Shown here: piece after piece, positions 1 to 64,000 of the stretch
Layout of the letters: every line of letters begins with the position of its first letter
How positions within the stretch are numbered: the first letter of the stretch is position 1
Assembly (NCBI GenBank): GCA_963801605.1
Contig: CAWDFP010000006.1
Coordinates: 384,001-448,000 of the forward strand
Reading direction: 5' to 3'
Length of the DNA: 64,000 nucleotides
From: an uncultured candidate division Zixibacteria bacterium
Lineage (GTDB): Bacteria > Zixibacteria > MSB-5A5 > UBA10806
Program-made: the position numbers and the translations under genes
The notes under the pieces: generated by a model
The model's database searches: none
What the model was told of the DNA's origin: nothing
The model's input: the letters and a program-made list of their open reading frames with translations, nothing else

Positions 1-418
1 GTCCCTTCTTAATGTTAATAGGCAACATAGTTTTTGCCGCTGCGATCACTAAATCAGTTTGACGGCATAAAAAGGCCGGTATCTGCAGACAATCGGCAAC
101 ATCCACAGTAGCATCTATTTCGTCGATGTTATGAACATCGGTTAGGATCGGTAAACCGAATCGGCGTTTGACATCCTGCAAAATCGAAATCGCCTTGCCT
201 ATTCCGATGGTAGAAAAGGATGTTCCCGAAAGGCGGTTGGCCTTTTTATATGATGATTTGAAAATGGTCGGGATTTTATATTTGTCGCGGGCACAAGCTA
301 CAGCCTCTGCGGCTTTAAAGACGACATCCTCAGATTCAACCGCGCAGGGTCCGGCGACCAGAACAAGCTCTTTTGCGCCGACTGATACGCTGCCTACTTT
401 GACTTGTTTTTGGGCCAA
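1..418 (-). CDS. kdsA: KDO-8-phosphate synthase (5' part; runs off the window start)
   Basis: Manual translation from TTG at 418 with GGAGGAG upstream: MAQKQVKVG..LVAGPCAVES..FKSSYKKANRLS..LPILTDVH; lies downstream of kdsB-pyrG. Not in the ORF track. Confidence 0.9.
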   Translation of the reverse strand, partial: MAQKQVKVGSVSVGAKELVLVAGPCAVESEDVVFKAAEAVACARDKYKIPTIFKSSYKKANRLSGTSFSTIGIGKAISILQDVKRRFGLPILTDVHNIDEIDATVDVADCLQIPAFLCRQTDLVIAAAKTMLPINIKKG

Positions 419-861
419 TCCTTCTCCTCCATAGCAGTAACTTGCCAGATGGAATTTACACCGCGTTCCTTAAATGGCCGCTCCATGGTCAAGATGAGGA
501 GCTTTTTATCGGGCAAACGCACTTCGACTTTACCTCGAAACAAACTTTCGCTTAAAATATTCATGTTGGCGGTGCTGATACCGTCTCCTTCGTGCGGAAT
601 CTGATCGTTGCAAAACGCGGAAGCCGCGGCTTTGAGATCGGTAAACCAAATATACTGGGAAGAGTCAACCTGGCCTTGAAGGTACTTTGCAAACGCTGCA
701 TCAGGATAAGGGATTTGCGGCGAAGCGATCTTATCTTTTTTTTCTACGCTACACGATGCGAATGTAACAATTACTGCAATTGGCAGCAGAACAAATGCCA
801 TCAGCAAAAGACCGAGCGCATTATTTTTTTTATTCATCTGATACTTCATACTAAATACCAT
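394..861 (-). CDS. Hypothetical lipoprotein/exported protein
   Basis: Hydrophobic N-terminal stretch ending FASC; fills the gap between pyrG and kdsA in operon orientation. Confidence 0.6.
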   Translation of the reverse strand: MVFSMKYQMNKKNNALGLLLMAFVLLPIAVIVTFASCSVEKKDKIASPQIPYPDAAFAKYLQGQVDSSQYIWFTDLKAAASAFCNDQIPHEGDGISTANMNILSESLFRGKVEVRLPDKKLLILTMERPFKERGVNSIWQVTAMEEKDWPKNKSK

Positions 862-866
862 GAAAA

Positions 867-2527
<1,661 letters not shown>

Positions 2528-2535
<8 letters not shown>

Positions 2536-3271
2536 TTTTAATTCCCTGTCTGGATAAAATCTCCTCGGCCCTGACGAGATCCTCCGGTGAGTCGATTCCC
2601 ACAAACTCGGATTCAACGATTGTTACTCGAATATTATAGCCATGTTCCAGGGCACGTAGTTGCTCAAGGCTTTCACATTTTTCAAGCGGAGTGCGTTCCA
2701 TGGCCGCAAATTTCAATAAAAAATCCCGCCGGAAACCGTAAATGCCGATATGCCGATAAATCGGGGCTGCCTGTCCATCGGCGCGCAGATAAGGGATATG
2801 ACTGCGGGAAAAATAAAGGGCATCACCTTTTCTATCTAAAACCACTTTCACCACGTTAGGGTTATCGGCCTCGGAATGATCTTTTAGAAGCGAACAGGCC
2901 GATGACATAACCACATCGGGATTGTCCAGCGCTTCCACTACTTTATCGATAACATCGGATGCAATAAATGGCTCGTCACCCTGCAAATTTACGATACGCT
3001 CGCAATCGATTCGCTCGGCAAGCTCAGCCACTCGATCCGATCCGGTGGCATGAGGCTTTTTGCTCATGAAAACCTGCCCTCCGAAATGCTTTACAGCCGC
3101 GGCGATTCTTTCGTCATCGGTAACCACCATAACATCGTTAATGCGTTTAGCCTTTTGGGCTGCCTGCATGACCCGAACTATCAGGGGCACTCCTGCTATG
3201 GGGGCTAATGGCTTTCCGGGAAACCGCTTTGAACCGTAGCGGGCGGGAATAACGGCAATTGCGTTCGGCAC
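2528..3271 (-). CDS. kdsB: 3-deoxy-manno-octulosonate cytidylyltransferase
   Basis: [39 protein letters not shown] motifs. Confidence 0.95.
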
Positions 3272-3276
3272 ATGCT

Positions 3277-3305
3277 ATTTTACAAATCATCAACCGCTCT
3301 GTCAA
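3277..3305 (-). promoter_or_regulatory. Sigma70 promoter of the kdsB operon, probably leaderless
   Basis: TTGACA-17 nt-TAAAAT on the minus strand, 5 nt before the GTG start; no Shine-Dalgarno. Confidence 0.7.
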
Positions 3306-3326
3306 TAAAAACCTTGATTTCAAATT

Positions 3327-3680
3327 TTGGTGGTCATAGATTCCGGTGTATCGCGTCGAGATTTATTAATAATTGCCAGTATCTATTTGGCAGGATGTGC
3401 TCTTTATTTCGCCTGGTCGCTGTTTGTCACCGAGCCGGGCTATCCTCTTGATGATTCCTGGATTCACCAGGTCTTCGCGCGAAATATCGCCACCGGACAC
3501 GGCTTTTCTTTCAATCCGGACATACCAATTTCAGGCGCCACGGCTCCGTTGTGGACATTGGCTATGGCGCTACTCTGGCCCATTTTCGGACCGATTGCCG
3601 GGGGCATATTAATCGGTGTTATTCTGGAATTACTGGCGATTGTTGCTGTTTACAGGCTGACGATTATAATTACCTGCTGA
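3327..3680 (+). pseudogene. 5' fragment of a membrane glycosyltransferase-like (GT-C) gene
   Basis: TM helix then GYPLDDSWIHQVFARNIATGHGFSFN..SGATAPLW, typical of long polytopic proteins; stops at 117 aa with no continuation seen. Confidence 0.6.
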
Positions 3681-3820
3681 GAACCGTCGCTTGTTTCTAG
3701 CTCTGAATCGGGTAGAGGTTCAGGCATTTTCAACTTCCCCTTTCGATTAGAGAAAAACAAGATGTTAGAAAACTAAAACCGCCGGAAATGGCGCTTGAGG
3801 CCGATTCACATTTATGGAAT

Positions 3821-4936
3821 TTAAATTGGAATATAATGCTCCCTCGAAATAATATTCCAAGAAACATATTCAAAACCATCTGGTAGCATACATTCTATTA
3901 TTTCCTTTTGACTAAATTCAAGTTGAAACATTTTAATTATTTGATTCCGTACTGTTTCTCCCAATTTATCCCACCAAATTGGTGAACAGTAAAAATTTTC
4001 AAAAAACGTTATTACAAATCTAAAAACGCTATCAGGAAGTTCTTCGTCTTTTAAATCATTTAGGGATTCAATAAATTTATTACATGGTTCGGAATTGCCG
4101 AACCAGGCAAATACGATTTTTCCCTTATCTCCAGATACAATAATTGAACATGTAATAAAATCCAAAACTTCATCACTTTCAATATCCTGAAGAAAATTAC
4201 CATAATAATCATGTGTTGGTACCATAATGCCACTGCACATAATCTCCGGGACGGAGTCTAGTGTTAAAATATAGTATCTTATTTGGGTGTAATCTTTATT
4301 TAATATGGCCTCATCATACAATATTTTCAAATATCGCAAATCTCTTGCCCCTAATTTGAAGCCGTGATTTTGAATTCCCGTGAAATTTTGATAAATATAT
4401 TGCAATTCTTCTGGCATTCCTTTATCAAATTCTTTTGCTTTTTCCGTTAATTCAGCTCCGCTTTCTTTTAGGAATAATTCCCTGCAGACAGCTCTATATC
4501 CCCAGAGCATAGAATGCTCAGCACAATCCCTAAAAGGCTGATCTTCTATAGGTGCAAATAATAACTTATCATGTGTTTCACAAAAGCCCGTAAAAACCGA
4601 TGCCTTTTTTATTCCTAATTTGTCCGGTAATGCAATTCCTCTGTCTTCAATTAGTTCATATATACTATTCTTGGCCATAAAAGAAATCACATGTCCATTC
4701 ACCGCGATTTTATTAAGCATACTTCTTGGGACGGTATGAGCTTGAACAATATCCTTGCTACAAACTGTTGCTCCGCCTTTAGGAAACATACAATATCTTT
4801 TTCCAAATGCATCTTTTCTGATTGCCTCTAATTTATAAGGTTTTTCAGGTTCCTCGATGTGCCTATTTAAATGGCAATATTTAAACTTTTTTTGAGATCC
4901 ACACCAGCAAGGATCATTTCTTCCAATTTTTTTCAT
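3821..4936 (-). CDS. SEC-C motif protein with HNH-like Zn/His core, in an AT-rich islet
   Basis: GRNDPCWCGSQKKFKYCH; then C..C..AHTVP and FTGFCETHD..F; visibly AT-rich versus neighbours. Confidence 0.7.
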   Translation of the reverse strand: MKKIGRNDPCWCGSQKKFKYCHLNRHIEEPEKPYKLEAIRKDAFGKRYCMFPKGGATVCSKDIVQAHTVPRSMLNKIAVNGHVISFMAKNSIYELIEDRGIALPDKLGIKKASVFTGFCETHDKLLFAPIEDQPFRDCAEHSMLWGYRAVCRELFLKESGAELTEKAKEFDKGMPEELQYIYQNFTGIQNHGFKLGARDLRYLKILYDEAILNKDYTQIRYYILTLDSVPEIMCSGIMVPTHDYYGNFLQDIESDEVLDFITCSIIVSGDKGKIVFAWFGNSEPCNKFIESLNDLKDEELPDSVFRFVITFFENFYCSPIWWDKLGETVRNQIIKMFQLEFSQKEIIECMLPDGFEYVSWNIISREHYIPI

Positions 4937-5143
4937 TTAACAATCCCTATATTTAGCTGTATAATACTAGCATTAAGTCGGTTATTCAGCCATATTTTTT
5001 CAATATCACCCTTAATAAATATCTCAAAATCTATCTGGATTGCCGGGGCAATCCGTATTATATTGCCCGATAACTTTATGAAATTTAGTCGTTCTGGCTG
5101 TTTGCAGGATGTGTGACGTTTGGGAAGTGAGGAATGAGGATTT

Positions 5144-6238
5144 ATGATTAAGAAGACGCCGTTTTATGATATCCATCAAAAAGCCGGGGGGAAAATTGTA
5201 GAATTTGCCGGATACTATATGCCGGTTCAGTATCGCTCCATAACCGAGGAACATAAACGTGTCCGCAAAAGCGTTGGGCTGTTCGATCTCTCCCACATGG
5301 GCGAGTTTATCGTCTCCGGCCCTGGCGCTATAGAGTTCGTACAGGGCGCAGTCACCAACGATGTCAATTCCCTGGGGCTGGGGCAGGTCATGTACACCTG
5401 CATGTGCTACCCCAACGGCGGGATTGTCGACGATCTCCTGGTGTACAACCGCGGCGATATCATGTATCTGGTGGTGAACGCCTCCAATATCGATAAGGAT
5501 TTCGCGCACCTGCAATCGCTTGTTAAAGCCAACAATGTCAAGCTCGAGAACGTCTCCGACCAAACCGCCCTCCTGGCAATCCAGGGCCCGGTGGCCGAGA
5601 AAGTCATGGCCAAGTTGACCGATTACGATCTACCGTCACTGCCTTTCTACTGGTCTGCTAAGGCAAAGGTCGCCGAAGTGGAGATGTTATTCTCCCGCAC
5701 CGGATACACCGGTGAAGACGGTTTCGAACTGTATTTCGCTCCTCAATATGCGGAAAAGCTGTGGAACGCCGCCGCCGATGCCGCTAAAGAGTTCGATTGT
5801 GAGCCAATCGGCTTAGGCGCCCGCGATACTCTTCGCCTGGAAATGAAATATGCCCTTTATGGTAACGATATCGATGCCACCACCAACCCGATCGAAGCCG
5901 GCCTGGGATGGGTGGTTAAACTCGAAAAAGGCGATTTTGTGGGTAAAGATGTGATTTCCAAGGCCAAAACCGAGGGTCCCAAACGTAAAAACGTAGCTTT
6001 CGAGCTCAAAGAGAAGGCTTTCCCTCGTCAGCATTACCCAATCGTTATCGGCGGCCAGAAGGTCGGCGAAGTAACATCCGGGACCTTTTCGCCCATGCTG
6101 GAAAAGGGGATTGGCGCCGGGTATATATCGTCGGAGTACTCCAAGATAGGAACCGAAATCGGAATCGATATTCGGGGAAAAGTGGCTACGGCTGTCATCG
6201 TAAAACCGCCGTTCTATAAATCTGGAACGCATCGGTAA
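5144..6238 (+). CDS. gcvT: Glycine cleavage system aminomethyltransferase T
   Basis: GLFDLSHMGE, SRTGYTGEDGFE, GLGARDTLRLE. Confidence 0.95.
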   Translation: MIKKTPFYDIHQKAGGKIVEFAGYYMPVQYRSITEEHKRVRKSVGLFDLSHMGEFIVSGPGAIEFVQGAVTNDVNSLGLGQVMYTCMCYPNGGIVDDLLVYNRGDIMYLVVNASNIDKDFAHLQSLVKANNVKLENVSDQTALLAIQGPVAEKVMAKLTDYDLPSLPFYWSAKAKVAEVEMLFSRTGYTGEDGFELYFAPQYAEKLWNAAADAAKEFDCEPIGLGARDTLRLEMKYALYGNDIDATTNPIEAGLGWVVKLEKGDFVGKDVISKAKTEGPKRKNVAFELKEKAFPRQHYPIVIGGQKVGEVTSGTFSPMLEKGIGAGYISSEYSKIGTEIGIDIRGKVATAVIVKPPFYKSGTHR

Positions 6239-6270
6239 TGTAACAGTTTAAATTACCGATAAAGGTAATA

Positions 6271-7143
6271 ATGAGCGGTGATGAAAACATAACCGAGGTT
6301 ATAACTCTCTTTACACCCTCGGAATTGGTTGGAATAGATTTGAGGGGCAGCGTAGCCATCGTAATCGATGCCTTACGCGGCTCCTCAACCATTATCCAGG
6401 CGCTTAAAAATGGCGCCGCTCGAATTATCCCCACAGCCGAAATCGAGGAAGCCCGTGCTCTGGCCGACGAATGGCCAACCGGTGAATATCTTCTCTGCGC
6501 CGAGCGTAACGCTATCAGGGTTGAGGGATTCAATCTCGGAAACTCACCTTACGAGTACGATCCGGAAACGGTCAGCGGCAAGGATCTGATTTACTCATCC
6601 ACTAACTGCTCTAAAGCGTTGTTGGCATCATACGCGGCCGATCGCATTCTGGTGGGTACCTTCAATAACATATCCGCCGTTATGGAATCGGTGGGGCCTG
6701 CGGGTCGGATCTTTTTAGTGTGCGCCGGCAAAATGGGACGATTCGCTATCGAGGATGCTGTTTGCGCCGGGATGTTCATCAACGAATTCCTGCGAGATTC
6801 CAGCCGCGAGGTAGCACTTAACGATGCCTCGCGCACATCCAAGCTTCTCTACGATTATTATCATCGCGATATCTTAAAGCTCCTACGCGAATCATCGCAT
6901 GGCAACTATCTTCTGCAGCTTGGACTTGATAAGGACCTCGAGCTTGTGGCGCAAATTGATTCCGAGAGGATCGTTCCGGAATTATCACTCGATAAGACTT
7001 ACTTTTTCGCGACCTTTATTCCCAAATCCGCCGACAACGAGCCTCAAAACGCCACCAAAGATCCGGTGCAGCGAACGGCCACAATCGCTATCGAACCTAA
7101 TTTCGATGATTTCGAAATACGGGAAGTCAGCAGCAGCGATTAA
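6271..7143 (+). CDS. comB: 2-phosphosulfolactate phosphatase family
   Basis: VIDALRGSSTI, AERN..GFNLGNSP, EDAVCAG; extra acidic C-terminal tail. Confidence 0.85.
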   Translation: MSGDENITEVITLFTPSELVGIDLRGSVAIVIDALRGSSTIIQALKNGAARIIPTAEIEEARALADEWPTGEYLLCAERNAIRVEGFNLGNSPYEYDPETVSGKDLIYSSTNCSKALLASYAADRILVGTFNNISAVMESVGPAGRIFLVCAGKMGRFAIEDAVCAGMFINEFLRDSSREVALNDASRTSKLLYDYYHRDILKLLRESSHGNYLLQLGLDKDLELVAQIDSERIVPELSLDKTYFFATFIPKSADNEPQNATKDPVQRTATIAIEPNFDDFEIREVSSSD

Positions 7144-7322
7144 CTCCAGTATATTTTACAGCTACTCCATGTAACATCATTAATATCGATTTTTGTTACA
7201 TTGATAAACCTTACGGGGATATCAGGAGTTTAAATAATTGAAAATCGAATCGGATAATGAGGGTTTATAAATAAGTTTCGTTTAACAGGCATTGGGTTTT
7301 AGCATAATAAAAGGAGGGGTTT

Positions 7323-7709
7323 ATGCGATTCACAACATTAACCATAGGGGGCGCTATACTGGCTGCGATTATTATTGCAGGCTGCGGCAGCGATAAGGCC
7401 ACAACCCCAATGAATAATTCTGCACCGAATCTCAGCAAAGCGGAAGTGTACTCAATAACCGGTACATTTGAGAAAAACGATAACGATTGCTTTTTTGTAA
7501 CCGACAACAATCATGTTCAGTACGAACTGGTTTTTACCAATGTCAAACCGCCGGAATTTAAGAATGAGACGGTGATTACTGTCAATGGCCAATTTTTGAG
7601 CGGCCCGGATCTTCGATGCGGCTTTAAGGGCACCAGAATTTTAGTGCAATCGATTTTCTCAGAAATATCGCCCAGCACAAATGCCGGAACGTTGACGCCG
7701 TCATTTTAA
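7323..7709 (+). CDS. Hypothetical lipoprotein
   Basis: AGGAGG RBS, lipobox IAGC, terminator downstream. Confidence 0.7.
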   Translation: MRFTTLTIGGAILAAIIIAGCGSDKATTPMNNSAPNLSKAEVYSITGTFEKNDNDCFFVTDNNHVQYELVFTNVKPPEFKNETVITVNGQFLSGPDLRCGFKGTRILVQSIFSEISPSTNAGTLTPSF

Positions 7710-7726
7710 AGACACTAATTGGTTTC

Positions 7727-7760
7727 AGGCCGCCTTTAAATGCAAAAGGCGGCCTTTGTT
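7727..7760. terminator. Intrinsic terminator between convergent genes
   Basis: AGGCCGCCTTT-loop-AAAGGCGGCCT followed by TTGTTATTTT. Confidence 0.75.
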
Positions 7761-7779
7761 ATTTTTATCGGAAATTATT

Positions 7780-8418
7780 CTATCTGGCAGATCGTTGGCT
7801 TGCCCATTCATTTAAAAGGGTAAGCGAGAGCCTGGCGCTTTCGGCGCCATAAACAAATGCCCCGTTGGTCATGAGTCGGCTCAGTTTTTCCGGTTGATAT
7901 TGTTGCGCCCAGGGTATCAGAGAGCTCATTGTATCGTTAATAATACGCAGGCTCGAATCGGACATTTCCGCGCGTAATGCCGTTATCTTTCCTTTCTTGA
8001 TGACAAAAGCCATTGAAAGGGTTGCTCCGTGGGTCAATCCGGCCTGTGAAAGCCAAAGATTTTTTTCGTTAGCAATAGCATAGGCAGTATCGCGTTTAAT
8101 GCGGTTTATGGTAAGCGTAATCTGATCGTTAAGAGTTGAATCGTAGCGCGCTTTGCCGGCAAGCGATTCTTTTCCCACAAAAGCAGGGCTCATTCCGACA
8201 AATTCTATTTGGGCATTATCGGAAAATAGCGCGACAAGGGAGTCTATTTGGTGCGCGTTGGAGGCTTTTTCATATTCCTTTACGATTTCTTTGCGGGACG
8301 GCCCAAGTGAACATGCGAGAAGAGAGAGGAACAGCAGAAAAATCACAATAGTTCGAGGAAGGTACGATTGGATTGAAATCTTCTTTATATTGAATTTTAT
8401 GATATAGCCTCCCGGCAT
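7780..8418 (-). CDS. NTF2/SnoaL-like lipoprotein
   Basis: Lipobox LLAC; YEKASNAHQIDSLVALFSDNA..GKI pattern. Confidence 0.6.
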   Translation of the reverse strand: MPGGYIIKFNIKKISIQSYLPRTIVIFLLFLSLLACSLGPSRKEIVKEYEKASNAHQIDSLVALFSDNAQIEFVGMSPAFVGKESLAGKARYDSTLNDQITLTINRIKRDTAYAIANEKNLWLSQAGLTHGATLSMAFVIKKGKITALRAEMSDSSLRIINDTMSSLIPWAQQYQPEKLSRLMTNGAFVYGAESARLSLTLLNEWASQRSAR

Positions 8419-8469
8419 TATCAGGTAAATGACGGCTGACGCCGGTACATTCAGCTTAGCATATATAAT

Positions 8470-9486
8470 TTACGGATTTAAGATCACGCGGCCTATCGGT
8501 TCGCCTTCTTGAAGAGCATCAATACCATTCTGAAAATCCTCAAGTTTGATAACGCGGTCGATTACGGTTTTAATTTTGCCATCAGCTACCAACTGAACTG
8601 CTTCCTGCAATTCCGATAAAGTATTTCCCACCGAGCCCGAAATTCGTGCCTCGGTGATTACAAGTGATATCGGATGGACCACCAGCGAATCCGGCGAGTA
8701 GCCGACGAATATGAGATCGCCGCGTTTGGCGATCATCTTTATCGAATTATCCATTGTCTCGCGTGTGCCGACCAACTCGAATATGATATTGGCGCCCTTT
8801 CCGCCAGTGATTTCGCGCAGTCGTTCCGGAACGTTTTCGTCGAGAGCGTTAATGATATGCCCTGCCCCTAGTTCCTTAGCCTTATCAAGCTTAGCCTGTG
8901 TTCTGCCAATAGCGATAACGTTAGCGCCGGAAAGACGCGCCAATTGTATTATTCCAAAGCCGACACCGCCCACCCCATAAACTACTACGTTATCTCCTCT
9001 ATGGATATTTACCAAATGGCTGGCATGAACAGCCGTCGTCACCGAGCAACCTATGGGAGCAGCCATTTCAAATGTAATTTGATCCGGGAGCGGCACCACA
9101 TTTCGCGCCGGGACTTTGATGTACTCGGCAAAGCCGCCATCCGTGATAAAGCCCTGTTCGGCGACCAATTTTTCGCAGAGGTTTTCCTCTCCAACCAGGC
9201 AAAACCGGCATTTCCCGCATCCCTGATAGTAATAGACGATCACCCTGGCGCCCAGTATCGCCTTATCGACATCGATACCAACGCTCTCTACAACTCCCGC
9301 AACCTCATGGCCCAGCGTCATCGGGTTGACGCCAAGGTTGAGTAGGCCGGAGAGAAAATGCAGATCGGTATGGCAGATCCCCGCAGCCTTTACTCGGACC
9401 AACACCTCGCCTGGACCTGGTGATGGTTGAGGAATATCCTCAAGCCTGAGCGGCTGGCCAGGCCCATGGTAACGAATTGCTTTCAT
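8470..9486 (-). CDS. Zn-dependent alcohol dehydrogenase (MDR family)
   Basis: GICHTD, GHE, CGKCRFC..C, GVGGVG. Confidence 0.9.
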   Translation of the reverse strand: MKAIRYHGPGQPLRLEDIPQPSPGPGEVLVRVKAAGICHTDLHFLSGLLNLGVNPMTLGHEVAGVVESVGIDVDKAILGARVIVYYYQGCGKCRFCLVGEENLCEKLVAEQGFITDGGFAEYIKVPARNVVPLPDQITFEMAAPIGCSVTTAVHASHLVNIHRGDNVVVYGVGGVGFGIIQLARLSGANVIAIGRTQAKLDKAKELGAGHIINALDENVPERLREITGGKGANIIFELVGTRETMDNSIKMIAKRGDLIFVGYSPDSLVVHPISLVITEARISGSVGNTLSELQEAVQLVADGKIKTVIDRVIKLEDFQNGIDALQEGEPIGRVILNP

Positions 9487-9512
9487 GGCACATTCCTTTC
9501 CAGCGCAAGCGG

Positions 9513-9563
9513 GTGATTGCTTTGCTCATCCCCGATATTATCGGGGGATGTGTTCGCAATGAC
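9513..9563 (-). repeat. GTCATTGCGA...AAGCAATC-type palindromic extragenic element
   Basis: Minus strand GTCATTGCGAACACATCCCCCGATAATATCGGGGATGAGCAAAGCAATC with an internal hairpin. Confidence 0.55.
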
Positions 9564-9615
9564 CTGTTTCCCCGGAGTTTCAATAACGAGCGAATCTCCA
9601 AAGAAAGCAAACAAA

Positions 9616-10026
9616 CTAAGGCTTGCTTTGTTCGGCCGTCTTACCGCCTTCTTTTGAGTCTTTCTTCTTATCGCTTTTGAACTCTTGAATTCGGGTTATC
9701 AAATCGGGAATGGCCGCGATTATACCCTCGTATTTGGTTCGCCCGGTTGGCAGGAATGAAACTCTATCTTCCTCAATAATGATAAATCCCATAGGCTCCA
9801 CTCTGACACCGCCGCCGGCGCCACCACCGAATCCACTTCCCTTTTCGCCGCTTTCACCTTCGCCGCCGCCAACGCCGAATCCAACCGTTACTCTGGTAAC
9901 CGGCACGACGCTTTTATTTCCCATGATGACCTGTTTGCCGACCACCGTATCGGAGGCTGCGATTTCCTTGATCTGGGTGATGACTGATGAGGCCAGTTCC
10001 TGTAGCTTGTTTGGCATATTATCCAT
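9616..10026 (-). CDS. GerW/YtfJ family protein
   Basis: TVVG..VVPVTRVTVGFGVGGGEG..GGGAGGGVRVEPMGFI. Confidence 0.85.
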   Translation of the reverse strand: MDNMPNKLQELASSVITQIKEIAASDTVVGKQVIMGNKSVVPVTRVTVGFGVGGGEGESGEKGSGFGGGAGGGVRVEPMGFIIIEEDRVSFLPTGRTKYEGIIAAIPDLITRIQEFKSDKKKDSKEGGKTAEQSKP

Positions 10027-10642
10027 CCTTTCTGAGCTTTCGATAGAGTCTTATTAGCTTTATAATTGGTAAACGAATAATAAAGATCAAAGTTTCCTTG
10101 AGAAGGCTAGAGATTCTAACAATAAAACCGGCTTCGATTCTGCCATTAAACTTTTCGGCCGCAAAATCCGGATTGTAGTTAATCGATACTGCATTCGGCA
10201 TAATAGGACGGATCGCATGGTAGGCGCCATACAGCTCGCCGGTGATATCCGGTTCTGACGCTCCTCCGGCGATATTGGCCCGTAGAAAATATTTCGGCGA
10301 CCCAATTATTCCTCCAAAAAATCTCAGGATTTCGGAAATAACTTTTATACAAATCCCAATATCCGAACGACTCAGCCTGGATAGCCTCAATTTTTTGCCG
10401 GTCTTTTTTTTAAGTTCTTCTTTAGCTTTCCTGGTAGCCATCTCCGGTTCGGGCCTTTTTATTTTTTCAGCCTTTTTGGGTTTTCCACTAATAAATTTAT
10501 ACTCAAATGGAAAAAACCTCAGCGCCGAAACCATCAAGACTTTTTCACCGAAATTAATTTCGAGACTGACATTAATCGGTACGAAAAGCAGATAGGCCAG
10601 GGCTAAGACGAAAAAAACACAAATAATCAGGAAAATCATCAT
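10019..10642 (-). CDS. DUF2953/YtfI-like membrane-anchored protein
   Basis: N-terminal TM, Lys-rich linker, PDITGELYG..YNPDF; overlaps the ytfJ-like gene as usual for this pair. Confidence 0.65.
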   Translation of the reverse strand: MMIFLIICVFFVLALAYLLFVPINVSLEINFGEKVLMVSALRFFPFEYKFISGKPKKAEKIKRPEPEMATRKAKEELKKKTGKKLRLSRLSRSDIGICIKVISEILRFFGGIIGSPKYFLRANIAGGASEPDITGELYGAYHAIRPIMPNAVSINYNPDFAAEKFNGRIEAGFIVRISSLLKETLIFIIRLPIIKLIRLYRKLRKDG

Positions 10643-10776
10643 ATCAAGGCCGAATTCTCGTATTTTTAAGAATATCTATTACGCAAAATAGAAAGATGTC
10701 GCCCCCAAAGGACATTTCGCTCAAGACCCCAAAGTGTTCAACTTAGGATAAATAAGCCCTGAGGCCGTTTTTATCG

Positions 10777-11334
10777 TTAGTGATTTAAATATATTCCTTT
10801 GAGCTGTTCTATCATCTTATGAAACTGCTCATGCTTGCCGGCGCCAATCTCCTCTATCTCAAGCCGATCAAATTCATGAACAAGCTCTTCCTGTTTATGA
10901 TCTGAGAGACGGGTGTCCGCAATGGGATACAGTACATTATCCTCAATATCGATATGCTGAGTAAGAAGAGTCATATACCGCCGGGCGTTTTGAACTATCT
11001 GCTTAGCCGCATCGGGATCGCCCTTTTTGTAGAGAGCCGAAGCTTTGGAGAGATCATTAATATAGTTTCTTCCCGAAACATGGTCTTTTATAAGCGCTCC
11101 TATACGATCGCCATCGCTGGGGTCCATAGTTTTTTGCATGGCAATAAAGAGCATGTTTTCTTCCTTGGCGTGATGGCATCTATCAACAAATACGCCGAAG
11201 AATTCGATAATACTATCAAGATGATCGATATTTATCTTTTCGCCCGCCTCAAGTTTTTTGCAAAGCATATCCAAAACCCGAAGCATGATCTTTACGGCTT
11301 TGTGTTCTTTTTTAAGCTGCTCAGTAGCCTTCAC
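10777..11334 (-). CDS. Hemerythrin-like cation-binding domain protein
   Basis: EH..., HHAKEE.LF, DH, HIDIEDNVLYP; starts at GTG with AGGAGG RBS. Confidence 0.85.
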   Translation of the reverse strand: MKATEQLKKEHKAVKIMLRVLDMLCKKLEAGEKINIDHLDSIIEFFGVFVDRCHHAKEENMLFIAMQKTMDPSDGDRIGALIKDHVSGRNYINDLSKASALYKKGDPDAAKQIVQNARRYMTLLTQHIDIEDNVLYPIADTRLSDHKQEELVHEFDRLEIEEIGAGKHEQFHKMIEQLKGIYLNH

Positions 11335-11770
11335 TTATATACCTCCTGAATTTTCGGACACCCGCTGCCCGAAAGAACGCTTGTAACGAATTAACATTTT
11401 GAAAAACGCGCCGCGATAAATCCAAATTAATTATTATCCCGATGGCTGTCAAGTAATGAACTTGGGTGTATTTCCAGAGGGTTCGTCCAAACCCTCTTTA
11501 AATTTTTCATTCAGACTTAAAATAAAAACCTTCGTAAAAAGTCATTGTTTTTGCTAAGTTAGTGATATTATTGCATATATTTGGTTTCCAGGGAACTTGA
11601 ATAGGCTGATCCTAAATGCTGATAATTATTCAATTGGTGCCAAACAAAACGTTATCAATGTCGTTCTTAGTTGTTATCAATTAACGTATTAACTTCGACT
11701 TTATGACAGAAAACTCCGGTTCGTCGAATCTCTATAAATTATCTGTGCAAATACTCATTAGTCCACTATC

Positions 11771-11822
11771 TTGTGCTTTTTTTCACTTTCTTGTTGACAA
11801 TTACAGAGAGCGGCTATATCTT
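11771..11822 (+). promoter_or_regulatory. Sigma70 promoter of the malic enzyme gene with an upstream Rex-like box
   Basis: TTGTGCTTTTTTTCACTT (11771-11788), then TTGACA-17-TATCTT. Confidence 0.55.
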
Positions 11823-11894
11823 AAGCTCCATAATGAATAGCATTAGATTTAGTTCAACATCAACAAGGTTTGCTTTTTTTAAGGAGCTATAAAT

Positions 11895-13616
11895 ATGAAA
11901 CGTTTCGAAATGCGCGTCGATCCCCTCACGAACGAGATTTATTATGACGTTCATCTGACCGGACGCGCTCTTTTACAGGACCCCTTGCTTAATAAAGGTC
12001 ACGCCTTCCCGCATGATGAGCGCATGGAGTTCAATCTAATCGGCCTATTACCCGATTCGGTAGGATCATTTGAGGATCAAATCACTCGCGACTATGACAT
12101 CTTCAAATCAAATGCTACTGATTTGGATCGCTATGTCAACCTGGCCGCCTTGCGCGATCGCAATGAGACCATTTATTTCGCACTTCTTGCCCGTCATATC
12201 GAAGAAATGCTTCCCATAGTATATACTCCCACCGTTGGCCTGGCATGTTTGAAGCTTTCCCATATTCTTCGCCGCTATCGAGGAGTATACATCTCACCTA
12301 ATACGGTCAATTTCACCGAGCAGATGCTTCAAAATATCGGGTTGCCGAATATCTCGCTAATTGTAGTTACCGATGGCGAGCGTATCCTGGGATATGGCGA
12401 TCTCGGAGCTGACGGAATGGGAATTCCAATTGGGAAAATTGCACTATATATTGCGGCTGCCGGTATTCATCCGGCCTCAACTCTGCCGGTTTGCATCGAT
12501 GTTGGGACTAACAATGAACAACTCTTAAACGATCCGCTATATTTGGGTATTAAGAAGCGCAGACTACGCGGCGATGCTTACCATGAAGTTATCGAGCGCT
12601 TCATTCAAGGAGTTAAGCGCGTATTCCCCAGAGCTCTTTTACAATGGGAAGATTTCGGAAAAGAGCAAGCCTTTACACTCTTGGAACGCTATAAAAATCG
12701 CTTACCAAGTTTCAATGACGATATTCAGGGAACAGGCGCCGTGGCCGCTTCGGCACTACGGACAACATCCCGAATAAATGGCCGTCCCCTTTCACAAGAG
12801 CAAATCGTGATATACGGTTTCGGTCAGGCCGGAAGCGGAGTGGCCAATGCTATCGCTAATCAGATTTCCTCTGAAGAGGGGATTTCGATTGAGGAAGCCA
12901 GAAAACATATTTGGCCGGTCGATAAGGACGGGCTACTAATTGAGGGTATGAAACTGGAACCGTACCAGGTAAATTTCGCAAAGCCGCCAGATGCCATATG
13001 CGATTGGCCGGTTGATAAAACCGACTCTCCCGATTTGGCGGAAACAGTAAAATATTCCAAAGCTACGATCCTGATCGGTCTATCAGCCCAGGCGGGAGCA
13101 TTCAATAAAACACTCCTGGCAGAACTGGCCAGTCATTGTGCTCGCCCAGTGGTGTTAACACTTTCCAATCCAACATCGCGCTCTGAGGCCACTGCTGAAA
13201 CGGTAATGGAAGCCACGGGAGGAAAAGCCCTTATCGCCAGCGGCAGTCCGTTTCCGCCGGTTACTCGTCCCGATGGCAGCAAGATGCAGGTTTCCCAATG
13301 CAATAATCTTTATGTATTCCCGGGAATGGGACTGGGAGCCATTGTTTGTCAGGCAAGCCGAGTAACTCCTACTATGTTTGCCGCTGCCAGTCGGGCTATT
13401 TCGGAAATGGTTACTCAGTCGCAGATGAATGACGGTTATCTACTGCCACCTCTCACCGATGTACGCGATGTATCATATCATGTGGCGCTGGCAGTAGCCA
13501 AACAGGCTCGCGATGAAGGACTCGGCTTGATTGCATCCGATGAGAAACTTTCCGAGCTGGTTAAAAATGCCATGTGGATTCCTCGATACTATCCATATCG
13601 GAAAAGCAGAACGTAA
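11895..13616 (+). CDS. maeA: NAD-dependent malic enzyme
   Basis: PIVYTPTVG, VTDGERILG.GD.G, QWEDF, FNDDIQGTG, LSNPTS. Confidence 0.92.
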   Translation: MKRFEMRVDPLTNEIYYDVHLTGRALLQDPLLNKGHAFPHDERMEFNLIGLLPDSVGSFEDQITRDYDIFKSNATDLDRYVNLAALRDRNETIYFALLARHIEEMLPIVYTPTVGLACLKLSHILRRYRGVYISPNTVNFTEQMLQNIGLPNISLIVVTDGERILGYGDLGADGMGIPIGKIALYIAAAGIHPASTLPVCIDVGTNNEQLLNDPLYLGIKKRRLRGDAYHEVIERFIQGVKRVFPRALLQWEDFGKEQAFTLLERYKNRLPSFNDDIQGTGAVAASALRTTSRINGRPLSQEQIVIYGFGQAGSGVANAIANQISSEEGISIEEARKHIWPVDKDGLLIEGMKLEPYQVNFAKPPDAICDWPVDKTDSPDLAETVKYSKATILIGLSAQAGAFNKTLLAELASHCARPVVLTLSNPTSRSEATAETVMEATGGKALIASGSPFPPVTRPDGSKMQVSQCNNLYVFPGMGLGAIVCQASRVTPTMFAAASRAISEMVTQSQMNDGYLLPPLTDVRDVSYHVALAVAKQARDEGLGLIASDEKLSELVKNAMWIPRYYPYRKSRT

Positions 13617-13638
13617 AGGCTTTTCGTTAGTTAAATTT

Positions 13639-13677
13639 AATGGCGCCGACTCTTCTGTAAGTCGGCGCCATTTTTTT
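13639..13677 (+). terminator. Intrinsic terminator
   Basis: AATGGCGCCGAC-loop-GTCGGCGCCATT plus T run. Confidence 0.8.
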
Positions 13678-13724
13678 AAGGTCGAGATAATTCCGGAATT
13701 ACCCCGACCTCAGATAATCGGATT

Positions 13725-14109
13725 CTAACGAAGATTTGGCTGGCAGTCCGGGCAGGAATTAAGCAATGCTCCGCCCGCATAGAATGGAGCGGGTTCGGGG
13801 CACGTAGCACAACGGACAGCGGAGCGCCGCCCTTCCAATAGTTTACAAGAAATACAAGATCAATTCCATTGAAACTGCAATTGCCGTTAACATCACATGC
13901 GGGATTAACTCCGCATGAGCACCCCGGGATCGTCGGGATAGCAGATCCACCCTTAAAATAGTTTATGGCGTAAACCAGGTCAGCGAATGGGCTGGCATCG
14001 CCATTATAATTGATGTCCCCCGAAATGTAGACGCAATCCTGTGCTAATGCACCCGTGGTCAGGCCTAACAAACGCCCAGAATAATCAAACCGATACCGAT
14101 CGCCTTCAT
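13725..14109 (-). CDS. Small secreted protein consisting of a Cys-rich dockerin-like domain (two apparent indels)
   Basis: AGGAGG, then ATG at 14109 MKAIGIGLIILG..ALA|Q; GDINYNGD..DLVYAINYFKGG and CDVNGNCSFNGIDLVFLVNYWKGG; an alternative-frame tail CATCP..SCPDCQPNLR* matches the CPDC ending of the gene at 16443. Confidence 0.65.
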
Positions 14110-14419
14110 TCTTGCCTCCTGAAAAAGAGGATTAAACTGACAACTAAGATTATTACTGCGTTACAAATGCGATTAAGATGCAATCTTAATAATGTATTAA
14201 GAGTCTCTGTTTGCCAAGATAAATTCCCAATATTAATTAACACACGCCCCGGAACCCGGCCTCATTAATAGTTGTTATAATTATTACTATTAGAGACAGA
14301 GAGGTCAACAACGGCCATAAACAAATATCGTTCTTTAAGATAACACAATTCTATGATCTAAACTCAAGCGCGGCTTTCATGACGGCGCGCTATCAATCTG
14401 AAGGGATGGTGAACCATCA

Positions 14420-16390
14420 ATGTTAGAGGATTTAAAGATAGATACGGCTCTGGAAACTGTTCTTAACGAGGCACGCGAATTCCGTCCGCCGGAGGATTTC
14501 CAGAAAGATGCCCTGATCGGATCGAAAGAGGAATATTTATCGCTTTATCATGAAAGTCTTAATCAACCGGAGAAATTTTGGGCCAGGATGGCGGAGGAGC
14601 TATTCTGGTTTAAGAAATGGGATAAGGTTTTAAACGAGGATGAAGCTCCCTTTTATAAATGGTTCGAGAACGGGAAAACTAATATTAGCTATAACTGCCT
14701 CGACCGTCATCTTACATCGGATAAACGCAACAAGGCCGCTATTATATGGGAAGGCGAACCCGGAGACCAACGCGTCTTAACCTATTGGGATCTGGCCCGC
14801 GAAGTCAAAAAGTTTGCTCGCGCCTTAATATCGCTTGGTGTAAAAAAGGGCGATCGGGTGGCAATTTATCTTCCAATGATTCCTGAGCTTGTTATAAGTA
14901 TGCTGGCTTGCGCCAGGATCGGCGCGATCCATACGGTGATTTTTGCAGGATTCAGTGCCGAATCGATCCGCGACCGAGTCATTGATAGCCAGGCCAGATT
15001 AGTTATCACTGCCGACGGGTCATGGCGGCGCGGCAATGTCCTACCGTTAAAAAGTATGGTCGATGAGGCGATTGAAGGCCTGGAATTTGTAAAGGATGTT
15101 ATCATTGTCCAACGTAATATCGGAACAAGCTTTCCTCTTCATATACACGAGGGTCGTGACAGATGGTATCATCGTCTCATGGAAAACGCTTCGGCCGATT
15201 GCCCGGCGGCGGAACTGGATGCCGAGGACATGTTATTCCTCCTTTATACCAGCGGAACCACGGGCAAACCCAAAGGGATAATTCATACCACGGGCGGCTA
15301 CATGGTTTATACTTATGTGACATCAAAATACGTCTTCAATCTTAAGCCCGAAGATGTTTTCTGGTGCACCGCCGATATCGGCTGGGTAACCGGGCACAGC
15401 TATGTAGTCTATGGACCCCTGGCTAATGGCGCCACAGTGCTTATGTACGAAGGCGCTCCCGATTGGCCGGATCGAGGCCGGATGTGGGAGATGATCGAAC
15501 GTTACGGAGTTACTAAATTTTACACGGCGCCAACCGCTATCAGGGCATTCATGAGATGGCGCAGCAAGTGGCCGAAAAAGTATGATCTCTCATCGTTAAA
15601 ACTTCTGGGCACTGTCGGCGAGCCGATCAATCCTGAAGCCTGGATTTGGTACCATAAGACTATCGGAGGGGAACGTTGCCCTATAGTCGATACCTGGTGG
15701 CAGACCGAAACCGGTGGTATCATGATAACGCCTTTGCCGGGAGTTACCACTACCAAACCCGGCAGCGCTACTTTGCCGTTTTTCGGAGTTGACGCCGCGG
15801 TATTAACCGAAGATGGTCATGAAACCGATGCGGGCTATCTTGCGATTAAACGTCCCTGGCCCGGAATGCTTCGTGGAATTTATGGCGATCCCGAACGTTA
15901 TAAAAACACCTACTGGTCAAAATGGCCCGGCATTTATTTCCCGGGCGATGGAGCCAAAAAAGATAAGGACGGTTATTTCTGGATTCTTGGGCGTGTCGAT
16001 GATGTGGTCAATGTTGCGGGACATCGGATAGGAACAGCCGAGCTGGAGAGCGTCTTCGTAGAGCATCCCGCAGTAGCAGAATCGGCGGTAATCGGGGTTA
16101 GCCATAGTCTTAAAGGACAGGCGATGGTAGCGTTCATTAATTTAAGAGACGGTTACGCGGCCGACCGCGAACTTGAGGATGAGCTTACCAAGTGGATTGG
16201 TAAAAAAATCGGCAAGTTCGCCCAACCGGAGCGAATTATCTTTTCAGCAGATTTACCCAAAACCCGAAGCGGCAAAATCATGCGTCGACTGCTGCGCGAT
16301 ATTGCCGAGGGTAATGTACTTGGCAATGTAACAACCTTAGCCGACCCAACTGTAGTAGAGGCGTTGAAAGATAAGTACGACGAAAGCTGA
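14420..16390 (+). CDS. acs: Acetyl-CoA synthetase (AMP-forming)
   Basis: [44 protein letters not shown]. Confidence 0.96.
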
Positions 16391-16402
16391 GGAGTTAAAA
16401 TC

Positions 16403-16444
16403 AAAATGGCGCCGGTTTGAAATCCATGCGCCATTTTTATTTTT
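16403..16444. terminator. Bidirectional intrinsic terminator
   Basis: AAAATGGCGC..GCGCCATTTTTATTTT between convergent genes. Confidence 0.65.
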
Positions 16445-19004
16445 ACGGGCAATCGGGACAAACTTGCGGCGGTGAGCCGAAACCTTTGAAAAAGATAACG
16501 CCGTAGGTGATATCGAGGCCGTTGAAAACGCAATCCCCGTTAGCATCCGCAGCCGCACGAACCCAACCGCGTGTCCCGCAGTCACAGGAATCAGGTGGAA
16601 TCTCTCCGATCCCCTTGAGATAGTTTACTCCAAAAACGATATCGACTCCATTATATTGACGGGAGCCATTGGCATCACCGGGAGTGATGTTACACGGCGG
16701 GCCTTCAAGCTGATTGAGATCGTAAGTGTACATAGAACGCCCATGTGTTCCCGAAACCAGTTTCCTGGTGCCATTGTGCAAATCGATATCGAAGACCGGG
16801 CAAATAGGATGATTATCTCCCAGAACACGCCAGAGCTCACCGCCATTCTGAGTATAATATACTCCGAAATCGGTGCCGACATATAGCCGTCCGGGATGCG
16901 CCGGATCGGGGAGTACATCGTTAATGGGAATTCCCGCCAGGTTTCCGCTGATATCGCTCCAGTTTACACCTCGGTTTGTGGTTTTAAATATATGAGGCAT
17001 GAGATCGCCTTCGTGGTAACCGGAAAATGTTACATAAGCGGTTGACGAATCAAAAACATCGGCGGTCACCCGCGTGCACCAGCGATCAGGCAAAGCGCTG
17101 GAGACATTGGACCAGTTAGCGCCGCCATTTCTGGTAATCCAAACTCTGGAATCATCAGTACCAACCCATATAATATTAGGCGAAAGCGGCGATTGACTGA
17201 TAGTGGTTATTGTCCCGAAGACGAGATTTCCTCCACCGGGCCCACCAGTTAAATCGAGGCTGACATGATTCCACATCCCGCCGCCGTTCACAGTTTTATA
17301 TAACCGTTGTGCCCCGTAAAAAAGAATCTGGCTATTGAATGGGCTCATCACAACGGGCGTACACCAGTTGACTCGCTCAGTGCCATCGATACCATCGAGG
17401 ATTATATTCCAGGAGCCGCCCAGATTTGTCGATTTAGCCAGATAGCCGTACTGCGATTCGGAATAAACGATATTGGAATTGGTAAAATCGATTGCCGCGT
17501 AGAAACCATCGCCGCCAAATATTACATCCCAATTATCGGGAGCGCCGGTTAGGGTGCGGGGCGTACTGTTATCCTGAGTACCCCCGTATAGACGCTGAGG
17601 GGTATGTGAATCTATGGTTATTGCATAAAACTGGGTTATAGGCAGATCGTAGCATTTAGTCCAAAGCGAACCGCCATCGAGCGATTTGAAGATACCGCCA
17701 TCGTTTCCGCAAAAAACCAGGTTAGGGTTTGCAGGGTCTTGCACCCAGGCGTGTTGATCGACATGCATTATACCGGTAATGTCGCTCCAATGCGCCGCGC
17801 CATCAGTACTCTTCCACATATATACGTCACCGAAATAAACCTGATCGGCATTTGTTGGATTAACCCAGATTCGTCCAAAATACCAACCGAATCCGGAAAA
17901 GGATCCTGCCGATGGCGAGACCAGCCTCGATGTCCAGGTTGTACCGCCATTCGTCGTTCGCCAGAAGCCGATCAAATTGCCGGGATTATCACTATAGCTG
18001 GCGTAAACAATGTTGGGATTACCCGGAGCAATTGCCAACCCGATACGACCGATATCTGGCGCCGATCCGGGCAAGCCGCTGGTCAGCTGATTCCAGGTAT
18101 CACCGCCATCGGTTGATTTCCAGATGCCGCTGGTTAGGCCGCCGACTCTGCGGTAGATCGGGCTCCTGATTCGCTCCCACATTGCGGCATAAACTATGTT
18201 TGGATTAGTGGGATTAATAGCTACATCGATTCCCGATGTTGAATCGCTGACAAACAAGACTCGTTCCCAGGTAGCGCCGGCATCAGTTGTGCGGTAGATA
18301 CCGCGCTCCGGGTTTGTTCCGAAAAGGGTACCTGTAGCCGCTACGAATATCCGGTTGGAGTTAGTGCGGTCGATAGCAATTCGGCCGATATGACGCGATT
18401 CAGGCAGGCCCAGGAACTCCCAGGTAGTTCCGGCATCCGTGGTGCGGTAAACACCGGTCCCCTCATATGAATCGCCGCTGGAATTAGCTTCGCCCGTTCC
18501 GAAATAGAGTTTGTTGGGATCGTTGGGATCGAGCGCTATATCTCCCACAGAAAGGCTGGGGACAGCGTCAGAGATTGGCAGCCAGGTGAGGCCGCTATTG
18601 GTTGATTTGAAAACTCCGCCCAGCGCGGCGCCTCCATAAACGATATCCGGGTTAGTTGGATCTAACGCCATCGCTGTAACTCGTCCGCCGACGTTCGTTG
18701 GCCCGGACATGGTCCAGGTGCCAACAGCCAGGCTGGCGGTTTGGTTGTGCAATTCTTTGGCTTTGGCAACTGCGCTTTTATAAGCCTCAAAGGGGATATT
18801 GCTATATGGGTAGGCGCGTGAGATGGTGAACCATTCTGATGGTTTGAAACTGGTGTCGCGTTTGTGACCGCTCTCTTTGGAGCGTTCAAACCTTTCTTCT
18901 TCTCCTCCGGCTCGTTCGAGTTTTTCCGGACGAGGAATCCAGAGATAGGCGAAAAGCGCTAAAGTCGCCAGGACGACTGCACCAATGACAATTCTTGTTT
19001 TCAT
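16443..19004 (-). CDS. Secreted BNR/Asp-box (VPS10/GH74-like) beta-propeller protein with C-terminal dockerin-like domain
   Basis: Many S/TxDxGxTW repeats, GTQDN, GGDGF; C-terminal GDANG..NGVD / DANGDC.FNGLD..CPDCP; N-terminal signal/TM. Confidence 0.85.
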   Translation of the reverse strand: MKTRIVIGAVVLATLALFAYLWIPRPEKLERAGGEEERFERSKESGHKRDTSFKPSEWFTISRAYPYSNIPFEAYKSAVAKAKELHNQTASLAVGTWTMSGPTNVGGRVTAMALDPTNPDIVYGGAALGGVFKSTNSGLTWLPISDAVPSLSVGDIALDPNDPNKLYFGTGEANSSGDSYEGTGVYRTTDAGTTWEFLGLPESRHIGRIAIDRTNSNRIFVAATGTLFGTNPERGIYRTTDAGATWERVLFVSDSTSGIDVAINPTNPNIVYAAMWERIRSPIYRRVGGLTSGIWKSTDGGDTWNQLTSGLPGSAPDIGRIGLAIAPGNPNIVYASYSDNPGNLIGFWRTTNGGTTWTSRLVSPSAGSFSGFGWYFGRIWVNPTNADQVYFGDVYMWKSTDGAAHWSDITGIMHVDQHAWVQDPANPNLVFCGNDGGIFKSLDGGSLWTKCYDLPITQFYAITIDSHTPQRLYGGTQDNSTPRTLTGAPDNWDVIFGGDGFYAAIDFTNSNIVYSESQYGYLAKSTNLGGSWNIILDGIDGTERVNWCTPVVMSPFNSQILFYGAQRLYKTVNGGGMWNHVSLDLTGGPGGGNLVFGTITTISQSPLSPNIIWVGTDDSRVWITRNGGANWSNVSSALPDRWCTRVTADVFDSSTAYVTFSGYHEGDLMPHIFKTTNRGVNWSDISGNLAGIPINDVLPDPAHPGRLYVGTDFGVYYTQNGGELWRVLGDNHPICPVFDIDLHNGTRKLVSGTHGRSMYTYDLNQLEGPPCNITPGDANGSRQYNGVDIVFGVNYLKGIGEIPPDSCDCGTRGWVRAAADANGDCVFNGLDITYGVIFFKGFGSPPQVCPDCP

Positions 19005-19158
19005 CTTTGAATCTCCCGTAAAGGTCAGCCCACCATCAAGAATAGATAGCACCTGATTAGTAAATATATATCAAAAAAAGGGATGAACAAAGGAGATTCG
19101 TCAGTGCTGAGCGATGAGCGAAGAGGACCGGGTAGTTTTTCTTTCTTTTGCCCAGTCT

Positions 19159-19939
19159 TTAGTCCAGCGTTAGGTTTTCTTTGAGATTTCGAAGTACATA
19201 CGCCCAGGCTTTATCGAAATAGTCATAGAGGCTGTCCCACTCGGGGCCGATTCCCCAACCGAGTTGAGAAAGCGTCACGCGGACTTCGCGCTCATTTATT
19301 TCTGCAAATTGAATGATAACAATCGTGCGCTTATCTCGAAGTTCGCCGAATTCGGCGGGGCATTCCATTCGAAAGAAAGCATAGTCATGGGAAGGAAACT
19401 CAGAATACGGCAATCCTCGCTGCCCTGCTCGCCGTAAGGGCGGTCCATCAGAAATAGCACCTCGAATTTGCCGCCCAGCTTCGAAGTTCGATATTGGCAT
19501 GATCGGAAAAGAAGGATTTGATACCGTCGGTTGTGGTCCAGGCGTTCCAGACATCGAATAGTGCGGCGGTTACAACGGTTTCGGTACGGAGGATGCGATC
19601 TGACGGCTCTTTGACATAGCGCTCCGGATCGGGGATTTCGGCGATGAACGACGCGCGCATGGGCTGGAGTTCATAAGTCATCAGGCCGGACGTGACGGAG
19701 GGATCATTATTCATAATCTCTTCGGCATCCTCTTTTTTCTCGACGTTGAGAATGGCCAGCCCGAATACGGGATCGAAACATGGCCCCGCGACGAGGACCT
19801 TTTTCTGACGAACCAGCCTTTTCAGATACTCGGCATGTTCCGACATGAGCTTTTCCTCATCTGGAGTCATATCGTACGGCCACGTAGGCCGCGGGCCGAT
19901 TAGGCGGGCGAGGAAGTGGGGGAGGGACGGGGTGGGCAT
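19159..19939 (-). CDS. YciI-like plus SRPBCC (START-like) fusion protein with apparent indels
   Basis: YciI: MSEHAEYL..LVAGP..DPSVTSG; SRPBCC: VWNAWTT.DG..FF, then GGKFEV..SFEWNAP..YFDKAWAYVL.NL spread over adjacent frames. Confidence 0.7.
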
Positions 19940-20612
19940 GGGTGTCTCCTTGTGTTGATGTTCCATACAAACAGCCATAATTTATATTTGGTTCTTTTGA
20001 AATGCTATACTATAATAAATTTAGATATGAAAGATGATATTTTGACTTATAGAGAACTTTGCGATAAAGAAAATGTTCAAACAATTCAGCGAGGTATGAA
20101 TTTTCGTATAAATAATAAATATTCAGTAATTTTAATGTCTCAAAGGGGAAACGCCCCGTATAAGGACAGGATTCTTGATGATGGATTTACGGTTGAATAT
20201 GAAGGACATGATACTCCAAAGACGGAATTAACTCCTGAACCTAAAACAATTGATCAACCCGAAAAGACGAAATCCGGTACCCTTACACAAAATGGGTTGT
20301 TTATCAAAGCCGCTCGGGAGCATAAATTAACAGGGAAATTTGAACTCGTTAGAATTTACGAAAAGATATTTAGCGGCGTATGGTCAGATAAAGGATTCTT
20401 TAAGTTGATTGACTATAAAATTATTAATGATGGAAAAAGAAACTTATATAGATTTTTGCTTGTAAGTATAAATCCAGAGGAAATTCCCAATTCAAATGAA
20501 CAAATATCTAAATACAATAGATCCAGAATAATACCCACCGAAATAAAAAAGGAAGTATGGGACAGGGATAAGGGCCGATGTGTAATATGTGGCGCAAAAG
20601 ACGAATTGCATT

Positions 20613-21183
20613 TTGATCACGACCTCCATATGCAAAACCGCCTATAATAAGTATATCAGCTAATAGTTCCCAATCAACGCCAACCTGCCCAATTAAAATT
20701 GGGGATGATGGCTGTGAAATATCAACTACTTGAAAGTAGCTGTGTAACCAATTTGTGCCGGTATAATAACTTGTAAGATAAGCGTAGTTGCCGCTTACAG
20801 TAACTCCTATGCACTTATGCGAATCTATTCTAGGAAAATTGCTTTCAAAATGCGGATTTGAAGAATCAGAAATATCAATTATTCTCAGCCCATAATCACC
20901 ATTAGCAAAATAAGCATAATTCCCCTGTATACAAAGAGATTTATTGCCGTATCCAAATCCATAAGAATTGGGTATCGGCAATAATGAAAGGCGGGAAGGA
21001 TTCAACGGATCGCTTAAGTTAAGAATTTGTAATCCTGAATCTGGGTCAATTGTATAAGCAAGATGACCAGAAATAATAATTTGCCTTACTCGCGTATCAT
21101 AGTGTCCCACTATGGCAGGATTCAGGGGAAGCCATTATGAGATAGAGCAAGAACTATTGGGGATTCAATTGATCACGACCTCC
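20613..21183 (+). repeat. 15-bp direct repeat TTGATCACGACCTCC (20613-20627 and 21169-21183) bounding the insert
   Basis: Identical 15-mers read directly from the sequence. Confidence 0.9.
20628..21139 (-). pseudogene. Internal fragment of an LVIVD-repeat (beta-propeller) gene
   Basis: About three repeats: GHLAY..GLQILNLSDPLNP, GNYAY..GLRIIDISDSSNP, GNYAY..QVVDISQPSSP; no signal peptide or own terminus. Confidence 0.75.
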
Positions 21184-21273
21184 CATACTCAAAAGGTGGA
21201 ACAAGTATATCTCCCGCCAATGTGCGAATACTATGCGCACGGCATAATTTGCAAAAATCCGATAAAATAGAAT

Positions 21274-21301
21274 AAAAACCGGGGTCCGCAGGGGACCCCG
21301 G
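21274..21301 (-). terminator. glnA intrinsic terminator
   Basis: CCGGGGTCC/GGACCCCGG stem with a T run on the minus strand. Confidence 0.75.
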
Positions 21302-21312
21302 CTACAAATCTG

Positions 21313-21362
21313 CAAGCCTCTTCGAGGCTTGATGTCAGGTACCCTGAGGCGTCTTGACCTAC
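21313..21362 (-). repeat. REP-like GTAG-hairpin element
   Basis: Minus strand GTAG-GTCAAG..CCTGAC, followed by the CAAGCCTC-GAA-GAGGCTTG hairpin. Confidence 0.45.
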
Positions 21363-21373
21363 GAAAAACAAAT

Positions 21374-22816
21374 CTACGCATCATAATACAGTCGGAATTC
21401 CCAGGGGTGGGGGCGGACACGGATTTGATCGAGCTCGTTTTCCTTGATCGCCAGCCAGGTGTCAATCAATGCCTGCGGGAAGACATTATCCTTTTGCAAA
21501 AATGCGTAATCGGCCTTGAGGGCTTCGAGGGTCAGGGCCAGCGATTCCGGCAACAGCGGACGCTCATCGGCGTCGCTCCCGACAATCTTGGAAACATCCT
21601 GATTGTACGGTTCGCCGGGATCGATCTTGTTTTCGATACCATCGAGGCCGGCCATAAGCATGGCGGCAAAAGCGAAATAGATATTGGCGGTCCCGTCCGG
21701 CGGACGGAACTCCATGCGCATCACCGACGGGTCTTTGATATATCCGGGGATACGCACCGCGGCAGTGCGGTTGCCCACCGAATAGCTGATCCGCACCGGG
21801 GCCTCGAAACCGGGCACCAGGCGCTTGAAGGAGTTGGTCGACGGGTTGGTAAAGCCCAATAAAGCAGGCGCGTGTTTGAGCAGACCGCCGAGGTAATACC
21901 GTCCGATCTCGGAGAGGTTCAGCGGCTTGTTAGCATCGTAGAATATTGATTTGCCGTCGCGCGCCAGGAATTGATGCACGTGCAATCCCGAACCCGGCTC
22001 CATAAAGAGCGGCTTGGGCATGAAGCTGGCCGATTTGCCATACTGCCGGGCGCCATTCTTTATGAGATACTTGGCAAGCTGCGATTTGTCGGCCATAGCA
22101 AGCATCGGGCCGAGCGAGGTCTCGATCTCCTGCTGCGAAGCGCCGCCTACCTCATGGTGATGGTATTTGACATCGAGGCCGGCCTCTTTGAAGAGCTTGC
22201 AGATATAAGCGCGAATCTCGTAGGTTTTATCAAGCGGCGGAGCAGCGTGGTACCCCTCTTTATAACGGATATGATGGCCAAGATTCGACTCGTCGGTGTT
22301 GCCGGAACTCCACTCGGCCTCCTCGGAATTCAGGAAATAGAAACCGTGGCTGGGAGTTTGATCGTAGCGCACCTCGTCGAATAGATAGAATTCGAACTCC
22401 GGCCCCATGATGATATCGGTGCCGGGCAGAAGTTTCTGGAGACGTTTCATCGCCTTGGCGGCGGTGAAGCGCGGATCGCGGGGATGCGGCTCGGTGGGAT
22501 TAACCTCATTGATATTACCGATGACCGAAAGTACCGGCATCTCCCAAAAGGGATCGACGAAGCTAAAGGATGGATCGGGAAGAAGAATCATATCGCCGGC
22601 CTTGACCGAGAGGAAGCCGAGCGAGGAGCCGTCTAAGCCAATGCCATCTGTAAATGTTTTCTCGGTAAATCTTTCAGCGGGAAGAGTAATATGTCTCCAG
22701 GCGCCTTTGATATCGGTAAACTTGATATCGACAAACTCGAAGCCACCGTCTTTTACCTTTTTAAGCAACGCATCGATCATCGAAACACCATCCTTCATAA
22801 TTTCACCGTGCCCCAT
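21374..22816 (-). CDS. glnA: Glutamine synthetase type I
   Basis: DGSS, GPEFEFY, HHHEVG..Q.EI, FMPKP..GSGLHVH, NRTAAVRIP, EFRPPD. True start probably slightly downstream of 22816. Confidence 0.95.
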   Translation of the reverse strand: MGHGEIMKDGVSMIDALLKKVKDGGFEFVDIKFTDIKGAWRHITLPAERFTEKTFTDGIGLDGSSLGFLSVKAGDMILLPDPSFSFVDPFWEMPVLSVIGNINEVNPTEPHPRDPRFTAAKAMKRLQKLLPGTDIIMGPEFEFYLFDEVRYDQTPSHGFYFLNSEEAEWSSGNTDESNLGHHIRYKEGYHAAPPLDKTYEIRAYICKLFKEAGLDVKYHHHEVGGASQQEIETSLGPMLAMADKSQLAKYLIKNGARQYGKSASFMPKPLFMEPGSGLHVHQFLARDGKSIFYDANKPLNLSEIGRYYLGGLLKHAPALLGFTNPSTNSFKRLVPGFEAPVRISYSVGNRTAAVRIPGYIKDPSVMRMEFRPPDGTANIYFAFAAMLMAGLDGIENKIDPGEPYNQDVSKIVGSDADERPLLPESLALTLEALKADYAFLQKDNVFPQALIDTWLAIKENELDQIRVRPHPWEFRLYYDA

Positions 22817-22885
22817 AAGAAGATAAGCGGCTTGATGAGATTGGTCAATGTAAATTGGATAAGAGCTTTGGCAAATAACGGCTTA

Positions 22886-23455
22886 TTAATAAATCCCGGG
22901 TATCAATCGTTTGGTGCGCGCTGAATATTGTAAATATTTTTCGCCGAAAGCCCCAATCAACGCTGCTTCCTCTATTCGAATCCGATACGAAAAAGCGAAA
23001 AACGTTGATAGCGCTATAATTAGAGTGCTTAGCCAGTTGGATAATGATAGCCCTAATCCCAGAAATGAAAGCAGACTTCCCGTGTAAGCCGGATGCCTGA
23101 TATAACGGTAGAGACCGGTTTCAATCAATTTTTGCTCCGAAGAAATCGAAACATCAACTGTAAAATACTTGCGAAGCGTGAGAATTGCCGTCCATCTGAG
23201 CATTAGCCCCAGAACAATCGAGATAAGTCCACAACTTGATATGATCTTATATCCGGGATGTATAAATCCAACTCCTCGCGTCGACAAGTAAACTCCCAGG
23301 GCTATTGAAATCACTATTGTAATCCATAAAATACGAAGCGAAGCCTTATCGAGCGCCTTGTTCTCATTTTCCCCGGATCGTTTAACAATAGCCAGAATAA
23401 TCTCTGATATAATCCAGATAGTTGAGATTGGAAAGATTAACTGAAATGAACTCAT
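22886..23455 (-). CDS. Isoprenylcysteine carboxyl methyltransferase (ICMT/Ste14) family membrane protein
   Basis: GLYRYIRHPAYTG, RIRIEE.L..FG..Y..Y..RLIP. Confidence 0.85.
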   Translation of the reverse strand: MSSFQLIFPISTIWIISEIILAIVKRSGENENKALDKASLRILWITIVISIALGVYLSTRGVGFIHPGYKIISSCGLISIVLGLMLRWTAILTLRKYFTVDVSISSEQKLIETGLYRYIRHPAYTGSLLSFLGLGLSLSNWLSTLIIALSTFFAFSYRIRIEEAALIGAFGEKYLQYSARTKRLIPGIY

Positions 23456-23630
23456 TTCACCGGCTTTCAGGGGACCACATCTATGATTTTAATAATTTAT
23501 ATAACAAATTTCGTCTCGATGAAAGAGTAAATTGGGAAGCTACCGGTTTTGCTTGAAAGATTATTTAAAACACAAAGAGGCAGAATGGCTTCTGCCCCCT
23601 GTGTAGCGAGATGCGGGTGATGGGAAAATT

Positions 23631-24137
23631 TTAGTTCTTACGCCTCGCTATTGCCGCCTGCACGGCATTAAAATCATCAATTTTTTCGGCATTATAGCGC
23701 GAATTTATATATTCAATTCTACCGTCCTTACCAATCAAGAAAACGGAACGGGTATCAAAACCGGTTATCTCATCGTAAATCCCGAAAGCCTTACCCATAT
23801 CATGCTTATGATCTGCCAGCAATTTGAACGGAAGATTAAGACTCTTGGCCCATTCGTGACGGCTGAAAACATAGTCTCCAGAAACCAAAAGCACCTCGAC
23901 ACCGAAATCCTTAAAGCCTTTAAGATTGTCTCGCAATCCCTGCGCCTGTCTGGTGCAAACATCAGACCAGTCCGCCGGGTGAAATACGATGAGATATCCT
24001 TGATTTTTTAGATCATCGGAATTTATACGATTCTGCATTCCCTGTTTTTCCCGAGTGGCATAGGATAATTCAAAATACGGAACCACATCTCCGACTTTTA
24101 ATTGTGTCTGTACTATCGGCGCTATTGCTGATGCCAT
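23631..24137 (-). CDS. Peroxiredoxin (AhpC/TSA, AhpE-like, one Cys)
   Basis: FHPADWSDVCT, LPFKLLAD, RSVFLIGKDG. Confidence 0.8.
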   Translation of the reverse strand: MASAIAPIVQTQLKVGDVVPYFELSYATREKQGMQNRINSDDLKNQGYLIVFHPADWSDVCTRQAQGLRDNLKGFKDFGVEVLLVSGDYVFSRHEWAKSLNLPFKLLADHKHDMGKAFGIYDEITGFDTRSVFLIGKDGRIEYINSRYNAEKIDDFNAVQAAIARRKN

Positions 24138-24336
24138 AATCGATTCCTTTGTTTACTCATATCGTAATACGATTCCTGACCTATTGTGAATATTAAACGG
24201 CCCTAAATCTCGTCAGGTTCCCAAAGTGAATGAAGTAATATTAAATATCTACAATCTTTCCGATTATAGTGATTTTGCCATATAAAAGTATGCCAGTGGG
24301 CCCCTTATAACGTTTGTTGGCGTGCATTGTATGCTG

Positions 24337-24365
24337 TTGCATTTGAATGTCTCTTTCAATATACT
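24337..24365 (+). promoter_or_regulatory. Sigma70 promoter, probably leaderless
   Basis: TTGCAT-17-TATACT, 6 nt before ATG 24372. Confidence 0.6.
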
Positions 24366-24371
24366 TGAGTC

Positions 24372-25154
24372 ATGGTCGATATTCAATCCTCATGGAACAA
24401 GATTGCCCGTAACTATGTCAGGCAGTATGATATATCGTCTACAATTATCCATTATGGTCCGCTCTGCCCGGGCGAGGATAAGCTCCGGCTGCTCGGGAAT
24501 CTTTCGCGAAAGAAAGTTTTAGATTTGGGATGTGGAGCCGGTCAAAATGCCGTAGCATTCGCCAGAAAAGGAGCCAGGGTTACGGCGGTTGATTTCTCCC
24601 AACGCCAAATTGGACAGGCAAGGGAACTGGCCAGGCAGAAAAAGACGGATATTGAATTTATCGTATCGGATATTACCAGACTATCAAAAATCCCCAATTC
24701 TCAATTCGATATAATCATATCAGCATGCGCTATTGCATTTGTGGCGAAATTTGAAAAAGTATTTCGCGAGGCATTTCGAATCCTTAAACCGGGCGGGAGA
24801 TTCGTTCTTTCCGATATGCATCCCCTGCAGTACATCCTCGATGAAAACGGTACCGGGGTAAAATTCAATCATCCCTTTCCCCATCAACCGATTCTTATTA
24901 AGTGGCGATGGGATTTTAGGGCCAGTGGAAATCTGACTACTTCCTCGACATCATTTCAACATTATGTTAGATCGCTTTCGACCTACCATAACGCTCTTGT
25001 CGAGGAAGGATTTATCGTTGAAAAAATGCTGGAGCCGAAAGCGACTCTGAATTCTCCTCATGAGGGCTTTTCGCGGGAAATATGGAAGGATTATAAATAT
25101 ATTGCCTCCCATCTACCCATAACATATATCTTTGTGTGTAAGAAACCGAGATAG
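24372..25154 (+). CDS. Class I SAM-dependent methyltransferase
   Basis: VLDLGCGAG, VDFS, ILKPGG.F. Confidence 0.9.
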   Translation: MVDIQSSWNKIARNYVRQYDISSTIIHYGPLCPGEDKLRLLGNLSRKKVLDLGCGAGQNAVAFARKGARVTAVDFSQRQIGQARELARQKKTDIEFIVSDITRLSKIPNSQFDIIISACAIAFVAKFEKVFREAFRILKPGGRFVLSDMHPLQYILDENGTGVKFNHPFPHQPILIKWRWDFRASGNLTTSSTSFQHYVRSLSTYHNALVEEGFIVEKMLEPKATLNSPHEGFSREIWKDYKYIASHLPITYIFVCKKPR

Positions 25155-25155
25155 T

Positions 25156-25632
25156 ATGGAAAAGCATTCAATTATCAAATATTGGGATAACGTCAGGGCT
25201 CTAACTATACAAATGCTGGAGCTTTTCCCGTCCGAGCAGATGGATTTTCGACCCACGCCCAAAGTGAGAAATGTAGCTGAGCAAATTAATCATATCCTTG
25301 CGGTTGAACTTCATGCCCGAAATGGATTTACATCAGGCAACTGGGAACCGCCTGGTGAACCGGCCCTGAAAAAATCCACTAAGAATCTCTTGGCTGACAT
25401 GCTCCGCTCGGAGCACGAAAAGACAGATCGTGTGCTCCGCATGCTCCCGCCTGAAGCGTTTACGAGAATATATGAAACCAGCTATGGAAAAATTTCCGGC
25501 GAGGGGTTTATATATTTGACAATTGATGAGGAGATTCATCACCGGGGCAATTTATATGTCTATTTAAGGCTTTTAGATATTGTACCACCTGAGATGGTTC
25601 AAAACTATGGCGAACTCTTTATGGAGGATTGA
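25156..25632 (+). CDS. DinB/YfiT family metalloprotein
   Basis: DFRP..HI, EEIHHRGNLYVYLRLL..PP. Confidence 0.85.
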   Translation: MEKHSIIKYWDNVRALTIQMLELFPSEQMDFRPTPKVRNVAEQINHILAVELHARNGFTSGNWEPPGEPALKKSTKNLLADMLRSEHEKTDRVLRMLPPEAFTRIYETSYGKISGEGFIYLTIDEEIHHRGNLYVYLRLLDIVPPEMVQNYGELFMED

Positions 25633-25637
25633 ATATC

Positions 25638-26870
25638 ATGGCAGACGATTTTGTAAAGCTCGAACAAACGATTGATAAATATCGGACTGAAGCAATTGAG
25701 CTTGAAAGGCTTCTTTCCTCTATTCCGGCATTAGGGCCGGAAAATGGCGGCGATGGCGAAATGAAAAAAGCAATCGCTCTGAAAGATTATCTCAAAAGGG
25801 CGGGATTCCCGAACCCGCAGGAGTACAACGCTCCCGATAAACGGGTAACCGACGGTGTTCGGCCCAACCTGGTTTATTTTATCGAGGGGCTGGATAAATC
25901 TAAAACCGTTTGGGTGATGGCGCATACCGATATCGTTCCGCCAGGCGATCTGGCCAAATGGACAGGCGATCCTTATACATTAAGAATTGATGGCGATAGG
26001 ATTTATGCCCGCGGAGTCGAGGATAATCAGCACGGACTGGTAGCCGGAGTTTTTGCGGCCAAAGCATTCATCGATACGGGGATAAAACCAAAGTTCAATA
26101 TCGGACTGCTCTTCGTCGCCGATGAGGAAGTTGGGTCTAATTACGGTATTGGATATGTCCTGGAAAAACATGATATCTTCAAAAAGACCGACCTGATCCT
26201 GGTTCCCGATTCGGGGGACCCATCCGGAAGGCCGATTGAAATCGCCGAAAAATCGATCTGCTGGCTTAAGGTCGAAACTACCGGGCGGCAATGTCATGCC
26301 TCCCGTCCCGATCTTGGTCACAATGCTTTCGCTGCTGCATCGAAACTTGCCGCCAAGGTGCACGCCCTTTATAACATCTTTGACTATAAAGATACTCTTT
26401 TTGATCCGGCCACTTCAACATTCGAACCGACCAAAAAAGAAGCTAATGTGCCTAACGTCAATACTATCCCGGGCGATGATGTTTTTTATATCGATTGCCG
26501 GGTTCTTCCCAAATATAAATTAGATGAAGTTGAGGCCATGATTCGCAAATGGGCGGATGAGATTGAATCGTCGGAAAATGTTAAGATCAAGATATCCTCG
26601 CTTCAAAGGGCAGAGGCAGCTCCGCCTACTGCAGCGGATGCCCCCGTTGTCGACGCGCTCAAAAGAGGGATTCGACGAGTTTATAAGGCCGAGGCAACAG
26701 TTTGTGGTATCGGCGGCGGGACAGTGGCGGCTCTATTTAGACGCAAAGGTTTCCCGGCCGCGGTCTGGAGCAGGATTTACGAAACTGCCCATTCTCCCGA
26801 TGAATATACAGATATCCCTTTCCTTCTTGGTGACGCTAAGGTATTTGCTCATATATTCCTGGGAGCATAA
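25638..26870 (+). CDS. M20 metallo-hydrolase (DapE/ArgE-like)
   Basis: AHTDIVP, RGVEDN, ADEEVG, QCHAS, GGGT, AH..DE. Confidence 0.88.
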   Translation: MADDFVKLEQTIDKYRTEAIELERLLSSIPALGPENGGDGEMKKAIALKDYLKRAGFPNPQEYNAPDKRVTDGVRPNLVYFIEGLDKSKTVWVMAHTDIVPPGDLAKWTGDPYTLRIDGDRIYARGVEDNQHGLVAGVFAAKAFIDTGIKPKFNIGLLFVADEEVGSNYGIGYVLEKHDIFKKTDLILVPDSGDPSGRPIEIAEKSICWLKVETTGRQCHASRPDLGHNAFAAASKLAAKVHALYNIFDYKDTLFDPATSTFEPTKKEANVPNVNTIPGDDVFYIDCRVLPKYKLDEVEAMIRKWADEIESSENVKIKISSLQRAEAAPPTAADAPVVDALKRGIRRVYKAEATVCGIGGGTVAALFRRKGFPAAVWSRIYETAHSPDEYTDIPFLLGDAKVFAHIFLGA

Positions 26871-26902
26871 GGAACCGGCTATCTCGAAATAACCTCAATT
26901 TT

Positions 26903-26937
26903 AATGGCGTCAGGCTTGCACCTGGCGCCATCTTTTA
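26903..26937 (+). terminator. Intrinsic terminator
   Basis: ATGGCGTCAGG-loop-CCTGGCGCCAT plus CTTTT. Confidence 0.65.
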
Positions 26938-26950
26938 TTATCTGCAAAAT

Positions 26951-26995
26951 TTGTGAACTAATTCACTTGCTAAGTAACCCGCAGTCGTATATTCT
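26951..26995 (+). promoter_or_regulatory. Rex-like operator overlapping a sigma70 -35
   Basis: TTGTGAACTAATTCACTT (consensus TTGTGAA-N4-TTCACAA); TTGCTA-17-TATTCT. Confidence 0.6.
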
Positions 26996-27040
26996 TGATA
27001 ATGTTGACGAGCTTCTTAAATGTCACGCTTGGAGGTTTTT

Positions 27041-28508
27041 ATGGCACTGCGAAACTATCAGGAATATATCGAATCGCTCAAGAAGATGCGGCCGAATATT
27101 TATAAATTCGACCAACTCATCGAGGACGTAACCACTCATCCGGCCACCCGCTACACAGTCGAGGGACACAGCAAATCGTTTCGCCTCTATGACGATCCCA
27201 AAGAGCGCGATACGCTGGTGACAACCTCGCACCTCACCGGCGAGCCGATCAGCCGTTATCTCTCAATCGTGCGAAGCCCTGAGGATATGTACGCCAATAG
27301 CCGGATGAAACGTCGCCTCTTCCAGCTTACCGGCACCTGCACCGGCGGACGATGTGTCGGCTGGACCGCCATCAATGCGTTATTTGTTACAACATTCGAT
27401 ATGGATCAGAAGCTTGGCACCAATTATCATCAGCGTCTACTCGCCTGGCTGCGCGATGCTCAGGCGCGCGATATAACAATCTCCGGAGCGCTGACCGATC
27501 CCAAAGGAGATCGCACCAAGACACCGTCGATGCAGGACGATCCCGATATGTCGCTTCGTATTGTCGAGCGACGGCCCGATGGTATCGTAGTTCGCGGGGC
27601 CAAGGTGATGATTTGCGGCGTAGCGGCCTCGAATGAAATTTTCATTCTCCCCGGCAGCGGTTATAAGGAGCCCGATAAGGATTACGCGGTTTCATTTGTA
27701 ATTCCGCGCGATATCGAAGGTTTGACTATCGTTGAAGCTCGTCATCCCAGCGATATGCGCGAGTGGGAAGAAGGTTTCGATTCGCCGAATAAAGAGGGCG
27801 GAATTACCCAGGCATATCTGCTTTTTGAGGATGTTTTCGTGCCTAACGAACGGGTTTTCATGGCGGGCGAATTTCAGTTTGCGCTTGCGACAGTGCTCAA
27901 TTTTATCGCGCCATATCGAGCGGCAATCGGCGGTTGTGTGGCCGGTCAGGGCGATGTCAAGATCGGAGCAGCGGTGCTGACGGCGCGGGCCAACGGCTTG
28001 CAATCGAAAGTATTCAATGACAAGATTACGCAGATGCATATCAATAACGAAACCACCTATGCAGTGGGGATTGCGTCAGCGGCGCTGGGCAAGAAGCACC
28101 CATCGGGCGCCTGGATGTGCGATATGCTGCTGTCCAATGTCAACAAAGTACACGTGGCCACGTTGCCGTACGATACCAATCGTCTGGCGCAGGATATCGC
28201 CGGCGGTATCGCCGAGACCGGATGTATGCCATCGTATAAGGATTTCAATTCCAAAAAGTACGGCGATCTGCTTCAGAAATATATGAAAGCCAAATCGCCG
28301 GCCGAGGCTCGTGCCCGTGCCGCGCGTTTGGTGGAATGGGCGACTATCGGAGCGGGCGTGCCGGGCTGTATGCATGGCGGCGGCTCTCCCGATGGCGCCA
28401 AGTTGGTTATTCGCGGCAACGAGAATCTCGAGGAGAAAGGTCGAGTTCGCTCGCAAGTTAGCCGGTATCAGCGAGCCGATTCCGGAGCCGGAGGGAAAGA
28501 AGCCTTAG
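27041..28508 (+). CDS. 4-hydroxybutyryl-CoA dehydratase / HpaB family flavoprotein (one apparent indel near 28440)
   Basis: TGTCTGGRC, ALTDPKGDR, DGIVVRGAK, LLFEDVFVP.ERVF, MHGGGSP; natural end EEKVEFARKLAGI..KKP* lies in the next frame. Confidence 0.85.
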
Positions 28509-28538
28509 GGGTAGACCGCAATACTATTCCAAAAGTTT

Positions 28539-28576
28539 GCGTCAGGGCGGAGCATATTAATGCTCCATCCTGACGC
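28539..28576. repeat. GTCAGG...CCTGAC palindromic element
   Basis: GCGTCAGG..GGAGCAT-ATTA-ATGCTCC..CCTGACGC. Confidence 0.55.
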
Positions 28577-28680
28577 TGCTTATTTTATGGCGAAATGACC
28601 TGATTTTATAGCAGGTCCTTCGTGATTAAGAAAGACAATTGATAAATGACGAGTTAAAGGGAATTAAAGTTAATAAATAA

Positions 28681-29834
28681 TTATATGTTTTTTATCCATT
28701 CGTTTGGGTGATCCCTATACCAAATAAATTTCTTCAAAATTTCATCAGAATTAGAGGGGGGCTTAATGGTTAAGATAAAAACATGCTGCCCTTTCGGATC
28801 GGATGAATTAAGTGGGGCAATAATCTTTTCAGGAAAGCAAAATAGTTCATCAAAGACTTCGAAGGTGAATCCATGCAGCAGTTTTTTTAATTCTACTAAA
28901 CCATTAGGTGGCGTAATTGAATTAAGGTCAATTTCCCATTCTAATAAGGCCGCACATGCGGCGATCAGCCAATCAACAGTTCTTTTTATTTCGATTGCAT
29001 TTCCGGACTCTCCCGGTTTTCCCCATGACTCATTTATTTTTTCATTAAATATTACCATAATAGACTGGGTTATCTTTATAAGATCTTCAATTTTTTCCAT
29101 GCAATAACTTAAAAATTCTTGGCCCTGTAATATTTTTGTTTTTTTAAAAATAAGCCCTCTTTTAAAAGCATCAAGGTTGCTTTTAATAATTTCCAATTTT
29201 GATCTTAATAATTCTTCGGTTAAAAAATATTCCCAAAATGCTGGCCGTTCCAAGGCTAATTGTTGTGCGCGTGTAGTTTCTCCTATAAGCTCCTTTATTG
29301 GAAATAATCGGCCCTCCCTTTTTTATCAATTAAATATTTTAAAAATACCGATAATTGTATTGATAGAATATCTGAAATTTCGGAAGCTCGCGTCAAAAGG
29401 GTATCTCCACTTTTGATCTGCGCTAATTTCCTTAATAAATGAAAAACATCTGGCGAATCTACTTCAGAAGAAAAATCGGCAGTAGGATTTTTCTCCCAAA
29501 TTGGTAATAATGATAAGACTGATCTTTTAACAAATATAAAAGTATCTATGCCGCTTTGTTTTGCAGTTTCATATTCAATATTAGTAATTGTCCTTTTCGT
29601 GGTGTTATCGATAGAGCCCTTTCTACCCCCAACAATTAAAATAAATACATCCGCATTATTGCGTACATTTCGTCTACAATTTTCGATAATGCTTAATTCG
29701 GGTAAAACGGGAAATGACGGGAATTCGCTTAAAACCGGTTCATGGCCCAAGCCAATTATTGATCTTCTAATATCGTCACGCACTTGGGATAAATCAAAAA
29801 AGGTGGAGCTTATAAAAACGCGCGTTTTGTCCAT
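28681..29834 (-). CDS. DUF4062-domain protein with helical C-terminal domain (two ORFs probably one gene with indels); AT-rich islet
   Basis: RVFISSTFFDL..R, CRRNV..ADVFILIVGGRKGS..ITNIEYETA; upstream of ERPAFWEY the downstream frame stays open as REGRLFPIKELIGETTRAQQLAL. Confidence 0.7.
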
Positions 29835-29959
29835 AATATTGCCTCGAAAATCCATTAATGGTGTTATGCCAAATTTGGGTTATAATAATCGGGTTAATCC
29901 CAAAAATGCTATTCCCCCTCTAAAGATATCGCGCCAAAACCACAATCCTTGCGATACAA

Positions 29960-30121
29960 CTACTCGTGGTGATATAGGCGGCACTCAATAGCTTGTTTGG
30001 TGCGACCGAGAATCTCGGCAATTTGCCTAATTGGCTTTCCTTCTCGCCTAAGTTTCTTCAATTTATTTTCATCTTGAATCGACCATTTTTGGCGATGATT
30101 TCTTGGCTCTTTGCTGGCCAT
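29960..30121 (-). CDS. Small Myb/SANT-like helix-turn-helix protein
   Basis: KWSIQDENKL..GKPIRQIAEILGRTKQAIECR; GAAAGGA RBS. Confidence 0.7.
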   Translation of the reverse strand: MASKEPRNHRQKWSIQDENKLKKLRREGKPIRQIAEILGRTKQAIECRLYHHE

Positions 30122-30230
30122 TTTTATCCTTTCGATTGAGTATGTAAGCACGCATCTCAATAACCCTATGATGGTAACAATTATGCCAACTCGTCAAACG
30201 ATAGCATTTGCCGCCCAACGTCTCAATCGC

Positions 30231-31775
30231 TTACCCTATCCCCTCTATTTCCATCAGGGCATCAGGCAGCAGGCGCAGAATATCGCCGGCGATCATGCCG
30301 CGGGAGCCGTACTCGTCGCGGGCCATGTCGCCCGCCAGGCCGTGCACATAGCAGCCCAGCACGGCGGCATCGATATCGATCATCCCCTGCGCCAAAAAGC
30401 CGCCGATAATGCCGGTCAGGACATCGCCCGATCCGGCGGTGGCCATACCCTCGTTGCCGGTGGGGTTGATCCAGGCCTGCCCCGATGGCGCGGCAATGAC
30501 GCTCGGCGCACCTTTCAGGATGCAAACCAGATTATATTCCTGCGCAAAGGAGAGCGCGATATTGATTCTGTCTTTCTGAATCTCGGCGATGGTTTTGCCG
30601 GTCAGGCGCGCCATCTCGCCCGGGTGAGGCGAGATCACCAATGGCGCCGGGTGCCCTTTAAGCTGGCTGACATCTTTGGAGAGATTGTTAAGCGCGTCGG
30701 CGTCGAAAACGGCCGGCTTATCAAGCTTTGATATCAGGCGGAAAATGAGATCGCGGGTTTCGTGGTAGGTGCCGATACCCGGCCCGACTGCCAGCGCATC
30801 AGCCCACTTCACCTGTTCGCGAACTTCACCCAAACCGCGCAACGCCAGGCATCGTCGATTGCGAACCTCCGGGAGGGGATGGGTGATCACCTCGGTTGAT
30901 ATAGTCTCGAAGATATCATTCAGACTTTCGGCACATCCCAGAACCACCAGCCCCGATCCGGTTCGCAAACCGGCTTCGGCTGTCATGGCGGCAGCACCGG
31001 TAAATCCCACCGAACCTGCCAGAACGAAGAGCTTGCCGAAATCACCCTTATTGCCTGTGGGAGCACGGAACGGGAGCATGCGAGCGGCCTCGTCAGCCAT
31101 CAGGATATTAAGGCTGATTCGTTCCTCGCTGATGGCTTTATCGGGAAATCCAATATCGGCTACAACCAATTGCCCGCAATAGGATTTACCAGGGTAGACC
31201 GCCTGCCCGAGTTTGGGCAGCCCGAACGTGACAGTGATATTGGCCTGGATAGCAGAATCGGAAACAGCTCCCGATGCTCCATCAAGACCGCTGGGAGCAT
31301 CAACCGATACCACGGGAGCACCAGAGGCGTTGATCTTGCGAATTATTTCATCATAGGGGGATTTGAGAGGGCCTGAAAAGCCGGTCCCGAAGATGGCATC
31401 AACAATTAGCTTAGAATCGGACGATATGGCAAATGCCGACGAATCTGCGACCTCATGAATCGTCAGGCCAGCCTTTTCGGCGCGTTCGAGATTGGTCCGG
31501 GCATCGCCCGAAACTGCCTCGCGTCCGCCAATCAGGAAAAGCTCGATATTTATACCCTGTTCGTGCAGGAGACGAGCCACCACAAAGCCGTCACCGCCAT
31601 TGTTTCCTTTACCGCAAACAACGGTAGCCTGTTTGCCCGTAAGTTCAAAATGTTCTAGGATCGTCTCGGCAACCCGTTTGCCGGCGTTTTCCATAAGCTC
31701 CAGGCCGGGGATTTTCATACCGTCGATGGCCCGGCGATCAATATTCTGCATTTGAGATGGTGTGCATAGTTTCAT
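30231..31775 (-). CDS. nnr: Bifunctional NAD(P)H-hydrate epimerase/dehydratase (NnrE-NnrD)
   Basis: LMENAG, GKGNNGGDG, DAIFGTG, DADALN, PHPGEM, TAGSGDVL. Confidence 0.95.
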   Translation of the reverse strand: MKLCTPSQMQNIDRRAIDGMKIPGLELMENAGKRVAETILEHFELTGKQATVVCGKGNNGGDGFVVARLLHEQGINIELFLIGGREAVSGDARTNLERAEKAGLTIHEVADSSAFAISSDSKLIVDAIFGTGFSGPLKSPYDEIIRKINASGAPVVSVDAPSGLDGASGAVSDSAIQANITVTFGLPKLGQAVYPGKSYCGQLVVADIGFPDKAISEERISLNILMADEAARMLPFRAPTGNKGDFGKLFVLAGSVGFTGAAAMTAEAGLRTGSGLVVLGCAESLNDIFETISTEVITHPLPEVRNRRCLALRGLGEVREQVKWADALAVGPGIGTYHETRDLIFRLISKLDKPAVFDADALNNLSKDVSQLKGHPAPLVISPHPGEMARLTGKTIAEIQKDRINIALSFAQEYNLVCILKGAPSVIAAPSGQAWINPTGNEGMATAGSGDVLTGIIGGFLAQGMIDIDAAVLGCYVHGLAGDMARDEYGSRGMIAGDILRLLPDALMEIEGIG

Positions 31776-31782
31776 GGGAAAC

Positions 31783-31811
31783 ATTTTATCGGAAAACTTG
31801 AGTCAAGTCAA
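31783..31811 (-). promoter_or_regulatory. Sigma70 promoter of nnr, probably leaderless
   Basis: TTGACT-17-TAAAAT, 7 nt before ATG 31775. Confidence 0.6.
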
Positions 31812-31938
31812 TGAATATGAACTCCCAAAAAAAGTCGCTTATTATATGTTTTACTTGACATCAATCGGCGAAATTTTTATAGATTCGTAAATATCGGGAC
31901 CAAAATTTGAAACCGCTCATTTAGAAAGGAGATTTGCC

Positions 31939-33009
31939 ATGCACAAGATTTTGTTTTTTTTCATCTTTGCTATCCTCTTTCTGGCTGTATGGGGTTATGC
32001 AGGGGAACCTCCTGTAGCGCCAATTACGAATACCGAGGCTCTCACACGCGGACCTGAACGAGTAGGCAACCTGCCGCCAGTTCTTGTACCTCCCGATAAT
32101 CCTCAAACGCTGGAAAAGATTCTTCTGGGGAAAAAGCTTTATTACGACACCCGGCTTTCCAACGACAACACCATCAGTTGTGCCACTTGCCATGATCCGC
32201 AGAAAGGCTGGTCTGATGCCGGACCCACCAGCGTAGGTATCAACGGTCAGCGCGGGGGACGGCGAGCGCCGCCGGTATCCAACTCCGCGCATAGCCCTCT
32301 GCAGTTCTGGGATGGCCGGGCGCCAAGCTTAGAAGAGCAGGCCAAAGGGCCAATCGCCAACCCGATAGAGATGGGAAATACTCATGAAGTCATGATCAAA
32401 ACCGTTAGCGGAATCCCAGGCTATGTAGCTGAGTTCAAGCAAGTCTTCGGAACATCGGAAATCGGTCTCGATCAGGTAGCCCAGGCTATTGCCGCCTATG
32501 AGCGGACGATTGTCACCACTGATTCGCCGTTTGATAGATTCATTCAAGGCGATATTTCGTCACTTACGCCACAAGAGCGCAAGGGCCTCGAGGTTTTCAA
32601 CGGTAAGGGGCACTGTACTGCATGCCATTGGGGAGGAAATTTCAGCGATGGGCGTTTCCATAACCTTGGGGTGATGCCCGCCGCCGGAGCCAAATTTGAC
32701 GACGGCAGATATGCGGTTACCAAAAACCCAGCAGATAAGGGCAAATTTAAAACCCCGACGATCAGAGATGCAGCCCTTCGGGCGCCTTATCTTCATAATG
32801 GTACGGAAAAATCCCTCGAGGATGTTGTAAGGCTCTACAACACCGGAGGCGGAAAGGACGGCGCCAATATTGATCCTCTCATGGTACCGTTGAATCTGTC
32901 CGAAAGCGAGATTAAGGCGCTGGTAGCTTTTATGGATCGCGCCCTGATAAGCACCAACCCATCTGTGGCTAACGAAAAACCGATACCGCCCGATGAATTG
33001 CCAAAGTGA
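31939..33009 (+). CDS. Di-heme cytochrome c peroxidase (bCcP/MauG family)
   Basis: Signal peptide; CATCH and CTACH; QFWDGRAPSLEEQA.GP..NP.EM; FKTPT.R..APY.H.G. Confidence 0.9.
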   Translation: MHKILFFFIFAILFLAVWGYAGEPPVAPITNTEALTRGPERVGNLPPVLVPPDNPQTLEKILLGKKLYYDTRLSNDNTISCATCHDPQKGWSDAGPTSVGINGQRGGRRAPPVSNSAHSPLQFWDGRAPSLEEQAKGPIANPIEMGNTHEVMIKTVSGIPGYVAEFKQVFGTSEIGLDQVAQAIAAYERTIVTTDSPFDRFIQGDISSLTPQERKGLEVFNGKGHCTACHWGGNFSDGRFHNLGVMPAAGAKFDDGRYAVTKNPADKGKFKTPTIRDAALRAPYLHNGTEKSLEDVVRLYNTGGGKDGANIDPLMVPLNLSESEIKALVAFMDRALISTNPSVANEKPIPPDELPK

Positions 33010-33020
33010 GGAGAGGGAAA

Positions 33021-34280
33021 ATGAAAAAACTGCTTTGTGTTTTGCTCATATTTGCCGGGGTCCTTTGGCTGTTTCCCATTAATGGCCAGGCCATTCCGGC
33101 ATTTGCCAGAAAATATGGCTTTAATTGCAACATGTGCCACGTATCATTTGCAAAGCTAAATGATTTTGGCCAGCGCTTTAGAAATAACGGTTATCAGATT
33201 CCCGGCCGGGAGGGATTTGAGAAAAATGTATTCGAGGGCCCGCCGCCGCTGGCGTTGCGCACCTCGACAGGACTTCAGGCAGCACATTCGCAAGAAGCCA
33301 GTACGTCGGAATTAAAACTTATGGGGCTGGATCTTTTGTCGGCTGGAGTATTCCATAAAAATGTTTCTTACTTGCTCATCTACACTCCCCGGATCGATCA
33401 GCCGGCAGCGTCTTATCGTATTCCGGCGAGCGGAGAAAACCCGTCACAGACAGGTACTCTGCAATCGGCAAATGTGGTTTTCAGCAACATCATAAACTCA
33501 GCGCTTAATGTTCGGTTGGGTGCCTTCGAACCGGCCTATCATACTATAAGCTCCAAGAGATCATACTATCTATCAGAACCCTATGAGATCTATGCCTTTC
33601 CCGCGCCATCGGGGTTTGTTTTCGATGATAACCAGATCGCTGTGGAGGCAACGGGGCATTTCAGGAACGGATTCAAGTATGGAGCAGGCGTAACCAATGG
33701 GACCGGGCTTAATCCGGACAATAATAAATTCAAAGACGTTTACCTGACTCTTTCGCAAGTAATCGGCCGGGGAGACGGTCAAAGCTCGGGACAGAGAATA
33801 GATTTATTTGGGTACGCGGGTTGGCTACCAACAGTTTTCTCCGTGATCGATTCCTTGCATCCGTTAACCAACGCCGTTGGGAGTGGTAATAAGGCTTTCA
33901 GACGACTTGGCGGCAGTATCAGCCTTAATTATGCGCCCTTTGGCTTTAGCACTTTGTTTATGCAGGGCGTCGATAATAAGGCATTCAATTTCGCCGACAG
34001 TACCAAAGATTATAAATACACAGGCGGATTCGCTCAGCTTGATTATTACGGCTTAATCAACAACCGTTTGCTTGTATCCGCATTGTATAACTGGGTTCAA
34101 CCGCCAAGTTATAACAACGTTAATAAGGTTACTGCCATTTCCGGACTGGTTAGATATTATCTTGGAGATTGGACCGCGGTTAATGTCGCCTTGCATGCTG
34201 AATATACGCATCGTCAAACCGGCAAAATTAATCCCTTAAAAGAGGATATTGTAACCGCTATGGTTGATTTTGCATTTTAG
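33021..34280 (+). CDS. Monoheme cytochrome c-porin fusion (Cyc2/ExtI-like outer-membrane protein)
   Basis: Signal peptide, then IPAFARKYGFNCNMCH..LNDFGQRFRNNGY; alternating beta-strand pattern; C-terminal Phe. Confidence 0.8.
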   Translation: MKKLLCVLLIFAGVLWLFPINGQAIPAFARKYGFNCNMCHVSFAKLNDFGQRFRNNGYQIPGREGFEKNVFEGPPPLALRTSTGLQAAHSQEASTSELKLMGLDLLSAGVFHKNVSYLLIYTPRIDQPAASYRIPASGENPSQTGTLQSANVVFSNIINSALNVRLGAFEPAYHTISSKRSYYLSEPYEIYAFPAPSGFVFDDNQIAVEATGHFRNGFKYGAGVTNGTGLNPDNNKFKDVYLTLSQVIGRGDGQSSGQRIDLFGYAGWLPTVFSVIDSLHPLTNAVGSGNKAFRRLGGSISLNYAPFGFSTLFMQGVDNKAFNFADSTKDYKYTGGFAQLDYYGLINNRLLVSALYNWVQPPSYNNVNKVTAISGLVRYYLGDWTAVNVALHAEYTHRQTGKINPLKEDIVTAMVDFAF

Positions 34281-34340
34281 AAGCTGCTTTCAATTGTGGG
34301 TTGTATTCTCGTAGCAGCAAACCAGCATGGAGTTATTTTG

Positions 34341-34377
34341 GGCGCCGAAATTGGGATTTCGGCGCCTCTAATTTTTA
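34341..34377. terminator. Intrinsic terminator
   Basis: GGCGCCGAAAT-TGGG-ATTTCGGCGCC between convergent genes. Confidence 0.7.
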
Positions 34378-34417
34378 AACTATAAAATTTGCCGTAAGAA
34401 TAATCGGAAAAATGTAA

Positions 34418-35563
34418 TTAGATTGAGCTTTTTACGGATTCGATAAATTTAACTATCTCATCAAGCCCGTTATAGAAATGAGGCGACACCCTGACTGCGC
34501 CCTCGCGATAGCTAACTACAAAACCCTCGAATGTCAGCCTGTCAAACAGGGCCTTAGAATTTGACGACTTAAATGTTACGATCCCCGAACGACGTTGCGG
34601 ATCAGTTGAAGAAATAAGGATCAGTTTGGGTTCCGATAATATATAATCGATCAGCCGGGAATTAAGCGACTTGATATGCGTCCAAATATCCTCCGGGCCA
34701 AAGGATCTCAACATATCAAGCGCGGCATTAAGCGCGCGCCAATCCTGGAAGGCGTAGGTACCGATCTCATACTTGGCGGGCCCTTCACGAGGGACCAGGT
34801 CGTAGCGAAGCAGATTGCTGAACTCGGCGTGCCACTCGACACTTAACCATCCGGAGTATGGCGGTTCAATAAGCTTCTCGGCCTTTTCGGAGATATAATA
34901 AAATCCGGTGCCGCACGGGCCAAACATCCATTTCTGGCAGCCGCTGGTAAAGAAATCAATATGGTTCGAGGGAACATCAAGCGGTACCACACCCAACCCC
35001 TGGATACCATCGACTGAAAACAGAATATCATGCGATGTGCAGAACTCGCCAAGCTTTTCCAAGTCAACTCTGTAGCCGTTATTGAACTGCACCCAACTGG
35101 TGTGGATCAGGCGTGTCTTGTTGTCCGCGACAGCTATCAACGCGTCTTCATCAATAAATCCGTTGTCGGTTTTGGCGAAACGAATCTCCACACCTTTGTT
35201 CCGGAGACGCAGCCAGGGATAGACGCTGGCCGGAAATTCGCATTCGGAGATAACAAGATTGTCGCCCTCGCGCCACGGTAGTCCAGAGGCCGGGATATTC
35301 ATACCGAAGGTTGTATGGGGCGCCAGGCCAATGCGCACCGATTTTGCCCCGATAAAGTCAGCCAGTTTGGATCGGACTTCCTCGAAAATGCGAAACGATT
35401 CAGGGTCGTGATTATGAGCGGTTTTCTGCCAGCTATCGAAAAATTTCTCAAAAGCATCTCTGACCGGAATCGCCAGGGGCGAGTGCGAGGCGTGGTTGAG
35501 AAATGTCACGCCTTTATCGAAAACAAAGTAAGAGCGGGCGCGCTCCAGATCATATCGGCTCAT
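34418..35563 (-). CDS. Class V PLP-dependent aminotransferase-fold enzyme
   Basis: FLNHAS, EFPAS, VDGIQ, SGCQKW..GP.G.G, VRVSPHFYN; lacks the C-terminal catalytic Cys of SufS/IscS. Confidence 0.85.
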   Translation of the reverse strand: MSRYDLERARSYFVFDKGVTFLNHASHSPLAIPVRDAFEKFFDSWQKTAHNHDPESFRIFEEVRSKLADFIGAKSVRIGLAPHTTFGMNIPASGLPWREGDNLVISECEFPASVYPWLRLRNKGVEIRFAKTDNGFIDEDALIAVADNKTRLIHTSWVQFNNGYRVDLEKLGEFCTSHDILFSVDGIQGLGVVPLDVPSNHIDFFTSGCQKWMFGPCGTGFYYISEKAEKLIEPPYSGWLSVEWHAEFSNLLRYDLVPREGPAKYEIGTYAFQDWRALNAALDMLRSFGPEDIWTHIKSLNSRLIDYILSEPKLILISSTDPQRRSGIVTFKSSNSKALFDRLTFEGFVVSYREGAVRVSPHFYNGLDEIVKFIESVKSSI

Positions 35564-36541
35564 AACCAGCCATGCTCCTTGTACCAGGCGATAGTTTCCT
35601 CGGCGCCAACCCTAAAATCGGTACCGATAAATCCCATGTCCTGTTCGATTTTCGAGGTATCAAATAACCAGAATTTCGAAAGTATCTCCCGTACCTTGTC
35701 TTGAGTAAACATAGCGGGCTTACCAAAAAGCTTCGCAAACCCCTCAGAAGTTTTTCCCGCCAGGACTCAAAACCGGCCCGGGAACTCGCAAATTGAATGT
35801 TTTCTTTTTTAGAATTTGGGCAATTATATCTGAGGCCTCGCTATAGGAATAAGATCTTTTCTCGGCCACAAAATAGATACTTCCCGATGGTACTTTGGAT
35901 GAAATCGCTTTTACAACAGCATCCGCCAGATCTTTTACATAAGTGAAATTGATGTAATTCTCGCCGCTTCCAAAATGCGGTTTAACGCCAAGTTTGATCG
36001 CCTTAAAAAAGGAGTACATTTCCTGATCGCGCGGGCCATAGACAGCACAGGGTCGAAGAACTACTGACGGGATACTATCCTTTTGAGCAAGCACCGCCAT
36101 TTCGCCCGCGAGCTTGGAGCGGCCGTAGGCAGTTAGCGGCCCGGGAGGATGTTCTTCATTAATGGGATAATTATCGGGCGACGGCCCGCTGGCCGCAGTC
36201 GATGAAATATGGATCAGTTTCGAAATTCCGGGGTTGCATTGCTTTATAGCCGAAAGAATATTCTCGGTGCCGCCGCAATTGACTCGCTGGAAATCATCTG
36301 GATTAATCGCTTTTACCAGGCCGGCGTTATTAATTATAACCCTGACGCCTGTCACGGCTGCGAGTAGAGAAGGGGCATCGTTTAGATCGCCATAGATAAG
36401 TTTCAACGGCAAGTCTTTGATATTGGTCAGATCGGATGTTTTTCGCACCAGGGCTCTGACACTAAAACCGGCCTTAATCAGGGCTTCACAAATATGCGAG
36501 CCAACGAATCCATTGGCACCTGTCACCAGCACTTCATCCAT
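35560..36541 (-). CDS. Extended SDR NAD-dependent epimerase/reductase, CerR candidate (one apparent extra base near 35765)
   Basis: VTGANGFVGS, SST, YGRSK, RP..VYGP; corrected C-terminus ..ETIAWYKEHGWL* overlaps the next ATG (ATGA). Confidence 0.8.
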
Positions 36542-36555
36542 CGGCCTTTATCTCC

Positions 36556-36584
36556 TTGACAACAAAGCCCCGGTAGGGTAACTT
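36556..36584 (+). promoter_or_regulatory. Sigma70 promoter of spt
   Basis: TTGACA-17-TAACTT. Confidence 0.55.
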
Positions 36585-36658
36585 TTTATTTTTGGCGGGT
36601 ATAAGGTATGCTACTTCCTGACCCGTTGCAAGTTGATATTGTTGTTTTGGAGAATTGA

Positions 36659-37840
36659 ATGGATTTATTCGAGAAATGTAGGAATTTTGAAGCGGCTAAG
36701 GAAGTAGAGGCTGCGGGGCTGTATCCGTATTTCAGGCAAATATCATCGCTTCCCAGCACTGTCGTGATAGCTGAGGGTAAAGAAGTGATAATGATCGGCT
36801 CCAATAATTATCTGGGTCTGACCGATCATCCGTTAGTCATCGAGGAGATTCATAAGGCGGTTGATAAATACGGCTCGGGCTGCACAGGCTCACGCTTTTT
36901 AAACGGAACGCTCGATATCCATGTCAAGCTCGAGGAAGAACTGGCCGAATTTATGCAAAAGGAGGCGGTTCTCGTTTTCTCCACCGGCTTTCAAACCAAC
37001 CAGGGCACTATCGCCACAATAGTCGGAAAAGACGATATCATCTTTGGTGACCGCTCCAACCACGCATCAATTGTCGACGGATGCCGGCTTTCCTTCGGAG
37101 AGCTGAAAAAATATCGTCACAACGACATGGCCGAGCTTTCCGGAATATTGGATCGTAACAATCATGCCCGTGCCAAGCTCATTGTAACGGACGGTGTTTT
37201 CTCCATGGAAGGCGATATCGCCGATTTGCCGGAAATCACTCGTTTGGCGCACAAGCATGAAGCCCGCGTGATGGTCGATGACGCTCACAGTATCGGGGTG
37301 TTAGGCGAACACGGACGCGGCACCGCCGAGCATTTCCATCTTGAAGATAAAGTCGATATCATCATGGGGACCTTTTCCAAATCATTTGCTTCGTTGGGCG
37401 GTTTTATTGCTGCCGATGAGGAAGTGATTCACTATATCAAGCATTTTTCTCGGGCGCTGATTTTCTCGGCCTCGCCGCCGCCGGCTGCGGTAGCGGCAGT
37501 ACGGGCTTCGCTTCGAATCCTGAAAGCCGAGCCGGAGAGACGGGAAAGACTCTGGCAGATAACTCATCGGATGCACCGCGAATTTAAGGCGATGGGTTAT
37601 GATATCGGAACCACTCAGACTCCGATAGTACCATTGGTGATTGGCGATGATATGAAGACGTTCGCCTTCTGGAAAGCCTTAACCGAGGCCGGTCTATTTA
37701 CCAATCCCATCGTATCTCCTGCGGTTCCTCCGGGACAAGCCTTAATTAGGACCAGCTATACGGCCACGCACACCGATGCGCAACTTGATAGAGTTTTACA
37801 GGTATTCTGCGATATCGGTAAAAAATTCGGAATAATTTAG
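36659..37840 (+). CDS. spt: Alpha-oxoamine synthase, likely serine palmitoyltransferase
   Basis: GSNNYLG, GSGCTGSRFLNGTLDIH, NHAS, DDAH, GTFSKS; adjacent to a bCerS-like gene. Confidence 0.75.
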   Translation: MDLFEKCRNFEAAKEVEAAGLYPYFRQISSLPSTVVIAEGKEVIMIGSNNYLGLTDHPLVIEEIHKAVDKYGSGCTGSRFLNGTLDIHVKLEEELAEFMQKEAVLVFSTGFQTNQGTIATIVGKDDIIFGDRSNHASIVDGCRLSFGELKKYRHNDMAELSGILDRNNHARAKLIVTDGVFSMEGDIADLPEITRLAHKHEARVMVDDAHSIGVLGEHGRGTAEHFHLEDKVDIIMGTFSKSFASLGGFIAADEEVIHYIKHFSRALIFSASPPPAAVAAVRASLRILKAEPERRERLWQITHRMHREFKAMGYDIGTTQTPIVPLVIGDDMKTFAFWKALTEAGLFTNPIVSPAVPPGQALIRTSYTATHTDAQLDRVLQVFCDIGKKFGII

Positions 37841-37841
37841 A

Positions 37842-38969
37842 ATGGCCGAAATCCAGATCCGTGAGATCGGGAGCCAGGGCGACTTGATGAAATTCATCAG
37901 GTTTCCGAACAAGCTCTATCAAAACGAGAAATATTTTGTGCCCTATTTGACAGTCGATCGAAAAAGGTTTTTCGATAAAAAGATCAACCCCTTTTTCGAA
38001 CATTCCCGCGTGGCATTCTATCTTGCTTATAGGGACGGCAAGCTTGTCGGGCGTATCTCCGCGATTATAAACGATCTTCACAACCAATATCATAACGAGA
38101 AAATCGGGTTTTTCGGATTTTTCGACTGTATCGACGATCTCGAGGTAGCCTCGGCGCTAATGGGCGCGGCGGAGAAGTTCGTTAAAAAAGAAGGGATGGA
38201 GATTCTTCGCGGGCCGATGAATTTTTCCACCAATGATGAGATCGGCCTTTTGGTCGAGGGTTTCGATTCTTATCCGTGCTTCATGATGACCTGGAATCCC
38301 CCATATTATATCCCTCTGTATGAAAAGCTGGGCCTAACTAAGATCGAGGATGTGCTGGCATATTATATCGATGACTCCAATCCGCCGTCAGAACGAATCA
38401 AGCATATCGTAGAGAAGATCAAAACCAGAAGCCGGATTACTCTTCGCACTATCAATATGAAGGATTTTGAAAACGAGCTTGAACTCGTCAGGGTAATCTA
38501 CAACGCCGCCTGGAGTAAAAACTGGGGTTTTGTCCCGATGACGCCGGCCGAGTTCCAGTATCTCGCTCATGATTTTCAGAAGATTATTGAACCAAAACTG
38601 GTTATCCTGGCTTTTGTCGATGGCGAGCCGGCGGGATTTTCGCTTGCCATGCCCGATTATAATCCAGTCTTTAAAAAAATGAATGGCCGCATGTACCCAT
38701 TTGGATTCTTAAAATTCCTCTACTACACCAAAGTTAATAAGCTTATGACAGGCGCTCGGATTCTGACTCTGGGCATCGTGCACAAATACCAGAAAATCGG
38801 ACTCGATATGGTCCTCTTCTATGAGACCTTCGTTAAAGGGCCGAGTTGCGGCTATCACTGGGGAGAAATGTCCTGGATTTTGGAACGCAACGTGCTCATG
38901 AACAAGGCTGCTGTTGATATGGGCGGACGGCCCTATAAGAGATATCGCATTTTCGACAAGACAATTTAG
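37842..38969 (+). CDS. GNAT-fold protein, bacterial ceramide synthase-like
   Basis: NPFFEH, GRISAI, GFFGFF, RGP.NFS.N.E.G.L..GF, N.PYY, AWSKNWGFVP, SWILE.N; 1 nt after spt. Confidence 0.75.
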   Translation: MAEIQIREIGSQGDLMKFIRFPNKLYQNEKYFVPYLTVDRKRFFDKKINPFFEHSRVAFYLAYRDGKLVGRISAIINDLHNQYHNEKIGFFGFFDCIDDLEVASALMGAAEKFVKKEGMEILRGPMNFSTNDEIGLLVEGFDSYPCFMMTWNPPYYIPLYEKLGLTKIEDVLAYYIDDSNPPSERIKHIVEKIKTRSRITLRTINMKDFENELELVRVIYNAAWSKNWGFVPMTPAEFQYLAHDFQKIIEPKLVILAFVDGEPAGFSLAMPDYNPVFKKMNGRMYPFGFLKFLYYTKVNKLMTGARILTLGIVHKYQKIGLDMVLFYETFVKGPSCGYHWGEMSWILERNVLMNKAAVDMGGRPYKRYRIFDKTI

Positions 38970-39132
38970 AACTCATCAATATTCGACGCGTACCACCCCG
39001 GTAAATAAATAATTCTTATTGAAACGCATTTTTAATAGCGCTAATGCACTTTCTTTTCCCTTGCCCGAATTCAATTTTGTAGCTAATTTCAAACCTGATT
39101 ATAAGATATGCGTGAGACGTGATAAAGGGAGA

Positions 39133-41247
39133 ATGACAATGGCACTATCGCTGGATAATATCTTCAGGCCCAAATCTATAGCGGTCGTGGGCGCCTCAAC
39201 AAAAGAGGGCACTATCGGATATGTCATCCTGAATAATCTCTTGCGATATAATTATCGCGGCAAAATTTACCCGATAAATCCCAAAGCTGATATGATTGGC
39301 AACCTCAAATGCTACAAGAGCGTCCTGGACATCCCTGAAGAGGTCGATCTGGCCGTTATCGTGGTCTCCCGCGACCTGGTTAAACCGTCTCTCGAAGAGT
39401 GCGGCCAAAAAGGAATTAAGGGCATAGTCACAATAACCGCCGGATTCAAGGAAATCGGCGGCGAGGGGATCGCTAAGGAAAATGAACTGATGGAAATCGT
39501 TCACCGTTACAATATGCGCATGGTCGGCCCCAACTGCTATGGGATGGTAAATACCGATCAGGCCTATTCGCTAAACGGGACCTTTTCGAAACTAAATCCT
39601 CTTCGCGGCAAGGTGGCTTTTCTATCGCAATCGGGCGCGCTTGGAGAGGTGGTGCTCGATTACACCAATCGTCTGAATTTGGGTATCTCGATGTTCGTTT
39701 CGATCGGCAATAAGGCTGATATTTCCGATATCGACGTACTTAAATACTGGCAGGACGATCCCAATACCCAGGTCATCCTGATTTATATGGAAAATATTGA
39801 GAATGCCCCGGAGCTTATTCGAATTTCCAAAGAGATCAGTAAGAAAAAGCCAATGGTGGCTGTCAAGGCTGGGAGGACTGAGTCGGGGGCACGCGCTATC
39901 AGTTCACATACGGGCGTTTTGGCAGGCGGTGATGTCGGCACAGGCGCCTTTCTCGATAAATGCGGTATTCTACGCGCAGCCTCTATTGACGAGATGTTTG
40001 ATATGGCCATGGCTTTTTCTAATCAGCCGCTCCTTAAGGGCGATAGAATTGCGGTCATTACCAATGCTGGAGGTCCGGGTATTCTGGCTACCGATGCTGT
40101 CGAAAGCCTGGGGCTGAAGATGGCTCGTTTCGAGAAAAACACGATTGAATATCTTCGCGCTAACCTTCTTCCAATGGCAGCGGTAAATAATCCTATCGAT
40201 GTTATAGCCTCAGGGGGCCCAGATGCTTATGCTGCTGCAACCCAGGCAGCACTATTGGACCCCAATGTTGATGGCTTGATTGTAGTTTTTGTTCCGCCAA
40301 TACTGGTTGACCACAAAGCTGTTATAAATGCGGTTATCGACAAAGTTGAAAAACACGCTAATGGAAAAACTGTCCTTTCCTGCTTGATGGGCTCGCCGAG
40401 CGGCATTGCCGGAACTGAAGATTTAATTGCTCATAATATACCGGTTTATGCCTTCCCCGAGGGGGCGGCGCGCGGGATGAGCGCTTTGTGGCAATACCGA
40501 AAGCTTCGGGAGCGATCCGATGATGCCCCGAAAATGTTCGATGCCAACCGCAAATGCGTCAACGATATTATCGATTCGGCTAAATCGGCGGGCCGCAAGA
40601 TTATCATGGGGCCTGAGGCGATGGCGATTCTCGAAGCTTATGGCGTTGGGGCAGCCGTATCGGCCAAAATAAAATCTATTTCGGAGCTTGAGACTGCGCT
40701 TGGCAAACTGCGACTTCCGATTGTAATGAAAATTGACGACCCCTCGGTTGTGCATAAGACTGATATGGGAGGGGTGATTCTCAATATCTCAACCAAAGAG
40801 GCCGCCCGCGAGGCGTTCGAAACCATGCGCAAGAGATTCGGCGGCGAACGGGGCGAGATTGCGGGGATCATGATTCAAGAGATGGTCAAAGGGGGCTTAG
40901 AGACGATTATCGGACTGAGCCGCGACCCGTCAGTAGGCGCTCTCATGATGTTCGGGTTAGGTGGGGTAAGCGTTGAGATAATGAAGGATGTCGCCTTTAA
41001 GGTTGCGCCACTTACGAGAACCGAGGCCGGCGAAATGATCAGATCGGTTAAGGGTTATCGGCTTCTTTCGGGATTCCGAGGCGCGCCCGCGGCAAATATC
41101 AAGATTCTTGAGGAAACTATCCTTCGTCTATCACAACTGACTTGTGATTTTCCCGAAATTGAATCGTTCGATGTAAATCCCTTCATCGTTAAGCCCGATG
41201 GCGAGATATCGGCGGCAGTTGACGCTCGTTTTGTGTTGAAGAGCTAA
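39133..41247 (+). CDS. ADP-forming acyl-CoA synthetase (alpha-beta fusion)
   Basis: PKSIAVVGAS, GPNCYG, SQSGA, SHTG, NAGGPG, HKTDMGGV, FGLGG, DVNP. Confidence 0.9.
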   Translation: MTMALSLDNIFRPKSIAVVGASTKEGTIGYVILNNLLRYNYRGKIYPINPKADMIGNLKCYKSVLDIPEEVDLAVIVVSRDLVKPSLEECGQKGIKGIVTITAGFKEIGGEGIAKENELMEIVHRYNMRMVGPNCYGMVNTDQAYSLNGTFSKLNPLRGKVAFLSQSGALGEVVLDYTNRLNLGISMFVSIGNKADISDIDVLKYWQDDPNTQVILIYMENIENAPELIRISKEISKKKPMVAVKAGRTESGARAISSHTGVLAGGDVGTGAFLDKCGILRAASIDEMFDMAMAFSNQPLLKGDRIAVITNAGGPGILATDAVESLGLKMARFEKNTIEYLRANLLPMAAVNNPIDVIASGGPDAYAAATQAALLDPNVDGLIVVFVPPILVDHKAVINAVIDKVEKHANGKTVLSCLMGSPSGIAGTEDLIAHNIPVYAFPEGAARGMSALWQYRKLRERSDDAPKMFDANRKCVNDIIDSAKSAGRKIIMGPEAMAILEAYGVGAAVSAKIKSISELETALGKLRLPIVMKIDDPSVVHKTDMGGVILNISTKEAAREAFETMRKRFGGERGEIAGIMIQEMVKGGLETIIGLSRDPSVGALMMFGLGGVSVEIMKDVAFKVAPLTRTEAGEMIRSVKGYRLLSGFRGAPAANIKILEETILRLSQLTCDFPEIESFDVNPFIVKPDGEISAAVDARFVLKS

Positions 41248-41398
41248 TTGTAGTTTTTTCCATAAAGTTTTACCTGGGGACCAGAAAATGTTCAAGTTCC
41301 CGGGTTTATTGCCGTCTATACTTCTGTTTTAACAATTTCCCTTGCCGGAATATCAAAAGAGATGATATTATCTAAGCAAAGCGATCAGAGTTGGTTGA

Positions 41399-42190
41399 AT
41401 GCGTTTTATTATTTTGAACGGGGGTTTTATGGTTAGAGACACTTCCGATTGGTGGACAAGATTTTTCCCCGAGTTTCGTCCGGTGTTCGATATCATCCCG
41501 GCCAAACTCACCAATGCAGAAGCGGATTATATCACAAAAAAGCTTAATCTATCCCCTGGTAAGAAATTTCTCGATTGTCCCTGTGGTATTGGGAGAATCT
41601 CAATTCCCCTGGCAAAAAAAGGCATTAAACTTACCGGCGTTGATATCACTCCAATATATTTAGATGAACTGGCTCAAAAAGCGGCAAGGATGGGTTTGAA
41701 AATTAATCTCGTTCAGCGCGATATGAGGAGAATCGATTTTGACTCAGTATTCGATGGCGCCGGTAACCTTTGGACGTCGTTGGGCTATTTTCCCAAGGAA
41801 TCGGATAATCTTCTGGTATTAAAGAAGATTTTTCGCGCTCTTAAGCCTGGCGGCAAGTTTATGCTTCATATAATCAATCGCGATTGGGTTGTAAGAAATT
41901 ATAGAGCTAACGATTGGTTTGAAATCAGGGGGGTTAAAGTATTCGAACAGCGCCGAATGGATCTCAGTAATTCCGTAAGCGATTCAATCTGGCACTATCT
42001 AAAGGATGGTAAGGAAACAATATGCCGGCTGGGAATCAGGATGTATTCCTATCACGAAATACTTGAGATGATGAGGCGAGCCGGTTTTGTTAATATCGAA
42101 GGATTCGGGTCAATGAAAGATGAGCCTGTAAGCTGGGATCATCGAATGATGTTTGTAATCGGCGCCAAGCCAGGAAAAGCCCGACGCTGA
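41399..42190 (+). CDS. Class I SAM-dependent methyltransferase
   Basis: LDCPCGIGR, DMR, TSLGYF, LKPGG. Confidence 0.88.
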   Translation: MRFIILNGGFMVRDTSDWWTRFFPEFRPVFDIIPAKLTNAEADYITKKLNLSPGKKFLDCPCGIGRISIPLAKKGIKLTGVDITPIYLDELAQKAARMGLKINLVQRDMRRIDFDSVFDGAGNLWTSLGYFPKESDNLLVLKKIFRALKPGGKFMLHIINRDWVVRNYRANDWFEIRGVKVFEQRRMDLSNSVSDSIWHYLKDGKETICRLGIRMYSYHEILEMMRRAGFVNIEGFGSMKDEPVSWDHRMMFVIGAKPGKARR

Positions 42191-42210
42191 CCATATAACT
42201 GATTTAGCCT

Positions 42211-42543
42211 ATGTCACCATCGGAACTGCTCAAACAATATGTCATTTTACATAACCAGGGAGTGCAGGGGGCCAGTTTTCAACCATTGATATCGCTGTTT
42301 GCCTTTGATTCTGTTCTCGCTTTCGAAAATAATAAAATCGGAGCCTTTGAAGGGAAAGTCAGGATTGAGGACATATTCCGTAAGCAACCGCCCGAATTTC
42401 TTCTGGGTATCGGTAAAATAGTGGAACAGGGGAATACTGCCACTACTGATTATTTTGACATGAAAGATCCCAAGGTTAAACTTGGTTCCTTAACGCTGAC
42501 AATGGAAGGCGAAAAAATAACGAAATTGATCATCGGGAGTTAG
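42211..42543 (+). CDS. Small NTF2/SnoaL-like protein
   Basis: LFA.D..F.G..I, GEKITKL pattern; co-oriented with its neighbours. Confidence 0.55.
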   Translation: MSPSELLKQYVILHNQGVQGASFQPLISLFAFDSVLAFENNKIGAFEGKVRIEDIFRKQPPEFLLGIGKIVEQGNTATTDYFDMKDPKVKLGSLTLTMEGEKITKLIIGS

Positions 42544-42546
42544 AGA

Positions 42547-43119
42547 ATGACTATAAATCGCTGTTACTTGATTAGAAAAAAGAAAGTTATATACCTGTTT
42601 ATTATTGCGATAGCCATTTTGCTTTTAGGTTCTTGCGCTTCGCATGTTCGACGAGAGATGCCAATCGAAAAGGGATATCTTACCGAGGATATACTCTACG
42701 AGATCAATCAGGATGTCCGTTATACTTATTTCCATTACGCCGATAGTTCAATAGCTTCGGGCCTTATGCTTCGTTGGGAGCCGGATTCGATTTTAATCCA
42801 GGGGCGCGGCGAGATTAAACCGCGAATGATTACAACCGATGGCCTGGTGTATATCGATGCTGTCTCCGGTAATAAAATAGGCCCAGGAATCCTATTGGGG
42901 ACGGCTGCCGCGGGGCTTTATTTCGCTCTGGTACGTGGCTGGGAAATAAATAACGTTACTTTTCTAAGCGCCCTGGGAAAACTACTGGTGCCTCCGGCTA
43001 TCATCGTAACAGCTATCGGAATAGGTTCATCGAAAGAGACAAAAGAAACATATTATTTATCCCCCGGTTTTATATTTGATTATGAAGCCGTTAAGAGGTA
43101 TCATCAGACACTGAAATAA
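42547..43119 (+). CDS. Hypothetical lipoprotein with C-terminal hydrophobic hairpin
   Basis: Lipobox LGSC; two glycine-rich hydrophobic segments. Confidence 0.6.
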   Translation: MTINRCYLIRKKKVIYLFIIAIAILLLGSCASHVRREMPIEKGYLTEDILYEINQDVRYTYFHYADSSIASGLMLRWEPDSILIQGRGEIKPRMITTDGLVYIDAVSGNKIGPGILLGTAAAGLYFALVRGWEINNVTFLSALGKLLVPPAIIVTAIGIGSSKETKETYYLSPGFIFDYEAVKRYHQTLK

Positions 43120-43254
43120 ACATATATTGAACCCAGGGAACCATTCTCGTTTGCCGGATTAACGAATACAGTTGCATAGCATCCTGCACACGATTATACT
43201 ATGGGGTTCGTAAGCGCCCAAAGCGATTTTGCCCGAAGCAAGAGGAGGATACGG

Positions 43255-43680
43255 ATGGATATAGAAGTAAGGCTTGCCGAACAACGAGATTTGGAGATCA
43301 TCCATGATATCCTCGAGGAAATACAGCCCTCAAGTATCAAAGATCGTGCCCAAAGACTTACAGAGGCGCTTGATTCAACTTTTTCATCATATCTGGTGGC
43401 GGTCTCGGCCGGCAAGGTTATCGGTTTCCTAAATATTTGGCACCTCCCGGATATTGTTGACGGCGGCCGCATGGGGATCGTACTCGATTGTTATGTCTCC
43501 ACTGATTATCGCAGGCAGGGTGTCGGGGAAATGCTCCTAAATTCGGGCCTTGAGCTAGGCAAAAAATATGGAATTAATAAATATTACGGCTGGATCTCCC
43601 CCCAAAATAAGGCCGCAGTCGCTCTTCTCAAAAAATTCGGTTTCACGACCGAAAGCCTGATGCTTGAGAAAAAAGCTTAG
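43255..43680 (+). CDS. GNAT N-acetyltransferase
   Basis: V..DYRRQGVG, N.AA..L.K.GF; AGAGGAGG RBS. Confidence 0.85.
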   Translation: MDIEVRLAEQRDLEIIHDILEEIQPSSIKDRAQRLTEALDSTFSSYLVAVSAGKVIGFLNIWHLPDIVDGGRMGIVLDCYVSTDYRRQGVGEMLLNSGLELGKKYGINKYYGWISPQNKAAVALLKKFGFTTESLMLEKKA

Positions 43681-43693
43681 GGGTATGATAATG

Positions 43694-43731
43694 AAGGCGT
43701 CGGATAATATATCCGGCGCCTTTTTTGTTTT
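43694..43731 (+). terminator. Intrinsic terminator
   Basis: AAGGCGTCGGATA..TATCCGGCGCCTTTTTT. Confidence 0.75.
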
Positions 43732-43747
43732 TAAAATTGAATCTAAA

Positions 43748-44746
43748 TTATTTGGTTAGAAAGAGTTTTTTGCCTGACGGTAATAGGCCCCACTGCCCAC
43801 CGGTATGGATAAAAAGGATATTAGACCCCGATGAAAAACGGCCCTCGCTAACCCGAGCGAACAGGCCAAGCAGCGCTTTTGACGTATATGCCGGATCAAG
43901 CACAATGCCTGAATTGGCCGCCACGTCACGGATAAAACGCGTTTCCGCAGGCCCGATTTTGGCATATCCCGGGCCGATAAAATTATCATCGATTTGAATT
44001 TGTTCCGGGTTAAGCCCGAGATCTTTGGAAAGTTCGTTTTCTACCGTCAGGCAAATATCGAATATTCTTTTCTGGAAAAAGAGGCTGTCTCGGCAGACTG
44101 CAAAACCCAAAATATCGATATCCCATCCGCTGATTTTGGCTCCCAGATAAAGCCCGGCGTAGGTGCCACCGGAACCAACCGCAGTAACAATGACGTCGAT
44201 ATCGATGCCAGACGATTCGGTCTGCTTTTTAATCTCTTTGAGAGCTTTAATATAGCCCCAGGCGCCCAAAGGGTCCGAGCCACCTTCTGGGATTATATAC
44301 GGCTTTTTGCCTTTCGACTTAAGGCGTGCGGCCATATCCCGCATAACCTCATCAACTCCGGTTTCGTATTCCTTGACGGAGATAAATTTAACCCTGGCGC
44401 CGAAAAGTTTTGAAAGGAAATAGTTGCCTTCAGGATTGATCGGTTCTTTTCCCTTAAGAACAAGGTGACATTCCACTCCAGCCGTAGCGCAAATCGCCGC
44501 TACCGCCCGACAATGGTTTGACTGCACTCCGCCGCAGGTGATTACCGTATTGCAGCGGGATGCCAAAAGATCATAGAAAAGAAATTCCAGTTTGCGGACC
44601 TTGTTGCCCGAAAGGATCGAGCCGGTAAGATCGTCACGCTTAATAAAAAGGTTCACCCCGGAATCGGGGGATGGTGACAATGGCAGGATCTCGATGGGCG
44701 TGGGCAATTGGGCCAATGAAAAGCGCGGAGGGGGTTGGATAACCAT
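43748..44746 (-). CDS. D-cysteine desulfhydrase / ACC deaminase family
   Basis: IKRDD..GNKVRKLEF, QSNH, IPEGGS, GSGGT.AG, DP.YT.K, FIHTGG. Confidence 0.9.
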   Translation of the reverse strand: MVIQPPPRFSLAQLPTPIEILPLSPSPDSGVNLFIKRDDLTGSILSGNKVRKLEFLFYDLLASRCNTVITCGGVQSNHCRAVAAICATAGVECHLVLKGKEPINPEGNYFLSKLFGARVKFISVKEYETGVDEVMRDMAARLKSKGKKPYIIPEGGSDPLGAWGYIKALKEIKKQTESSGIDIDVIVTAVGSGGTYAGLYLGAKISGWDIDILGFAVCRDSLFFQKRIFDICLTVENELSKDLGLNPEQIQIDDNFIGPGYAKIGPAETRFIRDVAANSGIVLDPAYTSKALLGLFARVSEGRFSSGSNILFIHTGGQWGLLPSGKKLFLTK

Positions 44747-44772
44747 AAAATAATTTAAGCTTTCATTAATAG

Positions 44773-45492
44773 TTATGCGAGGTTTTGTTCGGATTCGGCG
44801 GGTTTGGGAGTATCTTCGGTTCGTTCCGGCAAACCTGAGATAATATTAAGGAACTGCTTGGTTTCCTCGAGTCGATACCCCGGCAGGTCCAAAACACCCG
44901 GAATCTGGCGGATCTCGGCGGGGGTATAAGCTGATCGGAATGATTTTTTTAGATCGTCGGCAATCTCTTTGCCCATTTCGAATCTAATTTGCTGCACGAA
45001 AAACGTGAAAGGTATGCCGGGCTGATCGCGCCTGAAATCTGAAACATAGACAATACTGTTTTTCTTCCGTACCCTTTCAATTTCGGCGAAGATTTTCTGA
45101 GGTTCATTCCATTGGTGAAGCGCCAGGAAACTTACAACCGCGTCGAATTCCCCGTCGCCAAATGGAAATTTGTCCTCTTGCCAATATTTGGGCGTTATCC
45201 TGCCGTTGTAGCCGTGCCGTGAGGTGATGACTTCGGCGGCCCGCACCAGGGTTCGCGATTTTTCAAGCCCTATTACGGTAGAATACTCATCAAGCGAGCA
45301 TATCCTCATGCCCAGAATACCAAAGCCGCATCCCAAATCAAGAACCCGGCCTTCGATATTTTTGGAGGCAACAATGGTCTCGACCAGTTCAGTGTAATAC
45401 TGACGGAGATTGAGGTCGAAGAATTCGAAGTATTTGTCAACGTCGTGGTAATCTACGTCCTGGTTTGACCACGATACTCGTTTTTTCGGCAT
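44773..45492 (-). CDS. Class I SAM-dependent methyltransferase
   Basis: VLDLGCGFG, FPF.D.EFDAVVS..LH.W, D.RRD. Confidence 0.85.
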   Translation of the reverse strand: MPKKRVSWSNQDVDYHDVDKYFEFFDLNLRQYYTELVETIVASKNIEGRVLDLGCGFGILGMRICSLDEYSTVIGLEKSRTLVRAAEVITSRHGYNGRITPKYWQEDKFPFGDGEFDAVVSFLALHQWNEPQKIFAEIERVRKKNSIVYVSDFRRDQPGIPFTFFVQQIRFEMGKEIADDLKKSFRSAYTPAEIRQIPGVLDLPGYRLEETKQFLNIISGLPERTEDTPKPAESEQNLA

Positions 45493-45977
45493 GTCTCTAT
45501 ATTCGGCTAAACGAACAGTTTTGTCAAGTCCTTATGAAAGAATTTTTATTAGATATTTCAATTTTAGCTCCGAAATTTATTCTGGGGGCTGATTAAATTA
45601 TCTAACTATTAGATTTGTTTTTATGAAATTTATTAAGGGGCTAATATCAATAAAATAAAAAATATCATAATATCAGGTCCTTATTTAATAATTTATGACA
45701 TCTGGCGTAACAATAGGACTTTTATAATACAAATTTGGTATGCTTTGCTTATAAATCGAGACAAAGCCTTTTTATTTTATATTAATTCGTTGTCAGAAAC
45801 CGGTTGAATTCATTGGTTTCATCTCCTATACTGGCTCCGTAGTTTTATCTTGTTCTGGAACAACTATAATAAGATTTAGGTTAAGCGCATTGTAGAAGGT
45901 GGCGCTTTCCAGCGGGTGAGGGCACATTTTCGCCAAAAAGAAAGCCGGGCTGGGGAATCAGACAAGGATGAGCGAGT

Positions 45978-46625
45978 TTGGCGCAGATATTTCCCGAATG
46001 GACCAATAAAATTCCCACTATAATAGCGATTACCGTCGCCGTTTTTATCGTCGCGGTAATTGGCTTTTTCTGGTATTATGGCTCGCCCCGCTATACCGAT
46101 GTTGGATACCGTCCAATTCAACCGGTTTACTACAGCCATAATTTGCATGCCGGCGATTTGGGGATCGATTGCCGTTATTGCCATTACGATATCGAATATT
46201 CATCGGTGGCTAATTTACCCCCGACTCAAGTGTGTATGAACTGCCATAAAATTATCGGAACCGATAATGACAGGCTGCAGCCGGTCAGAGATAGCTGGGC
46301 GAACGATATTCCGATTCGATGGGTGAGAGTTCATTCGCTTCCGGATTACGCCTATTTTAACCACGCCGCTCATTTGCGCGCCGGGGTGGGATGTTCTACC
46401 TGTCATGGTAATATTGCGGCCATGGAGGTTGTAGAACAGAAACAACCGTTATCAATGGGTTGGTGCCTGGATTGTCATCGCAATCCCGGACCGAGCCTTC
46501 GTCCCTTAGATCAGATTACCAACATGACCTGGAAGGCGCCATCCAACCAACAAGAGATCGCCTCAAAGCTTATCGAGGATAGAAAGATCGCTCCGCCGGT
46601 CGAATGTTCGGGATGTCACAGATGA
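45978..46625 (+). CDS. actA: Alternative complex III pentaheme cytochrome c
   Basis: N-terminal TM; five CxxCH (CRYCH, CMNCH, CSTCH, CLDCH, CSGCH). Confidence 0.93.
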   Translation: MAQIFPEWTNKIPTIIAITVAVFIVAVIGFFWYYGSPRYTDVGYRPIQPVYYSHNLHAGDLGIDCRYCHYDIEYSSVANLPPTQVCMNCHKIIGTDNDRLQPVRDSWANDIPIRWVRVHSLPDYAYFNHAAHLRAGVGCSTCHGNIAAMEVVEQKQPLSMGWCLDCHRNPGPSLRPLDQITNMTWKAPSNQQEIASKLIEDRKIAPPVECSGCHR

Positions 46626-49600
46626 AAAAATACTGGCAAAACATAAACGAATTGTCCGCAGAACCGCTAAAGAACGAACTCCAGGATATTCCGGGATTAT
46701 TAGCCGAGATTTCTGATCCGGTTAATCGCAGGAAATTTCTGTCTATTATGGGAGCTTCGATGGCGATGGCAGGTTTTGCCGGATGCCGTCGGCCGCTTGA
46801 GCATATTGTTCCCTATGTCAAAGCTCCGGAGGAGATCATTCCGGGCGTAGCTAATTACTATGCTACCACTATGCCCTTTGGAGTTGACGCTTTTGGTTTA
46901 ATTGTGGAATGCCACGAGGGCCGTCCCACTAAAATCGAGGGCAACCCGGATCATCCGTCAACGTATCGGAAGGTCAAATCCATTCATTCAGGCGTCGATT
47001 CTCCAGCTATACGATCCGGATCGCTCTAAAAGCGTGAAGAAGGGGGGCGCTGAATCAAGCTGGGCTGATTTCGTCTCTTTCTGGAATGATTCGATGCCCG
47101 CGCTTCAAGCCAACGGCGGAGCTGGTTTGGCTATTTTAAGCGAGCAATTTTCATCGCCCACTATGGCGCTATTAAAAGATCGATTCCTCAAATTATATCC
47201 GCAAGCCAAATGGGTGAATTACGAGCCAATAAGTGATGAGAATGTTTATGACGGTATCAAGATTGCTACCGGAAAAACTTATCAGCCGGTTTATCATTTC
47301 GATAAAACTAAGGTCGTCCTTTCACTCGATTCCGATTTCCTCTATTCGGAAAGCGATAGCGTCAGAAACGCCAAAGGCTTTGCCGATGGCCGCCGCGTGA
47401 AATCCGAGAATGACGAAATGAATCGCCTTTATGTAGTTGAGAGTGCTTTCACGCTCACAGGAGCAATGGCGGACCATAGGATCGCGTTTCCCGCCAATCT
47501 GACCAGCGCTTGCGCTACAGGCCTTTATAATGAGCTCATGCGTCAGGGGCTGCAGATCCCAGAGTCACATCTGCTTTCTCGTTCAGAAAGCGGGTTTTTT
47601 AATAAAATGATACAGGTCGCCGCAAGTGATCTCTTAAAAGTAAAAGGCGAGGGCTTGATCTTAGTCGGACGAAACCAGCCGCCCCAGGTGCATGCTTTGG
47701 TTTTCGCGTTAAATTCTGCGCTCGGCAATGTCGGAAATACCGTTACTTATCATGAAAATCCCGATGCTTTATACTCGAGCCTTTCCGATTTCTCCGATCT
47801 GTGCGCCGAAATGAGAACCGGTAAAATTACAACTCTGGTAATATTGGGCGGTAATCCCGCCTATAATGCGCCAGTTGATTTGGGTTTTTCTGAGGCTCTT
47901 AAAAACGTTCCTAATACAATTCGGCTCGGAAAGTTCGAGGATGAAACCTCAAGTTTATGCCAGTGGCATCTCCCCGAAACACACTATCTCGAAAGCTGGG
48001 GCGATGCCCGATCAGTTGATGGCACTCTGAGCGTCATTCAGCCGATGATTGCACCGCTGTATGGTGGAAGAAGCCCATTCGAGGTAGCTGCCTTTCTTTC
48101 CAGCGGGCAGGAAAGCGGCGGATATGACATTATTCGCGAAACCTGGAAAAATATCATAACCGGACCAAATTTCGAAAAATCCTGGAACCGTGTTCTAAAT
48201 GATGGTTTTTATAAAGGAAATTCATTACCGGATATTGTACCTAAGGTAAATCCCCAATCCGCGAATGGGGACTCCATATCACCTAAAGTTCCCGAAGAGA
48301 ATCCCCGCTCGAATAATTATGAAATTATTTTCCGTCCATCTAATACAATCTTCGATGGCTGCTACGCCAACAACGCCTGGCTACAGGAGTTGCCCGATCC
48401 GCTCACCAAGCTAACCTGGGATAACCCCGCCCTGATAAGCCCGAAGAACGCCCGCGAGCTGTCGCTTTCAAACGGCGATATGGTCAGGTTAAGCTACCGC
48501 GGCCAAAAGCTTGAGATACCGGTTTGGATCATGCCCGGACAGGCTGAAAATACCATCATACTCAACTTAGGTTACGGCCGAAAAAAAGCCGGTCAGGTTG
48601 GAAACGATGTAGGCTTCGATACCTATCAGCTTAGAAAATCCAGTGATCTATACTTTGCCTACGGCCTTTCGCTCGAAAAGACTGGAGAAACATATCCTCT
48701 GGCCACGTCTCAGGTGCAAGGCACAATGGTTGGCCGTCCGATAGTCCGCGAGGCAACCCTGGCATATTATAAAGAGCATCCCAATTTCGCGCCGGAAGAG
48801 GTGGAATCTAAGGACCCTCATTCACTCTGGAAAGAACATCAGTTCGATAAGGGCAATCAGTGGGGGATGGCAATAGATCTTACCGTTTGTATCGGCTGCG
48901 GAGCCTGTACTATGGCCTGCCAGAGCGAAAACAATATTCCTATAGTCGGCAAAGAGCAGGTCTCTAAAAACCGCTGGATGCATTGGATCAGGGTCGATCG
49001 TTATTTCAGCGGGGATTCCGATAATCCCGAGATTGTTCATCAACCGGTACCCTGTATGCATTGCGAAATGGCGCCCTGCGAACAGGTCTGCCCGGTCAAC
49101 GCCACTGTGCATGATCACGAAGGTCTCAACCTGCAGGTTTACAACCGATGCATCGGGACTCGTTACTGTTCCAATAACTGTCCTTATAAAGTTCGACGAT
49201 TTAACTTTTTCAATTATACAAACAAAACCGCTGAGACTCTCAAGATGCTGATGAACCCCAACGTTACCGTTCGTGGACGGGGGGTAATGGAAAAGTGTAC
49301 GTACTGCCTGCAGCGGATCAAAAAGGGAGAGTTTGCGGCCAAAGGAGAAAACCGCGATATCCGTGACGGCGAGGTCGTTGCGGCTTGCTCACAGGCCTGC
49401 CCGACCAATGCTATCGTTTTCGGGCTTATATCCGATTCGAAGAGCAGAGTGACTGAAACTAAAAAACAAAATCGAAATTATGGGATGCTTACTGAATATA
49501 ACACTCGGCCAAGGACAACTTATCTGGCCAAGATTCGCAATCCTCATCCGGAATTAGAGGCGCTGGAGCAGAAAACAGAGACATTCGGATTAATACTTGA

Positions 49601-49664
49601 TGAATACCGCCGGAAAATCATCGCAAGTTTTAAGCCCGGTAGAAGAGCCGCTCATCACGGGTAA
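46622..49664 (+). CDS. actB: Alternative complex III ActB (molybdopterin-oxidoreductase-like plus Fe-S domain); one apparent extra base near 46964
   Basis: Tat [27 protein letters not shown]; Cys clusters CIGCGAC, CMHC..C..VCP, CIGTRYC..NCP, KC..C..C..CP. Confidence 0.92.
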
Positions 49665-51021
49665 CCCCTCTTTCCATGAGGTGACCGATAGAATTTGCCA
49701 TGTGGTTGAGGAAAAAACTCCGCGGGGCTGGTATATAATGATCAGCATCACCGGGCTGATTGCGCTGGTATTTCTGGCTTTTTTATATCATCTCTTTTTC
49801 GTAGGCATCGGAATTTGGGGAAATCAGATTCCGGTGGGCTGGGCGTTCGATATCACCAATTTCGTCTTCTGGGTCGGTATTGGCCATGCCGGGACTCTCA
49901 TCTCAGCAATTTTATTTTTGCTGCGTCAGCGCTGGAGAACCTCGATCAACCGTTTCGCGGAGGCCATGACGATCTTCGCCATTATCTGCGCCGGCATTTG
50001 GCCCGCTATTCACGTGGGACGCCCCTGGCTTCTTTACTATGTATTTCCGGTGCCCAACCAGATGAGCATCTGGCCTGACTTCCGCAGCCCGCTTCTCTGG
50101 GATTTCTTTGCAGTGGGAACATATTTTACCTGTTCGCTTCTTTTCTGGTATTTAGGTATGGTTCCCGATTTGGCGACTCTTAGGAATCGCGCCAAAAGCA
50201 GGTTCAAAAAGATCAGCTATGGCCTGTTATCATTGGGCTGGCGCGGAGGTAACCGTCAATGGCAGCATTACGAGGTTGCCTATCTGCTTTTGGCGGGCAT
50301 TTCTACGCCTTTGGTGCTATCTGTCCACAGCGTGGTGAGCACAGATTTTGCCACCAGCCTGCTGCCGGGCTGGCACAGTACCATTTTCCCGCCATATTTT
50401 GTGGCCGGAGCCATATTCTCCGGCTTTGCTATGGTGATGACTCTGGGCATTATTGCCCGTCGAGTTTTCCATTTGGAAAACTTTATAACCATCCGCCACT
50501 TTGACAGGATGTGTAAAATAGTCCTCGTTACCGGGCTTATGGTAGGCTACTCCTACTTAATTGAATTCTTCATGGCCTGGTATAGCGGCAATATCTACGA
50601 GAAATTTGCCTTCATGAATCGCGCTTTCGGTCCTTATGCCTGGGCTTATTGGATTATGATCGTCTGCAATATGTTCGTGCCGCAGATCTTCTGGTTTAAG
50701 AGGATGCGCACGACTATTCCGGTGATATTCATCGCCTCGCTTCTGATAAATGTGGGGATGTGGTTTGAGCGCTTCGTGATTATCGTTACATCGCTGGCAC
50801 ACGATTTTCTACCGTCAAGCTGGCATTACTATAAGCCCACGATTTTTGATATCGGAATGCTGGTTGGCTCTTTTGGAATATTTTTAACTCTCTTCCTCCT
50901 GTTCCTGCGCTCACTTCCTATGATCGCCATGTCAGAAGTCAAGGCTATCCTGCCTCAGGCATCAACCCACACAAACGTCAATGAGAGCGTAAATCGCAAC
51001 ACAAACGGGCCGGCAGGGTAG
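49600..51021 (+). CDS. actC: Alternative complex III ActC (NrfD family)
   Basis: [36 protein letters not shown]. Confidence 0.93.
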
Positions 51022-51026
51022 CAACA

Positions 51027-51563
51027 ATGGCAAAGAATAAAAATAAAATCATCCTGGTTCAATTTGAAAGCCCCGAAAAACTTCTTAGGGCCGCAGGTGA
51101 AATACACAAAGCCGGGTATAGTAATTTTGATTGTCATTCGCCATTTCCCGTACATGGCCTCGATAGAGCCATGGGCCTAAAAAGATCTAAGCTTTCGATG
51201 CTCGTTGGGCTTTTTGCCCTGATCGGCCTTGCCGGCGCCTTTCTGATGCAGTACTGGATGTCGGCAGTAGACTACCCTCTTCTTGTTTCGGGCAAACCGT
51301 TTAATAGTTATCAAACCGATACCCCGGTTGTCTTTGCACTGGCGGTACTCCTCGCGGCGTTTGCTTCTTTCTTTGGGATGTTGATAATAACGAGATTGCC
51401 TCGCTATCATCATCCTTTATTCTCATCGGAACGCTTTGAGATGTTTTCGGATAACGGCTTTTTCATCAGCGTGGAATCCGGCGATCCCAAATTCGATCTC
51501 GAAAAAACGTCTGCTTTTCTCTCCGAAATTGGGGGAACAGATCTGGAGGTATTGGAGGCATGA
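51027..51563 (+). CDS. actD: Alternative complex III ActD (DUF3341)
   Basis: SPFPVHG, DYPL.V.GKP, two TM segments. Confidence 0.9.
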   Translation: MAKNKNKIILVQFESPEKLLRAAGEIHKAGYSNFDCHSPFPVHGLDRAMGLKRSKLSMLVGLFALIGLAGAFLMQYWMSAVDYPLLVSGKPFNSYQTDTPVVFALAVLLAAFASFFGMLIITRLPRYHHPLFSSERFEMFSDNGFFISVESGDPKFDLEKTSAFLSEIGGTDLEVLEA

Positions 51564-52159
51564 AACGCGGTCTGATCATCGGTATTGGGCTAATATTATT
51601 TTTGGGCTGCGTTAAGGGTGTTCCCTCGGATAAGCCTCCGATACATATAATTCGAGATATGTATAATCAGCCCCGTTATGATCCCCAATCGGAGAGCAAG
51701 TTTTTCGCAGACAGCGCCTCGATGCGCCAGCCCGTTCCCGGGACAGTGGATAGAGGGGACGCCAAAGAAGATAGCGCTTATTATTTCGGTCAAGACAGCC
51801 AGGGAAATTATATTCAGATATCGCCGGCGCATATAACCCTCGATTTTCTCAAGCGCGGACAGGAGCGATTCAACATCTACTGCTCTCCATGTCATAGCCG
51901 TCTGGGGGATGGTAAAGGGATAGTTGTACAGCGAGGCTACTTGCCTCCGCCAAGTTTCCACACTGATCGCATTCGGAATTTTCCCGATGGTGAGTTTTTC
52001 GATGTCATCTCCAATGGGGTGCGGAATATGCCGTCCTACGGCGCCCAGATTAAAGTTGCGGATCGATGGGCAATCGTTGGCTATGTCCGGGCTCTTCAAT
52101 TAAGTCAGAATGCTCATTTAGAGGATATCCCTGCCGAATTGCGTGGCAGTATTAAATGA
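51560..52159 (+). CDS. actE: Alternative complex III ActE monoheme lipoprotein
   Basis: Lipobox LGC; CSPCH; MPSY..DRWAIV.Y.RAL. Confidence 0.9.
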   Translation: MKRGLIIGIGLILFLGCVKGVPSDKPPIHIIRDMYNQPRYDPQSESKFFADSASMRQPVPGTVDRGDAKEDSAYYFGQDSQGNYIQISPAHITLDFLKRGQERFNIYCSPCHSRLGDGKGIVVQRGYLPPPSFHTDRIRNFPDGEFFDVISNGVRNMPSYGAQIKVADRWAIVGYVRALQLSQNAHLEDIPAELRGSIK

Positions 52160-52166
52160 GAAAAAG

Positions 52167-53348
52167 ATGATGGAACGGGATAAGTTTAACTTGGGAAATA
52201 GGGTCGGTTTTGGGGATCGAGCCTTAATCGTTGGGATAGTCGGACTCGTTCTAAGCTTAGCGGGATTTTTTATAGATCGAGGTCACTTTTTCCATTCATA
52301 TCTTATAGCCTATGTCTTCTGGCTTACCGTCGGTCTGGGAGCTCTCTTCTTCACGATGCTTCATCATCTGGTGAACTCGACCTGGAGCGTGGCGCTGAGA
52401 AGAATCTCCGAAAACATAATGAGCACCCTGCCGCTTCTGGCGATTTTCGTCATACCGATTCTTTTAGGTATAGGAAACCTCTATCATTGGAGTCAGCCTA
52501 ATATAGTGGCCCAAGATCAGCTTTTGCAGGGTAAAACTGCTTATCTAAATGTGCCCTTTTTTATCATTAGAACGGTTCTCTACCTGACGGTTTGGACTTT
52601 GTTAGTCCGTGCCCTTTATGCTCAATCGGTTAAGCAGGATGAGGGTTTTGAGGAAAGCCGACTTATTAAAATGCGCCGTATAAGCGCACCGGGCATGATA
52701 GCATTTGCATTCACCTTGACCTTCGCCTCTTTTGATTGGCTGATGTCGCTCAACGCCTCCTGGTACTCCACCGCCTTTGGAGTTTATATTTTCTCCGGAA
52801 GCGTTCTCGCGGGCTTGGCTTTTATCACTCTGACTGTAATCTACCTAAACAATCAGGGTTATTTGAGAGATGTTATTACCTCGGAACATTATCATGATCT
52901 CGGCAAGCTTCTATTTACATTTGTAGTTTTTTGGGGATATATAGCGTTTGCCCAATACTTTTTGATCTGGTATGGAAATATACCCGAGGAAACCCAGTGG
53001 TTTAAGGCGCGCTGGGGCGGATTCTGGCAGTTTGTCACCCTGCTGATTGTATTCGGTCATTTCGTTTTTCCATTTGTGGTACTTATAACGCGTGGAGCCA
53101 AGCGCAGTTTACCGATTATGGCTTTTATGGGTATTTGGCTTTTATTTATTCATTGGGTTGATATTTATTGGGTGGTAATGCCCAGTCATCCCGAGCATAT
53201 TATTCAGTCGATCTGGATTGATTTTGTAACCATGGCCGGGGTTGGGGGAATTTTCTTCTGGTATTTCTGGCGTCGAATGAAAGCCGCCGCCCTGGTGCCG
53301 ATAACCGAGCCTAATCTTAAAGCCTCGATTGATTTTCAGAGCGATTAG
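52167..53348 (+). CDS. actF: Alternative complex III ActF
   Basis: Polytopic; DW.MS..WYST, DLGK, LIWYGNIPEE. Confidence 0.9.
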   Translation: MMERDKFNLGNRVGFGDRALIVGIVGLVLSLAGFFIDRGHFFHSYLIAYVFWLTVGLGALFFTMLHHLVNSTWSVALRRISENIMSTLPLLAIFVIPILLGIGNLYHWSQPNIVAQDQLLQGKTAYLNVPFFIIRTVLYLTVWTLLVRALYAQSVKQDEGFEESRLIKMRRISAPGMIAFAFTLTFASFDWLMSLNASWYSTAFGVYIFSGSVLAGLAFITLTVIYLNNQGYLRDVITSEHYHDLGKLLFTFVVFWGYIAFAQYFLIWYGNIPEETQWFKARWGGFWQFVTLLIVFGHFVFPFVVLITRGAKRSLPIMAFMGIWLLFIHWVDIYWVVMPSHPEHIIQSIWIDFVTMAGVGGIFFWYFWRRMKAAALVPITEPNLKASIDFQSD

Positions 53349-53360
53349 GAAATAGCATAA

Positions 53361-53723
53361 ATGAGCGAACACGAAAACAAATCGAATCCGACCCCAGGAT
53401 ATGAATCACGCGACCCCAAAATGGGACGAATTGTACTTATAGGTTTGGGTTCGATTGTATTTTTGGTTGTGGCAATCTATATATTAAATGAGGTCTTTAC
53501 AATCTCAAAAAATAAATTAGTGGAGGATGTTACCTTAACTCCGGTTTCGATCCCCCTGAGAGAGCTTCGAAGCCACGAGGATGAGGTGCTAAACTCCTAT
53601 AAAATCCTCGATTCGGCGCAAGGCGTGTATCAAATTCCTATTGAGCGAGCCATGGAAATAATTTCTGACAAAGCTAATCAACTGCATGGAATAAAATCCG
53701 AGGGGAACCTCGAAGGAAAATAG
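53361..53723 (+). CDS. ActG-like single-TM subunit
   Basis: GYE..D, one TM, YQIPIERAM; follows actF. Confidence 0.7.
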   Translation: MSEHENKSNPTPGYESRDPKMGRIVLIGLGSIVFLVVAIYILNEVFTISKNKLVEDVTLTPVSIPLRELRSHEDEVLNSYKILDSAQGVYQIPIERAMEIISDKANQLHGIKSEGNLEGK

Positions 53724-53740
53724 AGAGTCCTAATCAGGTA

Positions 53741-54625
53741 GTGCGGCAGGAGCGAGATTATAGAATGACTTTAGGTAAAAATAAATTAGGTACGGCTATT
53801 CGAATATCGATAATTATTTTATTTTTTTCGATTTTTCCATCGATACAATCCAACTCTCAGATTATTCAACCGGGACCGCCTCCTGAGCTTAAGGGCGTTG
53901 ATGTCACCGAGCATTTGGGAGAGAAGATTCCGCTCGATCTTACTTTTACCAATGATGCCGGCGAAAAAGTGCCGCTTGGCCAGTACTTCAATCAAGGCAA
54001 GCCGGTAATTATCGTCATGGCTTATTATACCTGCCCGATGCTCTGTACCCTGGTGTTAAATGGGGTCGCTACCGGATTGCACAATCTGGACCTGGAGCCG
54101 GGCAAAGATTTTCAGGTACTCACGATTAGCATCGACACATCAGAAACGGTTGAGCTGGCCAAAGCCAAAAAAGAAAATCTCTTGACTGTTCTGGGCAAAG
54201 CCGGGGGTGATTCCGGTTGGCGTTTTTTTGTGGGCGAAGAATCTCAAATCCGCGCTCTGGCCGACACGCTTGGCTTTCACTACTATTATGACAAAAAACT
54301 AAAGCAGTTTGCTCATCCGGCGGTTGTTATGGTTCTCACTCCCGATGGCCGTATTTCCCGCTATCTCTACGGAGTTGAATTTAAGAAACAGGATCTGAAA
54401 TTAGCGCTCCTGGAAGCCTCCGAGGGAAAACTCGGCACAACTATTGATCGCATAATTTTGTACTGCTATCATTATAATCCTGACGCTAAGGGCTATGTCC
54501 TGTTTGCCGCCAATCTCATGAAGTTGGGTGGCGTTCTGACTATTATTGTTATTGGATTAATGTTATTTATATTGTGGCGCCGTGAAATCAAAAAGAAGCC
54601 CATGCATACAATCGCTCAAGGATAA
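53741..54625 (+). CDS. SCO family copper chaperone
   Basis: CPMLC, FAHP, RYLYG, C-terminal TM. Confidence 0.88.
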   Translation: MRQERDYRMTLGKNKLGTAIRISIIILFFSIFPSIQSNSQIIQPGPPPELKGVDVTEHLGEKIPLDLTFTNDAGEKVPLGQYFNQGKPVIIVMAYYTCPMLCTLVLNGVATGLHNLDLEPGKDFQVLTISIDTSETVELAKAKKENLLTVLGKAGGDSGWRFFVGEESQIRALADTLGFHYYYDKKLKQFAHPAVVMVLTPDGRISRYLYGVEFKKQDLKLALLEASEGKLGTTIDRIILYCYHYNPDAKGYVLFAANLMKLGGVLTIIVIGLMLFILWRREIKKKPMHTIAQG

Positions 54626-54643
54626 AAATTATTTGGAATAAAG

Positions 54644-55621
54644 ATGGATACCACCGGAACATTTATTCTACCGCCAGCCAGTTCAACCATTGCGCCCGAG
54701 GTTGATACCCTTTTTTATGCAATCCTGGGTGTGAGTATTTTCTTTTTTGTTATTGTCGTTGGGGCCGCAATATTTTTTACATTGAAATATCGGCGTCGCG
54801 GGCAGATCGATCTGAAGGTCCAGGCCGATCACAACACTACTCTGGAAATAGTCTGGACTGTTATTCCTCTAATAATCGTGATGATTATCTTTGCTATGGG
54901 TTTCAGGGTATATCTTAAGCAATATGTTGCCCCCAAGGATTCGCTGGAAATCAAACTTACAGCCCAGCGCTGGACCTGGAATTTTACCTATCCCAACGGC
55001 GCCAATAGTAACGAACTTGTGGTCCCGGCCGGAAAACCGGTTAAGCTGCTGATGTCATCTCTTGATGTCATTCATGGTTTTTATGTCCCCGATTTTCGTA
55101 TCAAGCAGGATGTCTTGCCAAATCGCTATACCACTATCTGGTTTGAGGCTCCTGATCCAGGCGAACATGTTCTTACCTGCACTCAGTATTGCGGGCTGGG
55201 GCATTCTGCTATGATGAGTAAGGTGCGAGTCCTTCCTCAAAGCGAATATGATAAGTGGCTGGCCACGAGCAGTGGCAGCCCGGCCGCCGGAGTTTCACCG
55301 GAAAAATATGGAGAATCGCTTTATAAATCTAAGGGATGCGTTAGTTGTCATACAATCGATGGCACCGCCAGCGTAGGCCCAACATTCAAGTCTCTCTTCG
55401 GCACCAAGGTCACCCTGGAAGGCGACAGAGTAATGACTGTTGACGAAAATTATATCAGAACCTGCATCCTGGAACCCGAGAAGATTAGAGTCAAAGGATT
55501 TCCCCCCGTAATGCCGACTTTTCAAGGAACCTTGAACAACAATGATATTGATGCCATCATTGCTTTTATTAAATCGATGTCAGAAGAGGCCGGAGAGGGG
55601 CATCCGGGAGATAAAAAATGA
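54644..55621 (+). CDS. coxB: Cytochrome c oxidase subunit II with fused cytochrome c (caa3 type)
   Basis: DVIH, CTQYCGLGHSAM CuA site, CVSCH..MP. Confidence 0.93.
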   Translation: MDTTGTFILPPASSTIAPEVDTLFYAILGVSIFFFVIVVGAAIFFTLKYRRRGQIDLKVQADHNTTLEIVWTVIPLIIVMIIFAMGFRVYLKQYVAPKDSLEIKLTAQRWTWNFTYPNGANSNELVVPAGKPVKLLMSSLDVIHGFYVPDFRIKQDVLPNRYTTIWFEAPDPGEHVLTCTQYCGLGHSAMMSKVRVLPQSEYDKWLATSSGSPAAGVSPEKYGESLYKSKGCVSCHTIDGTASVGPTFKSLFGTKVTLEGDRVMTVDENYIRTCILEPEKIRVKGFPPVMPTFQGTLNNNDIDAIIAFIKSMSEEAGEGHPGDKK

Positions 55622-57229
55622 ATGAGTTACCAAAAACTAATTTTCTCAACAGCCCCAAGGGCTTGAAAAGCTGGCTGTTGACAAAAGATCATAAACGAAT
55701 CGGTATCCTTTATTTGATTGGAATATGTACGTCCTTTCTGTTGGGCGGCATTTTTGCGATGTTGATTCGCATTCAGCTTTTGCATCCCAGTGGCGGCGGT
55801 ATAATGGGGCCTCAAACATACAACCAGATGTTTACCCTGCACGGGGCAATAATGATCTTCCTCTTTATAATTCCGGGAATTCCCGCGTCCCTGGGAAATT
55901 TCGTTCTGCCTCTGATGTTAGGCGCCAAAGACGTAGCCTTTCCCAGGCTGAATCTGGCCAGTTGGTATATATATATGATCGGCGCCATCATGGCGGTTGT
56001 CGCTATGCTGACCGGGCTCGGTTGATACCGGCTGGACATTTTATACGCCATATAGCACTTCAACCGGCGGCGCGGTTGTGATGATGACCATGGCCATTTT
56101 TGTGCTTGGCTTTTCATCAATTTTTACCGGTTTGAATTTTATCGTTACGATCCATAAATTGCGGGCGCCGGGCCTGACCTGGTTTAAGCTGCCGCTGTTT
56201 GTCTGGTCGTTGTATGCCACCGCTATTATCCAGATTGTAGCCACTCCGGTTCTGGGAATTACACTGGTCCTCCTGGCTCTGGAGAGAATTGTAGGACTGG
56301 GAATATTCGATCCTGCTTTGGGAGGAGATCCAGTCCTCTTCCAGCATTTTTTCTGGTTTTACTCTCATCCCGCGGTTTATATCATGATTCTGCCCGCCAT
56401 GGGGATTATAAGCGAGCTTATCCCGGTATTTTCGCACAAGAAGATTTTCGGTTACCGAGCCATTGCATATTCCAGTTTTGGAATTGCCTTTATAAGTTTT
56501 CTGGTTTGGGGCCATCATATGTTTGTCAGCGGCCAATCGCAGGTCGCCGCCATGATTTTCTCGTTTTTAACATTCTTAGTGGCAATTCCCTCGGGGATCA
56601 AGGTTTTCAATTGGATCGCCACCATGTACAAAGGAGCAATCAGTCTGGAAACTCCTATGCTCTATGCTTTGTCATTTCTATTCCTTTTCACAATTGGAGG
56701 TTTAACCGGACTTTTCCTGGGCGCTCTGGCCACCGATGTTCACCTCACCAATACTTATTTTGTTGTAGCTCATTTTCATTATGTCATGGTTGGAGGAACC
56801 GTCATGGCGTTTCTGGGAGGCCTGCACTACTGGTGGCCGAAAATGTTTGGCAGGATGTATAACGTATTTTGGTCAAGAATCTCGACCGGATTGGTTTTCG
56901 TAGGTTTTAATATTACATTTTTCACGCAGTTTATTCTGGGCACCAGAGGCATGCCGCGTCGCTACTATAGCTATCTTCAGCAGTTCCAACCGTTGCATTA
57001 TTATTCAACCATCGGATCCTGGATTCTGGCGCTGGGATTTGTAATTATGGCCATCTATCTAATACATGCAATATTCAAGGGCCGGCCTACCGGCGATAAT
57101 CCCTGGGGCGGCCTGACCTTAGAATGGGCAACAACCTCGCCTCCCCCAACCGAGAATTTTAAAGAAGCGCCAATCGTAACTCATGGCCCCTATGACTATG
57201 ATTTGGTAATCGCTAAACCGACAATATGA
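55618..57229 (+). CDS. coxA: Cytochrome c oxidase subunit I, type A2; one apparent extra G near 56013
   Basis: DHKRIG, TLHG, corrected [17 protein letters not shown] (A2 YS motif), WGHHM, HFHY, GMPRR. Confidence 0.93.
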
Positions 57230-57233
57230 TTTG

Positions 57234-57894
57234 ATGGGAAAAATCGTGGATCACGAGGAAACATACCCAAATTCTCTGGCGCATCATTTCAGCTCGATGC
57301 GAACAACAGCGCGATGCCGCCAAACTTGGGATGTGGATTTTTATCCTGACGGAACTTCTCCTTTTCGGCGGTCTCTTTGTAGCTTATACGATTTTTCGAG
57401 TATTAAACCCCGAAACTTTTTATAATGCCCATAAAGAGCTAAACCTCACTCTTGGCACCATAAACACAATCATACTAATAACCAGCTCAGTCACAATTGC
57501 CCTGGCAATTCATTTTATTCAGATTGGAAAGAAATCCCGAACCCTGATCCTTCTTTTTTGTACCCTGGCCTTAGCGGCGGGATTTTTGGTAATCAAATAT
57601 TTCGAATATAGCCATAAGTTTGAACTCGGCCAGCTTCCGGGGAAATTTTACACCTATACCGGAGTGGCGGGTAATAATCCGCATATCTTTTTCTCGATAT
57701 ATTTCCTCATGACCGGTCTGCATGCCTTTCATATTATCGCAGGGATGGTTGTAATCAGTCTCATGATTTATAAGACCTCGAAAAGCAGGTTTTCACCTTC
57801 ATACTATACTCCACTGGAATTAACCGGCCTTTACTGGCATCTGGTAGACCTGATCTGGATTTTTTTGTTTCCACTCCTTTACTTGATAGGATAA
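57234..57894 (+). CDS. coxC: Cytochrome c oxidase subunit III; one apparent extra base near 57300
   Basis: AHHF..EQQRDAAKLGMWIF..E..LFGGLF; TGLHA.H; LYWH.VD..W. Confidence 0.9.
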
Positions 57895-57904
57895 AATCGT
57901 TGCG

Positions 57905-58324
57905 ATGAACCAGGAAGTAAAATCTCGTCAGGACCATATAACCTCGGTAAAGGTATATCTATTGGTAGGGATAACTCTTTTAATTCTCACCGGCTTAACC
58001 GTTAAGGTTTCGACTATTCATTTGGGAGCCTGGAACGCTATTGCGGCTTTGGCAATTGCCAGCACCAAGGCCCTGTTAGTGGCGCTATTTTTTATGCATC
58101 TATTGCACGATAAGCGGATCTATGCGGTGATAATGAGCGCCGCCCTGATTTTTCTCGGAATTTTTCTCGGACTGACTATGGCCGATGTCCTTCGTCGCGG
58201 CGATATAAATCAGAACGAGGCTCAGCCGATAAAACCTGAAGCCGGATTTTATTCACATCCCAAAAGTGATACAACCGTCGCTATACCAAGCCCCGGTTCG
58301 GAGGATTCATCACAAGTACATTAA
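57905..58324 (+). CDS. coxD: Cytochrome c oxidase subunit IV
   Basis: Three TM; KA.LV..FFMHL. Confidence 0.85.
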   Translation: MNQEVKSRQDHITSVKVYLLVGITLLILTGLTVKVSTIHLGAWNAIAALAIASTKALLVALFFMHLLHDKRIYAVIMSAALIFLGIFLGLTMADVLRRGDINQNEAQPIKPEAGFYSHPKSDTTVAIPSPGSEDSSQVH

Positions 58325-58384
58325 TTTGAAATGAGCGGTTTTGATGGGAATAATCTTTAATTCAAATGCCAATAGGGGGAGAGC

Positions 58385-59329
58385 GTGAAAATATTCCGAC
58401 GATTTGCGTTATTTTCAACCCTTGCGACCTATCTTCTGATTTTCGTTGGAGGCATGGTGCGCGTTTCAGGGGCTGGAATGGGCTGCCCGGATTGGCCTAA
58501 ATGTTTTGGTCGATGGTTTCCACCCACTAATATCAGCCAACTGCCCCCGGGTACTGACCCCAGCCAATTCAATTTTATCCTGGCCTGGATCGAATACTTT
58601 AATCGTTTGGTCGGAGTCATGGTTGGAACCCTGGTGTTAATTACGGCCATTCTGGCGATAGTTTTTTGCCGCAAATATCCGAGAATTATTTATCCAATGT
58701 TGGCGGCGTTTCTGTTAGTCTGTTATCAGGCCTGGCAGGGAGGTCAGATAGTTGCCTCGAATCTCGAGCCTCTGCTGGTCTCTTTGCATTTGGTGATCGC
58801 CCTCATTATCGCCAGCATTCTAATCTATGTAACTCAAAAAACTTATTATCTGGAAAATCCCACGGCAGAGGAACACTCCAGCTACCCTCGTCAAGTCATA
58901 AACTGGATCGGAGTGCTTTGGACCGTTGGCATGCTGCAAGTGATTCTTGGTACTCAGGTACGTTCCGGCTTTGAGATTTTAGCGGGGAAATATCCGCTTC
59001 TGGATAAGGCGGCCCTGGTCGGCCAGAGCGGGCCGCAGGCATATATGCATGCTATTCTGGGTCTTCTGGTGGCTATTTTGACCTGGTATGCGGGAAATAT
59101 GATTCTTCGTCAGAGCAAGGAACCATCCAGCCTGGTTCGTGAGGGAATTTGGGTGATGATGCTTTTGGTGCTGGCCCAAATTACTATCGGGGTTGTTCTA
59201 TTTGTGGCCGCCTTACCGTCTCTTTTACAGCTTTTCCACCTCTGGATAGCAAGTCTTTATATAGGCACGGTGTTTGTGTTATATCTGGCCTTTAGAAAGA
59301 GCCTTGGAGGTGTTCGTGAAACCCGATAA
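58385..59329 (+). CDS. ctaA: Heme A synthase (COX15/CtaA)
   Basis: G.GMGCPDWPKC, EY.NR, conserved His in TM segments. Confidence 0.88.
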   Translation: MKIFRRFALFSTLATYLLIFVGGMVRVSGAGMGCPDWPKCFGRWFPPTNISQLPPGTDPSQFNFILAWIEYFNRLVGVMVGTLVLITAILAIVFCRKYPRIIYPMLAAFLLVCYQAWQGGQIVASNLEPLLVSLHLVIALIIASILIYVTQKTYYLENPTAEEHSSYPRQVINWIGVLWTVGMLQVILGTQVRSGFEILAGKYPLLDKAALVGQSGPQAYMHAILGLLVAILTWYAGNMILRQSKEPSSLVREGIWVMMLLVLAQITIGVVLFVAALPSLLQLFHLWIASLYIGTVFVLYLAFRKSLGGVRETR

Positions 59330-59921
59330 CAAATTTCCAATAGTGCTTTTAGTCGGGGTGCTGGTTTCGTTTATCCTGGGGATTACAGCTCTATTGGTGA
59401 TAACAATCGCGGCTAAGTCTCGCTCCAATCTGCCGATATTGGGACAGGTTCCGGATTTTGAATTCGTCAAGCAGGATGGTACTCCTTTCGGCTTACACGA
59501 TATGCAAGGCAAAATTAATGTCGTCGATTTCATATTCACATCCTGCCGCGAGGCTTGCCCCCTGATGAGCGGCAATATGGTTCGTCTCTACCAGCAGTAT
59601 GACAATGTGGGGAAAGTGCAGTTTGTCTCCATCTCTGTTGACCCGGACCGCGATTCATTGAAAGTGCTACAAAATTACGCCGGAGCGATGGGCGTTAATG
59701 ATAATCGATGGGTATTTCTCTGGAAACCGATAGATGAGGTTGCCACGCTTTCTGAAAAGGGGTTCATGCTATCATCGCAGAACCTTCCCGAGGGCCATAG
59801 CAGTAAGTTTGCTCTCGTCGATGGTAAAGCCCGGATACGAGGTTATTACGACGGCTTAAATGATCTTGATATGAAACTTCTGGCGCGGGATATCAATCAA
59901 CTGGTCCGGTCCGGTCAATGA
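59316..59921 (+). CDS. Second SCO family protein
   Basis: FTSCREACP, SVDP..D, H..F.LVD..IRG.Y. Confidence 0.88.
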   Translation: MKPDNKFPIVLLVGVLVSFILGITALLVITIAAKSRSNLPILGQVPDFEFVKQDGTPFGLHDMQGKINVVDFIFTSCREACPLMSGNMVRLYQQYDNVGKVQFVSISVDPDRDSLKVLQNYAGAMGVNDNRWVFLWKPIDEVATLSEKGFMLSSQNLPEGHSSKFALVDGKARIRGYYDGLNDLDMKLLARDINQLVRSGQ

Positions 59922-60331
59922 CGATAAGGGATCTTCCGACTTTAAATGCCTTGCTTAACCTTATAAGCGCGGTTTTACTTTTTACAGGCCGATTTGAAAT
60001 TAAGCATCAGCGCGCTGACCTGCATAAACGGATTATGCTTTCGGCAATGGTCTCATCGATGCTATTTCTTATCAGTTATTCAATTTATCATGCCGCGGTA
60101 GGCTCGGTTCCGTATGCGCATTACAATTGGACTCGTCCGCTTTACTTTACGATCCTTATTCCCCATGTGTTTCTGGCCGGTATGATGGTGCCGTTTATAA
60201 TCATGGCCATTTATTATGCGTTTCATGAACGATTCGATCGTCATAAACAAATCGTTCGAATTGTCTGGCCGGTTTGGATATTTGTTTCGATAAGCGGGAT
60301 TGCGGTGTATGTGATGCTGTATCGTTTATAA
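59918..60331 (+). CDS. DUF420 membrane protein
   Basis: LPTLNA.LN, H..M, FL..Y..YH, W..VS..G..VY. Confidence 0.85.
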   Translation: MTIRDLPTLNALLNLISAVLLFTGRFEIKHQRADLHKRIMLSAMVSSMLFLISYSIYHAAVGSVPYAHYNWTRPLYFTILIPHVFLAGMMVPFIIMAIYYAFHERFDRHKQIVRIVWPVWIFVSISGIAVYVMLYRL

Positions 60332-60481
60332 TACTGCTCTGTCTCAATAAAACTTTCCTAAATATTTGCCCCTTATGCGGCTTATGCGTATATTAAAAAG
60401 GATAGCCGGAAATCGTATTAAGAATGATATATCGTTCCGGCAAAACGGATCAAAGATTGACCAAAAAAAGAGAGAACGCGC

Positions 60482-62431
60482 GTGAGAGCAAAAGATCGCT
60501 GTATACCAAAAAGCCTTAGTGCTTTTTTCACAATCATAACAACTATATCAGCATTATGGATAGCGCCCTTCGCATTGGCACAGGATAAAGCCAACACCCC
60601 CGATGCTATCTCCAGCGCCGAGCCGGTTTCCATCGAGGCTTACTCATCCCGGGATAAAATCGCGCCGGGCGATAGACTCTTTTTAGCTCTCAAAGTAACT
60701 GTTGGCGCCGGTTGGCATATCAATTCCAACAGGCCGGGCGAGGAGTTCCTCATCCCCACCGAGGTCAGTCTCGGCGAGGACGCGCCTGTTACCGTGGAGA
60801 ATTTGATTTATCCCGAGGCTAAAAGCAAGCGTTTCGCTTTCAGCCCGGAAGCCCCGCTTTCTATATTCGATGGCACCGTTTGGATTAAGGTAATATTATT
60901 GATAAATAAGGATGCCACGGCCGGGTTAATTTCTATTCCGGTGCAAATTATCACGCAGGCATGCGATGACCGCTCATGCGTAGCGCCAACCACTCAGACT
61001 TTCTCGATTCCCATAGAAATTGCTCCGGGAGTGACCGTATCGGAGGCGTCGTCACGTTGACATATTCAAATCCTTGGGTATGATGTCGGAGGTTATCCCG
61101 CCGGAAATTACGCCACCTGCCCCCGCCATATCGACCACTTCGCCGGAGACTACACCTCAGGGCAAGGTCGGGTTCTTTGGAATGATGAAGAATTTCAAAG
61201 CTCAGGATTTCGTTGATCGTTATGGATATATCCTGGCCTTTATCGCCATGTATCTTTTGGGACTGGGACTGACTCTTACCCCTGTGTTTACCCGATAATT
61301 CCAATAACTATAGGTTATTTTGGCTCGCAATCGTCGGGCAAGTGGACCAGACAACTTTTAATGGCATCGGTATTTGGTTTGGGTATAGCTATAAGTTACG
61401 CAGCGGTGGGAACGGTTGCTGCCTTTTCAGGTTCGCTGATGGGCGCCGCCCTGCAAAGCAGTTGGGTACTGGCGGCATTGGCCACCCTTTGCGTTGTAAT
61501 GGGGCTTAACGCCTTTGGCTTGTTCGAAATTGCTCTTCCGGGCTGGTTAATGAATTTGGCAGGCGGCGGTTCCAGGCGCGGGGTGGCCGGAGCAGCTTTA
61601 ATGGGCCTCACTATGGGGATCGCGGCGGCCCCCTGCCTGGCGGCTTTTATCGTGAGCCTGCTGGCGTTCGTAGGACAAAAAGGCGATCCGATTCTTGGTT
61701 TTTCCATGTTTTTTGTTCTTGGCCTCGGGTTGGCGACTCCTTTTATCGCGCTTGGCACCTTCTCCGGACTCATTTCGAAAGTGCCCAAATCTGGCGCCTG
61801 GATGGTTTATGCCAAGAAGGTTATGGGTGGGCTGTTATTTGCAGCCGCGCTTTATTTCCTAAATCCTGTGCTCCCAAAACCGTTGCATCATTCAATTGTA
61901 GCAGTAGCCCTGACAGCCGCGGGGCTTTATTTCGGGTTTTTCGAACCGACTCCTGCCAAAACCTGGCGATTCAAAGCTTTCCGTTATCTTTTCGCAATCA
62001 TTTTTATCGGGGGGGCGATCTGGTGGGGGATCCCCGCCAAAGAGGTTGTGCAAGAGGGCGGAATCGCCTGGCAAAAATATTCCACGGACGCGATCTCCAA
62101 AGCCGCATCCGATAAAAAACCGGTGATTATCGATTTCTATGCCGACTGGTGTATCCCATGTAAGGAACTCGATAAATTCTCGTTCTCCGATAAACGAGTG
62201 GTTGCTGTCAGCCAGGGTTTCGTGATGCTAAAGGCCGACCTTACCAAAGCAAATTCCGATGAGGTCAAGGGACTGATCGCACAATACGGCATCAGAGGCG
62301 TTCCGACCGTGATCTTTATTAGCGCTGACGGCCAGGAGATAACCGCGCTTCGTATCAACCAGTTTGAAAAAGCAGATCTGGTATTAGGTCGATTCAATTC
62401 CCTGGCAATGACCGGCGGTAATGCCGGGTAA
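60482..62431 (+). CDS. dsbD: Thiol:disulfide interchange protein DsbD (two apparent indels near 61055 and 61280)
   Basis: GWHINS..QACDDRSC; corrected LTPCVYPIIPI; APC; DFYADWCIPCK thioredoxin domain. Confidence 0.88.
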
Positions 62432-62545
62432 AATTCACGGTTTTAACTAAGCCTGAATAATACAACGATAAAAATTTCGCCTACCCGGCCAAAATAAGGC
62501 GATTCTCGCTTGTTTTTTTCCATCAAATATTATAAATACAGCGCG

Positions 62546-62875
62546 ATGAAAAAATATATGTCGATCTGCCTGACGGCAGTACTGGTGATAATATTCCTTG
62601 TGGGAATGCTGGCCTGCGTTAAGAAAAAAGATACCAGGACGCTCAATGAAAGAAATCGGTCGGTTGAACAGGTTTTCGATATTCATCGTGACAGCCTGCT
62701 TTCGATACCCGGTGTAGTCGGAGCTGGAATCGCCAAATTCGAAGATAAACCTTGCATCATAATCATGGTAAATCAAAAATCGCAATACGAAGCGGGGCAA
62801 ATCCCTAAAGAGCTTGACGGATATAAGGTTATCGTTCGCGAAACAGGCGAATTTAAGGCTCTCGATAGCCTCTAG
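62546..62875 (+). CDS. Small hypothetical lipoprotein
   Basis: Lipobox LAC; IPGVVG.GI..IP.ELDGY.V..ETGEF.AL. Confidence 0.65.
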   Translation: MKKYMSICLTAVLVIIFLVGMLACVKKKDTRTLNERNRSVEQVFDIHRDSLLSIPGVVGAGIAKFEDKPCIIIMVNQKSQYEAGQIPKELDGYKVIVRETGEFKALDSL

Positions 62876-62936
62876 TGTTATTATTTCCGGCTTTAAATAT
62901 CATTTTATATATTTTAATAATTTTATTAAATAATGC

Positions 62937-62965
62937 TTGACACATTGCTCCATGTAATGTAATTT
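62937..62965 (+). promoter_or_regulatory. Sigma70 promoter
   Basis: TTGACA-17-TAATTT upstream of the AAGGAG RBS. Confidence 0.55.
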
Positions 62966-63007
62966 TTCATCAGCGAGAGTTTTCGTACTTTACAAAGGAG
63001 CGCCGAC

Positions 63008-63859
63008 ATGAATAAGATCTTTTGCCTATTGGCAGTAATCTTGCTTTTGGGCGTTTCAGCGTTTGGGCAGGACCCCGTCATGCAGGATAGTGTTATTCTC
63101 GGTTCCGCTTTCGCCGAGTCAACTGGATCAATAAGCTATGTCACCATTCCGGTCTACCTGGTCACCGATGATTCGGTCATGTTCTATCACTTCGCCATAA
63201 GCTGGGCATCCTCAATTGGAGGAGTCTATGGCGATACAGGTACCATATATTATCCGCCCTGGGATTGCCCCGAATCGCATCGCGATACGGTTTATTTAAG
63301 CAGAGAGTATATCGATTTTATCAGTTTTGGGAATCTTGGTCTGCCCTGTGATACGTTCTTTTATACAAACGGTGTTAGGTCCCATCTTCTTGATTTTCGT
63401 TTCGCGATCGAACCCAATGCGCCCAACCAAACAGTCGTTCTCGATTCTACATTCGATGATAGAAATCGTTCGCTGCTGTTTGGCCTGCCCGACGGCATCC
63501 AAAGTTTCGTGCCCGCATTCCAGCCCGGCCATATCTTTATTGGGCTTTTCCAAAATACGGATGGCAACGAGCGTTTGCCATTGACCTTTGATCTGCGCCA
63601 AAACTATCCAAACCCCTTCAATCCATCGACTATAGTTGAATTCTCTTTGAAGGATGGACATGAAACATCTCTGACAATATTCGATATCCTGGGCAGAAAA
63701 GTGCGGGCGTTTCTGGAGGGGTACCTTGAGGCCGGGGCATACTCATTGACGTGGAATGGACAGGATGAAACGGGAAACAACGTGCCGTCGGGAATATATT
63801 TCTATAAACTAACAGCGGGCGATTATTCGCAAATAAAGAGAATGGCGTTGATACGATAG
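63008..63859 (+). CDS. Secreted protein with a beta-sandwich (possibly cohesin-like) domain and a FlgD-Ig/T9SS-type C-terminal domain
   Basis: Signal peptide; QNYPNPFNPST..IFDILGRKV..WNGQD..SGIYFY..KRMALIR. Confidence 0.8.
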   Translation: MNKIFCLLAVILLLGVSAFGQDPVMQDSVILGSAFAESTGSISYVTIPVYLVTDDSVMFYHFAISWASSIGGVYGDTGTIYYPPWDCPESHRDTVYLSREYIDFISFGNLGLPCDTFFYTNGVRSHLLDFRFAIEPNAPNQTVVLDSTFDDRNRSLLFGLPDGIQSFVPAFQPGHIFIGLFQNTDGNERLPLTFDLRQNYPNPFNPSTIVEFSLKDGHETSLTIFDILGRKVRAFLEGYLEAGAYSLTWNGQDETGNNVPSGIYFYKLTAGDYSQIKRMALIR

Positions 63860-63881
63860 ATAAAATCTCGAGGAGAGGCTA

Positions 63882-64000
63882 ATGAAACCCTTAATTTATT
63901 TAATCATCGTCTTGCTGACCTTTCTATCAATTGCCCAGGGCCAGGAGCGGGACAGCCTGATTATCGAGGGCGCAAATATTGATTCGGGCGCGGCGGCTGC
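63882..64000 (+). CDS. Secreted protein, 5' part (truncated by the window end); possible paralog of the preceding gene
   Basis: GAGGAG RBS; MKPLIYLIIVLLTFLSIAQG|QERDSLIIEGA resembles QDSVILGSA. Confidence 0.6.
   Translation, partial: MKPLIYLIIVLLTFLSIAQGQERDSLIIEGANIDSGAAA

Follow-up and report, generated by a model that had tools for sequence, protein, structure and literature searches.

How did a gene for a predicted type IV nuclease come to be split at its active-site motif by foreign DNA standing between two copies of a short direct repeat? The locus lies in a stretch of 64,000 nucleotides (the window) from the genome of an uncultured Zixibacteria bacterium (assembly GCA_963801605.1, contig CAWDFP010000006.1). 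The first-pass annotation offered three answers: a reversible excision switch for a toxic nuclease, a one-off capture of host repeat-gene DNA, and a chimeric assembly. The one-off capture is the best fit of the three: a dispensable defence gene probably became a pseudogene through illegitimate insertion, as a single recent event at a staggered break. The features of the locus are listed in Table 1.

Table 1. Features of the interrupted nuclease gene and its neighbours, in window positions
Feature	Coordinates	Strand	Description
YciI-domain gene	19159..19936	-	Divergent neighbour; frameshifted here; one 257-aa ORF in sister locus L029
Nuclease 5' part (gene start 20027)	20027..20627	+	SRA-like domain, linker, first CxxC and H-F-D-H-D-L strand; codons 1-200
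Left 15-bp copy	20613..20627	+	Phe196 base 2 to Pro201 base 1; nuclease-gene sequence
Insert	20628..21168	.	541 bp, 37.7% GC, single genomic copy, without terminal inverted repeats
LVIVD open frame	20628..21128	-	167 codons, about four LVIVD (beta-propeller) repeats; reaches the edge of the left repeat
Out-of-frame tail	21129..21168	-	40 bp outside the LVIVD frame; TAA at 21132-21134
Right 15-bp copy	21169..21183	+	
Nuclease 3' part	21184..21275	+	Asn213, CxxH (218-221), Asn222 and stop codon; severed from the 5' part
GC-rich palindrome	21274..21310	.	GTAG end, T-run on the minus strand; REP-like and terminator-like; outside the insert
Glutamine synthetase	21374..22816	-	Convergent neighbour; syntenic in the sister genome G001

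The interrupted gene is a pseudogene of the SRA-HNH family, and its HNH motif is split. Removal of one repeat copy and the 541 bp leaves 693 nt, or 230 codons and a stop, which bears out the statement that one recombination between the copies restores an in-frame gene. The intact homologues P0001-P0003 have this same length and are 85-91% identical, and a tblastn search with P0001 recovers the gene in two pieces with an excess of exactly 556 nt. The nuclease family yielded 2773 homologues. The HNH domain (PF01844) is found in 112 of the 113 that were aligned, and the Pfam domain SAD_SRA is detected in just five. Residues C185, C188, H195, D197, H198 and N222 are invariant in the homologue alignment. 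Invariant Y45, D47 and Y58 are plausible candidates for residues of a modified-base pocket, by analogy with TagI.

The fold of the N-terminal part was taken from an AlphaFold model of a close homologue, P0002 (mean pLDDT 83). In a Foldseek comparison with the PDB, the best match of this model is TagI (PDB 6GHS, E 1.2e-7), followed by the SRA domains of SUVH5/6 and UHRF1; TagI was not among the matches of sequence searches against the PDB. Two features that define an SRA-HNH enzyme are thus seen in the family, an N-terminal SRA fold in the model and, in the aligned homologues, a C-terminal HNH domain with zinc ligands and catalytic His and Asn. The original identification of the gene is upheld for the HNH half by Pfam and for the SRA half by the homologue's predicted fold, while Pfam does not detect SRA in the window protein itself. 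PADLOC gave nothing beyond weak HNH matches. As modelled, the intact family is an uncharacterized, Pfam-poor branch of the SRA-HNH enzymes with predicted type IV activity. Its likeness to TagI lies in the predicted N-terminal SRA fold and in the C-terminal HNH domain with its zinc site; the two differ in sequence (18% identity) and length (285 residues in TagI, 230 here), and the copy in the window's genome is broken. ScoA3IV/Sco5333, to which PMC4333417 also refers, is described in the cited part of PMC6765204 as an SRA-HNH type IV restriction endonuclease. The truncated product would be 206 amino acids long, keeping the SRA domain and losing Asn213, Cys218, His221 and Asn222. By comparison with TagI, as treated in the portion of PMC6212794 drawn on here, such a product should be incapable of cutting.

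The repeat is a duplication of nuclease sequence. The 15-mer TTGATCACGACCTCC was correctly reported at both junctions, where its copies are spaced 556 bp apart, and the duplication falls inside the invariant L-H-F-D-H strand. Nowhere else in the 3.06-Mb genome does the 15-mer occur, whether 0 or 1 mismatch is allowed. A 15-bp repeat is not in itself rare in this genome, where 1226 exact repeat pairs of at least 13 bp stand 100-6000 bp from each other and 89 of these pairs measure exactly 15 bp. The repeat has weight as evidence solely through its position at both edges of the insertion, these being defined by uninterrupted alleles. Five of 40 other repeat-bounded candidates were inspected, and these candidates were rejected as paralogue ends, intergenic repeats or chance pairs.

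The insert consists of a fragment of another gene. Its description as an antisense LVIVD segment is right for all but the last 40 bp or so (PF08309, E 7e-21), which fall outside that frame, and the LVIVD frame is an internal piece of a larger surface-type protein. In a shifted frame the tail scores +1.6 bits against the paralogue profile, a value equalled by 1 of 200 shuffles; this is a weak hint that the tail resembles the preceding repeat minus about 20 nt, as after a deletion. Similarity to paralogues of about 700 residues runs without a spacer up to the left repeat and ends at the abutting Tyr, past which most paralogues go on with V/I-A-D-like residues, and therefore the repeat is nuclease-gene sequence. 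The antisense read-through into the left repeat ('GGRDQ') is incidental and no homology. The insert has no transposase or recombinase, as was stated at the outset, and codes for LVIVD repeats only. Its ends match at 8-9 of 33 positions, so that there are no terminal inverted repeats, and no inverted arms flank the 15-bp core. An insertion sequence, MITE or casposon is recognized by terminal inverted repeats or dedicated ends and by further copies or a cognate enzyme, and none of these was found for the insert in this 87%-complete genome.

The 5' part of the nuclease gene has a GC content of 34%, compared with 47% for the genome. The insert has a GC3 of 26.8% (overall GC in Table 1), and the 108 LVIVD segments of the genome have a mean GC of 46.6% and GC3 of 44.2%, with minima of 35.3% and 28.1%, so the insert is at the AT-rich edge of the host range. 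Its first bases are like the displaced gene sequence in 8 of 11 columns; 12 of 481 control positions in one set and 34 of 1521 in another do as well (p ~0.02, uncorrected for the comparison of two ends). At the right junction no microhomology was seen.

A donor gene was sought widely. In the window's own genome blastn and tblastx found none, and the best host paralogue is 44% identical. All 24 genomes of the order have an expanded LVIVD family, and no donor was found among them. Identity is at most 42% among longer proteins (120 listed of 151), at most 37% at four loci in metagenome contigs, and at most 46% among the best 150 of 32,134 representative matches, where ranking by repeat number could hide a close single relative. 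When 37 LVIVD clusters were mapped in search of a donor scar, and five partial and three deletion candidates were inspected, no fitting gap appeared. The phrase 'host repeat-gene DNA' is apt to the extent that the family is expanded in the host lineage; the donor itself is not in the assembly, and the proposed genome search returned neither it nor further copies of the 15-mer at up to one mismatch.

Uninterrupted alleles suggest that the insertion is recent. Eight public sequencing runs (X1 to X8) were aligned at 85 and 80% likeness; they are not the assembly's own reads, and the best of them shares 0.26 of the window's words. Contigs that join position 20612 to 21169, and so represent the empty site, are present in four of the eight runs and three of the four studies, with shorter sides of 42 (X1), 140 (X2), 55 (X3) and 33 (X8) bases. 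The joining contig of X2 has 5 differences in 506 bases. That of X8 has none in 151 bases, which dates the insert later than any substitution in that stretch. X5, X6 and X7 cover just parts of the 5' half of the gene. The filled junction, on either side, is in no contig or read of the eight runs. Coverage of the insert is limited to 33 bp, which X1 and X2 have between foreign flanks, and non-coverage alone proves nothing. No RNA run carrying the window was among the runs listed.

The distribution of the gene among relatives suggests that it is dispensable. The nuclease gene is patchy, with matches in 39 of 285 genomes of the class, and none of the other 38 matching genomes has an insertion at the motif. 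In two other groups of 401 genomes each, 27 and 10 genomes have a match, and no break at the motif was found among these. The motif is also uninterrupted in 33 of 33 GTDB loci, which include the centre genomes of those two groups. In the sister genome G001 the gene has the neighbours seen here, is free of the insert and is interrupted by TAA at codon 100. This codon of the sister orthologue (L029:1937-2629 = G001:C153) encodes Lys in the cluster representative P0001, which points to independent loss of the same gene via a separate nonsense codon. The genome G002 lacks the nuclease after glutamine synthetase, and in G198, G288 and G224 the gene has stops or a frameshift. Loss of the nuclease was probably neutral or mildly favoured. 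At the end of contig G199:C27 (L231) a homologue breaks just past the first CxxC into unrelated sequence, which may be an insertion sequence end.

The surroundings of the gene contain repeats of their own. The palindrome at 21274 has 17 genomic copies at up to 11 mismatches, and a second GTAG-ended, REP-like palindrome at 21333-21364 also lies between the nuclease and glutamine synthetase genes. The first was considered as the end of a cassette and rejected, since it is a dispersed repeat and occurs in the sister locus too. The genome (G000) has one Y1 transposase, at G000:C6:524629. A 20-bp direct repeat with copies 170 bp apart surrounds a GTAG palindrome at G000:C6:1424742-1424931, beside a broken tyrosine recombinase gene. 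On the other side of the nuclease, G001 and contigs of X3 and X4 depart from the window at 19928-20024 and match it only from 20025 onward. The promoter region of the nuclease seems to turn over more quickly than the gene itself.

Three observations carry the case for a single illegitimate insertion: the duplication is nuclease sequence, near-identical uninterrupted alleles exist, and the insert has no ends of its own. The event may have begun with two nicks 15 nt apart, or with a fork that stalled, changed template and restarted 15 nt upstream. A stray AT-rich fragment could then have been joined in illegitimately, with a short imperfect match assisting at the left end, and fill-in would have doubled the 15 nt. 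The donor may lie in the unassembled portion of the genome or in another cell. The nuclease would be left as a dead pseudogene, which slippage between the repeats could revive at a low background rate; nothing suggests that such restoration is programmed. Some results weigh against this account. A joining enzyme cannot be named: searches of this 87%-complete genome gave no Ku (PF02735), reverse transcriptase (PF00078) or Cas1, and for lack of PF00078 and PF02735 matches both retro-insertion and Ku end-joining were rejected. No donor exceeds 46% protein identity among the matches listed, the filled junctions are unseen in public data, the assembly is rich in indels, and the right junction is without microhomology. 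The fork version has a parallel in SPDIR, which in the part of bioRxiv 10.1101/2023.11.22.568220 used here likewise builds in heterologous DNA at the fork through imperfect microhomology and with no dedicated element. The 541-bp insert exceeds the 3 to about 100 bp of SPDIR microindels, its duplication is clean, and at most one of its ends has microhomology.

An assembly or library artefact is unlikely, though it deserves serious weight. In such a case a noisy long-read contig would have taken up a piece of another molecule, or part of one aberrant read, with 15 bp doubled where the pieces meet. The assembly has 14 contigs, and its quality lends the idea some force. Of 50 well-conserved genes 16 change frame relative to G001, one of them being 97-100% identical and shifted twice. 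There are 203 frameshift events in about 285,000 aligned residues, or about one per 4.2 kb, a count that includes real pseudogenes and from which three same-frame splits, likely N-gaps of G001, were excluded. This density points to a noisy long-read consensus. Long-read metagenome contigs may carry single-read variants, false duplications and non-existent sequence, according to the section of bioRxiv 10.1101/2025.04.22.649783 consulted. Further, the window contig is alone in showing the filled form, against four runs with contigs that join the empty one. The bin lacks the donor, and there are two possible error marks: the left join is one C short of perfect register, and the frame is broken near the right end.

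Against an artefact, a chimera would need two non-homologous junctions on one molecule, the second returning 15 nt back, and such a product would hardly be expected from ligation in a complex library. Frame changes affect 9 of 78 genes in the 200-kb bin with the locus, which is no noisier than elsewhere; contig C9 is the worst, with 18 of 30 genes. No LVIVD gene in the assembly showed a matching gap. The 501-nt frame is free of frameshifts, as would be expected of a multi-read consensus at about one frameshift per 4.2 kb and less of a single raw read. No second case was found when 986 ORFs from 1.9 Mb of G001 and G002 were compared with the genome: no other in-gene insertion of more than 60 bp was detected, and the positive control was recovered. 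This survey reached at most about one third of coding DNA, included spurious ORFs and required 15-residue flanks at 45% identity. The chimeric assembly first suggested thus keeps a foothold in the indel-rich assembly and loses ground to the double junction. The frameshift caution also concerns the window at 19159-19936 and 27020-28573, where split genes need careful reading.

It is quite improbable that the HNH motif is the preferred target of an unrecognized integrase or integrative element that leaves a 15-bp duplication, with the 541 bp as cargo or remnant. The duplication has the length of the 15-bp target-site duplication of the A. boonei casposase, in the account given by part of PMC5137440, and this length is all that the locus shares with casposon (Cas1-solo) integration, a process that depends on a casposase and on terminal inverted repeats. 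The insert has no terminal repeats or element-like ends, and Cas1 was found in none of 14 genomes of the family, the window's genome included. The other point in favour comes from contigs G148:C63 (L229) and G194:C164 (L230), each of which breaks off 17 nt past the start of the His195 codon. These two genomes of the class are unrelated, and their ends are at one identical base of the motif, with 2 nt of the window's duplication still to come. Pure chance leaves this shared end without an explanation, and we regard it as a hint. No continuation of the gene was identified: a pattern search turned up two sites with one mismatch in G148 and, in G194, none beyond the known one, and a search with the C-terminal piece in G148, G194, G199 and G116 missed even the known match in G116, so that it says nothing either way. 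The ends precede the third codon position of a conserved motif, where branches in the assembly graph between strains or paralogues would be expected. The 27 and 10 matching genomes of the two other groups have no break here, and neither the nuclease gene nor the insert was found in viral contigs. The stronger proposal, that the His-Phe-Asp-His coding sequence is a landing site at which an integrase pastes arbitrary gene fragments with a 15-bp duplication, silencing the gene in a way that one deletion reverses, and that the G148 and G194 ends are further hits, is marginally more doubtful again.

The reversible excision switch proposed at first is very hard to sustain. It supposes that a self-toxic type IV nuclease is kept off until a host recombinase removes the segment. 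Excision restores the exact frame, the genome has four tyrosine-recombinase (PF00589) matches, and SRA-HNH enzymes are toxic to Dcm+ cells in the cited passages of PMC6212794 and PMC6765204; but the core has no flanking inverted arms, the tyrosine recombinases are all far from the locus, no resolvase (PF00239) was found in the 87%-complete genome, the insert codes for LVIVD repeats only, no filled form recurs in the 33 loci or in matching genomes of the class and the two other groups, and a switch should be conserved, yet near-identical alleles are intact and a point change has inactivated the copy in the sister genome. In addition, no C5-cytosine methyltransferase, whose presence would render the nuclease self-toxic, was found in G000 (87% complete) or G001 (69% complete), which removes the motive for a switch. 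G000, G001 and G004 have the nuclease gene and no C5 methyltransferase match, and G002, without the nuclease, has two such enzymes (G002:C146 and G002:C51; L202 and L203), so mutual exclusion is possible, with four genomes only. A literature search at the level of titles and abstracts found no case of a restriction gene switched by excision, which is not proof of absence.

If a single illegitimate insertion is the right explanation, the locus matters little, as one more decaying defence gene. It is also a neat natural instance in which a gene fragment went in without any element and with 15 bp duplicated, and the bacterial mechanism of such events is unsettled. If the motif were an integration hotspot, it would represent a new route to silence restriction enzymes and would imply an unknown integrase.

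Known systems resemble the locus in part. The skin element in sigK and the nifD and fdxN elements are stretches of DNA inside genes, bounded by direct repeats, whose removal restores the reading frame. They are kilobases long, encode their own recombinase and are conserved among strains; the window's insert is much shorter, has no recombinase and is not conserved. Insertion with long target duplication was reportedly treated in earlier work by Nobusato in 2000. Furuta, Abe and Kobayashi (2010) suspected double-strand breakage as the origin of such insertions, in the part of their paper considered here (PMC2853133). The locus shares with these insertions the foreign DNA, the direct duplication of the target and the lack of a mobility gene, and relatives with an empty target and a single copy of the repeat exist here as well. 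It differs in scale and in the role of the restriction gene: in the cited part of PMC2853133 the duplications exceed 30 bp and whole restriction-modification genes are the cargo, whereas at this locus 15 bp are duplicated and a restriction gene has received a non-functional piece of another gene.
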